From Microthyrium microscopicum (taxonomy: Eukaryota), in assembly GCA_010405405.1 (NCBI GenBank), contig MU004239.1:1240001-1304000 (forward strand): DNA of 64,000 nucleotides, given 5' to 3'. Every line of letters starts with the position of its first letter. Within the stretch, counting starts at the first letter, position 1. Below, in pieces: positions 1 to 64,000 of this stretch. Position numbers and translations under genes: made by a program. The notes below the pieces were generated by a model. That model saw only the letters and a list, made by a program, of their open reading frames with translations. It searched no databases and had not been told where the DNA came from.

Positions 1-1624
1 CAAGAGCAGGTGAAAATTTCGAGGACCAGAACTGCCAGATATGACTGTAGTAGATGACTCCGTGAATGGCAAATGATAGTCCACACTCTGTATTATGCCC
101 ATTGTAGCATCGGTTATTTCTTGTAAGGCCGAGACTGTTGCCGAAACATCATCATTGTGGGTACCGGTCAGTCGATGTATGGATACGATGAGTTGGTTGG
201 TCAATATGATTAAAGCGTTGTAAAGCGTGAACACGTTTGCGAAGTCGAGAGAGGTGAAGTGTATGACGGTTGTACATGGATATGGATATGCGGACGGGAT
301 GGCTGTACTAGGAGTAGTGAGAAACTCGGATTCTGGATCAGAAAGTTTCCATAGATCTCGTGAAAGATGCATGCCATCTCGAAAATTGGTGACTTTCTGT
401 AAGAGTGTTTGATGAGCTTTTGACCAAGATTGCCTCTGTTCGTTTCCATCGGACATGGTGATGGGGAGTACCTCTGAAAGGGGCACTGATCCCAAATGAT
501 CCCGTTCCTGGTACAAAGCCGAGATTTGGGCTAAACTATCCCAGAGATAGGCAAGAGCTGAGCTGGGCGAATTTGTACTCTCTTTGGTGAGAGAGACACT
601 AGCGCTCCATTCGGGACATGCCATTAAAGAGGGACGGCGAGCATATAGCGCCGCTACAATCATCATTGGCCGGGTGTGCTCGAGTAAAGCCCTGAAAATT
701 GGATTTGTTGCTCTCAAAGCAGGACCTTGAAAAGAGAAGAGCTGCTCTACCCCATCAATGTGGCGTAACCATGAATGTTCATTACTGTCGGTTGGTGCGA
801 TAACCTAGACATGTAGTGTTAGTCGTTGGAGACAAGTATCAATGGTGGAACCTCTTACTTCATGAAGACACAAAGCAACAACGGAGCTGAGTGTATCTAT
901 GATACTAGTAGCCCCGGAGCTATTCACTGTTGATTTCACTGTATTCAAAGCACTAACATAGCGACGTCGCCCATCATGTATATGCGCTTCTTGCTGGTGG
1001 CCCAAGCCATACAACGTTGTGGCTAATGCCATAAAGCATTCCTTCCGGATAGTTGATTCCAAGGCATCACTACGATAACTTGGCACGACAAGACTACCAC
1101 AGATAGACTTCATGGGCCCATCGAGATTCGCAAGTAGGTAGGAGATGGCCTGATCGCTTTGCATCTCTGGGCTTGAGCTTGGTGACCAGAGATATGATAC
1201 TTGACAGTACGGCGATGAGAGGGAGTACTCATAACCAGTGGTCTTTTTCAAGGGAGGTGAAACTGTTAGAATATTGCTGTTCCCAGTCGTGTTGGAAAGA
1301 GTTGTCTTCTTCGAAGCCGTCTCGGCTTTCCGCTCCAGACGTTGTAAGACTTGCTGTTTGGCGTCGATGAAGACGATATCTTTGTAGCCCTGACAGCTAA
1401 ATTTCGCTTTAGCGCACCGAAGACATGTTGGGCGGCCTTGATCTGATGGAAGTGTCTTCGCATTAGCTACATTAACCCAATGTACGGTATCTCCAAGCTT
1501 GAGAGCAAGTGATGAGAGCCACCAGTGTTTCTACCGCCTAATGACTGGGATGCCACATACCACATTTCACGCGTCGCTTCACACAAGTTATACAGCCCTT
1601 AGACCGAGCTCTGGTATTTCCCAT
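1..1624 (-). CDS. Zn(II)2Cys6 fungal transcription factor, 3' end beyond window start
   Basis: Exon 1 (1624-1561, MGNTRARSKGCITCVKRRVKC), intron GTATGT..CTAAT..CAG (1560-1443), then exon 2 DQGRPTCLRCAKAKFSCQGY completes a six-Cys cluster. Continues into ORF 805-1251 (ALATTLYG...GRRRYVSAL), typical of a C6-associated helical domain. Confidence 0.85.
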
Positions 1625-2263
1625 GATCCGGGATCCCGGAGGATGGTTTATGATATCGATACTGCCGTCCAGTGCCATGAACCATGTCGCGAATGCTTCC
1701 CTTTCGAGCAATGGGCTTCCGGTCTACTACTAAGTAAACCGTACCCCTTTTGAACTCTCATTTTCAAGTAGCAGTTACGTCAAAGATGTTGAGGAACAAA
1801 AAGAGTTGGCCGCCAAGAGATGAGCCGCATGCCATGATCGCCGTTGCTGATCGACATTCAAGACGCTAAGCCTATTTGGGGCCTAACCACGAGCTCCTGT
1901 CAGCCTCGATGCACCCGCGACTTAACTTCATGTCGCTCCATCGCCATTCGACCTTCTTTAGGAGCCTCAACGCGATGGATTTGCGCTTCAGTACCATTGG
2001 CAATCCAGGTACTAATGTTCACGCCGCAACACATCTCTCGCCACTAGCCATTATGAGGCGGAGCATCTCATGTCTATCGGATCTTGTTGGCTACTACACA
2101 GGTAGTATCGCGTACAGAGCATCAAGTAGGTAAAGCGATCTACAGATACCTTTAATTTGGTCAAGCCTAGAGTCCACAAGTAGGTGTATAAAACGATGGC
2201 ATCCCTTCAAATATTCTCGCAGCTTCAACTCCATCTCGTGCGTCGCAACTAGACTCTATAAAC

Positions 2264-3766
2264 ATGCATCAATCCAACCTGCTACCCATTATATCTTTAT
2301 TCGCCTACCTTGGCATATGTTCTCCAACTCCGTCTTCCTCTTCGAATCTTGAGGTCAAAACTGATAGTGGTGTGCTTCATGGCTTCATCAATCAAGTAGC
2401 TCCTCATGTTCAACAATTCTTGGGCGTGCCATTCGCTCAACCCCCGATCGGATCTAGACGATGGCTACCACCTTCGAGGTTCCGGTCCAACTCATCCTTC
2501 AATGCTTCTGACATAGGCCCTGCATGTCCCCAAATCCCAATTGCGGATCAGGGAAACTCGAGTGTGTATGCTCCACTTGGAGGCAACCAGACCGAGTATT
2601 TTCCACCATCAATGGGGCCTTTCAGCGAAGACTGTCTGACACTGAACGTATGGGCACCCAGCAACTCCAAGAAGAATCTACCAGTGATAGTCTTCTACTT
2701 TGGAGGAGGCTTTGTCCAAGGAGGAACCAACGCGCTCTATTTTAATCCCCAATCATGGGTCGAACGAACACAGAGTCATATCGTGGTCACGCCAAACTTC
2801 AGATCTAATATATTTGGTTTCCCAAATGCTGCCGGGCTAGATGAGCAAAATCTCGGCTTGCTCGATCAACGCGTATCCTTGGAATGGATTCGAGACAATA
2901 TTGCCAATTTTGGTGGAGACCCATCGAGAATCGTTGTTTGGGGTCAAAGTGCCTCCGCGATTGCCCTAGACTTTCTCAATTTCGCATATCCGATGGACCC
3001 CATCGCCTCTGGAATGATCTTAGACTCCAGCACCGCGCTTTTCCCATCAAGGGGCTCGCAAACACCAGACACAGCCCATTCAAACTTCACAGCCGTTGCT
3101 GCGGCGCTCGGCTGCAAAGACCCATCATCTCAAATCGACTGTCTACGCAACTCATCATGGCAAGACATTGAAGCTGTACTACAAGCAGACTCAAGTCTCA
3201 AGTTCGTCACAGTTGTCGATGAGAACATCGTTTTTTCCAACTACACCCAACGCTACGAGCTAGGCGCCCTATCATCAATCCCAGCCATCATCGGGAGCAA
3301 CGAGCACGAATTCAACGAAGGCATCCCGTACCCACTAGGCCCACTGCTCAACCAGACTGGTTCTGACGAGATTACGAATTCCACGTTCCTCTGCACAGCA
3401 GCTCTTACATCTCGATTGCGGGCATCAGAATCTCGGCTCACGTACCGATTTAGATATGATGGTAACTTCTCTAACATATCACCATCTGCCTATCCCGGTG
3501 CATACCATGCGTCGGAGTTGCCGCTGTTTTTTGGAACTGCTGATCTTCATGCTCCTTCCACGGCATATGAGAACAAAGTGAGCCGGGCGTTGCAGGACTT
3601 GTGGCTTGACTTTGCTACAGACCCTAAGGGCGGGCTTGCTAAAGCTGGTTGGGGATCCTATGGGGATGGTAAAGCTGTGTTGCTTGGTGGTGCTGATGTT
3701 CCAGTACGGGAGATAGAGCTCTCTCAGCTTGAGGGGGTGTGCGGCAGTGTTACGATCAAAACATAG
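2264..3766 (+). CDS. Secreted type-B carboxylesterase (alpha/beta hydrolase)
   Basis: Signal peptide; FLGVPFAQPP, SEDCLTLNVW, GGGF oxyanion loop, NLGLLDQ, NFGGDP, nucleophile GQSAS, acid E (GSNEHE), His (AYHASEL). Confidence 0.95.
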   Translation: MHQSNLLPIISLFAYLGICSPTPSSSSNLEVKTDSGVLHGFINQVAPHVQQFLGVPFAQPPIGSRRWLPPSRFRSNSSFNASDIGPACPQIPIADQGNSSVYAPLGGNQTEYFPPSMGPFSEDCLTLNVWAPSNSKKNLPVIVFYFGGGFVQGGTNALYFNPQSWVERTQSHIVVTPNFRSNIFGFPNAAGLDEQNLGLLDQRVSLEWIRDNIANFGGDPSRIVVWGQSASAIALDFLNFAYPMDPIASGMILDSSTALFPSRGSQTPDTAHSNFTAVAAALGCKDPSSQIDCLRNSSWQDIEAVLQADSSLKFVTVVDENIVFSNYTQRYELGALSSIPAIIGSNEHEFNEGIPYPLGPLLNQTGSDEITNSTFLCTAALTSRLRASESRLTYRFRYDGNFSNISPSAYPGAYHASELPLFFGTADLHAPSTAYENKVSRALQDLWLDFATDPKGGLAKAGWGSYGDGKAVLLGGADVPVREIELSQLEGVCGSVTIKT

Positions 3767-4103
3767 ATTATGTAGGAAATATTAATAGAAATGTTTTAGA
3801 ATTGTTCAGGGTCCATCGAATTTATGAATTGATTCTCGTTCTTGCCTCTTATACTTTTAAGCCTGAATTCATGTTTAGCTTTCTTTATGTCGCTGATCCG
3901 ACATCTCTAGAAAGCTCGTCGAATCGACTTTTAGGGTTCTTAGATATATGCTAGAAAATGCAAGTGTAAACAGCAACCGCCGAAATCAAGATTTGTTGAT
4001 ATCATTAGAGTGTTCATCATCGCCAGCTTAGTCTAGCAAAATTCCTCAACACCGCGCCATATCCATATCCTACAACAAGGGGTATCAAAACAACCACCAC
4101 ACA

Positions 4104-5024
4104 TCAAAACCAAGCCAGCGTCCACAACGCCGGCAAATGCGGCCACCTCTCCTGCCACTCCGCCAATATCTCCGGCACACTCTCATCAAAGCCGTCCCTC
4201 GCCTTCCCCTCAAACGTCTCCTCCCCCACCCTTTCAATCTCCCTCCTCGCAGCCGCATTCAAACTATTCGCCAAATCCAAAATCGCCTGCCCACCCACCA
4301 ACGCCTCCTCATGATTATCCTTAATATCCACATTAACCACATGCACCGGCCTATTCAACGGCGCACCCCTATTCCCCAAATCCTCCACCACCGCATCCCA
4401 ACACCGTTCCTCGCACGTGATCACAATATCCACCACCCCGCTCTCTGTGCCAATGGATCCGCGGTTCTGTTTCTGTTGAGACGAGACGCGGGGCACGCCG
4501 ACGGGCCAGTCTTGCCAGCGCTCTGGACCCCATTTTACGTGCCGGTTGCGGTCGAGCATGGGGAGGAGGCCGTTTGCGCGGTATAGGCGTGTGTCTTTGG
4601 TGGCGAGCTCGGTGTACATGGCGTCGTAGGAGGTTACGTTGAAGTTGTAGACGTTTGGTTGGGTTATGGTGGGGCCGGGGAGGCGGACGAGGGAGCCGGT
4701 GCCGAAGGAGAGGACGGGGTAGGCGTTAAGGGCGAGTTGGAGGTGGGATTCCATTGATCTGGGATGGTTTTAGTATTGAGGTTATATTGCTGGTTGAAGG
4801 AGGAGGTACCTGTTATTGTTGCTGGCGCAGACGGTGCAGAATTTTAACTTGAAGCCGTCGTCTTGCTGCCGTGGTGGTGAACCTGGGGGTGTTGTTGATT
4901 CTACCATTGCTGTGTCATTTGATGGTGTTGGGTCTGTTGCTGGCGGTGGGGGAGGGGGTGGAGGAGTTGGAGTTGCTGCTGCATCGTTCGCTGCTGATGA
5001 CCTCGTGCGACGCCTAGGATCCAT
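4104..5024 (-). CDS. SSU72: RNA polymerase II CTD phosphatase Ssu72
   Basis: [16 protein letters not shown] active-site motif split by an intron (~4809-4759); [29 protein letters not shown] motifs. Confidence 0.97.
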
Positions 5025-5171
5025 TTTGAGAGTACTTTGGAGTTGGAAAGTGTCTTCAGGCTGCTGCTAGCCGAGACAAAGGACGGGAGGATATGGGACG
5101 ATGCAGCTATATTTGAAGAAACAGTTAGATAGGTCAAACAGTCAATGAGAATGATTCAGAGTGGAGGTAGT

Positions 5172-5254
5172 AATCAGATTTTTAGCGTATATGGTAATTT
5201 GTTTGGTGTCATCACAGTGAATCGGATAGCTCCAATATGTTGATCATCATAAAA
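5172..5254 (-). ncRNA. Box C/D snoRNA in the SSU72 5'-UTR intron (5292-5107), with guides complementary to 18S rRNA helix 18
   Basis: C box ATGATGA 5250-5244, D' CCGA 5225-5222, C' GTGATGA 5215-5209, D CTGA 5177-5174. Antisense elements TATTGGAGCT, AATTACC and ATATACGCTA match conserved 18S GGUAAUUCCAGCUCCAAUAGCGUAUAU. Host intron is GTACGT...CTAAC...TAG. Confidence 0.8.
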
Positions 5255-6685
5255 GAAAGGATAGTTGATATGAGTTCTCTACAGTCACGTACCTTGAATG
5301 AAGATGAGAAGAAAAGGTTGTATTAAGATAGAGTCGACCGCGAAGGCCCAAGCTACATGAGACTAGCTTTTAGAAATTCAACAAGGGAAGCGATGAAATT
5401 TGTGAAGGTATCAAAGTGATACTGGATAAAAACTGAAGATGGTTGGTGGTTGGGTGAAGCTTGAAGAAAGCTAAGCCAAAACAAGAAGACAAAAGAATGT
5501 GGCGGCTTAGTAAGAGTAGATTACGGTAGGGCCCTCTTGCCGTGGGACCAGACTTAGTCACTTAGGCCAGGATGAGACTGTGGAACAATTCAAATTAACT
5601 GGTCCAAAAATGGCGTGGCTATTGTTACTACGTGCGTGCATTGGGCGCTGAACCAAGCGCATACCTGTTACCACATTGATCAGATGTGACATGTATGTCG
5701 AAAAGATCCAGTTTTGATATAAAGATAAGAGTATAGAAGAAGCGACGATGCAAAATGAGGCCAGAAAGACCATCACTAACAAAATAATAGAGAATAGGCA
5801 GCTGAAAATAAGAGGAAAAGCGCGCAGGTGTAAGTAGTCGTGGAAAGGGCGTTTATGGTGAAACAATGGACTATTATTTTTAGCAACCAATAGAGTCTGC
5901 TGATTTCATGTGGAGTGCCCAAGCAGGAGAGAAGTCGCATGGCCACACGGATCGGTTCCCAGGCCGCACTCGTGAAATGGTTCGTTCCATGTGTTTTGTT
6001 GTCTGATCACAAATTGGTAGAAGTCCCGATTTATCCTGGATGATTGCTGACAGAGTTGTGGATACAGGAGACTCTTGGTAGATAGAAAGTATATCTGGGG
6101 GCCAAGCGCCAATTGCTTAGTGGGTAGTTGCACCTAAAGTCTAGACAGTCAAGACAGTCAAAGCCGGGGTACGGTATTTGATGGAGCGCAAATAATAAAT
6201 ATATCGAGGCTCAAGTTGAGAGGCCATGGGTCAAAGCAGATCGTCGACAAGAAATGGAAGTTGGAGGCTCAAGTTCATTCGAATGTCCTGGCTTCAAAGA
6301 GGCAAAAGGCAAAAGGCCTAATACAAGTCAAGTCCAACTTGGGAAGGAACGACACAATAACGTCCTGGTCGTTGCTGCCACCTTTATTCTTGTGTAGTGT
6401 GTAGTGTGTACCTTCCAAGTTCCATCTCTGTGTACGGTTGTCGCAAGTCGCAACTGCACTTTTCTAACCCAGACCTCCACTTCCACTCCCTCTCTTTCTC
6501 ATCCTGCCTGCCCTTTACTTCCCTTCTTCTACCTTCACCATCTCTACCAACTGCCTGCTCAATCACCTATATACCTCTCTCTTCACTTCTCTATTCCCTT
6601 CATTCCCTGCGGGCCTTCTTACTCCCATATAATACTCTTGCCCAAAGCCCCAGCGGCTATTTACACCCAAATAATACACACAACC

Positions 6686-8047
6686 ATGGCTCTTCTCGAA
6701 GCATCACAATCCCCCGTTCCGTCGTCGCCACGCTCCATCTTAACCCCGATACTTACCTCGCCTGCCCAACCGAGCCCAAGACCTTCTGCAATGTCTGCTG
6801 CCATGCAAAAGCGCTTCTCTACATACTCGGTCCATTCCAACAGCTCAACAACTCAAGCCCACAATTCCAGACCTCAATCCATGGCTTTTCCCCATTTTCA
6901 TTCCAGTTTATCCTATGCGCTGGTCCGAGACTTTGCCTATCCTCCTTTTCATCCCCTCCATTACGGCCCGTCACCCGACGAGTCATCTGGTGCGACAACA
7001 CCATCCAGCGACGCGCATACAAGACAATCGGATCCTGCACCATCGTGGGAAGAACCCAAGGCCAAGTGGCCTGGCAACTGGATTTCTACAAGCGACCAGC
7101 AACTACCTGGCACAAAGTTTGGCGAAAAGGACGGCCCGCCATGGAGCGATGACGAAGATATACAAAGCCCTGTAGTAACGAGTGTGCGCCATCGTAAAAG
7201 TCGACGCCCAGACGAGCGACGCGGCTCATATACTGCTACCAATGGCGACGGCTCTGAAACATACTACGTGAGCGAACGAGATGAGACCGCTGGCGGGCCA
7301 GGTGGCGAGTTTATCACATATCCCGCATCTCAACAACATCCCAATATCGCATCATTGGCTGGAGGTGAGCCAACCGGTCGGAAACGCGACTCTAATTTCG
7401 CCGTCACACTACCTTCGCGAACATATGACGAACATTCCCCAGCTCGATCGACATCACAAGAAGAGCACTATCCATCTTCATCGCCAGAAGATTGGGACAC
7501 TGACGATAGCCGATATAGTCGCGACTACTCTTTTACAATCGTCTCTCCCGACGAGGAGTTCCACGGTAAAGCCGTCGCGCTATTCGACTTTGCCCGGGAG
7601 AGCCAAAACGAACTGCCACTAGCCGAAGGTCAAATAATACTCGTCTCATATCGGACTGGGAAAGGATGGCTCGTTGCTCAAGATCCCCTGACCGGCGAGT
7701 CCGGTCTTGTTCCCGAGGATTATGTTCGTCTCTTACGAGACATCGAGGGCGGCTGGAACGGCCTCATGAATGGCATCACTGATCCTGACGAGTCAAGGAC
7801 TCCCACTCAGGAAACAGCTGGAGGTGCCCATCATGGTGATTCTTCCAATTACACGCCAGTCGTGAGCACATTTTCAACTAGTCGCGCTGATTTCAAGGAG
7901 CCTTGGAGCCGAGACAAGATCGCCAGCCCTTCTATCAACACTCCTACCGAATACTCCAAACGTATTGGTGAGGATTTACGAGCGCATAAACTGGATGAGA
8001 ATGAATTGCCAAAGAAACCTGATCGGACTTCCAAGGGCGCTGCATGA
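6686..8047 (+). CDS. NBP2: SH3-domain adaptor Nbp2 (HOG pathway)
   Basis: LVRDFAYPPFHPLHYG N-terminal motif and SH3 domain KAVALFDFARESQNELPLAEGQIILVSY...GWLVA...ESGLVPEDYV; first ATG at 6686. Confidence 0.85.
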   Translation: MALLEASQSPVPSSPRSILTPILTSPAQPSPRPSAMSAAMQKRFSTYSVHSNSSTTQAHNSRPQSMAFPHFHSSLSYALVRDFAYPPFHPLHYGPSPDESSGATTPSSDAHTRQSDPAPSWEEPKAKWPGNWISTSDQQLPGTKFGEKDGPPWSDDEDIQSPVVTSVRHRKSRRPDERRGSYTATNGDGSETYYVSERDETAGGPGGEFITYPASQQHPNIASLAGGEPTGRKRDSNFAVTLPSRTYDEHSPARSTSQEEHYPSSSPEDWDTDDSRYSRDYSFTIVSPDEEFHGKAVALFDFARESQNELPLAEGQIILVSYRTGKGWLVAQDPLTGESGLVPEDYVRLLRDIEGGWNGLMNGITDPDESRTPTQETAGGAHHGDSSNYTPVVSTFSTSRADFKEPWSRDKIASPSINTPTEYSKRIGEDLRAHKLDENELPKKPDRTSKGAA

Positions 8048-8741
8048 TGAATCACCAATCTTGCAATAAGCTTCATTTCAAACATTGCCATACAGAGACC
8101 CAGCAGCGCATCGTAGCGAGCTGTGACTTGAGGACGTCACTTCGCCAGTCTTTGGCACGATCGAACATGCTCAACCAAAACTCTGGGCTCAACGAACCAA
8201 CACTAATACTATCACGACCATCGAACCACCATTGCTTCGCCTCGTCACTATCTAGCCTTGTGTCTGGACCTGGCCTCAACAATTCATTGAAATTGCATCA
8301 TACCACATTTCCACCCCAAGCAGCGCTTCAATACAGCTCGTTCAGCCGTATATTTGAACACCGAGTGTTTTACCAATTCTTACGAAGAACATGGACCAAA
8401 CACACCTATTTTACTGGTTTGCATTGCGAGACTGGCTCTTTTTTGGCACGGTTGGAACATTGCATAGGAACGGAGAGATCCAGGAATGCATGAGCGTGTG
8501 GGGTTGTTCTTTTCTTCTTTTTCTTGTACTATAATCTTACTTTTATGACGAAGATGACGATTTGGTTGGGGTGGCTAGAGGTTGGAATGGGTGAAGATGG
8601 TGGATTACGAGTAGAGAAGCTGTATGAAGAATGAATTGGCATGGCTTGTTTGGATATGAAGACCAAGTTCTATGATACACTTATGATTCAGCTGTAATGC
8701 AGAGTGATGCGTGATGGTCGTTGATTATGTATACTATTATT

Positions 8742-10553
8742 CTACAGGTATTCGTCTTCTTCGTCCTCTGCTTGTCCTTCACGGTCTTCGAAGACGAGGA
8801 AGGCTGCATTTGTGTCACCGACAAGGGCGCGCCAAATGGTTTCTACGCGGTCGAGGATTGTGTCGTCGAATACTAGATCTGCTGACATGCCTGCTGGGAA
8901 TAAATGCACGCCATCCCCTGCATCACTCGGGATACGAGCTGGGACGAATGGATAATGCATTCGCCATAGGACCGGCGGATTATCGATGCATGCGAGCAGT
9001 GCGTTGACTGCTGCATCAAGCAAACTCGGACCCGCGGGTGCAGATGCTGGAGTTGAGGCGTAGATGATACCTATGATCAAGCAAGTTAGCTAGAGTCAGA
9101 GAATGGTGTTGATGTGTAAAAAGGGCATATGAGGAGTTCGTGTATCAGGTTGTCAGAGATTTTATCTTCAATGTAATTACAGCGAATGTAGATAAGTATT
9201 CAAAAGGTTGATCATCATACGAACAGGGACTTGGAATGATGGGTAGACTTACATTGGTTCTTGGGACATTCGCCCGTTTCGCTCGAGTGGATTATTAGCT
9301 GCACAGGAGCTGGATCTGAGGTTTCGCTCGGGAAGCTTCCTGCTGGACGAATGACAACTGCACCGGCTGGAATAGGTGCGCCTTCTGTGAGCTGAGGGAA
9401 GAGCGCTGGCAGAGATGATCCAACGATTGATATTGAGCGTGAAGTCCCTTCGCTGGAGTTTTGCGATGGCTGTGAACTGTTGGAGGATAGGCTGACAGGA
9501 TTCGCAACTAAATGCTTGGTTCGAACTATATCTCCAGATGTGAGATGTAATGTTGTTGAGTCATCAATAGATTCTGTCTTGGAAATGCCACTACCGAGCA
9601 TGTAAACAGCACCGCCTACAGCACCTGCTCGGCAACCTACTTGAGAGACTTCTGCTAGTCCGCCCCATTTAGGTATTACTGAACTGAAGCCGGGGCCTAA
9701 TCTGCCAATAGAGCGCAGATGTCGTGATATCCTGGGAAGAGCAAAGGCTGTGGTGGTCTGCGATGAACACGTTGGCGAGAATGTCAAGGCAAGAAAGAGA
9801 TCGACAAGTGTTGGTGGTAGCTTGAAATGGTTCGTCAAAAACTCTGCAAATGGCCGCTCTTTGTAGCCTTCCCACAACTCTTCCTGATTATCGTAATCCA
9901 TGATGAAACGAAGCACTTTCATGACTGATCGTTTGGATCGCAAATCGATAGTCGAGTCTGAGAATGCAACATCCTCCCGGTTCGTGGGAATTCTAACGAG
10001 GTTGCCAGATGCCTCAGCAGGGGTACCTGAAGAGTCTGGTTCTGAATCTTTCGACGCAGAATATAGCCACCAGCTTCCCATCGCTTGGAACTCTAGCTGC
10101 CGAAAAGCCTTGGATGTGACCAGACATTCTATGAGTTTCGATGATGTATATATGAGCTGTGGAGCAAGCGCCAAGCTATATGCTCGAGGGAAGGACAGCT
10201 TTGGGCCATCTTCTTCAGAGGGCGACAAATTCTCGATGCTTGCGGAGCTGTTATTCTGTTCTAGCAGCAAACGTTAGACGAGACTTGACGGTAGTTGGCA
10301 TTATCCTACCCTTTACCCATTCCTCAGCTTCTTGCAAGCTGAAAGCAGCCTCGGCCTCGCCATAGTAAGAATTCTTATCTAGGTGAAGAACTTTCTTGTC
10401 GGATCGTGAAAGAGCTCTTCAAGAGCTGCGTCAGTCAGATTTGGTCGCCAAAAAAGTGCTCTTTATGACTTACAAAGCTAGCAGAGACTGATACAGACCA
10501 GTTCCAGCGATGACAATGTCCCAGTCGGTGTCGTTCAGGGACTCGGCTTGCAT
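8742..10553 (-). CDS. MRS6: Rab escort protein / Rab geranylgeranyltransferase component A (GDI superfamily)
   Basis: MQAESLNDTDWDIVIAGTGL start, ALSRSDKKVLHLDKNSYYG, RAYSLALAPQ, GGLAEVSQVGCRAGAVGGAVYML; 4 exons, last intron 9252-9071. Confidence 0.92.
9136..9224 (-). ncRNA. SNR62: Intronic box C/D snoRNA, snR62/U34-like (guide for the 25S Um1888-equivalent)
   Basis: Terminal stem GTTCGT/ACGAAC flanks C box ATGATGA (9218-9212) and D box CTGA (9148-9145). D'-like CTGT and C'-like TTGAAGA present. The 12-nt guide CTTATCTACATT is complementary to 25S AAUGUAGAUAAG, with D'+5 on the U. Lies in the MRS6 intron 9252-9071. Confidence 0.82.
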
Positions 10554-11175
10554 GGTGAGAGTTTGGTGGAGTTGAGAAGTGGGCAGGTTGTTAGGCGGCA
10601 GAAATAGCTTGATGGATTATGTAAGCACTTCTCCTAACTACATCCCATTCGACTCTAAGCTTCTATTTTTGCACCTTCAAACAAGTCGACAGGATTCGAA
10701 TGAGCTTTGCAATTCTGGTTTGCTTTTCTCTATTGCATTTGACGCAATGTTGATGTACGACCGAATTTCGCGAACTTCCAGAATAACCTCCAACCAACCG
10801 TTTTTCGAATGTAGAAGCGTTATGTACCTAGACAGCCATTTAATCTATCAGATTTATCTTTCAGACGAGCTCTCTGTCATCACAACTTACCTTACCATCA
10901 TATTTAGTTAGCTTGATCAGTCTCGCAGGTGGAAGGCAGATTCGCTGCGCCACGCTCTGCATGCGACACTGACCATATAAGGTAGCACCAATGAGGAACT
11001 GCGTACACCACAAGCTGCATACTTCGAACATTTCTTGAACTTGAAACCTCACACCATACTTCCCAGAATATCTCTTCAACTTGCGCGGGGCAAAAGCCTT
11101 ATGATATGATCGACCATCTTCGCTCTGAAGCCGCGAGCTTTTCAGCTTCACAACATCCACTGGTTTTCGTCCAGA

Positions 11176-14100
11176 ATGCGTCTCTTGCAGATTGACGAGA
11201 CCGGACGTGTCAGCCTGACGAGAAATCACATCAACAACATCCCTCCATATGCCATCCTTTCACACACCTGGGGCAGTGATGAGGATGAAGTCACCTTTCA
11301 GGAGCTATCGACCGGAACTGGAACACATAAGGTGGGCTTTACAAAGATTAGGTTCTGCGGCCAGCAGGCTGCTAAAGATGGCCTACAATATTTCTGGGTC
11401 GATACCTGTGCCATTGATAAATCAAGCTCCACGGAGCTACAGGAATCTATAAACTCTATGTTCGCCTGGTATCGTAACGCCAAAAAGTGTTATGTATACC
11501 TTACAGATGTCCCCACAAATACTTCTATCCCATGGCAGACGGCGTTTCATAAAAGCCGGTGGTTCACTCGTGGCTGGACTCTTCAAGAACTCCTCGCGCC
11601 ATCGTCGGTTGAATTCTTCTCAAAGGACCAACGACTTGGTGATAAGAGATCACTGGAGCAAGATATTCATGAGATTACTGGCATTGCAGTTGAAGCTCTT
11701 CAAAACAATGACCTTTCCAGTTTTAGCGTTGAAGAGCGCATGAGTTGGACCGAGAACCGCAACACCTTACGGGAAGAGGATAAAGTCTACTCTCTTCTAG
11801 GCATCTTTGGTGTATACATGCCAATGCTCTACAGCGAAGGACAAAACAACGCGTTCCGCCGCCTAAGGGAAGAAATCGCCAAAAATGAAAACATGAGTTG
11901 TGTCTCCGCTCTTCCTACTACGCAGACCCTCGATGGCAAGTTTATATCCTGTGCTGGGAGCTTTCAAAGCATCCACAACAATACATTTCATCGTGCTAAC
12001 GCAATCCCCGGGCACATCCTCAGGATAATAATCTTGCCCAAGACTTAGCTGGAATATCTTCGGAGCAACGAAAGATGCAGTCTCAGATAACGGAAATGGC
12101 CAAAGCCTTGGTTGCTCTACAGGCGAGAATGCAAAGTAATGGGTTTGCTTCCGCTACTTTGATCATTGGATCTGCGACGGATGCCTCAATAGCCATTTCG
12201 CACGTCTTTGGATCTTTGAACAACGTGTCCTATGCTCTCTCAAGCAGTAAAGCGACCACCACCTCTGGCTGTCTAAAATTTCTATGGCTTCGACAAGAGC
12301 TCGAGAATAATATGGCCGACGTTCAGTTCGCTTCAGCTAATGAGCTCAGAGCAGGACAAGGACGACATCGGGCAGTGGGGAATGATCCTAAGGCTGGCTC
12401 GAAGTCGTTCCCCCAAGACTTGGTAAAACACCAATTAAGAATAGGCCAAGAGCAAAACTCCAAAGACTATGACTCATCTGAAGTGAACATGCCAGCTGGT
12501 CAGCTTAGTTCGTCGTTCGTCAAACAGCAGAAAAGTAGAAGAATACTCGCAGCGCGGGCTATTTTCATACCAGCTACTTATACACAGTCATACATCAAAG
12601 GTTTTTATGCAATATCTGTAAGGGACAGCCTGTCGCAGCCTTGTGGACGAACTTTTTCAACATTCCGAATCGTCCCTCAAGATTCGAAAATTTTCTTGTA
12701 CATACAAGAAGGCGATCTGATAGCAATTCGTCACCTTCTCACAACTAGTCAAATATGTCCAAATGATCGTGATGAAGCAGGATACTCCTTACTCCAGGTA
12801 GGTCGCTTGTCACTCTAGACAACATTTTTTACTAAGCGGCATTAGTGGGCCATAGCTAATGGCCAATATCAAGTCTGTCAACTGCTCATTCAAGAAGGTG
12901 CAAACTACATGGACGTAGATAGGTAAGTCTGAGCCTTTTTTCTTTGGCCAGTGTTCAACCAGGGAGACTATCTTAGCTCCGCTACGATGCTTTTCCAAGG
13001 GTCGCATGGCTGACAACGAGCATACATGCGCCACTGCAAGAACTTCAGAGGCTGGCAGGAAAGCACAATACCCGTTGCTGACGATAGAAGTAGGCGCGGA
13101 CGATCTGCATTGACTTCATTCCTCCTGGAGAGAAAATCTGGTTCCAGTCTACATAATTCTTCTCCCTACACTCAAGAGTCGGTCACCGATCTCATCATGC
13201 GTCTCTTCACTCGATTATGTGGACCCGATGGTGGAACAACATTCCAGTTCTCGAAAGTAGGAATTAATAGCCACACTCGGAACATATGTTTTGTTCCCCA
13301 TCTCCAGCAAATCATGGACTTCTTTCCAAACGAAACGGCTGAAGTTTGCATGTTCCAACCATTGCGCTACATACTCGCATACGGCTGTGACTTGGAAGAA
13401 GTAGATGTTTTTGGGAGAACCGCACTTCTGGCATCAGTTCATCGGGTCTCTCGGGCTCATGTTGTTCAGACTATGGAATTGCTACTTCAGTTCAAGGCAA
13501 GTTTTTTAGTAGTGGACAGAAATGGTTGGGGAGTGCTACACTATCTCTTCGATGCGATCTCTAGGTGTATGAACGCATATGCCCAGCCACAAGTGCATGA
13601 GCCAATGACGCGTCTAATATCAAAGCTGCTGTTGGGAGGATGCAACCCAAATGCTACGGGCACGGCGTATAAGACTCCGTCTGACCTGGCCCTTTCTCCC
13701 GTTACGTGGGTGATCTGGTGTGATGCGCTGAACGCCGCGGCACTGGACCCTCATGAGATAATACTTGAAGACGATCGGATTCATCAAGTAGCCACTCCAG
13801 TAAAATTCGTAGCACACAGATATCCCCAATACTCAAGCTCCCGCCCACCAGGATGGGCGGTATTAAGCGAGCAAACATCTACATCCGCATCAAATTGCGA
13901 GACTCCATGTATTCTTTGTGGACTTTCAGATGACTGGACGCATTTCCGACTGCCGTTTGATTCTCAAGGATCTTGCTTGTATCAGAATCAGTCAGGTGCA
14001 CATGGCCATTTCTCATCTTATAATCATAGAAATAAAACTTGCTGCACAAACCAATGGAAGCTGCTATCATGCCATCACGAAACCCATCGGTTCTATGGCC

Positions 14101-14255
14101 AAGAATCTCATCAGCAATGGTCTCAAAGGTCTATAAGCCTCAGGAAACATGTTGCGTACAGACTGTGGAAGGACAAGATACTAGCTGACCCGGACACCGC
14201 GTATACGTGGGCCTCTGGACTGTCGCCCGATTGGGAAACCATGCCTGATGATTAA
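11176..14255 (+). CDS. HET-domain protein probably joined to an ankyrin-repeat region and a Cys/His-rich C-terminus (heterokaryon incompatibility-like)
   Basis: HET-E-type motifs YAILSHTWG, FWVDTCAIDK, SRWFTRGWTLQELLAP, EEDKVYSLLGIF. ORFs 12075 and 13026 are joined through a small exon (~12847-12922, WAIANGQYQVCQLLIQEGAN), forming ankyrin repeats. The HET-to-ANK junction (~11936-12048) is uncertain. Confidence 0.7.
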
Positions 14256-14844
14256 ACTCAGTAAGCCGACGTGAAGGCCCTGACGACTTTCCTCACGACT
14301 TTCCTCAAGCGTTGCTAAGTGGAAGCTGTTTTGAGGTCGCTGCGAATCATAATATATCACACTTTTTTAGTGAGGAGCAAAACAATGGAAAATTTCAAGC
14401 CAGTGATTTTCTCGCTTCTAGTTGCAACAGATTGTACAATAGGAGATGCTCGACTTTCAATAATAGACACAGGTTAAGAAGCTTGGAGACCCGTGATATG
14501 TTCGACTTGGTGCGCTATAATTGGCAATATTGTTACATTGAGCATGTACATAAGAGCAGTACTCCCTGTTCAAAGATCGTGATCCACAGAATGGTCAGCT
14601 TGGCCATGAAGAATGATTCATGATTCACTATCTTGCTCGGGTATGTTCTCCCTTTTACACTCATTTACCTTGCACTGTGTCTTGATTCAGGATTGATATG
14701 AAGATAGGTCTTCGCAGAGGTTTGGCATCCCGGCTTTGAGGCTCCATGAGGTAGGGATTCAAGCATTTCTGCCGACTGGACCGAAAACTCGGTCAGAGCT
14801 ATTTTTGATCGAGGCCACGTAGCTTTGAAGGTATAGCTCCAATT

Positions 14845-15564
14845 TCATATGCCATGTGAGCTCGCTACAGCATCTGGAGGCGGCAGATTTTGTATCCGCT
14901 TGAGCTCTGCATCTTCATGTCCGATGAGAGATACACCAGCTTCTTGCAAAGCTGTCTCAAGCTTCGCGATATTTTCAGGTGATGGATCAACAGGCTTTGT
15001 GCCTTCTCGAATGATGAATGTCTTGAAGCCTTCCTTCGCCGCATCGATGGCAGTATACTTGACACAGTAGTCATATGCGAGGCCAACAACATAGCAATGC
15101 GTTACGCCAACACTCTTTAGCAGATGAGCCAGTGAACTTTTCGATACTGGTGTTGGAAATGGATCTTGGAACGCAGAGTACATCTCGACACGCTTATCCG
15201 TTCCTTTTTCAACGATATGCGTTATCTTGTTGATATGCAGCTCTGGTACGAGTTGACTACCAGGAGTATTCTGAATGCAATGATCAGGCCATAGAAGCGT
15301 GGTTTCCGTCTCCTCATCATTCAAAGGATTCTGAATGGTGATGCTAGTCTGGAATGCCTTTGCATCTTTATGGTTGCTTGCGAACGATATGTGGTCCGGT
15401 GGATGCCAGTCTTTAGTTGCGACTTTGACGACGAATGGCAAATCAAGTAATTGATTCACTACAGGCGCAATATCACCTCCATTCGCAACGGCAAGCGACC
15501 CATTGGGTGGACAAAAGTCTTCCTGGAAGTCCACGATAATCAATGCTGGTTTGAAGAAAGCCAT
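14845..15564 (-). CDS. PNC1: Nicotinamidase/pyrazinamidase (isochorismatase family)
   Basis: ALIIVDFQEDFC, KDWHPPDHISFAS, WPDHCIQ, EKG..EMYSAF, VVGLAYDYCV. Confidence 0.97.
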   Translation of the reverse strand: MAFFKPALIIVDFQEDFCPPNGSLAVANGGDIAPVVNQLLDLPFVVKVATKDWHPPDHISFASNHKDAKAFQTSITIQNPLNDEETETTLLWPDHCIQNTPGSQLVPELHINKITHIVEKGTDKRVEMYSAFQDPFPTPVSKSSLAHLLKSVGVTHCYVVGLAYDYCVKYTAIDAAKEGFKTFIIREGTKPVDPSPENIAKLETALQEAGVSLIGHEDAELKRIQNLPPPDAVASSHGI

Positions 15565-16956
15565 TGTTCGACTTGAGGCCAATGTCGACGAATGGAAGTT
15601 GGAGAGGCAGATGGCAAGTTCCGTGAGATTTGCCGTATCCGTGTTTTAAGTTACACAGACGTCTGACTGATGCGCAGTGATGATTGATCCGATGGAGGGG
15701 TGTTTAGCCTCGAGGTGGGATTAAGTGACCCAGCTGCCCGGATATGCGGGGGGTTTAAGCAACGGCTAACCGACCTAGATATTGGTACTATTTGGTATCT
15801 TTTTTAGTATATAGGACCTTAAAGACTGCAATAAATACAACAAACGGTACACATCAAGCTTTATCTGGTGCGACCAATCCCATATTAGAGTCCATGCTTT
15901 GAGGCAATAGCGCGAACCGTGAGATGCTCGCTTCGCGCCGCACAGTATAGCGAGGCTATAGTGACTCGTAATACAGTGAGAAAGTGTTGCAAGCGAACAA
16001 GGGCTGGGATCAAGAGTTATCTTTACTTTTAGCGAGCATTGGGTGGACGGGATAGTGGAAGCTTTACCTTGTACGGGACGGGGGTTTCCTGCGGTCCACG
16101 ACTAGGAAGTATTTGTCAAAATGGCAGTAATCAACACAGGCATGGGAACTATTGCAATTGGGTATGGTACCGGTAATCGCTGACTTCGATGGCAATCTAC
16201 TGGCGAGAAAAGCGATTGGAACAAACATGAAGTCGAGCAAGCACAGACTGTACGTAAGTACGAAGACCGACTAAACTTGCCTTCAATGACTCGATATTGG
16301 CTTGCTGCCCACTAAGTTAACGTGCATGCGAACTTGAGGACAATATATTCTAGAACAACAGGTTGACGCGTAGTGCGGTTGCTATAAATGAATTGCGGGT
16401 GGAAAAGATCCAAATATCTGGTTTGTTCCAAGTTTATCCCAACAAGTGGTACTTCACTGCAAGAATTGGTGCATCATTGCCTCCTGGCTACTCTTTTCTT
16501 GGTTCCGGCCAAGTACTCTTCTTCACCCCAGCGACAACGCTGTTTTTCGCTGTTCATTTGGTACCAATTGCATTTGATGGCCTTACGAAGGTCAATGGAA
16601 GCGACTTCCAATTACGACCAAAACGCTCTGGTAGAAGCGACATAATTTAGGATTTTCGGAAGGTTTATGAGCGCATCAGGCTGAACCCCTACTCTGGCTC
16701 GTGTGTCTAAGATTGAACTGGCTTACTTTCGGAGCATTGATACAGTTCTTCGACCCCCTACCCTTTAGCGACTTTCAACTATCATGACCTTTCCTGCATC
16801 GTCTCAAATTCTCTCAAAACAACAAGATATTTCGAAAGTTACGCTGCCCAGTGTTCACTGAGCAGTGAGGATCACCATCCATCTTCAAGTCGATGAGCGC
16901 GCTCCAAGTCTGACACGGAACAAGCCGTCGCGCAGTACAACTTCCGTTGCACCGAT

Positions 16957-19893
16957 ATGGAGAATTCCGGTCGTCGACGCGAGAGCGAGACGGATTACAG
17001 CGCACAAGTAAACAAGAAGCTGAAATTATCCAACAGAACTGGCCAGGCGTGCGATCGATGCAAGGTACGTCTGAATTTTTGTTCCATTGCCTTGGACGGC
17101 TGGCTGCTTGTTGCACATCAACCACGTGGAGTCGTGGATGTACCTGCTCACAGTGCTGATCGTCACTTCTCGAGCCCATTGTCCAGCAACTCCGAGTCCA
17201 ACACACGTCGCGTACTATCATTCTTGGAATTATTGCAAAGCACTCCCTGAAAAGGGTTGTCTCAAAAAGCCGCAGCTGACCATGATTCCTCTAGCTTCGC
17301 AAAATTCGATGCGACAGTACCGCCGAAGGGTGCCATCCATGCCAGGCCGCAAATTGGGCATGCAAAACCACCGACCGTATCACGGGAAAAGCAACAGTTC
17401 GCGGCCATGCTGAAAAGCTTGAAGACGATGTGCGATCCCTCAAAGCCACCCTCGTAGAATATCATACGCGCTTGAAGGCGTTGGGCGAACATGTCCAACC
17501 ATTGCCCCCGGGGCTCTCATACCCAGAGGAAGACAGTCGTTCATATCCAAATGGACAAACACTTCCTACCGAAAGCCAGCGAAACTGGCCTGCAAGAGCA
17601 AACACGATGTCGTCCTCCGCGACAACGCCGCAACGTACGAGCACGGCTCCATCCATTTCTACCATTATACCCATGCTCTCGAATCCTCCTCCTCCATCTT
17701 CGAATCCCGATCTGCGAATGTTAATGGGCACAAAAGTCTCATTGTTTGGCATGGAAATAGACGGGACAACCTTTGACGATACATTCGGGGATACAGAATC
17801 TCCAAGATCATACCAGGGTGTGCTGGCACTCACCGCCATGTACAATTCTGGTCAAATACAAATACACGCCCCACTGCCTTCAACGAAGAATGAAGCATTA
17901 CACTATGCCGGGCTATATTTCAAACTCGTCAATCCCTATGCGCCTGTTCTAGACAAGAGAGATATGTTCAGTCGGGTGAGTCAAACCTAGTTCAAGGCCG
18001 AGTTCGAGGCTAACCTTTGTAGCTGGACAAAATATACGATGACCCTACCAATACCACCTTTGAAAGGTTTACGATGCCCGAAAAGATAATGGTCCACATG
18101 ATGTTCGGTTGTATAAAGCACCAAATTGGAGTGCGTCGCAGTAGCTCCCCACTCGTCAACGAGGGTATCGAACATTTCAAATATTGTATGGTTCATTTTA
18201 GAGAAGTACTTCAAGGCCGAGAGCTAGGATACGTGCAAGCCGTCTCCTGTCTTGCGCTCTTTTCAAGAAACTATCAAAAACCAGAAGCGGCATGGTTCAT
18301 TATGCACGCTGGACTATGGATAGCGATTGAAATCGGCCTGAACCGATCAGCAAGCACACTATCCGAAGCAGAAAGGTCTGCCTTGACTCCACACAGCGTT
18401 GAGCTCAGGAAGCGATGTTTCTGGACAATTTATGGCCTTTCTGTGATCGTCAGTGGTAGACTTGGGCGGCCAATGCCTATACGACTACAAGACATTGACA
18501 TTGAGTTTCCGGATCCGGTGCACGACTATTTGCCTAATGAGATAGGAGTTCCTGAATTCGACAAATGCTCATTTCGAGTCTTTATATGTGGATGTCGCCT
18601 CCTCGTCTTGCTTTCTCAGCTCTACAGCACCATGTATTGCGTCAGACGGAACATAGCAACCTTTGACGTAGACATGGCTCGTTTGGAAGAGGAATTTCAT
18701 ATCTGGAAGAACACTATCCCTCCGGAATTAGTAGACCCAGACACTGCCGTGGAGCAAGCGAAACCTTGGGGCTACTACCTTCAGGTCTGGCAATATGAGT
18801 TCATGTTTCTTTTACACCATCCAGTTCTACGTCAAACGGAGAGCAACAATTATGATGGATCAAATCTGCTGTCCTGTTTGAAAACCTGCGACGACATACT
18901 CGATGTCACCAAAAGGCTTTGTAAGATATTGAGCGTGGATTCACAGTGGCTGACTGTGGCATTTCTGTTGGCTGTCGTTTTCACGACTCTGTTCATCCAT
19001 GAATCGCGAAAAGACTGTTTGACCGAGAAAGAGCTCTCCAAGTTAAAGGCAGATATGAATGACTGGCATGAAATCTTTGGACTTCTAGGTAGAATGCTTG
19101 GTAAGATTTGCGGTTATGACTGCTATCAATATAAACGCTAACCATAGGCTCAGGTGGTGGCTCGAAGCTACAAGTAGCTACAAGAAGAATCGTCACGCAA
19201 GCAATCGATAAGCACGATTTACGTTTCGCTGCCAAACGAACAGCAGCGGTAGCAGCCGCGAATATCACCCAACCGCTTCCTTCGTCAACTCCACAACAAA
19301 GCCTTGGATCGCATCCCAACGGAGGCGTCTACGGAACCTCGAATACGAGTACACCAGATCTAATCTTGAGGACCAACATAGCCTCCAAGTCTCCCCAACC
19401 ATATCTCCCCAAAAACTCTACAGTTACCATGGACCAACCGCCCTCCCAATACGTTGCCCACGGCCCACAACCATATCCATATTCAGAAGCCACAACACCG
19501 CAAGTAGGCTATCAAGCCAGCACATTCAGCGACAGCTACCAAGCAGCGCCATCACCCAGCAACGCCAGTACTCAAGCATATACCCCCCAACCACAAGAAC
19601 AATTCTACAGCATGCAGCAAGAAATGGGCCAACAAACACCACTAATGAATCAATGGACTCGCTGGACACAAGGAATCACATCCTACTATCCATCTCCCGT
19701 CAACAACCAAAATATGGCCTCACAAATGGGACAAGATTATATAAACTCGGCCAACTCGCTGGTAGCTCTGAGTGAAGGTAATCGAATACCCATGGAAAGC
19801 CATTCGGTTACACAAGCAAGTAACGATGCGAGAAATATGTGGCCGATGGGATTCTTGGATTCTGCACATGGTGCTAATGGACAGCCTGGTTGA
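16957..19893 (+). CDS. Zn(II)2Cys6 transcription factor with Fungal_trans middle domain (PRF-like)
   Basis: RTGQACDRCK|LRKIRCDSTAEGCHPCQAANWACKTTDRITGKATVRG after removing the intron at ~17066-17294; ELRKRCFWTIY..GRLGRP middle domain; Q/P-rich tail; further introns near 17976 and 19101. Confidence 0.9.
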
Positions 19894-22233
19894 GATATGG
19901 CACAGAGCGGTTTTATGATTATGAGTACCGCAAAGCTTATTAAGATCGGAATTGTGGGGATGTAGGGGAGAAGAGAAAAGCGCACAGCATTTTTAGTATG
20001 CATGAACCTGTTGTTTGATTGCTTTGGTGCACAAGCGAGGCGTTGGACGTGTACAGATATCAGTTTATCGGGTCAGTGATCTACGAAAAGAAACGATTTG
20101 TACATATGTATCAGATACTTCGTTTGGCGGTACAGTTTAATGGCTAGTGACTGTTTTGAGATGACATGGAAGTTTATGATCTGATCATCGGGTTTGCGAG
20201 ATGAAGATGTGAGAAGAGAGATCAGGATGTTGTGATATATTATACAGCCAATGTGGTCTGTGAGATGGGTTTCTAGGCTGGGAAGTACAAGTGACAACGA
20301 GGTTCCTAGGTATGGGCGGATGAATCCGTGTATGGTCTCACAGTCTGATGCACATGCTCTTTGGCTCGATACTGTATATCGCCAAGTCGGGAATAACTCG
20401 AGATCTGGATATGCTCGCAAGTAGACTGTACTCTAGCAATCAGTACATTTGTTGTCATGAAGCAGGAAAACTTGAAAAAGTTAGTCGATTGAAGATTCGT
20501 CAGCAAGTGGAGCTTTCCGGATTCCAATCGTAGAGATCTTGCTAAGATTGAAGCGAGAAAGAGTCAAGTTTTATGCAGTTCAACATCGCCAGCCGATGGA
20601 TGGCAGGTCTCGACAACAGCTTCCCTGCGTCAGCTAGCCACGAGAACTGCACGATGCAATCCTTGTGCAGCACTGCAGCAACGGCGATTTCTTCAGAGCT
20701 TCACGGCTCTTGGAGCTCCACTGATGGCTCCACCTGGGCAAGCTTTCTCTGCGGCGCTGTAGACAAGCCACAAAGGAACGCCTCGTAGATTGTGAATGGT
20801 GAATTGAGAGCGTGCTCTCTCCACACTGGTGGAGTTTCAATGGTTATTTTCACCGCTAAGCTAAAATGGGACAAGATCCTTTCTTGTGCCTGGTGTTCGG
20901 AGACAAACGAGGGTCCAATCCTTGCAGAACCCAAGATGCAATGCCTGTGATTGTCTGCGTGAGTAACTTCATCTCTTCTTTTCTCTTGCAGCACCGCGTA
21001 ATCCGTCGGGTTATCGGGGCCACGCTGTATATTCCGACTGCTAGCTATCCTAGCCGTTGTCATTTCCCGCATCAGGCCTTCTTCAATCGATTCGTCTCGT
21101 CAATGGTATTGTGCTGGGTTGTAGAAACAACCATCTCGACAAAATCCAGGGGTAGCTGGGGAATATTGAGGCTGAAAATAGAAGCCGCTGCAACCTAGCG
21201 CTCGCTTTGGAGCCTCCTATGGCCCCACGAATAATTTCCCAAGGCTCAATTCGTTGATGGACAAGGCTACAAGCGCGTGGCATGGCGCTTTTGACGCGCC
21301 CACTTTCGATATGTGGCGTTCTCTTTGCTTGCTTGACCAGTCTGAGGGTCCAAGGTTGTTGTTTTTGGAAACGTTCCAAGACGGTCAGTCGAGGCTTGCT
21401 CTCCCCTGCTGGCTTGACTAATTCTGGTCGCAATTGGCGAGATCAGCTCAAGGTGGCTGTACGGAAGCTTATTTTCTCGAGATCTTTGATCCATCATGAG
21501 CTTGGGAACTTGGCGGAGACTTTTTTCTGTTAATCCTCCGTGGTGTTCCTGTTCTGGAAGCGAACTCTTTGCGTTCTTCTGCTATACCAATTATATTGAA
21601 TATCGTTCTTCTTTTGCCATATTCCTACCTTTGTATTAGGAGGCCGTCACTCGTTTATCTCGTTTAACATCTATTGCTCGTCAGACACGCGGTTCTTTCC
21701 AATATCCGATCTGCACCTAATCTGTCGCTCCACTTTCAGTCTTGTTCAAGTACCAACCTCGCAGATCTGGAGAATTGAAACTTGCTGTACAGGACGCAGG
21801 CATTACAGCTAGCCATTTTTCTATTCATTCGTTTAATATCCTCTACTTGCATCTATCACGGCCTCTCTCTACAACTTTGTCCCAACTCACCACTCATTGG
21901 ATCACCTCCTCCCCAGCATATTCCACGGCCACGACGTATACCTAGCGACGCAGTACTCTATATCCTAACCTCCCGACTGGAAACTTCTCTCGCTATCCAA
22001 TTTCGGATTATATCCTCCAAGCAGACAACCTTCGCTGTCAACTGTCACAACACGCGGAGCTTGAGCGCGACTTCCGACTCGCTCTTTCCTCACGTTTCCC
22101 GCCGTGCCTCCCTGGCCAACATTTCCAATCCACGCGGCGCGCCAAAGCATGAGTTCTTAACTTGACCACAGAGCTATCTTGCCTCAACACATTCACTCAC
22201 CTACCTCTGCCCTTCCGGAGTCTGCTGTTCACC

Positions 22234-25200
22234 ATGCAGCTCCAGCGCCTCCTCACCGCTCTCCTGCTATGCTGCTCAGCAACATCCGTGGCTGCCATTG
22301 ACGCTCGTGGCCTTGTTGCGCGAGACGATACACCTCCACCTTCAACTACACAAGCTTCGCAGACACAATCGATCAGTGGGGCAAGCAGTACGGCCGAGCC
22401 GCCAGCAACGACACGGGCTGCGAATAATGCGACGAGTTTGGTGCCGTCCATGACTTTTACGACGTCCATGATGACGGTGGCGGCAAATAATCAGACAACG
22501 GCTAATGGTAAGTCAATCTGTGGTGGTATATATCGACATTGGGCTAATGGTGGTAGATCCGGTACCGTTGCCTATACTGCCTCAAATCGATCCTGCGAAT
22601 GCTGTGGCTGGTGTGTTCTTATTGATATCTGGACTGGTCTATACATTTATTGCTGTGCAATGGAGCATGTAAGCTTTTTTTCGAGGGAAATCTTTATGGG
22701 CGCTGATCGGATACAGGGTTCATAATTTCTTTTCGGTCGGCTTCGTGGGAAGCTTGGCGGTGACGGTAAGGAATCATGAATTGCAGATATGAATTGGTGC
22801 TAATGAGTTGTCAGTGTTTAATCGTATTTATTGAGAATCCTGGAGCAAGTGCAGGTCTTGCGGCTGGATATGTCATTGCTGCGCTACTGACTGGCGTGGT
22901 CATGGGTGGTCTATCAACACCATTTGCGCAATTGACTGAAGGTATCGGATGCTTTCTAGGTGGATTTTGCTTGAGCATGTGGCTCCTTACTGTCAAAGAT
23001 GGCGGGCTCATACAGAACAAGGCTGGTAAGGTCATCTTTGTTGCTGGTATGACCTGCGGTATTGGACTTCTCGTTTTCCACAGCTTTACCAGACGACGAG
23101 CTCTGTTGGCTTGCATTCCGTTTTCCGGAGCTACTGCTATCGTTCTTGGTATTGACTGCTTCACGCGTGCTGGACTCAAAGAATTCTGGATATATGTGTG
23201 GGGTAAGCTTGGTTGAATTCATGATAAGTGATGAGTACTAACACTGGCAGATATTAACGAAAACCTCTTCCCTCTCAACACTAATACTTATCCTGTTACA
23301 CGAGCGATCCGGGTCGAATCTGCCTGCATTATTGTCCTGTTCTTTTTCGGACTGGTTGTCAACTTGAAACTCTGGAAGCTGATCCGTAAGAAGGAGGTAG
23401 CTGCCGATGAGGTTCAACGAGCTCAGCAAGATCAATTAGATGAAGTTGAAGCCGCCGCAGGCCTGCGCACTGAAAAGTCTGTTGCCAATGAGAAAGAGCT
23501 TTGGGAACAGCAGTATGGCGGCGAGAAGAAGGGCTCGGTAACCGTGTCTGAGCAAAGTCTCAAGCGTAGTTCGACCAACAGTCAACCAGGAGAGCAACGT
23601 GATACCATCGAGCTGGTCGAAGTTGATGGCGACCACTATGAAGACGACCCTTTGTCACGCGTAACAAGACGGGTGGGTCAAGGAGCCGGCATTACCATCA
23701 ACGTAGATGACCAAGAGTCTGCTTATCCTTCAGCGCTTAAAATCAACAATCCAAGGCCATCATCGGAGATCTTTGCTCGTGCGGCCTCCCCGCAGATTCC
23801 GGAGCGCAGCGCGGCTAGAAACTCTGTCAGAAGTTCCCGGTTGTCAAATGGACCAAGCATCATCCCGCTTCCATTTCCTAACCCTTCAGTGGATAATTCG
23901 AAGAAAGAAAGCACCTCTAGGGACACATCGCGGCGTGCTAGTAGCGAGTCGAAACGAGCATCCAGGGTCTCTCAAAGCAAGTCTCAATCGCAAGATGATC
24001 TCTTGAGTGCTATGACTTCAGAATCGGAGGATTCATCTCTGGCTGTTGTACACGATGATCAGGATTACTTTTCATTTTCCCAACATTCTCCGCCACAATC
24101 TACTCACAGCACTTTCTCGGATAAGGATAAGCGAGAATCATCATTAGTTGAACAATCACTCGATAACACTGGAAAACAGGGAGACGACAAGGACAATGAA
24201 GTCGTCGCAACTAATAATAATGAAGTGGAAGAGGGAAAACCTAGTAATGCAACAATACCTGAAACTGGAAACCCCAAGGAACCACTAAACGAAGAGACAC
24301 CGAAGGAAGCCCATGCTACAGATGGTGATAACAAACTATCAGACAAGGAGGAACAAGACCTTGCTCCAAAGTCCTCCTTCTTAGCACTCACGAGCGCTAA
24401 GCCAAAATCTACAGTTGCATCAACGGTCGATTCGGAAGAGAAAGACACGCATCAAAGGTCAGCATCGGTAATGTCAGATCGTTCAAGCATATCATTGGAT
24501 GCTTTGAAACTGCACACGTCGCCACGGGTGCTAAAAGCATATAAGCAACACAAGACTTTTGAATGGGCAAAGGAATCGACCTTGGCAGAGATGCCGCCAC
24601 TGGAAGAGCTCCAAAGGCCTGAATCTCCTGGTGTGCAGTACGAAGTAAATGAGCCAGAACCACCTCGCAAACCAATCATCGAAGAAAGCTCATCCGAAGA
24701 CGATCAATCGCTGGATTCCACACCACTCGCTTCCACGAGAAACTCCTTCTTGGTCCCCAAAGATGGCTCTCTGTCAAAGCGAAACTCTGATGCATCATCT
24801 GGAGAATCACAGCCTGCAACGATGGCCCAGAGTTTACCAAATATGGCGAGATCTTCCACAGCGCCAACTGGCGGACTCTCACCAGGTGGAAGTCTCGGGA
24901 CAGTACGCCGAAGTTCATACAACGTATCGAGTCCCATGCTCGGTCAACTGTGCGAATCACCCATCGAAGAAGAACCCGAAGCAGAAGGCAGCGAAGAAGC
25001 CAAAGATGCCTCACTGCCCCTTCCATCGAAAAAGGCCACTCTCCTAGGCGAGCGAGAAAACAAGCTCAAAAACCGTCTCTCCAGCGTCGGCTTCTCCACC
25101 TTCTCACAATCAACTCCCAATGTCACCCTACTCGCCCAAGCCAGTCGCCTCTCCCTGCAACCCGAGGGCGACGCCGGTACCCGCAGTCCGCCACTGAACC

Positions 25201-25748
25201 GAGACGTCGTCGAGGATCTCGACGACATTCCGCTTTCCGAGCGCCGCAAACTCCTCCGCAATAACACCCAAACCACCACCTCAACCATCCAACGCCCCGA
25301 TCCAATCCGCACATCCTCCAATCCCATGCGCAGCGACTCCTACCAATCTCTCTCCCGCCGCACCTCCGACTCGGCCGCCATCTACGCCTCCGGCACCGCA
25401 AACCACCGCCTCTCCCAGCAAAATCTCAACGGCGCCTTCAACTCTCACCAGCCGCTCCGGCGCGAAGACTCACTGCCCACACAAGACGACCGCGCGGCCA
25501 AACTCGCTGAGTGGCGCACCTCGCTCCAACAAGACCCCAAGCGCGCAAGCATGACAGCCTCATCGGTGGAAGACCATCGAGCTCTGATGCTTCGTGAGAA
25601 GCGCATGCGCGAACATATGCAGCGACAGCATAGTGCGGCGAAGGAGCAGTTTGGTGCTGCTATGGATCAGCAGATGAGGGCGCCGGATGGGATGTGGTTG
25701 CATGCAAAGCGGTTGAGCCAACTGCAGGCGCAGACGAAAATGAAGTAG
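22234..25748 (+). CDS. Membrane protein with signal peptide, DUF4203/TMEM198-like TM bundle and long disordered cytoplasmic tail
   Basis: MQLQRLLTALLLCCS signal, S/T-rich stalk, LGGFCLSMWLL and FSGATAIVLGIDCFTRAGLKEFWIYVW motifs; four short introns between 22509 and 23251. Confidence 0.85.
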
Positions 25749-26359
25749 ATATTGAAATTATTTGCTTTCTTGACATGGGGCTAGTTATATTGGGTTTTCA
25801 CTTACATACATTGCGTGGGAATAATGGGGATCTCGATAGATAATCTCACGAGTATCTGGTCATTTGGAAGGATAAAATTAGGCTGGGTGGTTGGAGTCGA
25901 TTTGATATGTAGATATAGGTTTGGTGATTGGGCTGTTATGCCGCTCACCATGCCGTACGTAATAAATAATCACGATCTTCATTGATTCTAAAAATGTCTT
26001 TTTTGGGATCTTGGACCTCCAGTTGCGGTTTGTTAAGCATAATGATACAGAGTATGAACGAAGGGTAGGAAATGGGCAAAGGTCTGGGAGTAATGTATTT
26101 ACATTTTCAATTAGGGGTATCATGTATGAAATTATATTACATCTTTGAATAGAGAGTTGCCTTGAGCCGCTGGTTTGCTCCGATATTTCATCAAACATAT
26201 CGCCATATGTCGCCAACATCGATATTTTGGTAGTGTTATGTCTAACATGAGCTCTTATGTTAGTCATAAATTAACTATGTTGTCTGATGAGCTCGCGGTT
26301 TTGAGGGAATGCCTGAATCTTCCAGGGTACTGATGCTCACGGCTGAACAAGGAGTGTCG

Positions 26360-29300
26360 TCATTTGATATACTCTGGGCTCAAAATATTCGCTATCTCCT
26401 CATCAGACACAGCATTCCGTGGGGAGGGAGGCCTTTTGCCTTGAACCACTCGCTTTTTTTGCACGACGTCTTCGGGCTTTGCAGGCTCAGGCTTAGACTC
26501 CGATGCAGCAGGAGTTGCCACCTCCAACTCTGGTATAGTTACTGTCGCTCCTTTATTCTTGGCTGCGCCATCTACAGCTTTGACTGGGAATTTGAGGGTG
26601 GCTTTCCTAGCTTTTCGTTGCTTGCGAGGCGAGACTTTAGCATCTTCGATAGCTCTCCTCTTTGCCTTTGCAGACTGTACTTCTTTGGCGGCTTTCTTGT
26701 CCGACCTGAGCTTTTGCAGAAGCTCACGGCGTAGGTCAGGTTTCAGCAGGCTCTTCGTAGACAATGGCATGTTCCTCCGACGCCCTTTTATAGCAGCATT
26801 TGGATCGAACTTGCTTCTTTCACCACCTTTGCTGACTACAGTTCTATGATAGGGTGTAAAGACAATCGGCCTTGAGTGGGCACTCATCCGGCTTTGGAAC
26901 TTTGTGAAATACTCGGATCCTCTGAGTGCGAGAGATCTGAGCATGCGGAGGAATGATCCGTCATATAATTTATCTTTCTCCTCGTCCGTATCTCTGATGA
27001 ACTTGCGTCGCAGCATCTCGCGATACTGGTCGAGTTTGACACGATCTTCACCAGGTGGCTTTTCAGCATATTGCACTGTCCATTTCTCAGAACTCTCGAG
27101 ATTGTTTGGCCTTCTGACTGTTTGACCATTGACGTAGTTGCGGACGTCAAATTCGTACATGGCTAGATTGGCAGGCTGGTGGTTCCAGTGGAAGGATCCA
27201 ATGCCCTTCTTTGTTTCTCCTTGTATTTCTGCCGCCTTTTGGGCAATCAGTACGAGCATAGGCTTTGACACGGTGTTCAATATTTTCTTGACCATAGTCA
27301 GGGCTTCTTGAGCATCAGATATCACCGGGTCAAATTCTTGGCCTGTCCCAGAAGTATGTACGTCTACAATCACCTGCTCCGTTTTCCTCTTGAGAGGCTG
27401 ATAGTAGCGATACAACGGAGCGAAAGGCTCAGGCGTTATGGCGGTAGAACTGGTCACTGAAGACTCTTGAAGATGTTTGAAGGCTGCTCTGCAGGTCTCG
27501 TAGAGATGGCTGGTCATCTCTTTTATCTCTTTGACTTCACGAGCTAATAAACTTGGGGCAACGCCGTCCGAGTCTACATCTCCTGCTGCGGCTTTCGGAG
27601 AGTCTTCCTTGGCTATTTCACGTAACTCTTGAGCCTCTTGCAGAAGCTCAGGTGTCACTGTTTCCGCGAACACCTGTAGCGATGCGGGTGCAGACCCCTT
27701 TGATGAGTTTTCAAGGCCCCGGTACGATGTGGGTAAGGTGAAGAAGTGTACCCATAGGTCCTACGTAATGTTAGTAAGTGAAGTGCTGGAGGGGCCAATC
27801 TCATGTGTACCTTTTCTGGATTTTCCTCCGTAACACGTTCAAGAATTTCTTGTAACATTTGCATGCTGTATTGAAACTCTTGGGGTCCAACTAGTTCTGG
27901 CTGGCCATGTATTATGGTGTCAATGTCAGGAAGAGATAGGTACCTGAATCCAAAGAGCTGGGCTAGGTTGTGAAAGGCTATAAATATGCCGTCCATTCTC
28001 CCTAGCCTGGCTTGAGCACTATATTTGAAGAGCATGGTTCTCGAGAGATCATACATTTCTCGCTCGTAAGACTCGACGTCTCCCTGTAGGGTTTTGATTT
28101 GGTAGCCTCGCATCTCTTTATAACGTTCTTGAGGATCCATACGGACAGCCAGTGCCGCTCTGGTCTTAAGATCGAAATATCCCCCTCCTCCGTTGACTTT
28201 CAAACGTGGGTCCATAGCATCCAGCTGCGAACGCACCAGAAACTTTCCGATGCCGGTGAAGTTGAATGCCTGCTGCTCGACCTCCTGCTGCTTCTGTTTT
28301 TTACCAGCGTCGCCTTCTTGCTTGTTAGATTTTAGAAATGTACGAAATTCCTCTTTTGGGACAGTAAGGAGCTTTTCTAAGAGGTGACCAGCCATCATCA
28401 GCTCTTGAGCCCCTCCGCTTTTGGTCATGTCGGGATCAACGCAATAGCAACCATTTCCAAGATACTTCAGCATTATAGAAGTAGGTACTTTTTGCGTGTC
28501 TGTAGGGTCGCTCTTGACTGCTTCAAATTCCTTGCTGGTAAACTTCACATTAACTGGACGCCAATCGCTGATGAAGTAGTGCAACTGCTGCAGCATTTGG
28601 GTCATCGTGGAAGTAGATCCGAAGAACTTCCTGGAAGGATATTTTTCCAGGAGAGAAGGGAGCGTAGGATCTTCCGAGGGTTTGTGATATGGTGGTAAGG
28701 CATCGAAGTTGAAATCATCTACTGAGGGTATCATTTGGATATCTGGGTCAAAGTTGTAAACACCCGTTCGTGGGCACTGAAAGGTGGAAACTCCCGGGTT
28801 GAAAATGACACGGTCTAATCCATGGTGAAGCCTTGGGGGCTCTACTTTTTCGCTTGACGTTCCACCGCCAACATCCTCAAGCTCCGACTCTACTATTAAA
28901 ACGTTCTTGAATTCCCACCTCGTAGGATCGTCAGCCCTTCCATCCTTCCTCGCAAGGCTGACAGGTAGCTGCTTGATGCCAGGCGGTTCAAGCGGAAGTG
29001 CCAACTCTGGCTGGGAGTTCAGCTCATGTCTCGTGAATTCGCGAGCTACTTGCTGCTTTTTTGGCAGCTTGCTAGGCGATTGTGTGACACTGGGTTGTGC
29101 TCTGCGTACCATCTCTGGCAGCGCCCCGGTTTGCTCAGTTCGGATGCCCTTAATTCGGACGCCATGAACCAGGGGCCGCCCATCTGTAGCTTGGACACGC
29201 TCAATCTTGATGGTGGTAGGTTTATAGTTGTATGCCAATCCCGCCGGGTTTTTCAACCACTTCCAAGCTAGCCCGCATGCTAAGTATTTCGCTTCTTTCT

Positions 29301-29709
29301 TAGTGTTTTGAGGGCGGTCGGCGATAAATGTTTTCCTTGTGCCGTCTTCCAGAGTCAAAAAGATCTTGCCAAGGAATGGACCTAGGTGACCATCATTTGG
29401 GTTCCAAGCCTGGAAATCAACAATAATCCGATTCAATGTACAGAATTTATAAAGATCGGTCACTGGATTCTCCCTGGACACGGCCTTAGGTGATTTGGCC
29501 GCTGAATCCGATGAGAGGACGACATCGTTCGATATGCTAGAGGGGAGGTGTGATGATGAGCTGGATGTAGTGCTTTGCGAAATGTAGTATCGTATACTCG
29601 TGGGTAGTTTGCTCGAGATTCGTCGGGGGGCGGAGAAATGTCGACAGCGAATGATGCCATGGCGATAGACAGTCCTTGAAAAGAGATACTGCGTGTTACG
29701 AAGGTTCAT
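26360..29709 (-). CDS. PET127: Mitochondrial 5'-3' exoribonuclease Pet127 with an N-terminal dsRBD-like segment
   Basis: Arg-rich presequence from MNLRNTQ; PPRLHHGLDRVIFNPGV, FFGSTSTMT, RSQLDA, FDLKTRA, KYSAQARLGRMDGIFIAFHN; one intron at ~27810-27761. Confidence 0.95.
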
Positions 29710-31418
29710 GAGGCCGTGAAAGCATGGCTCGTGTATTCGCATTACTTTTGAGGACTGATTGTTGTAGGATGTACAGGAGTTGGGGCATTTCACCCTATTC
29801 TTCTTTCAATTTCAATGAAGTCTGCGACTTTTTTGTTAAGCCAATGATATGATTCGGCAATTTCGGGATCAGACCCGAAAGCATAATGCATGCTGGTCGG
29901 CATTTCGGAGGCAGCACGCAGGGCTGCTTCCGACCAGCTAGTCTCCACGCTAGACAACGTGGGTGATACAACCTCTCCTCTGTTAATGTTCCTTTCATCA
30001 AAGGCTCTCACTCAAAATCTACTACATGTATACTCGCTAACAACAAACGCGTAAAGCTCGCCTTTCATCAGACCAGAGAATCATCAAATCATCGCAAATG
30101 ATCGGAGCCCGCCGCACGTGCGAGAGAGATCTTCGGCGTCGGCAGGTTTCACGTCCAATTGTTATATCGAGAGATGATATGCTGCAAGGGTTCTTACCTA
30201 TGACGCACCACCAGTTAATTCTCAACTCAAGCTGATATCGCCAGGCTTTCCCATTAGTCTCTTGATTTTACCCCAGCATTATTGATGCTTAGCTACACTC
30301 AGGGCCTTGAACGGTGGGGTATCAACTCCGAGCGCACCGTTAGCTATACGTAGTATTGGGAGGTAGTAAGAAGCGTGTTTAACTGCCAGTGGAGAATAAG
30401 AACCTGTACTTATCTTTCCAACTTCATCTTCAGCTCTTACTGCATGTCTGCCTTTACAGTCTTTGCACTTTGTGTAACCTGTTACCTTCTACCTTTCTGA
30501 CGACCAGTTTTATCTCCTACTACACCAGCTAATAACACAGTCCTTGCTCACATCATTCCGTTTCCATCCTAGACGAATTTCTTGTAAGTTCCAGCCTTCA
30601 TCATATACTCAATTATCTTTCTTCGGTTCGCCTTGTGCGTGACACGCGCAACAGGTCAACAAAGCGGATGGTACGCGGATCGATACCAAACTCCTTATCA
30701 CTACCATCGTGCTTCATCAAGGCATGATGCTCTTTGACTTGTTGTTGTCAATTGGGGCTTGCCAGTTATCCCATTTACGCGCGTGGCCACTGCGTTCGGT
30801 TAGGCTTTAGTCTGCTCGCGCCACGACCAATGTCGGGTCTGATCTGTCAAGTCACAGCAAGAGATCTTCCCCGTTTACTCCGTTGTCCTGTCATTTCCTC
30901 AATTTTGTTGTTTCATTTTTGTGTCTACCTCTTTACATTCAGATTTATATGGCTTTTTCCATTCCCACAAATCCGCGTCTCCAGATGGAGAGCACAGGCC
31001 TGTTGAAACCCCACTGGCTGCATTCAGTGGCATCAGTGGCACAAACGCACCTGATGGCATGTCACCAGTCTTGTTTTGTACACGCTTACTCCCACATAAA
31101 CATGGACCTGTCGAGATTTCGTTTTTGTCACTAATTGAAAGAATAGCTTTTATACCATTCTGGAGAACTTTTTATTGGACCGCTTTAGTGTGCTAGGGCA
31201 AATCCATCCACCTCAGAATCGACTTCAGAAATAAGCGTTGCGGGCATGAAGTTGGGTAGTACGCGAAAGGTAAAAGCTCTTGGGAGACACAAGCTTTCAC
31301 AAGCTTCCGCCGCCAGTCACGAATTCGTCCTGGTTTGAATCTCCCTCCGTCAGAAATCCACCAAAACGTCCAGCGTCAATATCAACAACAGCAATCACCA
31401 GCCTGCTAAAACACGACA

Positions 31419-34400
31419 ATGCCTCGATCTGCTAGTGACGGTGGTGCCAACCATCATCTTTTACGCAATGTCTTTGCAAAGTCGGCTCTTGGGTTCAACT
31501 CATTCAAGGAGGATACAATACATCTCCACAAAAAGGGCCTAGAGAGCTCCGTGACAGAAATAAGGCAGCGAACGCAGAGCATCTTCCACACTCGATCAGC
31601 TTCCCATTCTATACCGGGCCAGGCGGAACAATATGCAAGCTCAGGTTTACTCAAAAAAAGACGTTCCATCGCCCGGTTAGAAAGTTTGCGCCCTTCCTCG
31701 CAATCCAGGCACTACCCGACTATCTGGTCTCCTTCATCACCAACAGTGACTGAAGTATTATACAGCCCAGCCGAGACAGAAACTTTTACATCTGAAGCCT
31801 TTTACGGACGCGTTCTACAGCACGGAGAAGTCCACTCGTCTTCGGTACCATGGCGCAAAAAGACAGAATACCTCGTGCTCACCGAAAACTACTTGCTAAG
31901 ATTCAAGAGCTTAAAGAAGGCTGCAGAGAGCTTTCCATCACTAGCTTCCCAGGCCTCTAATGTGTCGCGGCAGAATTCGATCCAGTCATACAACTCGTCA
32001 TCGCCCGTAGACTCTGTTCCAAGCGGATCAAGTGGGACAGACTCACCTACAGAGCCAGCTGCGAAATCTTCCATTTGGCTCCAATATCTCATTGCGGCTC
32101 AGGTGGTTCATGAGAGTAGAGCTCACGCGACTGTTGAGATAGTCTGGGATAACAATGCCAAGTCGAACGTATCAATTCTCCCAATTACCGTGGATCGACA
32201 TAATGGTCAGCCTCACTGGCTCGAATCATTAAGCAGCATAGCAAAGGCGTGTAGAAGTGAGAATATACCTTCTCCGTCGCCAATTCACCAGAAGGCTATC
32301 AACGAGGCGGTCGAAAAGAATCTCGACTCAATTCTTGATGATCGGTCGTCACAATTTTTGGTGCATCCTCGACCCAGCAACGGGAGTGAATCTGGATTTG
32401 TTGTTCCAGATGAACTTTCAAAAGATCTAGAATGTCTACGATTTCTAGTTATTGGAAAGAACAAAACGCATCTCATACCAATTACGCCTTGTTCAACCGG
32501 TCTCACTCGATCGCACTCTGATACCCCAGTCAAGGCCTTATCTTATGGAACCGTCGGCCTCAAGAGTGTCTCTATTAATGACCAAACTAATTCACTGACA
32601 CTGATCTTCAGGTAAGGATTCAGTGTATCTACACACGTGTTCATTGCTAACAGTATGGTAGTCAACCGCGACTGCTGGATGTGGTGCTAGACTTGTCATC
32701 TATGCATTGCCAGGAGATCGCCCAGCTACTCTATACACAACTTGAGTACCTTCGTCCAAAATGGGTTATAGAGCCATCTCTTTTCAAGGTCTCGCCAGAT
32801 TTACAGTCGCAGCTAGGTCAAGAGCCAGTAGCTGCTTGTCCTCCATGTGAAACCTTCAGTCGAGTCCTGGATGCTTATTGCGCTGCCTGGAATATTCGCT
32901 CTGAGACCATAATCTATGACATCGACGTAATGGTTGAGGACAAGCCAAAGTTCCGATTGAAACCTCGTGGCAAGGTCTATCAAGCGCACGAACTTCTAGC
33001 AGTATTCCGCGCGCTGCGCTACAATGAATACTTCGCCACGATCTCATTTGCCAACATTGTTCTGGACTCAATCACAAGTAATTACGGACAAGCTGGTTAC
33101 CAAGACATATGCTTGGATCCTGTAATTGGGCCCCCGCTGAAAACAAGTCATGTGGAGGTGAAGGAGACTTCTCTCCTGTACCAAGAAATCAGTGCTATAG
33201 TCATGACGAACCGAAAGCTGAGGAGGTTGGATCTGACGTCTTGCATATACCGACACCACAACGAGCAGATATTCTCGATAGGAGAGAATAAAGGCTGTGA
33301 CATAGTCGAGGCACTTTACAGCCTTTGCAGCAATCAAAATACGAACCTTGACTGGATCATCCTTAGCGGCATACGACTATCGCAAGTTGATTCAGATCAC
33401 ATTGTGGAAATGCTTGCAAATAAAGATTGTCATCTTCGCGCTATCGAGTTGAGCGGATGTCATCTCGATACATATAGCCTGCGAGCTATCCTATCTGAAC
33501 TGCCGAAGCAGTGGAGAATGCTCGAAGGTATTGATATCTCAAATAATCCTGGAGCGATTGATCCGGAAGTCTCGTTCCCAGTCGACTTCGGTAGTTGCAA
33601 TGCTGTCCGGAGTATCAATCTATCTCGAATACATCTCAAGCGAAGTGTCGCTCCTCTCATCCCCAGAAATATCCTTTTTTCCTGGAAACTTGAAGACATC
33701 AAACTCAGCTGGACATCACTGAACGATCAAACGATGACCGATTTAGTTGAGTATCTACATTCCCCAGCCTCCAAACAGCTCCAATCACTATACCTCGACA
33801 ATTGCGGACTATCGATAGACTGGATAGCCAAGATCTTCGATGCCCTGGCAGGCCACGACAGCGGATCCATCCACCTAGATATCTCCAGTAACAGCATCTC
33901 AAGTGTAGCTCCTGCCATCGCCTCACTACAAAACTGCAGCGGACTGCGCTCCCTGTCCTGGAAACTACTTGACTTCCATTCCCCCGACGAATTCGGCCAC
34001 TTCATTCAGGCCCTCACCGCAAACACAACCATCACCCATCTCGACCTATCCGAGTTACTACTAGAATTCGACCTAAACATCGGTCTCGCCACCGATCTAC
34101 GCACCCTGTTCGCCGAAAACAAAGTCCTCAAATCCATAAGTCTCGCCGGCAATAACTCAATCCTCGACAGCAGCCAATTTGGCCCCCTAGTCGGCGAAGC
34201 CCTCGCTGGCCTCGCACAAAACACCACCCTCGAACGCTTTTACATCGAGCGTCAAGCCATCGGACTCGTAGGCGCGACCGCTCTAGCTACCGTGCTTACG
34301 TCCAACAGCACTCTAAAAGAGCTGCACTGTGGCTCCAACGAGATTCCACTAGCGGGCTGGTCCGCTTTACTGGATAGCTTACAGGGCAACAACACATTGC

Positions 34401-34588
34401 TATATATTGCCGATCCAGAGCCAGATGGGCAACGAGATCTGAACGCTGTAATGAAGAGTGGAGCTGGCTCCCATGAAGCGAGAAGACGGGCGACGGAAGT
34501 AAAGGATGTTACTGAGAAGTATTGGCAACACCAATATGCGAGAAGAAAGGAGTATCTAGAGCGGAACTTTCAGAGCAGTGGTTTGTGA
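31419..34588 (+). CDS. PH-like domain plus RNI-like leucine-rich repeat protein
   Basis: WRKKTEYLVLTENYLLRFKS PH-like start; FRALRYNEYF and repeated LxxLxLSxN units; intron at ~32612-32661. Confidence 0.85.
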
Positions 34589-34909
34589 TGAAGTATGTAT
34601 AATTAGAGTTATGACTTGTATATTATTATGATTTGCGATTGGATTAGAAGGATTAGAAGGATTAGATTCCTGGAGGCAAAGCGTACACTTCTGAGCGAAT
34701 GATATTGAACTTCTTGATGAACCAATGCACACTTTCTGTCTTTCAAATCCCTTCAGAATTGAAATTATACCTGAGTAATTTCGTAGAATATTTCCATTAT
34801 TGACTTGACGATTCAAGGGCTCCGAGGTGGATCAAGCTCTCTGCACCACCACGGGCGAACCCCCGTAAACTCCACCTCCCTCCTCATACAATACCCCGAA
34901 AATGCGATA

Positions 34910-35542
34910 ATGCGATATTCAACGCAATTCAAAACCGAGGAAGAGGTCCAAGATGCCTACAGAGTTGCCCTCCAGGGCGGAGTTTCTGGCGCTGCACGGG
35001 TACGTTCACATCAATCTTCATCCATGCGTCATTGATTCGCGAACTCTCGCGAGGCACGCGACACCCAATATCAAGAGCAAGAGACAAGACGTTACGAAGA
35101 ATTGTTTTATGCCAATGCGATGTAGAACTCACGCTGACATGTCTTCTTCTTGAATCCAGTGGGGATTCATTTCCGCGCTCGCTGGCGCTACCGCCATGTA
35201 CTTCAGTCCTGTATTCCGCGGTGTCACGGTCCAGTATAAAGTGTAACTACCACCTCCCATCACCCATCTCTGCCTCCTCACTCGCTTACTCACCATTTCT
35301 ATAGCTTTTTGCAGATGGCCAGTATGACGATGGGTGGTTTCATCGAGGCAGATCGGAGGATGGTAGCTCACGAGCTTGTGGTCCGTCAGCGTAAACGCGC
35401 AGAGCGACAGAGAGTGCTGAGGCAGGAGTTCGCCAAAGAGATGGAGAAAGAACTGGATGAGATTGATGATGCTACGCTTGAAGCGCAGATTCGCGAGGCG
35501 GAGTTGATGAGTGCTATGTCGAGGAAGAAGAGGGTGGAGTAA
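34910..35542 (+). CDS. Small mitochondrial membrane protein, Rcf3-like
   Basis: Three exons give FKTEEEVQDAYRVALQGGVSGAAR-WGFISALAG...SPVFRGVTVQYKV-FLQMASMTMGGFIEADRR, resembling the conserved fungal Rcf3/HIG1-like family. Confidence 0.7.
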
Positions 35543-36031
35543 TGGTGTACGATACTTGCTTTGTAACTCTATAGCGCCAGATGAACGCTACGGACTGTTG
35601 ACAAAAGGATTTGAGATCCTAATAGCTTTAACAGCCAGAAGTAGAAGATTTTTTATATAATTCTTGGATATCCAACAACTCATTGCAGTTATAGGCAGAG
35701 ATGCGCTTGTTCAACGGGCTCCCTGGCGCATGGCACCACTATTTTCTGTTCATATCATCTACAAGCATACGTCCTTAATTTAATCAAGGCTATAAGAATT
35801 ATATTCCATTTAGCCCAGCAGATAGAAGAAGAGAGATGTTAGAATCTTGATGGCTCTAGAAATGGGGGCTAGGAAATGGCCATGGAGAGCAGCGCTCGTG
35901 CTCGCTAGCCCCCTTTGGCCCAGATTTTCACCCCACAAAATCATATCAACCTTCAGTCAACAACATCTCTCCCATCGCCTCGCATATAAACGCTTCCGCA
36001 TCAAATCAATAAACTCATCAAATCCATCAAC

Positions 36032-36403
36032 ATGAGTGTCGTACCACTTAACCCTCGGCCCATGCTTCAGAGCCTCATCAACGAACCCATCATCGCGCGC
36101 CTCAAATGGGGCGAGACAGAATACAAGGGAACGCTAGTTTCCGTTGATAGCTGTAAGATATCCTTCGAGATTTTGATGGATGTGCAGCTAATTTTGTTCT
36201 CTATAGACATGAATCTACAGTTGTCTGGTGCGGAAGAGTATGTGTCGGGGAAGGCTTCTGGATCGCTAGGCAACGTCTTGATAAGGTGAGCTTCAGCCTG
36301 CTTTGAGTGTAAGATCACGAACTAATAACTCTGTAGATGCAACAATATCCTCTGGATTCGGAGCGCGAATGAGGAAGAGTCGGATGTCAAGATGTCGGAT
36401 TAG
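36032..36403 (+). CDS. SMX3: Small nuclear ribonucleoprotein SmF
   Basis: PLNPRPMLQSL...RLKWGETEYKGTLVSVDSYMNLQL...LIRCNNILWI; two introns (36153-36206, ~36286-36337). Confidence 0.96.
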
Positions 36404-37277
36404 CTGAAGATCTGAGCAGGCGTTTTTGTGGGAATTCAAGGTCATGAGAGGCATACGTTTGGGCGCCAAAGCTGGAATGAACTCGGAGCAAATGCTGTGT
36501 TGTATTCCGTAAGCAAATTCAAAATCATTCACAGACATAGTTAACAACCCCAAGCGTTTGGCAAACCAATTCTGAATAGTATACGCTGATCCTTGGGCTA
36601 TGGCGACATGGAACTGGGTCCAATAGCCTTGCTGGAAGTCTCGAAGCATGCACATCCTCACATACAAACATGGAAAATATGAACCTATTGCAAGCTTTTT
36701 TCAGGAAATCATAGTCATAGCTGAACTATGATTGCGAGCACCAACATGGCGATGCCGACCAAAGGAGACTGGGCACTCCGGAAACCCTGAGCCTTGTTGG
36801 CCCATAGTTTGCAATCATATATGACGACATGGAGCTTTTTTTTGAGGTTCTGAACTATGCAAATCTGTGTATGCGCTGGGCGTACCTTGAAAATCAAGTC
36901 GATGCCAAGTATAATTGTTTGGCCTATCGGTTGTGGTTATGACCATCGATCCTTATGATTTCAAGTGAGCATGTAATAAAAGATGCATATCGTTGTCTTG
37001 GAACTTCAGTCGAACTTATCAGACTAATCAGCCTTACCAAACCCCACGTTCGTCAAAATGCCTCGGATTGCGCCAAGGGATTTGAAGAATCAAGCTGCAG
37101 ATACCAGTCAGCCTGATGGGCGCAGTCACGGTGGCTGCGTCGCCGTATCAGGCCTGTCTCGTAGCAGGGTGATGCATAATCACCTTTCGACGGCCTCATC
37201 GTCGCGAAAGGTTATCTAATACGTTCTGTTCAAGGAAGCAAGGTTATCTCCCATGCCTTACAGCACATTATCTATTT

Positions 37278-37931
37278 ATGCGGTGGCACCTCTTACCGAC
37301 GCTTTTATGCTTCCTCTTGGCTACCATAACACCATTAGGCTACGCCCAGAATGAAACGGAAGGGATTGAGTGCGGCATACATAATGGGGGAGCAAAATGC
37401 GGTCCCAACGAAGGATGTTGTAGTCACTACGGGTAAGCAGAATTTCGAAACAAATCGTCATGTCTAAACCATATTCAGATGGTGTGGCTTCACCAATGCG
37501 CAGTATGTGCCTCCAGGACACTCGTTTTCGATCTTCTAATAGTCCCGGATAGTTGTCTTGACACCAATCGCTGCCAGAGAGGCTACGGAGAATGCTCGAA
37601 TGGCACAGTGACTTCAACCTCGCCTTCACCAGCGACGGCAACCTCACAACCAGCGAAAAACGGACCACTGAGCGACAAAGCCATAATAGCAATAGCTACT
37701 GTCGGAGGATCCATCGTTATTGCTTGCCTTGTTGTCCTTGTTTGCTGCTGTATGCAGCGAAACAATCATCGACATCAGCGCCAGATGGCCAATGATTTTC
37801 TTGGACGCCCAGCACCACTACAGATTGGTCAAGGGCCTGTCCAACGACTTATAGGTGGGAGACCTGGGCGTGTTTATGGGGTAATTACCCGCACAAACCT
37901 CGTCGGTCAAATACAAATGCTAATCAATTGA
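37278..37931 (+). CDS. Single-pass membrane protein with an N-terminal hevein-like chitin-binding (CBM18) domain
   Basis: Signal MRWHLLPTLLCFLLATITPLGYA. Removing introns 37433-37478 and 37503-37552 gives CGIHNGGAKCGPNEGCCSHYGWCGFTNAHCLDTNRCQRGYGEC. Followed by an S/T linker and TM helix AIIAIATVGGSIVIACLVVLVCCC. Confidence 0.8.
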
Positions 37932-38173
37932 TACAGGTGGATGACTGATGGAAGACTTCCAGACCCGATGTCTCTGTTCATTTTGTGCTGCAGGGAGTGT
38001 ATATATTCGCAATCGTCTTTCATAGGCTTCGATATTTAACTTCGTTTTCGCTCTGATGCCCAATGGCATTATTCTCCAAAAAGGAGCGATGCACAACTTC
38101 ACTATTAATGAAGAATGCCAACCTCTGTGATCAACCAATGCTGTGGGCCGATCCATATGAACCTCGAGAAATA

Positions 38174-39173
38174 TCAGTAATTATCCGCTCCGTATCCAGC
38201 CGCTCCTCCCTTATCGCTTGGCTCATCCATACTCAAGATTCGTTGACCTGGTCCCAGCTTAACGTGATGTTTCAACATGTGCTTCAACAAATCGACGTCT
38301 CTAGCAAAACATGAGTTACACTCCGCATCCTTGTACGGCCATATACAGGTCCAGCCGTCTGCTCTTCCTCTCTCCCGGGCGCAATGTGCTTTGAACAGCC
38401 CAACAGGGTCCATCCAGATCCTGCTTTGATTCGCATCATTGCGAGACACCCGAAGCGAGATGGTGTTGACGACCATGCTACAGTGACTGCACGCGTACTC
38501 TTCGCCGTTTGAGTTCGAAATTGGTCTAGCTACGCGCCACAGATGGACACGACCTTCGCGGTAGGCGCGTGCATTTTTGCAGGTGTTTGCATGATAGCGC
38601 GGATTTGAAGTGCGTGAGGGCGGCGGATGAATTGTGGAGGAGATGCTCGTAGCGTTGAGATATGGATCTGTTGATATAGGAAGACGCAGCGATGAAGCCA
38701 TTGCAAATTGCCGAGATTGGTTAAGGACGCTCTGGTATCCCATCAGAGCACCTTCGAACGGGTGGCTTGGACGAATTAATGACTTCATCTCGCGGAGAAC
38801 GAGAGACGGGCCGCTCGGAAAGATATCAGACTCTACTGGAAGAAAGATCGAGATTAGCTGTTACTCGTGCCGACGCCTATAAGGTGAATAATGCACTTCG
38901 AATGAGACTGTGGCTCATGAGGAACAGCATAGCTCATAGGAGGAGCTAAATCCGAACATGAGTGAAGAACTCACCATGATCCAAGTCTGATAGCTCTGAA
39001 GAATTGTCTTCCTCGGATCCACGACCACCTCGTAGACCAATGCTTAGAGCATTATTAGGCTGTACTTGCTTCGCTGCTTTCTTCTTTTGATGTCTCTTCA
39101 TTAACCATTTGACACCAGCTATAGAGGAGCCAACTATGCCCAGCGCCGCGGCTGCCGTTTCTACGGCAGGCAT
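38174..39173 (-). CDS. Uncharacterised protein with a C-terminal Cys/His (C2H2-like) zinc-binding region
   Basis: Exon 1 MPAVETAAAALGIVGSS..., then an intron GTGAGT..GCTAAT..CAG joins in frame to ORF 38174-38788; YACSHC, LFKAHC, WTCIW..C..F....LLKHMLKHH. Confidence 0.7.
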
Positions 39174-39964
39174 TGGTTAGGCTGAATGATGTAGAGAGCC
39201 TGTGATGGGAGGGTATACACAGAAAAAGAAAAACAAGCAAAACAAGTGGAGATAGATCTTGGAGAAGATTCAAAGCTTGAGCATCTCCAAAGCCATGGAA
39301 ATCAACTATTCACCGAAATGCAGGCAGCATACCACCAGGCTGGAGTAGGTTCTGAAAGGAGCATCCTCGCCTTCCAAGATTACGAATAGCTACCTACCTT
39401 CCAAACTCATTATCATACCATGTGAGAGAGCGAAGTAGTGCAGTGGCGCAAGATTTCCTTACGACGAATAAGATTGAACCACGTTAAGTGAGGCTTAATG
39501 CTGAAGAGAGTTTATCAGGCTGATACTTTGATGGCTGTCACCTGCATATGTGCACTCTCTTCACGAGGCACACTACTGATCCGGCTCAGCCTACAAGAAG
39601 CCGCCAGCAGTACAAGTAGGTATTTTTTGCTATAAAGGAGGATGTGGCTGTCAACAAGTCTGCTATACAAAATGGACGCTTGGCTTTATCGACTGCGATG
39701 TCTCCCAGCAGGAAGCAAAGCACTGAATAATCAACCGTAGCAGATGGAAGGCTTCACAGATGATAAAAACATGCCATTCCACAATGTCGCCCTGTCGGGG
39801 TACGTATATCAACTAACTTAATCTACCAACAAATATAAGCTCGGACATTGCTCAGAGTGACCGAGAGCGGATTAATATATATTCTCAAATCTCATATCTG
39901 AACATTGCCAAAACAAAGAAAGCAACATAACGATGTCTTTTATCGTTCATCCATTCGCGCAATT

Positions 39965-41009
39965 ATGCATATTCCATTTGCTCTACTGTTGATCGGTGCT
40001 AAGTTGGCTTCAAGTATTCCATCTGTTGCGGCTAGCGACATAGCACCATCATATGTGGGCTATTTAATATCTACCTTCTCGGATGTTGAACCTACTGTGA
40101 AGTTCTATCTCTCGAACGGCAATGATCCTGGAAGTTACAAATTCCTGAATAGGCGGAAAGCAGCTCTAATATCCACTGTTGGCACCAGAGCAGTTCGGGA
40201 TGTATTCCTGGCAGTGAACGGAGATAGAACCATGTGGTATATGATTGCAACCGGTCAGTCGGCCAAGAAAGTGAATCCATCTGGCTCTAATGAAGATAGA
40301 TCTCGATGTGAAAGCCCCGGGATTTAGTTGGGATAAGGCCACTAGGAAAGGAAGTCGAAGCATTGTAGTTTTTTCGTCGCCTAACCTAGTCGACTGGAGC
40401 GCACCAAGCCTTGTCACAGTAGAGGATAGCACAGCTGGCATGGTATGGGCCCCTTCCGCCGTATGGGATGAGAAAACGTCTCAATTCCACGTCTTCTGGG
40501 CATCAAAGCACTACCAAGCATCCGACAAGGACCATACCGGCAAGGCAAATCAAGATCGGATTCGCTATGCCTCGACCGCAGACTTCAAAACATTCACCGC
40601 CCCAACAGACTACATTGCATATCCAGGAACACCAGTCATTGATCAAGAATTTCAATACCTGGGTACTCCAGGACACTTTGCACGCTTCTTCAAGAATGAG
40701 ACACAAAGCCAAGTATATCAAGAAATGTCAACCACTGGACTCTTTGGACAGTGGAAGTCGCTTGGTCCAGTAACACCCCAAAAGAGCCTCGAGGGGCCGG
40801 CTTGTTTTGCCGATATCAAGAACCCGGGGGTCTATCATCTACTGCTTGATGATTATAAGCAATATATCCCCTTTACGACGATGGATATTAGCTCGGGGAA
40901 ATGGCAGAAGTCCAACTTCCCACTGTTTCCGAGCGGCTTGAAGCATGGTAGTGTCACTCCCGTTACGCAGGCGGAGTATGAGGCTGTAGAACGCCGATTT
41001 CCTGCTTAA
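39965..41009 (+). CDS. Secreted glycoside hydrolase family 43-like (arabinanase/arabinofuranosidase-type)
   Basis: Signal peptide; YLSNGND, GTRAVRDVFL, WYMIAT|DL, MVWAPSAVWD, VIDQEF, LEGP, KHGSVTPVT; intron at ~40254-40299. Confidence 0.9.
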
Positions 41010-43690
41010 ATCGCCTCCGTTTGGTATCAACGGTTGAAGAGCAAAGCTCGATATTTGAACACATTTTTTCAAATTTTTATCGAATGCGCTGGGAGTTGAA
41101 GTATTTTACAATCAAGTCGCCGGTCGTAACCATCTTCCCGAGGACCATCTTACTATTTCCAGTCCTACCATGAAGAAGTCTTTGAGGATATTATATCCTT
41201 GAAAAAGGCAGGACACAGCCTTTTGTAACAGCCTTGGAGGATCAAGGCCTAATTAGCAGAAAACTCGTGCTCCGGATTACATCATTCGATACGTTGACTC
41301 ATCAGAAACCTTAATTCGGTGGTAGAAAAGGGGCCTCGGGGAGGTTGAGTACCTACACGATGGCAAATTCTGGTGGTGGTGTTGCTTGGATGGGATGCGA
41401 AAGATCACTACAATAACTTTAGCATAGGTCTCCAATACGAGCCTTATTGTAGAGCAAAGTATATCTGCGACCTTGTAGACCTTAAAATTTCCATATTTCA
41501 ACGCAATTTCAATATCAAGCTGATATTCCATACTCGATCGGGCAAGCAGAGACAAGATGTAGTAATATCTCGTCCAAATAAGCTCATCTTTGGATCAAGA
41601 CATCTTTTTTCAGAGTGTATCGCAAGACAATGATGGATGTTCAAATGATCGACAGATGGCTTGTCTCTCTCTTTCCCGAATTGCTTTTCAGACACGAAAC
41701 TCGAGAATTGCGCGAACAAGACACGAACCCTTTTGGACAAGGTCCAACCCTTGTCAACCTACGTTCGAGCAATATAGATTAAAATGCCATGGTCCACCAT
41801 GTATGGTGGGTGCACAGGAAACAACTCCGATCGGAGGCCAAGAGATGCGGACCGTCGAAATGTTCAGCTATTCCGACAATTCAACTAATAATAGGAGTTC
41901 AGTAATGGTAGATCCAATTGTCGTCTGAAGTTGTACAGCATATGATATCATGTTCTCCGATACGGATGTGCCTGGGGGAATGACGATAAATCTCCCGTGC
42001 CGGACGATCAAATGTTGTGGCGCTGAGGCGTCTAAAGCAAAGAAAAGGAAGTTTTAGCAACGGATATCATGAGAATTTCATCGGATGCGGGTCTTCGCAG
42101 TTGTACAACAGCATGTGGGTCGGTCATTAGGAGACAAATATAAGACTTGGTCTTACGTAGCAAGCATACGTCGGACTTGTCATCATTTTCACTGACAAGT
42201 AAAAGCGAAGTGCGAGGAGAGAAAAAGGGGCCTGGCCTCGAACACAAGAGTGGGGCTCTCGCACATGTTGCGGTGGTGAACGATTGTACCAAATATCGTT
42301 GAACCAGTCGCCAGAAATGTATGGAAAACATGGCACGACGTTAGATTATTTTGATTTGCGTAGATTGTATGGGTTCGGACAGGTCCAAATTTTTATATGC
42401 TAGCCGTTAGCGATTTGCACGAGGATGGTTGGGCGGGCCAGTAACAAAGAAAGATGGGATTCCGGAAGCAGTAGATTAAGCGCTGCCAGCATTCCACAGA
42501 CGAATCAGGGTGGATGGATGACCCTGGGTAAATAGTGCGCTGGCTAGAAGCGCCGTTGTCCAGGCAGTTGGATTTGAGCTTAAAAGATTGCTTCAACACT
42601 TTCAGTTTGTGGTGAAGATGAGAAAAAAGGGAGGTACAGCGGGCGTTCATGTATGATATCGTTTTCTTGAAGGATGGCAGGCCACAGATATGCGGGTGAA
42701 TGCCGCTGTCCGTCGCTTGTCATTTACGGTGCATTTACAAGGTATATCTACCATTTTTCACAGGGCTAAGCCTGTTCCTGAAAATGGCGGTCGTCTTGCA
42801 TGTTGTGGGGACTTTTGATCACTGCTGTGGTGAAGCACTATACCATAACGGGCCGTTAATTTAAGCCTCCTTAACAATCAACATGTTGGCCGAGAAATAG
42901 CCTCTGATCATTTTGCTGTAATTGTTCGCTGTTGGCCCTGGATCGTTTTTTAGGAAATGCAATCTCTACTAGTTGCCGTGCTCCGTGCTCGACTTACACC
43001 ACTTTAGTCTTTGATCTGTCTAGAGTACCTAGTCTCTACTGATAGTCTCTACAATCTCATCTTGAATAGTTGTACTCTTAGCCTCCTAAACTGTCCATCT
43101 ACATCCGGACATCTTCTTTGCATCTTTTTCCCTTTTTCTACCAACTATCTGTCGCTCTCTGGAAAGCCCTTTGTGTGTTTTTGCATTTATATTTTTTATT
43201 TGTTTGTATTGTCTCAGACTCGACCTGCCCAGTGCCCATCGCCTAACCACCCCCAACCATCTTTGCCAGCAATCCAGCAAGGGGACCACACACCATACAC
43301 CACAGAGCATTGAATGCTCAAGCTTCTACAACTTCTTTCAACAAAAACACCATTATCCATTGTCAAATCCCATCACCGGCCCCCGTTGACGTTTCCATTG
43401 TTTCTGCATTCCCGCCTGTCACCACTCGCCTCCCCATCAAACCTTTGGGGGTTACCTGCTGCTTGTACCCATTCGCACCTGTCTAGGAGGTCTCTCGCGC
43501 CTTTTCCAACAACATCTGTTTCATCTCTTCCCTTCCATCCTATCTTTTCTCTGGCCCCGTCTCTCCAACATTGAAACGTCTCATCATTCGCTCCCTCCCT
43601 GGATGCCCCTCAAGAGCCACATAGCAAGCAATCCACAGTCACTCCACGCCGGACACGCGCCCTCGCCGCCCGCACGAGGCCTCATGAGCC

Positions 43691-46597
43691 ATGAGCCTCA
43701 GATCAAATCTGCTGCCAAACCATGCCCCTGCTCCGCCCCTCTCCCCTCTGACGCCCGCCGATTCCGACTGGAGCCCTCTTCACTCCTATCAGTACTCCAA
43801 CACTGGCAGAAGCAGCCCAGCAGTCACCCCAGGCCTCAACTCCAACTTCGGTCCCAAACCACCTATACCTAATCCCGCCGATACACCACCACTCTCCGTA
43901 CATTCCAGCGCAAACTCTAGCGGCCCAGATGGCCCTCTCAGCACACGTCCACATGGCAATCCTTCTCCACCGAGCTCAATAGGCCGCGCCAGCTCTATTG
44001 GCCGGGCATCCATCGTCACAACTGCTACAATCGATGAAAGAAAGCTACAAGAGATGGAACAAACACTAGCTACCCATCATCGGGCGCTGGTCCGGTATCT
44101 GGCTCCATACCTTAGAGAGCTACGGTCAGATCCACGGCAAGATCGCGCGCGCGACAAGCTCCAACGACTGTCTATGAGCCAATTTCAAGAATTAAGTACA
44201 GATGTATATGATGAACTTACGCGGCGCGACGAAGAACGAAGACGAGGTGGACCAACCCCTGGAAACCCAACACCTAAGTATCTGTTGCCGAAACCAAAAT
44301 TCCACCCCAAGCGAAATCAAGCGCGTCAAAAACTATCGGTACTGGTGCCAGATCGATTCCAACAGTTGGCAACAGACGTTTTCTTCGAACTTGAACGTCG
44401 ATTCCCTCGATTCGGTCGCTCCCAAAGTCGTGCCGAAAGCATTCCCGATCGAAATACACCCAGTCGCAATGGCAACTACCCACCACGCGGTCAATCGAGA
44501 AACGATTCCCGAAGTCAGTCAAGAGATGGCTTTAGACCTGGTTTACCTGGTCCTTATGGCGGAAATCCAGGAGTACAGCCAGGTCTCGATGATCAACCGA
44601 ATGTACTGGGGAAACCTCTGCCGAAAATATATCAAAGTAATACAATCATGCCCAGTAAGGGTGTAATGGTGGAAGACGATGGCGAAGTGGATGGCTCAAG
44701 ATCAATTAATGGCGGGCCAGAAACATTAATGAGCCAATATTCAAAACAACAATCTGAGCCTCCGGACTCAAGGGTTGAGGACTTGATGAATCAGTTGCAG
44801 GAGAAAGATAGACAATTGGCGGAGGTACAATCAGCGTCACGCGAAGTAAGCAACCTGATAATTTTGTATGACAATACTAATAGTGAGCAGGATATGGATA
44901 GAGAAAAATCCCAATGGGACGATTTGAGATCTGACTTGGAGCGCAAGCTTAGGGACGCTGAATCATTAAACAATTCTATGCAAGCTGAGCTTATCAAGGT
45001 CCAAGCAGACAAATCTGAGATGGAACGGAAACGCGGTTTTGAGACGGATCTTCAAGCACAACTCAACGAGACCAAGGAAGCCAATCAAGAAATGGAACGT
45101 AACTTGAGATCGCAATTGCAAGTAGCACGAGAAACTGCTCAACGGACCGAGCAGAACCTTACAATGCGACTGGAAGAAGCTCAGAGCCAGCCCGACCGTG
45201 GATACGACGAAAGTATGGAGTGGAGACAAAGGTGTGATCTTTTGGAGAATGACTTGGTTGAGCAAAGAAAGATTACCGAAGAGGTACAAAATGAAGCCGC
45301 ACAATTCCTGCAAGAGATGCGGACCTTGTCGCAAAGGAGCACTGATTCCGTCGAGAAAGAAGAGAAGCTTCTGGATCAGATTGTACAGCTTGAAAGAGAA
45401 GTGAGGGTATGGAAGTCAAGATACGCCAAATCAAAAAGCCAAGCCAGGTCTTTGCGGTCATCTTCCCTAGGCTTACCGGCGCGGGATATCACAGAATACA
45501 ACGATGACAGTGCCTTTGTCGCTCAGGATGGCGTTATCAAGGACTTTCACGTTATGAACTTCCAGGTCTCCATTGATGAATTGCTCCAGCAAACAAGGAA
45601 TGGCGATTCAGGACTCATTAATGAAAGTATGAAACAGGTTATCATGGCTGTTCGCTCAATTACTCTCGACATGGATTCCCTGGAAAATGCTGAAGCGAGC
45701 ACACCAAACAAGCGAGCGAAACTTCGCGTACGCCTATCTCAGGCCGCCAACAACCTCATCACCGCGTCTAAATCGCATACAGCATCAGCAGGAATTGCGC
45801 CAGTAACGCTAGTCGATGCTGCGGCCTCACATCTTACTACTGCTGTGGTAGATGTCATCAAGATACTCAAGATCCGCCGCTCCACACCAGAAGAGCTTGA
45901 ACGCGAGGAAGCAAATAACGACACCCTCTCTGTCCGCCCTGCGTCTCGACCTGTCTCTGCCCGTCCTCCACCACTGGCCCCCTTGAAGACGCGTGGAAAT
46001 GGTAGCATCAGCAACTCGTCTCAAGGAACTGGTGTCGCACGTAACACCAGTGTCTCCTCCACAGGCTACAGCGCGTACAGTCGCTACTCTGGCCGCTACA
46101 GCATGAACACCTCCCCTCCCGCCATGAGCGCTGGGGGCGATATTCCAAACTACGGCACCAGTGCCATGGGCATGCTCCGCGAAGACGGCATCCAAGAATT
46201 CGTCAACTATATCGAAGACACCTCCGCGCTGCTCGTCCGTAGCATCCAACCACTGGTCAACACCATTCGCTCCCAGCCTACCATCCTCGCATCGGATCCG
46301 GCCGTTGTCTCCTATGTCTCCGAAATCTCAGGAACAGTGGCGCAAATCGTAATGAAGGCCAACAGCGCTGTCTCAGATCTCAACAACGCCGCTCTCGAGA
46401 AACACGCACCACCAGTCATCAGCGTCCTCGACACCACTGGCCGTGAACTGCTCACGACCAAGGACCGCGGAGACGTAAGCGGAATGCCACAACTCGCCTT
46501 CCGTATCGCTCGCGCGACCAAGGAACTGCTCTGGCGTGTCCAGCGCATTGAGGACGGTGAAGTCACAGCCTCTTCCTCTCTTCCCCTCGAAATATGA
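43691..46597 (+). CDS. SPA2: Polarisome component Spa2/SpaA (GIT Spa2-homology domains plus coiled coil)
   Basis: RARDKLQRLSMSQFQELSTDVYDEL and RNQARQKLSVL...FQQLATDVFFELERRFP repeats; coiled coil; probable 45-nt intron 44846-44890. Confidence 0.95.
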   Translation: MSLRSNLLPNHAPAPPLSPLTPADSDWSPLHSYQYSNTGRSSPAVTPGLNSNFGPKPPIPNPADTPPLSVHSSANSSGPDGPLSTRPHGNPSPPSSIGRASSIGRASIVTTATIDERKLQEMEQTLATHHRALVRYLAPYLRELRSDPRQDRARDKLQRLSMSQFQELSTDVYDELTRRDEERRRGGPTPGNPTPKYLLPKPKFHPKRNQARQKLSVLVPDRFQQLATDVFFELERRFPRFGRSQSRAESIPDRNTPSRNGNYPPRGQSRNDSRSQSRDGFRPGLPGPYGGNPGVQPGLDDQPNVLGKPLPKIYQSNTIMPSKGVMVEDDGEVDGSRSINGGPETLMSQYSKQQSEPPDSRVEDLMNQLQEKDRQLAEVQSASREVSNLIILYDNTNSEQDMDREKSQWDDLRSDLERKLRDAESLNNSMQAELIKVQADKSEMERKRGFETDLQAQLNETKEANQEMERNLRSQLQVARETAQRTEQNLTMRLEEAQSQPDRGYDESMEWRQRCDLLENDLVEQRKITEEVQNEAAQFLQEMRTLSQRSTDSVEKEEKLLDQIVQLEREVRVWKSRYAKSKSQARSLRSSSLGLPARDITEYNDDSAFVAQDGVIKDFHVMNFQVSIDELLQQTRNGDSGLINESMKQVIMAVRSITLDMDSLENAEASTPNKRAKLRVRLSQAANNLITASKSHTASAGIAPVTLVDAAASHLTTAVVDVIKILKIRRSTPEELEREEANNDTLSVRPASRPVSARPPPLAPLKTRGNGSISNSSQGTGVARNTSVSSTGYSAYSRYSGRYSMNTSPPAMSAGGDIPNYGTSAMGMLREDGIQEFVNYIEDTSALLVRSIQPLVNTIRSQPTILASDPAVVSYVSEISGTVAQIVMKANSAVSDLNNAALEKHAPPVISVLDTTGRELLTTKDRGDVSGMPQLAFRIARATKELLWRVQRIEDGEVTASSSLPLEI

Positions 46598-47633
46598 ACA
46601 ACCCAACCACATCTCAACCACAATCATAAACCATCAAGTCGAAGAGCATTAAACCCCTCCATCCCCAAAAAACGAGACGAAGACTTACGAACCAAACTTA
46701 CCCATCCGCTGCCACCGGCGCCGGCTACATCATAACCATCATATACCATTTGCATGTTTTCCCACCAGCATCAAAAATCCCACCAGCATCTACACAAACG
46801 CATCTACTACCTTTAATTCAACGACCACCAACCCACCGTGCCATATTGGCCTTTCTTATCCTACTTCCAGGCCAGTTCCCGGAACACTTATTCTGTACTA
46901 TTACAACACTTTTTTTTCTATGCGGCTTTAGGCAGAGCATTTCATCTTGGCATTCGGCGTTTGATATACCCCTACCTGCAGAACTTGTTTCATTTGACCT
47001 TGTATTGGAAAAAACAGGTCGCTTGGTATTACCTTTTATAAACCATGGAAACCCCTGGGACCCTCCGGTGCCCTCCGGGACAGCTTCCCTTGGGATAGGG
47101 AAAAAGGCTTTTCATGAGACGATGGGAAGCATTGAGCGTGATTGGTTATGGGGTTATGGAGATTTTTATGTAGTATTGTTTAATTTTGATGCTGTGGATG
47201 CTGGGGTTGCATTGCGGCTGTTGTGTTATTTCTGTGTTTTCTTGTGATATGTGTGATGTGTTATGCGTGGTGGTGAGGTTTTATGTAAGATGAATTTGTT
47301 CTTTTGACGAGATCTGGGGTAGTTGATGTACGGATACGATTGTTGAGCCCTGGGGTAGGGAGATTAGTTTTGGTAGTGTGGGAGGCTGAGATGGCGGCGT
47401 TCGTATCGTGTTGTTCTAGAAGATTGGGAGATGAGTCATTGGGGGCCAGAGGATATGCTGTTGACCGGTTTGGTGGTTGCTTTTTATGAGTTGTTGTTTA
47501 TATCGTGTTTTCTTGATGTCGATTTACTCTCTGCGTTGTATGGTTTCACTCGATCAGATAAATGCAGAGTTTGGCATCTACAACGGTGGTAGAAATGGTA
47601 CCTACCTAGCCACGAACTACTACTAATTTTCAG

Positions 47634-48810
47634 AAGACACAAGAAATGGGTGTCAATAAAGATTATGATGGCCGAGTATTCTGAGGAGTGTCACTAGGAT
47701 CAAATGATAGAATTGTTGAAAAATATGCCAGCCGCGGATAGAATTGTGACGCTGCTTGACACTTTCTTTCATCAAGGACCTAATGGAAAGCACAAATGCC
47801 TTGTCTTTGAACTTCTTGGTCCGACGATTTATTTCCTAGTGAAGTGGCTTTCTGATGATGGAGGCTTGGACGAACGAATGGAGCCAGAAACGATGTTGAA
47901 GATAACAAAGCAGCTCTTAGAAGCAGTTGCTTGTCTTCATAAATCAGGGTACGCCCATGGCAGTTAGTCTTATCAATCTGTTCCGTAGAGTCGTGGACTG
48001 ACTTTATATTACGCAGACATCAGCTGTCTAAGCATTGCTTTCACGAGCCCGAAACTGACAAGGCTGTCAAAAAAGAAGATTCTCAAATCATTGGCCAACC
48101 GAATCTTGAGGAGCTCATCCGACTAGATGGCAAACCAATTGACCCCAGTATGCCAGAGCAGCTGATAGAAGCCGCAGGCTGGAATGACTGGCTTGACGAG
48201 GATGATGAAGATATTCGCCTAATTGATTTTACACAGACATTCGCCCACGGCAATGAACCAGCCGAGCTCTCTCAGCTGCCTGGCTTGGAGTGTCCAGAGA
48301 CTATCTTTACTGATAGTTTCGATTATCGCGTTAATCTCTGGCGTGTGGGTTATACGGTATGTGGAATCTGGATTCACTCTTCCTAGTGCTCAAGAATAAA
48401 TACTGAACTCGCTCAGGATATACACGATGCTGTTTGCTTCAATGCCACTTATGACATTGGGAGATATCAATTTCGTCGTCGTGCAAATGATTGACTTCAT
48501 CGAGGAATTGCCGGAGGAATGGGAGACGAAATGGGCTCAAATGCAGGAGGAAGCTGGAAGAGAACCGCACACTATACCCCGTACGTCTTGCCAGATTATC
48601 GACTGATCAAGCCTGTTTGAAGTGGCTCGCTGACCCTCTAGCGTAGGTGGATCTGACGAACGGTCAGTGCTGGAGCAAAAGTTTCATGATGGGATCCACG
48701 ATCCAAGTCTGCGGCAACTTCTTCCAATTATCAAGGGCCTCATGAGATTTCGACCTTCTGATCGAATGGAAGCGTCTTCTGCACTTGAGCTGCTTGAATC
48801 GTTCTATTGA
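47634..48810 (+). pseudogene. Disrupted SRPK/CMGC-like serine/threonine kinase
   Basis: WVSIKIMMA, LLDTFFHQGPNGKHKCLVFELLGP, IRLIDF, CPETIF, MRFRPSDR motifs, but with an in-frame TAG (~47695), a frameshift (~48075-48090), and HGD->HGN, DFG->DFT, DLW->NLW substitutions. Confidence 0.8.
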
Positions 48811-49357
48811 GCTTTTCACATGCTCTTCATGTCTCCGAGTTGAATTTAGGTCACTTCAAAGATTTGAATGATGGCGAAAGCATAATCTTGACGAAGAAAA
48901 TGACTGATGTGCTCCCATCAATAATGGTGTCCGTTATCGCCTTCTGTAAGGAGAAGATGAGTTTTAAGAGAGACTACCGACTAGTATGTGGCCACAGTGA
49001 GCGTAAGAATCATCATGTAGGGGTCTAAAACCAAACAGGAGAATCTAGGAATACTCAAGATGATTAAAGAAATAGATGCGTCTGCCGAAACGGAACAGCA
49101 GGATATGTGGTAGAGAATGATTGAAAGTGACGAAAAGAACTTGTATATGCACGATCGCAGATTACAATTCCCTCGGCAGAACGCATTGCTACTTCTTAGC
49201 ATTGCAGACTTGATATTTCATTACTAGCTCATTTTCCCTCTCATCATCATCATCATCAAGTAGCCATCTCCCTTTGATAACAACCAGCGGATGTGAGCAT
49301 TGTTCTCTATTTCACAATGAGCCAGCTAATACCCATCAGCTCATGAACTTTTTGAAA

Positions 49358-50014
49358 CTACGTGTCAGGGAATAGCGACCTTCGATTGATGATCGTTGTC
49401 CTCGACAACTCGAACACCCGCCCATTCTGCAAATCTGCACTCTTCAGTAGCTCCCAATCCAGCACAGTCTCCCCCTTGACGTCGAATTTGATCTCAGAGT
49501 CTCGGTCAGACATGTAGGCAGGATGCACTGGAAACTTGCGCAGTGTCATGCGGGCTTTCTGATGCACTACGCTTTTATACAAGCCTTTCTCTATCCAGGA
49601 CTTTAGGCGCTCGACTTGGAGGTAGTCGGCGAGGGCTTCTATTTTGGCGTATGTGATGCCGTCGAAGCCATCTTCGCGGGTCCAGAGGAGTGGCATTACG
49701 CCGGTGCGCAGATAGGAGAGGATGTGGGCGAAGGCGGGTGGGTCAAAGTCGTAGTAGTAGTGTGGTGTGGTGTCTTTCTGGGTGGCTTCGGTGGTGATGG
49801 TTGTGCTGCTCTGTTCTGCCATTCTATAGATTTATTAGCAAGGTAGCTCTGATAGAAAATAGTTTGCGCGCTGGAATATTTTGCTTTACCGGCTTTCCAA
49901 GTCAAACATGCTGCGGAAATAGTCGCTGCCGCCATATATGCCATGGATCAAGATGTCTTTGGTGGTGGTAAAAGTCTGGTCACCAACTTCCAACGTGATT
50001 TTATCAGTTGACAT
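49358..50014 (-). CDS. BTB/POZ (KCTD/T1-type) domain protein
   Basis: Exon 1 MSTDKITLEVGDQTFTTTKDIL...SDYFRSMF, intron ~49889-49826, then DFDPPAFAHILSYLRTG...ADYLQVERLKSWI. Confidence 0.85.
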
Positions 50015-50264
50015 ATTGATGAAATCTGTACGAAACGGCTGGTTATCTGGATGTGATGAGGCTGTAGCGATAAAGTTGGTGTTTCAAAGCATTCGAGGTC
50101 TTGTGTCATTTGACGATGTTGTTCCTGTGCCCATGAGGGAGGACATTTGCACATATTGCGTTATGACTACATGCTTTATAAGTGTTAGGGACGCTAGCAT
50201 TCACCTTGTAATCCATAATGTCTGGGCATTTTACAGCAAGATTCCATATTCCCAGCATACCAGG

Positions 50265-51014
50265 TCAGTGATGAGTTGGAGTTAAAAGCCGCCGCACTAT
50301 TGACGGGGAATTGTGGTAGACTAGTTCAACCAAGCAAGGCTTGCAATCTTTTAACTTCATGTGCTCAATTACTTCCTGAAGATGTGCTTTTTTGTCGGTA
50401 AATGCCAAGTGCCAATATTTTCGGTGTCCATATTTGCTTTCAAGCACCTCATGATAGCCAAGCTTCATGGCCAATCATTGGCACTCTGGCTGACTCTATA
50501 CAGAGCACACTGATGGCCCTTCTAACAGTTTCTGTAAAGAAATCGGGCCTCTTACCGCTCATGGAAAGTGTCAAACGCAGATTTTTGGATGTCTCCATAG
50601 GTAGTACTTACTTCCCGTTCTGTACTGCTTTCGCGAAAAAGAGATCACTGCCTGTCATGATATAATCAGAAGAGACAACAGACAACATATTGTACGATAC
50701 AAGGTAGAATTAACCTGACCTTCAGTTATCTGCCTAATGTTAGCCATAAAGCCGTTGCTCACAGCACTAACTAAGTTCAAACTGTGAGGTTTATGGACTT
50801 CGTTTAGAAGTACACTCCCAGTGTATGTACTGTTGAACCTTCCTTTCTCGAGCACTTTTTTTGTCAGTAATGCCAGAATGTGTTTGCCTAAAAGCAAGCA
50901 TCGTCTTCCGTAGTCGTTCTGAAGCAGCCGATTCAAGTCACATATCTTACCAGACACGCCATTTGTTTCCCGGAGGACGTCCTGATTCGGTAACTTCGCT
51001 GACTTTCCTTCCAA
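50265..51014 (-). other. Possible orphan multi-exon gene or gene remnant
   Basis: Same-strand ORF fragments (50655-51014, 50265-50474) with splice-like GTAAGT signals between them; no recognisable domain. Confidence 0.25.
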
Positions 51015-51509
51015 GGCTCACTCCATGAGACGGTGAGGGTGTCCTCCACTGCGCAATCATCACTTTCCAGTACCAGTAACAGCGAGTCTATGTCTGTATA
51101 ATCATCATACATCGATTTTCTACTCCTCTCTACTCCTCTAAATCATTCCGCTCCACTTCCAAACATTCCAACAACTCTTCTTCTACAACTTCACCAGAAA
51201 ACACCTTCTTATTTCCAGAGTGGTAATTAACTGAAATACAGTATATTATTGTTGGAAGACCATCAATCCGTCACTTACTTTATGTTGACCATACACCCTA
51301 TCCTCTCCAGATTCGAGAAGACTTGTTTTTGAACATCGTCAACAACACCAGGAGCAAAGTGACTCCAGCATTCATATCACAAATTCAGTATCTCATCTGT
51401 ATATCGACTGGCTCTAATCCCTCTATCCCTCCACCAAGCCGACTACCAGCGCACTTGTTTATTATCTTACTCTCAATCGATCAGACTACTACATGAAGAA
51501 ACCATCAAC

Positions 51510-53540
51510 ATGTCACTACCCACCCCCAATAAGACGCCAAGTCCCAACGACCACAAGAACCAAAGAAAAGCAGACGAGTCGACATCCGTACAGCCAACCA
51601 GCATGGAGATATCCTCTAACATCCAGACTCCTAGCAAGACATCTCCTCGCCATCAAGCTTCCGAATCACCTGGACCATTCTCATCACCACCAATAAGCAT
51701 GTCAACGTCAACAAATCCCGATACACCCAGTCGCAGCATATTGGACTCCTCCGTCGAACCGGACACCTCACAGGCACTGACCAACCTGACTTCAGGTTAC
51801 AAATGGCCACCGGACCCGCCACGCACCGAGGCAGATCGTCTCTTCGAAGAATTCAAAGCCACGTATGTCCCAAAATCAGAGCTCTACACACAGATCGTAC
51901 CAGAAGTCACTCAGTTCATCGAGATATGCAAGTGGTTGCGTGGTTTCATACAAGCGGGTGCTATTCGTCAGCCATGTGTAACTGATGAGTGGTTTTGGCT
52001 GTACATGGCATACAGATGGCACACATACGGACATTCAGCATGGCTACATGACTTTCACGCCATTGGAGTCGCAGATGTCGAGCAGTTCAGCAAAACATTC
52101 GCTGCTAGTGGATGGAAAGAGGCATTTCGAGCCTGCCTTCCCGAAGCGGAAGTTGACTGGGCAAATTCATTATTCCCAGACTCAAACCGACTCAGTGGAG
52201 CAGTTGAGGACGCGAATTCCCGATATCAGGCAGCACTGGCTGATCCTTCACAATGCGTGTTGAATGAGGCGGCTTTGGAGGCCATTGTGAATGAATTGCC
52301 AGAAGACAAGTCGAAGTTGGCAATCTTCCACGTACTGGAAGAGGTAAAGAGCCGTCAAAAGGCGGCCACAGAAAAAATTCGACAAGTTACGGCTTCCTCC
52401 TCGAATTCGTCCAGTGAAGTGTTCCCCAACGGCTTCTCGTGGCAGCTGGCAAATGCATCCAAAGGTAAAAAGACCAATGCAGCTTTCGCACAGGGACAAG
52501 TTTGTGCTCGCTGTAGAGCAAAGAAGAAGAAGTGCGACAGAGCAAGACCACAGTGCGGGCCATGCGTGAGCCGGGGTTTTGCTTGTAATTACGATGGTGT
52601 TGACCTTGAAGATGAGAAGATTGCTGCTCACAAAGAACCTGATGCCAAAGCCTGTTTGAGGTGTAAGAGCAAGAAGCTGAGATGTGATGGAGCAAAACCG
52701 GCGTGTCGAGCATGCAATCTCGAGGGGCGTAACTGCTTTTATGATGATGAGAATGCCCGCCTCGGAAGTGGCGATGTCAACTCGCACCAAAGAGCGTTCT
52801 CAAGCTTCGCACAATCGTCCAAAAAGCGGCGAATCGAGGACACGCTTGCCCCTGTTTGCGATGAACCTAGCTCCAAGAGAAGCAAAACATTGAATCCAGA
52901 GCCTCAATCCAGCAGTGTCGATGCATCAAAAGTTATTCGAGGCAAATCCGTTCTCACCTCCTGGCAAAATATCGAGGGAGAAAGTTCAAGCTCAGGCACA
53001 AATCTCATCGAAGCTCAAAAACCAATCGTACGCAATCCAAGACTTGACCAAGAAATCGGCTGGATGAATGAAGACAATATCCCAGATCACAAGACTTATG
53101 TCGACTACTATCACACCCGCAAAGGAGCAAGGTACTTTCGGACCATGTCAAGAACCAAACGCTACAAATTGCTCGATGTCATGGACAAGGACGAGTTCAA
53201 ATGGTTTGACCTCAAACGACATTGGGCCCGCTGCCATTATGGTGAGCATATGAAAGTGTACCAATTCGAGGCAGCGATCGACGAGAAACCTGTGGATAGG
53301 GGACCATTCATTATGGATATGGTAAAGTCGGGATGGCTGGTTGTGGATGGATTGCCAGATGATGATGAGGACGACCTATGGACGGCGGGGAGACCGGTGA
53401 AAGCGCCGGTAGGTGATGTGGTGGCCGCCACTGAGACTCCTCCAGAAACAGCACGTATGGAAACATTGCCTCAATGTTCGTCGACGACGATAATGTTGAT
53501 TGAGAATACAGCTGCTACTGATGCAGTAACTGAGCTGTAG
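51510..53540 (+). CDS. Protein with two tandem internal Zn(II)2Cys6 clusters
   Basis: CARCRAKKKKCDRARPQCGPCVSRGFAC (~52503-52586) and CLRCKSKKLRCDGAKPACRACNLEGRNC (~52653-52737) in a 676-aa uninterrupted ORF. Confidence 0.85.
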   Translation: MSLPTPNKTPSPNDHKNQRKADESTSVQPTSMEISSNIQTPSKTSPRHQASESPGPFSSPPISMSTSTNPDTPSRSILDSSVEPDTSQALTNLTSGYKWPPDPPRTEADRLFEEFKATYVPKSELYTQIVPEVTQFIEICKWLRGFIQAGAIRQPCVTDEWFWLYMAYRWHTYGHSAWLHDFHAIGVADVEQFSKTFAASGWKEAFRACLPEAEVDWANSLFPDSNRLSGAVEDANSRYQAALADPSQCVLNEAALEAIVNELPEDKSKLAIFHVLEEVKSRQKAATEKIRQVTASSSNSSSEVFPNGFSWQLANASKGKKTNAAFAQGQVCARCRAKKKKCDRARPQCGPCVSRGFACNYDGVDLEDEKIAAHKEPDAKACLRCKSKKLRCDGAKPACRACNLEGRNCFYDDENARLGSGDVNSHQRAFSSFAQSSKKRRIEDTLAPVCDEPSSKRSKTLNPEPQSSSVDASKVIRGKSVLTSWQNIEGESSSSGTNLIEAQKPIVRNPRLDQEIGWMNEDNIPDHKTYVDYYHTRKGARYFRTMSRTKRYKLLDVMDKDEFKWFDLKRHWARCHYGEHMKVYQFEAAIDEKPVDRGPFIMDMVKSGWLVVDGLPDDDEDDLWTAGRPVKAPVGDVVAATETPPETARMETLPQCSSTTIMLIENTAATDAVTEL

Positions 53541-54417
53541 TGGTCGTTAGCTTTGCTGGGAAGACAATGCTGTTCGCGTCTCTTGTCCGCTTGCTCTCAA
53601 CATCTCATGCTTTAATCGTTGTTTGTTCTCATCATGTTTGCTGGCTCGTGTCTTCACGATATCATGCCACGGCGACTCGAGTTTTCTCCAATGGGAAAGG
53701 TGAGGGCCTTCTATCGAGGTTACCATCGCTTGCCCCCCTTATTGAAAGACTGATGGAGTCTTAAGATGCGCAGATCATTACAGTATACTATTCGGTTGTA
53801 GTCTTAGTTCAATGAATGGTTTGTGACTGAAATTTGGGCCTTTCCCCTTTCTAAATGTGAATATTAGAATAACGTTGGGGATAGACATCGTATTCAATCC
53901 CAGCACTTTCTGTTCCCTATACGCTGCTATAAGGCTAGAATAAACAGTGGAGGTTGAAACGGTAATCAACGGTCGTTAGAAGAAGACACCAAGGAAGGAG
54001 GTCAGAAAGAATCGAAGTTCGAAGAAGGAAGGCACGTTGTTTCTTGGCGCTAGATCTGAAATAGGTAGGCTTTTCAAAACGAAGGAGGCTAAGATCAAAG
54101 ATTTACTGACTAAGCACTCCCATTGCCGGTTGTGATTGATGGGCCGATGGAGAAAGTACCTGCTTGCTATTCCTCTATTACAGAAAGTTGAGCTTTCCAA
54201 GTCGAGGTGTTTGCTGGCGAGTAACAGACCTTGCCGCTGCTTGCACCCTTCATCAGAATGTTTTCCTCCAAGTTAGACACGCATGCCACGTAGTATCGGC
54301 ACCCACCACCTACCAAACACGGCCGCCAATTGACGACTTAACAAGAGCTTGGAACGCGAATTCTCGTCTGTGCTGGGAAGGCATTTATCAAAAACTTTAC
54401 AGAACTGGGAGGGAAAA

Positions 54418-57400
54418 ATGGAGGATCCAATTCGAAATCAGACTCAGGCTCCAGCCCCGCAATCATTTCAGGATGTTGAGCAGTTAGTCATGAAGCTATA
54501 TCAGCCTGGATTATCACCACAAGAGCTCTTCGAGATACAAAGAAGCTTGCATGAGTTACAACTCTCCGAACATGGCTGGGATATTGCCAATGCGCTTCTC
54601 GGCAGTCAAAATCAGACAGCTCGATTCTTTGGCGCATTGACATATACGATCAAGTTGAATTCAGTGGGGTAAGCATGCTTTTCGCTATACAACATGGTCT
54701 AACTTACTCTAGGGGTACTCTAGACTCTGATTCAAAGGATTCTTTGGAGAAGAACATTCTACATTGGATAGTAAGTTTGCAGTGATTACTCTTTTAGATG
54801 AGTCGGAAAGGTGGCCTGCTTTCATATAGTGACCTCGACCATCAAGCACGGCGCTCAAGACCACTATTTGAAGCTTAAACTTGTCTCTTGCGTGGCCGGT
54901 GCTCTCAATATCGCTAATTATAGTCTAACGTATCATAGGTAACATGCGCACAACAGAACGACCATAGAACGACTACAAAGCTATCTACGACATTGGCTCT
55001 CTTCTACTTACTTAACACAGATAAGCTGGAATTGGCCGTCACCAAGCTCACTTTAGGATGTCTAGGCAAAGAAACCAGCTTTTTGGGCGAGGGGTTCAAG
55101 ATTCGAAATGTCGATAAGTCAGAGCTAGCCACTTTAAAGCCCGATTTTTACAAGATGATAATTCTCTTTATTGCTGCACTAGGAGATGAAGCTGGCAAGA
55201 TGATGCCGACTCTGACTCCGCAGAAGTACTCTCAACTCATGGAAGAGTACGAGAAAATGATACCAGACGTTTTGTTTCTCATTCATTTTGCTTTGGCTGA
55301 ATATGGACGATCAACAGGCGACGTCGAAAGCTACACGCCTATATGCAACTATGCAATGGCCAGTTTCGCTACAATCAATCATTTTTGTCTCAACCATGGC
55401 AATCAAAAAACCGAAACACTCACATCATTATCAGCATGTCTGACTGCATCTATCAATTGGTGTATGACATCGCTAGCTGAGGATGCCTTGGAACAACTCG
55501 TCGAGATCATGTCTACTGGATCCAGAATATTCAACGAAGCTCACTATGGCGCTGTATCTCAGTTACTGCGAAGTGATTGGGCAAAGCAGAGTCTGCAGTC
55601 TCTGCAGTCTGAACCTGAATACGAATCAGAAAGTCAGTTTCTGCCGCTAATGTTGGCTTACGGCGAAACACAAGTTCAGAGTCTACTTGAGAGCATTCAT
55701 GATAATGAGAAGGGTCCAGCTGCACGAGAGATTGTTGATACAATGCAAGAGCTTTTAAAGTGTCAAGGATACCCGGAAGTGGAAGATCAGGTTATTCCTG
55801 GCGCCCTGGAATTCTGGAACAAGTTTGTGGAAGACATTGAAGACTGCATAGGCGAGGGCACGGCTGATTCCTGGATAAGCTACGCAAAAGAAGTCGTCAA
55901 TGTGATGGCTCAGCAGATCTGCTACAAAATCCAAGTCCCGCCTCCGCTGGACTGGGAGTCCTGGCCAGCCGATGACAAAAAGTCGTTACGAGACTTCAGA
56001 ACGGATGTTAAAGACCTCTTGCAATCGTCGTATCGAATCATTGGAACTCCTCTGGTCGAACTTTTTGCTGGCAGAGCTACACAAGCTGCTTTGAACTCCA
56101 ATTTCATTAGAGTTGAGAGTTCACTTTTCAGTCTCGTTGCTCTTGAAGCGTCCTCGGATGAGCACAACGACACGATATTCGCTTCACTGTTTGATTCTTC
56201 GTTATATTCTCAAATTTTGACCGACGACGACTTGAATCGACGCAGCCATAGCACTGGAATATTTCTCATAGGACAATCGACAATGTTCTTTGCTCGCAAT
56301 CCTCAGTACCTACCAGCAGCTCTCAATTTCTTATTCCCTTCTCTTCAGGACCCGAAAACATCTGATCAAGCATCTCGTGCTATTCATTCTCTTTGTTCAT
56401 CATGTCGAAAAGCATTGGTGCCAGAACTCGGTAACTTCCTGACACAGTACGAGCTTTTCATATCGCTACCGACGGCCAACGAATTTGCGGTGGAGCGCGT
56501 GTCTGGAGCTATAGGATTTCTCCTGCAAGCACTTCCATCGCTTTCAAACACGATATCAGGCGTGAATACGTTACTCACGTATGTTAAAACGGGTATTGCT
56601 TCAGCCAAAGGACTCTTAAGCCAAGGACAGACCGAAGATGGTCGTGGTGTTGCCACCAAGTCTATGAGATGCTTGTCCAGCATAGCAAAATCACTACAAG
56701 CTCCGACAGACGAGAATCTGGTTGACTTGGAGGCGGAAGATGACAAGGAGCCTGTGATTGACGACCAAACTAAGCAGGAACTGCATGATTTACAGTCACG
56801 CATATTCGAAATTCTGTCTGATACGATGAGCATTCTAGGTAAGATCTCTCCAATGCTTTAGTCTATGAGCATGTTGAGCTGATATGTCCCAGGTGATGAT
56901 GGCGATATCATCGAAGATATCTGCAGTGTTTTCAAAGCTGGTTTTACAGAGCCGCACTATACCCCTTTTCACTTTGCTGCCAATATCGTCGTCCAGTTCT
57001 TCCAAGCTACAACTATCACAACTCCTCGAATTGAGTCTGTTCTCCGTATGGGCTGTTCATTCCTCCGCTCCCTCAGATCTGACCCCGAAACTACCCAATC
57101 TGTCACTGCATTGGCACTTCATCTAGCAAACCTCATTCAACAGCTTCAAGACCCACGGGCCGATGCCGAAATAGCCCAAAGCTTACTGGAGATGCTGACT
57201 CGCTTCATGCCCGCTCACATTGACACTCTTCTCACCATCCAGCCAGTCTCACTGGTTGAGACTCTGCTTGGTAAGACTCCCCGTTAGCGTTGGTCGAGCC
57301 TAGTATACGCCCCAGAGCTCGATGGTGCCGGATACCGAATTCTCTGACAAGCTACTAACGCCCTGCAGGCTTCACCGTAACCGCTATCGAAGTACCCGAA

Positions 57401-57870
57401 CCTCTCCCAAAACGCTCCGCCCTAACATTCTGGGTACATCTCCCTCTATTGCCATCTGCCCTGAGCAACGTACTGACAATCCCCAGAACACCCTCCTCGA
57501 TCTACCACCCTCACCAAACCTCAACGCTGTCCTCTCACACTACGGTCCCACCCTCTCATCCGCCATCATTGGCCAACTCTGCGGCCAAGCCACGCGCGTC
57601 GATCTCGATTTCTTTGTCGGGCCATTGCGGAAACTCGTGCGCCGTGATGTGCACGCCAAAACCTGGCTTCTCGACGCGCTTGCTCAGCGAAATGTAGATG
57701 GCGTAGTTGCGAGACGCTTTGTGATGCAGCTGGGCGTAGCGACGACACAGCGGGCGACGAAAGATCTGGTGAGTGCGTTCTGGAGTGCTAGTATGGGAGT
57801 CAGTTTCGGTGGATATGTCCCACAGCGAATGGCGCGCGCTGAGATGATGAGCCCATCGGGAAGTACCTAA
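54418..57870 (+). CDS. Importin-beta family karyopherin (importin-13/Kap122-like)
   Basis: IQRSLHELQLSEHGWDIANALL...RFFGALT N-terminus, ALEFWNKFVE, DFRTDVKDLLQSSY, ASRAIHSLCSSCRKAL, GQATRVDLDF HEAT-repeat motifs; about 5 introns. Confidence 0.88.
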
Positions 57871-58010
57871 ACGCGCAGATGAGCTTGTTGGGTAGCTACG
57901 AAATGGTGGATGGCCTTGTTAAGTAGTCTGGAATGCTGATGATATTATGTCTATATGTTCCTCTCATGCTTTTATACACTCGTGCCTCGAGCTTTTAACC
58001 ACATGTAATC

Positions 58011-58575
58011 CTACAAACTGCCAAAACCAGCCAGCGCAAAACTGAGTCCAAAGCTCAACTTGAACGCCACATTATCCTGTACCGCAGATTTAATGTCGAT
58101 GCCTTTGAAATACCGCTGCATAGTCTTATACGGCACCACATGGATCCCAATATGTTCCATATACTACATTCCTCATTAGCACCACTCTCTTCCCCAGAAG
58201 GATGACGAACCTGTACACCAGCAACCAACAATCCAATCAACAGCGCCAACGGCTTACTGAAGAAACTCACCAATACACCACCCGCCAAACCTACAAGTCC
58301 CAATCAGCAAACACTCTTTTTATACCTGTACACCTCCCCCCCTCTTCATGCTCCATACACCATCACTTACCAAGCAAAACCCCCGAACTAACCTGCTTCA
58401 ACGCCCCCTGACTAATCCCCCCCTGTTTCACCAACGGCTTAAACGGCGCTGGCGCATCGCATTTCAGTGCCGGGCGCGAATTTAGGAGCGGTTGCAGTGT
58501 GAGGATCGAAGTTATTGAGAAAGCCGCGGGGAGGGCGAAGGGTCGGAGGGGCCGGAGGAGGAGACGGGATGCCAT
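58011..58575 (-). CDS. FUN14: FUN14/FUNDC family mitochondrial membrane protein
   Basis: Presequence-like N-terminus, KQVSSGVLLG|LAGGVLVSFFSKPLALLIGLLVAGVQ|YMEHIGIHVVP...DNVAFKLSFGLSFALAGF; two introns. Confidence 0.8.
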
Positions 58576-59129
58576 TGGGTTTGTTGAGAGGGGGGGTGTA
58601 TGGAGGTAGAATTGAGGTGGTGGTATTTGAGATGGGTGTGGTGGTGATGTGTGTAAGGGTTGGATTGACGTCGGCGGCGGATGCGGATGGGTTGGGATGG
58701 GATGGGTCGGAGTTAAATCCGGGGAAGTTTGGGGGTTATTGCATGCCTCGGAAGGAAGGTTCTACTTTTTAGGCTTATTTGTGCAGGTAAATGGAAATAT
58801 GGAATTGTATTGGTTTTTACTACTAATGTTAAAAGTTTTGATTCAACCTTTGGTCAGTGAATGCAAGAAACGCAATATAATATGGTATAAAATTTGACAT
58901 TATACATCCACCGACCACATCTCAACCGCTAAACACTACAAACTACCACTCTACTAAGTATATAATATCTACAATAAACTCATACAATGCGCATGTCAAT
59001 CCCTCCATCTAAGCCGTATCATAATATCTAACAGGGGTATTCTGCGCATAAACCTCTTTGCGCCACATCATGAAAAAAAGAAGATATTCATAAAACCGTG
59101 CTCGTATCCCTATCATCTTTCCTCATCCC

Positions 59130-60617
59130 TTAGGCAATAAGGGAAGTCGGATTCTTATAAAATGTGTCGTAATGCGCTCTCATCTCCACACACTTGTCTG
59201 CATCAACTTCACATGAAGCGGCCACCAACTCCTCCCACAACGTCTTCTCAACATCATACCCAAATAGACCTTCCAGCCCATCCACGGGTCCCCAGATACG
59301 CAATCTCGTCCCGTTTTCGTCGCGCCAGCTATCGACGCTTTCGAAGGCGTGCGCGACGTCCATTTTGACGAGATTGTTGTGGATGAAAAATGGGCGTGCT
59401 GCTACGTCTTTCTGCGGCTGTTTCTTCAGATGAGAGAGGGTGTAGTCTTCTAGCGGATCGCCTTGGTGCATCCCGGCGGTATACCAGGTTCCGTTGAGTG
59501 GTCGGCCGAGCACACCGACGGGCGTGGTACATGCGTAGAAGGGTAGGGAGAGGGCGAGGGCGGCGTGGAGGAATGTTTCTTTATCGCCTTCGCCTTGCGC
59601 GCCTTGGCTGAAGAGTGGGTAGTAGAAGTGGGGGCCGTAGTAGTTGTAGTATGTGGCGAGTAGGAGGGAGGATGCGTGTGTGTGTTTGTTGTATAGCATT
59701 ATGCCGCTCTCGCTGCTTCGGCGCGCATCGAGGGGTGGGACGGGGAGGGAGGCGATGTCGTAGAAGAGGTGGCTGACTGTGCTGACCCAGAAGTCTGGCC
59801 AGGTTACTAGGCCGGTGGACGTATATGGTTCGAGGGCGAGGAGGGCGTCGGGGTTGTGCGCGGGGAAGGCATCGGCGTCGAGGAAGAGGATGTGCTCGAA
59901 GGAGGAGAAGAGCAGGGCGAAGGACTTGTATTGGTATTTGAGGAGGGTGCCGAATTTGGGGGTTTGGGACCATTGTTCGCTCATTACGAAGCAGTGCGCG
60001 TTCATGGCTGGGAGGATCTTTTCGCAGGTTCCTATGTCGTAGTCGTCCCAGCTGTCAAGGAATACTTCGACTGGTAGTTCGGAACCTGCGCGGCGGAGCA
60101 TGCGCACGCTGGTTATGGCGACGCCAAAGTAGCGGCCGCCTGCGGTCATTACGACACCACGCGAGCCGGGCGTGTATGGAAGTCGTGAACTTAGCGTTTT
60201 GATGCCTTCGACCATCGTTCTATGAGATACTTGCATCGCAGCCAAGTCCTCGGCTTCCATGTGTGTAATGTCAAGACGAGGGTGGTCTTTTGCGTTTTTG
60301 ATGTCCACCTGCTCATCTTCTCGGCTTGCTTGTCCGTCTGGTTTTATTTCCTTCGACATTGGTTCCGCAGAGACCAGAACATCTACGAAATCTTTCCAGA
60401 ACGAGGTCAATGCCGGGGTTTTGAGTGGGTTCATTTCCGCCGCTGGTAGACGACCAATGCCCGGACGATTTGGCGACGTCGCGGAGCCATGGTAAGGTGG
60501 TTTGTAAACCCATTCCGGTGTGTGTATTCGGCGTGTAAAGAGGAGGAACGATGCAATAAGAATGGTGAGAATGACAAAGGTGCGGGTAGGGACCCTCATT
60601 TTCGGTAAGGAGGTCAT
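59130..60617 (-). CDS. MNN2: Alpha-1,2-mannosyltransferase, GT71 (Mnn2/Mnn5 family)
   Basis: Type II TM anchor; RGVVMTAGG, LPVEVF, YQYKSFALLFSSFEHILFLDADAFP, WPDFW, ESG, GEGDKETF. Confidence 0.92.
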   Translation of the reverse strand: MTSLPKMRVPTRTFVILTILIASFLLFTRRIHTPEWVYKPPYHGSATSPNRPGIGRLPAAEMNPLKTPALTSFWKDFVDVLVSAEPMSKEIKPDGQASREDEQVDIKNAKDHPRLDITHMEAEDLAAMQVSHRTMVEGIKTLSSRLPYTPGSRGVVMTAGGRYFGVAITSVRMLRRAGSELPVEVFLDSWDDYDIGTCEKILPAMNAHCFVMSEQWSQTPKFGTLLKYQYKSFALLFSSFEHILFLDADAFPAHNPDALLALEPYTSTGLVTWPDFWVSTVSHLFYDIASLPVPPLDARRSSESGIMLYNKHTHASSLLLATYYNYYGPHFYYPLFSQGAQGEGDKETFLHAALALSLPFYACTTPVGVLGRPLNGTWYTAGMHQGDPLEDYTLSHLKKQPQKDVAARPFFIHNNLVKMDVAHAFESVDSWRDENGTRLRIWGPVDGLEGLFGYDVEKTLWEELVAASCEVDADKCVEMRAHYDTFYKNPTSLIA

Positions 60618-61867
60618 AGCAGGTCAAGGTCAACGTTGTAGGGCATGGATGTTGATATTGGAGCCGCGATCGACGACAGGCACGGGTGGGATAGGTTGGA
60701 AGATGGGTGGGTAGGATATGGAGAGTGTTTCGAGATTTTGGAGATGTAGTAAGAGTTTGTGTAACGAAAGTAAATTGTGCAAGAAGGAGAGAGGGGATGT
60801 TATCAAGAAGGCGAAGGAATTGTGGAAATTAAAGAGAAGCAACCAGTGAACATCTCAATAATCAAGGCAGCGCTTGCTGCTGGATCACGCCAATGCTTCG
60901 CCGTTCAAATGCAATGCTTAGTACAGGCAGGTACGGAGTACAGTGTTAGTTGTGCAGAGGTTACATAGCAGCAAGGGTAGTGAAGGAGGAGACACCGTAT
61001 TCCTCAAATGGTAACACGATGGTCAAGATGCATCCGCAAGGAACCGCCGTTGAAGGAATCAGGAGTGGCGCATCCAAAATCGTCAGTTGAGGTTGGATCT
61101 GGATCAATTGGTTGTTGATTGCCGAATGCAGTTCTGAGAGGGAAAGTCCATGCAGTCTGCAGCTCCAGGGGCAACCAAAACGGCTCCAAGCCACAATTCT
61201 ATTTTAAGAAACACTCCATCAAGTCCTCTATTATTCAACATGTCACTTGATGATAATGGAATTTTGATACCTTCTCTTATCATTGCCTTGCGCTAGTCAA
61301 CAATACGACATTATCCGTACTAGCTTTCAAGCTAATATACCAATACCCAATACCCTTCCTTTTGAATAGCTCCATGCTGAACCAATTCCTATCCTGCCGC
61401 ATAACTCCTTGAAATCATAAACAGCTTCAATAATGGGATATCATGACATGAAAGAAGGAAAAAAACTCGAAACCTTGCATCCTGGACAGCCAACGATCAA
61501 AGCATCTGCCACTTGCTGTTCTGTGGAAAACCATCAAGTTCTGGTCGTCTATTGCATCTTCATCGCCATCGTCTGTCGTACATCCTTGTATTTGGCATAT
61601 CCTGGCCGGTATTTTTTCGGAAATATTGTCTTTGCGCGTATATGCCTTTCAAGTCGATGAGAAGCGTGGTGTCGATGAGAATCGTACTGTCGACGGCCGC
61701 GACTCATTTGCCTCCGTCTCGGCTTCCACATCTATGTCTGTTTCTGCGCTAATCTCGTCTCCTGTCGCTCCTGTCATGATGTTGAGTTTCGATCGTCTTC
61801 TCTTAACTGTTCGACCTTGTGGCTGGGAATTGGCAACGTATAGTTCGACATTTAGCTCAGCCGGCTT

Positions 61868-63356
61868 CTAAGCAGATGAGCCAACTGCCGCCTCGGCTGC
61901 TCCATTAAGGAATGAAGAGCTATTATCGTTCTGTCCACTCGCATCTGACATCAATTGATCAGTATCGCCTTCTTCGCCCATGCCATCAACGTCAGGCCAG
62001 AAGCGTTGAGCGAGGAAGCATGCTTGACGGAAGACTTGTTCGCAGCGTTGCATTTCCTCTTTGCCATTGGCAATTGTTGGCGAGATTGCCAATTCGTCAA
62101 CAAGTCCTCGACAGGCATCTACAAACTTGGAAAAGGCTGGAGATGTCCAGTTTGGGATCAGTGACTGGTGGAGTGCAGCAATATGGGCTTCTGCTGAAGG
62201 CCCTGAGAGAGTCGAGGTGAATGACTGGGCGTACATCCAAGCAGATCTATAAACCTAGAAAGGGTGAGAATAAATCAGAAGCACAAACATAGCAAACTTA
62301 CATGTTCTGTAGCCCAGAGAACAACCATGCCCTCAAGTAATGAAGCCGATGGACTACTAACACCATGGAACAAGTCGAGATATGCTCTGGTGATGAAGTT
62401 TGGCGGATCGTCAGTCAGCTGGATTCCATACTTAGTGGCAGTGATCTCAAAGAAGCTCATTTCACGTCTTATGTTGTTCAGGGCAGAAATGAGAAGGTCC
62501 ATCGTCCGGTACATTGGATGGAATTGCGAATTCGCAACTGTCGGGAGTCGAATCTTTGCAATCAATGCGCCAATGAATTGAATATATCCACGAGTATAAT
62601 GTGCATCCTGAACCATCCATATTGCGAGGGGTTTGGGCGACAATGTACCACATCCTGCATGGGAGAGGAAAGGTTGTTGCGTCGCGTTTGCGAAGACGAC
62701 CGCATTGGTATGTAGCAGATGGGCCGTCAGGCTTGGTTGAGGTGGTTGAGCTGCACGAATGGGAGCTGGAACAAGAGGGGGATCTTTGCGCTTTTGATTG
62801 GGACCACGACGATGGATTTGTAGGTTCGGATTAGGATGAGTGCCGTTCAGCATCGCTCGTGTTGTCTCAGTAGCTAGCTGCTCTTCTGCCTCTTGACTTG
62901 CAAAATGGGCGTTGGCTTCGGGAGAATTTAGATACACCTGGCATTCTTGAAGATGCTCAATCTGGCGGGTGGTGTTCTTCGCGCGCGTGTAGCCGCAATG
63001 CAGGCAACGGACCTTGGCGCACTGTAGACATGGATGATAAGTATAGATAAAGAGCTAATTGCTACGGAATGATATGTATGAACGTCGGGCTCGGGAGGGC
63101 GGGACAATGTATAGGTAATGCGCGATATCAGATGAGCAGTAGCATACTGACCTTGCTGGGAGAGTCCGTGTCCTGAAATTCCTGGTAGGCTTTGCGAATG
63201 TCTGGATTTGCGTGTCCTAAACAGCGGTTAGAAAGCTTGTATGATCAATCTGTCAAAAGAGTGGCGAATTTTGGCTGTAAGGGCCGGCGCTATGCACCAG
63301 GCTTACTAGTCGGCATTGTGCGCTTGATGAAAGAAAACGGGAGACTCACTGCCCAT
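61868..63356 (-). CDS. TenA_E/heme-oxygenase-like protein with an N-terminal BED-like zinc finger
   Basis: Microexons give MGRHANPDIRKAYQEFQDTDSPSK-CAKVRCLHCGYTRAKNTTRQIEHLQEC; then ATQQPFLSHAGCGTL, WMVQDAHY, LWATEHVY, LIPNWTSPAF. Confidence 0.85.
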
Positions 63357-64000
63357 GGCCAGGTGTTTGCTCGTGCTGCTGTAAGGAAATGTAAGGAAAA
63401 GGGTGTTGTAACTTGTAAAGCAAGTTGGCGACGTTAAGTCAGCGGTGAATATGGTCTACGCCTTGACGCGAAGAACCTCGCTAAGCTTGTTTCGGACGGA
63501 ACCCCTCAAGGCCTGTTATCTCGACAATCCTCAGTCTCTGCGCATTTATTCCCAACTATCCTTTTCTACTTGATTCTCTATATTCAAGCTTTCTTTATGC
63601 AAGTTGAAACTGTCCAAAAATTATCCAGTCTCAAATAGCTCAAATGGTGAAGTTGTTGGCTACTTGGGGAGATTCACCTTGAAGCTCGCTAAACTTGTTT
63701 GGGAAGCGCCCCCTCTTCGCGTCAATCTGTTCTCTATGTTCTATTCACAAATCACAATACACAACCCCAACTGTAATTCTTGTTATCAAAATAGCTTGCA
63801 GCCATCGGCGAATCGATAACACCTTGAGCAGATATTGCATAATTACGTCTTCACACCGATGTAAATTCAGCGCTGCTATGACATGGGCTTGCATCAAACT
63901 TTCATATTCCTACGCTGTACTCTGTAGTCCTTCTTACTCTTGTCAAACCGTGGCTGCCCGCCGTCGATATTCGGTTCCGGTCCACTGCATCTCCTACTAC

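Follow-up and report, generated by a model that had tools for sequence, protein, structure and literature searches.

Does the non-coding intron upstream of the SSU72 start codon in Microthyrium microscopicum carry a small nucleolar RNA (snoRNA), and if so, what would this RNA do and has it been described before? The question stems from a prediction made from the sequence alone (henceforth the original prediction) for a stretch of 64,000 nucleotides of contig MU004239.1 (assembly GCA_010405405.1, positions 1,240,001 to 1,304,000 of the forward strand; henceforth the window). It placed a box C/D snoRNA in a 5'-UTR intron, with three antisense elements directed at one short stretch of helix 18 in 18S rRNA, and saw in it a novel RNA that would either guide a lineage-specific methylation or act as a chaperone. 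All coordinates below are positions in the window, and 18S positions follow yeast-like numbering unless stated otherwise.

A spliced intron in the 5' UTR of SSU72

The gene was recognized from an open reading frame on the minus strand (4104-4754) that matches the Pfam family Ssu72 with an E-value of 3.4e-66. Its exons were defined with a transcript-like contig of 1400 nt from X1, the sole public run found to cover this stretch, the kind of which is a guess on our part (contigs were compared over positions 4000-6000). The three pieces of this contig are the exons given in Table 1. It omits exactly 5107-5292 (186 nt) and 4759-4809 (51 nt), both of which are bounded by CT..AC on the plus strand and thus by GT..AG on the minus strand. 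A contig from which two genomic GT-AG introns are missing has the pattern of a spliced transcript and, by joining 5106 to 5293, it confirms that a non-coding intron is spliced out upstream of the SSU72 ATG, as had been predicted. On the minus strand the larger intron starts with GUACGU at 5292, contains CUAAC at 5128-5124 and ends with UAG at 5107. The spliced coding sequence from the ATG at 5024 corresponds to 289 amino acids, with the residues CASNNNRS spanning the junction; given this start codon, the 186-nt intron lies inside a 5' UTR of 482 nt. The X1 contigs give no cover inside the intron (bins 5139-5272), an observation that says nothing about the snoRNA.

Anatomy of the snoRNA

All the snoRNA features are located on the minus strand (Table 1); the original prediction had given no strand. 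The complete set of C, D', C' and D boxes that it described is there, with the variant CCGA as D' box. General features of C/D snoRNAs are all found, i.e. a box C of the type RUGAUGA near the 5' end, a box D CUGA near the 3' end and an internal D'/C' pair. The spacer from box C to D' (18 nt) contains the antisense element UAUUGGAGCU, D' and C' are separated by 6-7 nt (UUCACU), and in the 31 nt from C' to box D the motif AAUUACC abuts AUAUACGCUA, which is followed by 5 nt and then by box D. Divergent D' boxes are known to be active, according to the portions of van Nues et al. 2011 (PMC3116282) used here. No terminal stem was evident in the minimum free energy fold of the modelled 85 nt. Downstream, box D is 45 nt from the branch site CUAAC and 67 nt from the 3' splice site.

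Table 1. Features of the snoRNA and of its host gene SSU72 in the window.
Feature	Position	Strand	Evidence
Box C/D snoRNA, ~85 nt	5171..5255	-	Match of covariance model R1 plus weak generic Rfam C/D matches; mature ends modelled
Box C, AUGAUGA	5244..5250	-	Sequence
D' antisense element, UAUUGGAGCU	5228..5237	-	Perfect complement of 18S 585-594
D' box, variant CCGA	5222..5225	-	Sequence; CUGU, CUUA or CUGA in relatives, in the same register
C' box, GUGAUGA	5209..5215	-	Sequence
AAUUACC, possible accessory element for the 5' flank	5193..5199	-	Complement of 18S 576-582 (7-mer)
AUAUACGCUA, accessory (extra base-pairing) element	5183..5192	-	Perfect complement of 18S 593-602
Box D, CUGA	5174..5177	-	Sequence
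SSU72 5'-UTR intron, snoRNA host	5107..5292	-	186 nt; contig junction and splice signals
SSU72 first exon, non-coding	5293..5692	-	Contig piece
SSU72 second exon, with ATG at 5024	4810..5106	-	Contig piece and sequence
SSU72 third exon, stop at 4104-4106, and 3' UTR	4056..4758	-	Contig and Pfam

The snoRNA is an orthologue of Neurospora crassa CD30

The RNA turned out to have a published counterpart. Table 1 of Liu et al. 2009 (BMC Genomics 10:515, PMC2780460) lists CD30 of N. crassa, 84 nt long, cloned as cDNA and positive in northern blots, with the printed accession EU780954. Its predicted target is 18S-Cm584, through a D' guide with 12/0 pairing, and no homologue in yeast, fission yeast, plants or human is given for it in the portions of the article considered here. 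Supplement 4 shows the guide UUAUUGGAGCUGU before a D' box CUGU, drawn against 18S CAGCUCCAAUAG; in the pairing diagrams of the same work the N. crassa 18S rRNA reads CGGUAAUUCCAGCU and CAGCUCCAAUAG. The N. crassa numbers are 3 below those of yeast (Nc Gm559 and yeast 18S-562 being the same site), so that Cm584 is the same cytidine as C587.

A comparison of the window with the printed CD30 sequence, made by eye only, revealed a common 5' end through box C, UAUUGGAGCU equally far from D', the C' region UGAUGACA, AUACGCU in the D-side region and AUCUGAU at the 3' end. The two RNAs thus have in common their length (84 vs ~85 nt), box order, the element UAUUGGAGCU and the predicted target, as well as a C' box followed by ACA, AUACGCU upstream of box D and no second canonical guide. 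They differ in the D' box (CCGA in the window vs CUGU), in the D'-C' spacer (6-7 nt in the window vs about 26 nt, hairpin-forming, in N. crassa) and in the accessory elements, which are longer in the window (10 nt plus the 7-mer). We conclude that the window snoRNA is the orthologue of N. crassa CD30, and that both the RNA and its predicted target were already described in 2009. The novelty claimed for it is therefore gone: the original prediction had itself allowed that a described family with the same target would remove it, and CD30, with the same D' guide, is such a family.

In the portions of the 2009 article considered here, methylation mapping covers only the sites of CD11 and CD29, and the CD30 site is a predicted one. 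The literature searched for Neurospora or Aspergillus yielded no RiboMeth profile of a filamentous fungus, and CD30 is not named in the main text of Canzler et al. 2018.

Relatives in metagenomes and a covariance model

The Rfam comparison proposed with the original prediction gave nothing above gathering: there were no matches in the whole window at the gathering thresholds of Rfam 15, in which the CD30 family is missing. In E-value mode (up to E=10), positions 4800-5600 gave seven matches, all of them below gathering. The best was to snR61, at 26.8 bits against a gathering threshold of 45, with similarity in the boxes only, and membership in that family was rejected.

Relatives were sought in metagenome contigs with a pattern derived from the window (box C, 3-12 nt, the 10-mer, 10-40 nt, C'), which matched at least 119 loci. 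A stricter expression retained 30 loci among the matches listed, from which six (L001, L040, L045, L068, L075 and L107) were dropped as coding-like and without the D-side features, as judged by eye. The family considered here thus comprises, among the matches listed, 24 loci with 21 distinct sequences. Aligned, these 21 relatives show box C and the guide (which the search had fixed), then GUCU, C' and a conserved U/A-UACGC core; by eye, the core UACGC was counted in N. crassa CD30 and in 15 of the 21 relatives among the matches listed. Three of these relatives (L021, L023 and L110) carry the canonical CUGA as D' box. One further locus, L119, has 23 consecutive nucleotides in common with the printed CD30 sequence (guide, D' and the start of the spacer, compared by eye), and thereby links the metagenomes to the published RNA.

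A covariance model (R1), built from the 21 relatives among the matches listed with the window excluded, matched 5173-5252 on the minus strand with 33.4 bits and an E-value of 1.4e-9, a score that is partly high by construction because the relatives had been fished with a window-derived pattern. This was the only R1 match in the 64-kb window, both strands included.

SSU72 is a recurrent host of the family

In their genomic setting the two RNAs would seem to part ways, since N. crassa CD30 is called intergenic in PMC2780460, where intergenic C/D snoRNAs are counted as independently transcribed, whereas the window snoRNA sits in a spliced 5'-UTR intron of SSU72. We used the window Ssu72 protein in tblastn searches against the 24 family loci among the matches listed. 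The main Ssu72 exon follows on the same strand in all 11 listed loci with at least 1196 nt of downstream sequence; identity is 66-71% over 216-219 residues in ten of them and 43-49%, in pieces, in L021. Among the shorter listed loci (76-321 nt downstream), the first coding exon was matched in 7 of 13, and a Ssu72 match was absent in the six short loci L046, L078, L102, L108, L110 and L113. Altogether SSU72 lies downstream in 18 of the 24 loci among the matches listed, and a different gene was identified in none.

The intron signals recur as well. A 5' splice site found by expression precedes box C by 38-70 nt in 16 of 22 sequences (the window and the relatives among the matches listed), and most of the remaining listed sequences have, by eye, GUAAGG, GUAAAU, GUGAGA or GUAGUA in its place. 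After box D, a CURAY branch site at 40-66 nt and a YAG at 66-93 nt were present in 18 of the same 22 sequences. The exon after the intron in L021 opens with the codons for ICASNQNRS, so the intron is within the coding region there; it sits just before the active-site exon.

These positions suggest that CD30, rather than being a gene of its own in N. crassa (where SSU72 is NCU03114, pph-10), probably travels within the first SSU72 intron, as it would across many filamentous fungi. No paper that presents SSU72 as the host of a snoRNA was found among the titles and abstract openings searched, though one may exist, and in the portions of a Ssu72 review used here (PMC10830811) the term host gene appears for HIV only. 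The same review describes Ssu72 as a phosphatase needed for the termination of independently transcribed snoRNAs; this role offers no mechanism for an intronic one, and the link stays a curiosity.

A more ambitious reading of this residence takes it as old and functional, in that the snoRNP would tune the splicing or the output of SSU72 and the RNA would additionally act as a chaperone in the folding of helix 18. Its basis is that the residence is kept where Ssu72 is only 66-71% identical to that of the window, and about 45% in L021. If it were true, snoRNP assembly on the intron would tie how much of a snoRNA-biogenesis factor is made to ribosome synthesis, and the chaperone role would stem from pairing in several parts over 18S 576-617. 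We consider this combination unlikely.

Pairing with helix 18 of 18S rRNA

The 18S reference was not taken from this species but from fragments of other eukaryotes present as contaminants in bacterial assemblies. A published 18S primer site, scanned over the contigs, located 48 such loci, and the same scan of viral contigs located none. All six of the contaminant loci tested were Rfam SSU_rRNA_eukarya, and the context relevant here reads GGTAATTCCAGCTCCAATAGCGTATATT in 38 of 40 usable cases. Around the C of AGCUCC the 18S stretch is GGUAAUUCCAGCUCCAAUAGCG.

A comparison with 1499 nt of 18S (L128) shows two 10-nt stretches of the snoRNA to be perfectly complementary, namely the D' element and the D-side element of Table 1, the targets of which overlap by 2 nt (593-594). 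The same comparison gave the 7-mer AAUUACC as a third complement, on the 5' side. Matches elsewhere in the fragment were also found for six further snoRNA 7-mers and for one 8-mer and, as 7-mers match 18S by chance, AAUUACC is kept only as a possible element; AAUUAC recurs in L051, L053, L078, L096, L112 and L021. Hence, of the three complements originally proposed, the two 10-mers stand firmly, and the 7-mer is present at a level that, taken alone, is that of chance.

The register of the D' element agrees with the original prediction, as the fifth nucleotide upstream of D' (a G, snoRNA position 26) pairs with C587, the C of AGCUCC. So does the spacing on the other side, where the D-side element had been considered 3 nt too far from box D: G595 pairs with the eighth nucleotide upstream, 3 nt beyond the +5 position. 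The calculated duplex energies in the window are -15.7 kcal/mol for the D' element and -14.5 kcal/mol for the D side, the latter reached by none of 1000 shuffles of the D-side region. With only 10 bp, the window guide is shorter than those of the relatives because the two nucleotides adjoining D' are unpaired.

Another snoRNA acts next to this site. According to the portions of PMC2780460 considered here, snR77/Nc CD24 guides 18S U578 (Nc Um575). This RNA, which carries GGAAUUACC, is directed at the adjacent helix 18 stretch GGUAAUUCC, but it is a different snoRNA: its target lies 9 nt upstream, and its gene is part of a snoRNA cluster.

Complementarity as extensive as this (two 10-mers and a 7-mer over 27 nt of 18S) is unusual and raises the possibility, also present in the original prediction, of a folding chaperone that adds no methyl group but, through the tripartite pairing over 576-602, holds open the 3' strand of helix 18 while 40S assembly is at an early stage. 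The non-canonical D' box of the window would agree with such a role, and methylation of C587 is so far a prediction. However, the same cytidine falls at position 5 in the window, in N. crassa and in 21 of 21 relatives among the matches listed, a constancy to be read with the search in mind, in which the guide element was fixed by the pattern and the distance from guide to D' was left free. Moreover, accessory pairing of this type accompanies methylation (PMC3116282, in the portions used), and chaperone and guide roles are compatible with one another. A chaperone that does not methylate thus appears quite improbable to us, and we retain the D' element as a predicted guide.

D-side complementarity shifts along the rRNA

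The nucleotides adjoining box D are A/U-rich and unconserved across the 22 sequences (the window and the relatives among the matches listed), which argues against a canonical D-guide target, be it in 25S rRNA, snRNAs or tRNAs. All 22 D-side regions nevertheless have, among the matches listed, a perfect complement of 5-12 nt within 18S 591-614, in several registers: UACGCU(AU) pairs with 591/594-599, (AA)UAUACGC with 595-603, UUAAUAUAC with 597-605 in the L003 group and (ACAA)CAACUUUA with 603-614 in L012. The gap from this element to box D is 5 nt in the window and ranges from 3 to 14 nt over the 22 sequences (relatives among the matches listed), so that position 5 is not taken by one and the same nucleotide throughout.

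Taken one by one, 9 of the 22 D-side regions (relatives among the matches listed) pair better than their shuffles (p<=0.03; 0.003 for the window), and the remaining 13 do not stand above them (p 0.065-0.47). Summed over the 22 sequences (again with the relatives among the matches listed), the neighbourhood scores 161-167, the global maximum of all 46-nt windows of the 18S fragment, compared to 128 for the next non-overlapping window and a mean of 104 (SD 16), although this statistic overstates independence since the 22 sequences are related. The shift in register from one subgroup to another speaks for selection on the ability to pair with this part of the 18S rRNA.

Elements of this kind have been described in yeast. 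Following the portions of van Nues et al. 2011 used here (PMC3116282), extra base-pairing elements measure 4-11 bp, are often found in the second guide region of snoRNAs with one guide, are not adjacent to the D box, sometimes overlap the guide by 1-2 nt and stimulate methylation up to five-fold; the term accessory guide is that of van Nues and Watkins 2016 (PMC5389607). In the portions of these two articles considered, CD30 does not appear. As in yeast snR75 and snR13 (PMC3116282), the rRNA complement in the window directly flanks the target and occupies the unused second guide region and, as is typical for extra base-pairing snoRNAs, the element is not adjacent to box D and its target overlaps that of the guide by 2 nt. 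Unlike in snR75 and snR13, both flanks of the target may pair in the window, where a stimulation of methylation is predicted by analogy. By this analogy the D-side elements fit the concept of extra base-pairing, which is itself established.

The original prediction had noted a resemblance to the vertebrate U54 guide; in a rival reading, the D-side element directs 2'-O-methylation of G595 with a non-canonical spacing. SNORD54/U54 is, we assume, the vertebrate guide for 18S Gm644, and G595 presumably corresponds to human G644. The antisense region of SNORD54/U54 covers the same 18S stretch as the window D-side element, the 10-mer of the window includes G595 and, in L091, a 6-nt UACGCU ends 3 nt before box D, which puts G595 at position 5. 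Against this, the window spacing breaks the +5 rule, with G595 at position 8, the gap to box D is variable (3-14 nt over the 22 sequences, relatives among the matches listed), and the register drifts in the relatives such that the element misses G595 altogether in several of them (597-605 in the L003 group, 603-614 in L012). There is also no similarity at the level of covariance models, as SNORD54 gave no match up to E=10 in the Rfam search, and no U54 homologue is given for CD30 in the portions of PMC2780460 considered. The resemblance is therefore not supported, and we regard a U54-like guide as very unlikely.

A decayed or unexpressed C/D-like sequence, or intronic motifs brought together by chance, would suit a locus that exceeds no Rfam threshold and for which a stable RNA in this species is only presumed, yet we see hardly any room for it next to four intact boxes, a single match in 64 kb (E 1.4e-9) of a model made from relatives among the matches listed, a position in the first intron of SSU72 kept in 18 of 24 loci among the matches listed, and an N. 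crassa orthologue that was cloned and northern-positive (PMC2780460, in the portions considered).

Proposed mode of action

The reading that we prefer, and hold to be likely as a joint explanation, is that of a CD30 orthologue released from the SSU72 intron, with a predicted D'-guided methylation of C587 and a D-side accessory clamp. The snoRNP would assemble on the C/D boxes within the intron of the SSU72 pre-mRNA; once the intron is spliced and debranched, exonucleolytic trimming would halt at the snoRNP and so free a presumably stable snoRNA. Its 10-nt element upstream of D' would then pair with 585-594, in the 3' strand of helix 18, and fibrillarin/Nop1 positioned at C'/D' would 2'-O-methylate C587 (C584 in N. 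crassa). The region upstream of box D would not be a second methylation guide but would provide extra base-pairing to 593-602, on the 3' side of the target, perhaps together with pairing of AAUUACC to 576-582 on the 5' side. Such extra pairing could stabilize the short guide duplex and compete with the folding of helix 18, and it may stimulate the modification. A D' guide for a lineage-restricted methylation, assisted by accessory pairing, as originally put forward, is thus the best functional reading, and its intron is confirmed; as a discovery, it is not new.

Significance

As the family and its predicted target were published in 2009 and the principle of accessory pairing is established, the locus has little discovery value. 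The additions are small: the conserved place of the family upstream of SSU72, and an accessory pairing that recurs in shifting registers. There is also a gain for annotation, as the CD30 family is not represented in Rfam 15. For the family itself, CD30 provides a clear natural case in which accessory pairing persists while its register moves along the rRNA, next to a cytidine (Cm584/C587) that adjoins the 530 loop of the decoding centre and at which methylation is predicted.

Spacer architecture and a possible additional contact with 18S rRNA

The spacer between boxes D' and C' exists in two forms among the CD30-family sequences compared. A long spacer with a GC-rich hairpin (of the GCCUGC...GCAGGC type; columns 36–70 of alignment A1) is found in nine relatives (L051, L053, L078, L096, L112, L091, L108, L034 and L119) and also in the printed sequence of N. 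crassa CD30, whereas the snoRNA in the window and the remaining 12 relatives carry a short one. Directly after box C', RNAduplex pairs an ACCAA/AACAA segment with UUGUU of 18S rRNA (about positions 608–612) in an extra 5-bp helix, which may be an additional accessory contact, as predicted with 18S sequences of other eukaryotes. CACAA occupies the matching place in many relatives, and the relative at locus L012 has a 12-mer complementary to 18S positions 603–614.

The eukaryotic 18S sequences were found in at least 48 contigs (L120–L167) of bacterial or archaeal species-representative assemblies and MAGs, and all six of those tested were assigned to SSU_rRNA_eukarya of Rfam. These contigs are contamination of the assemblies that hold them.

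Coordinates of features (window positions unless stated)
Feature	Position	Strand	Evidence or detail
ACCAA/AACAA segment	5200–5208 (snoRNA 48–56)	minus	RNAduplex
SSU72 5' UTR pieces	5025–5106, 5293–5692	minus	
Carboxylesterase-family gene	2264–3766	plus	Pfam COesterase, 1e-74
Second contig of public run X1	5791–6000		245 nt, depth 5.6 (low)
snoRNA-bearing stretch of L021	1550–1631 of locus, and downstream	minus	

Host gene and its surroundings

In the distant relative L021, whose Ssu72 is about 45% identical, the intron carrying the snoRNA falls within the SSU72 coding region, preceded by a very short exon and followed by one whose first codons encode the active-site motif ICASNQNRS. In the window, the carboxylesterase-family gene is convergent with the 3' end of SSU72, and the second X1 contig maps upstream of where the transcript of SSU72 begins. 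Once spliced, the 5' UTR of SSU72 is 482 nt long and contains five upstream ATGs; this length and these ATGs could mean that Ssu72 is under translational control.
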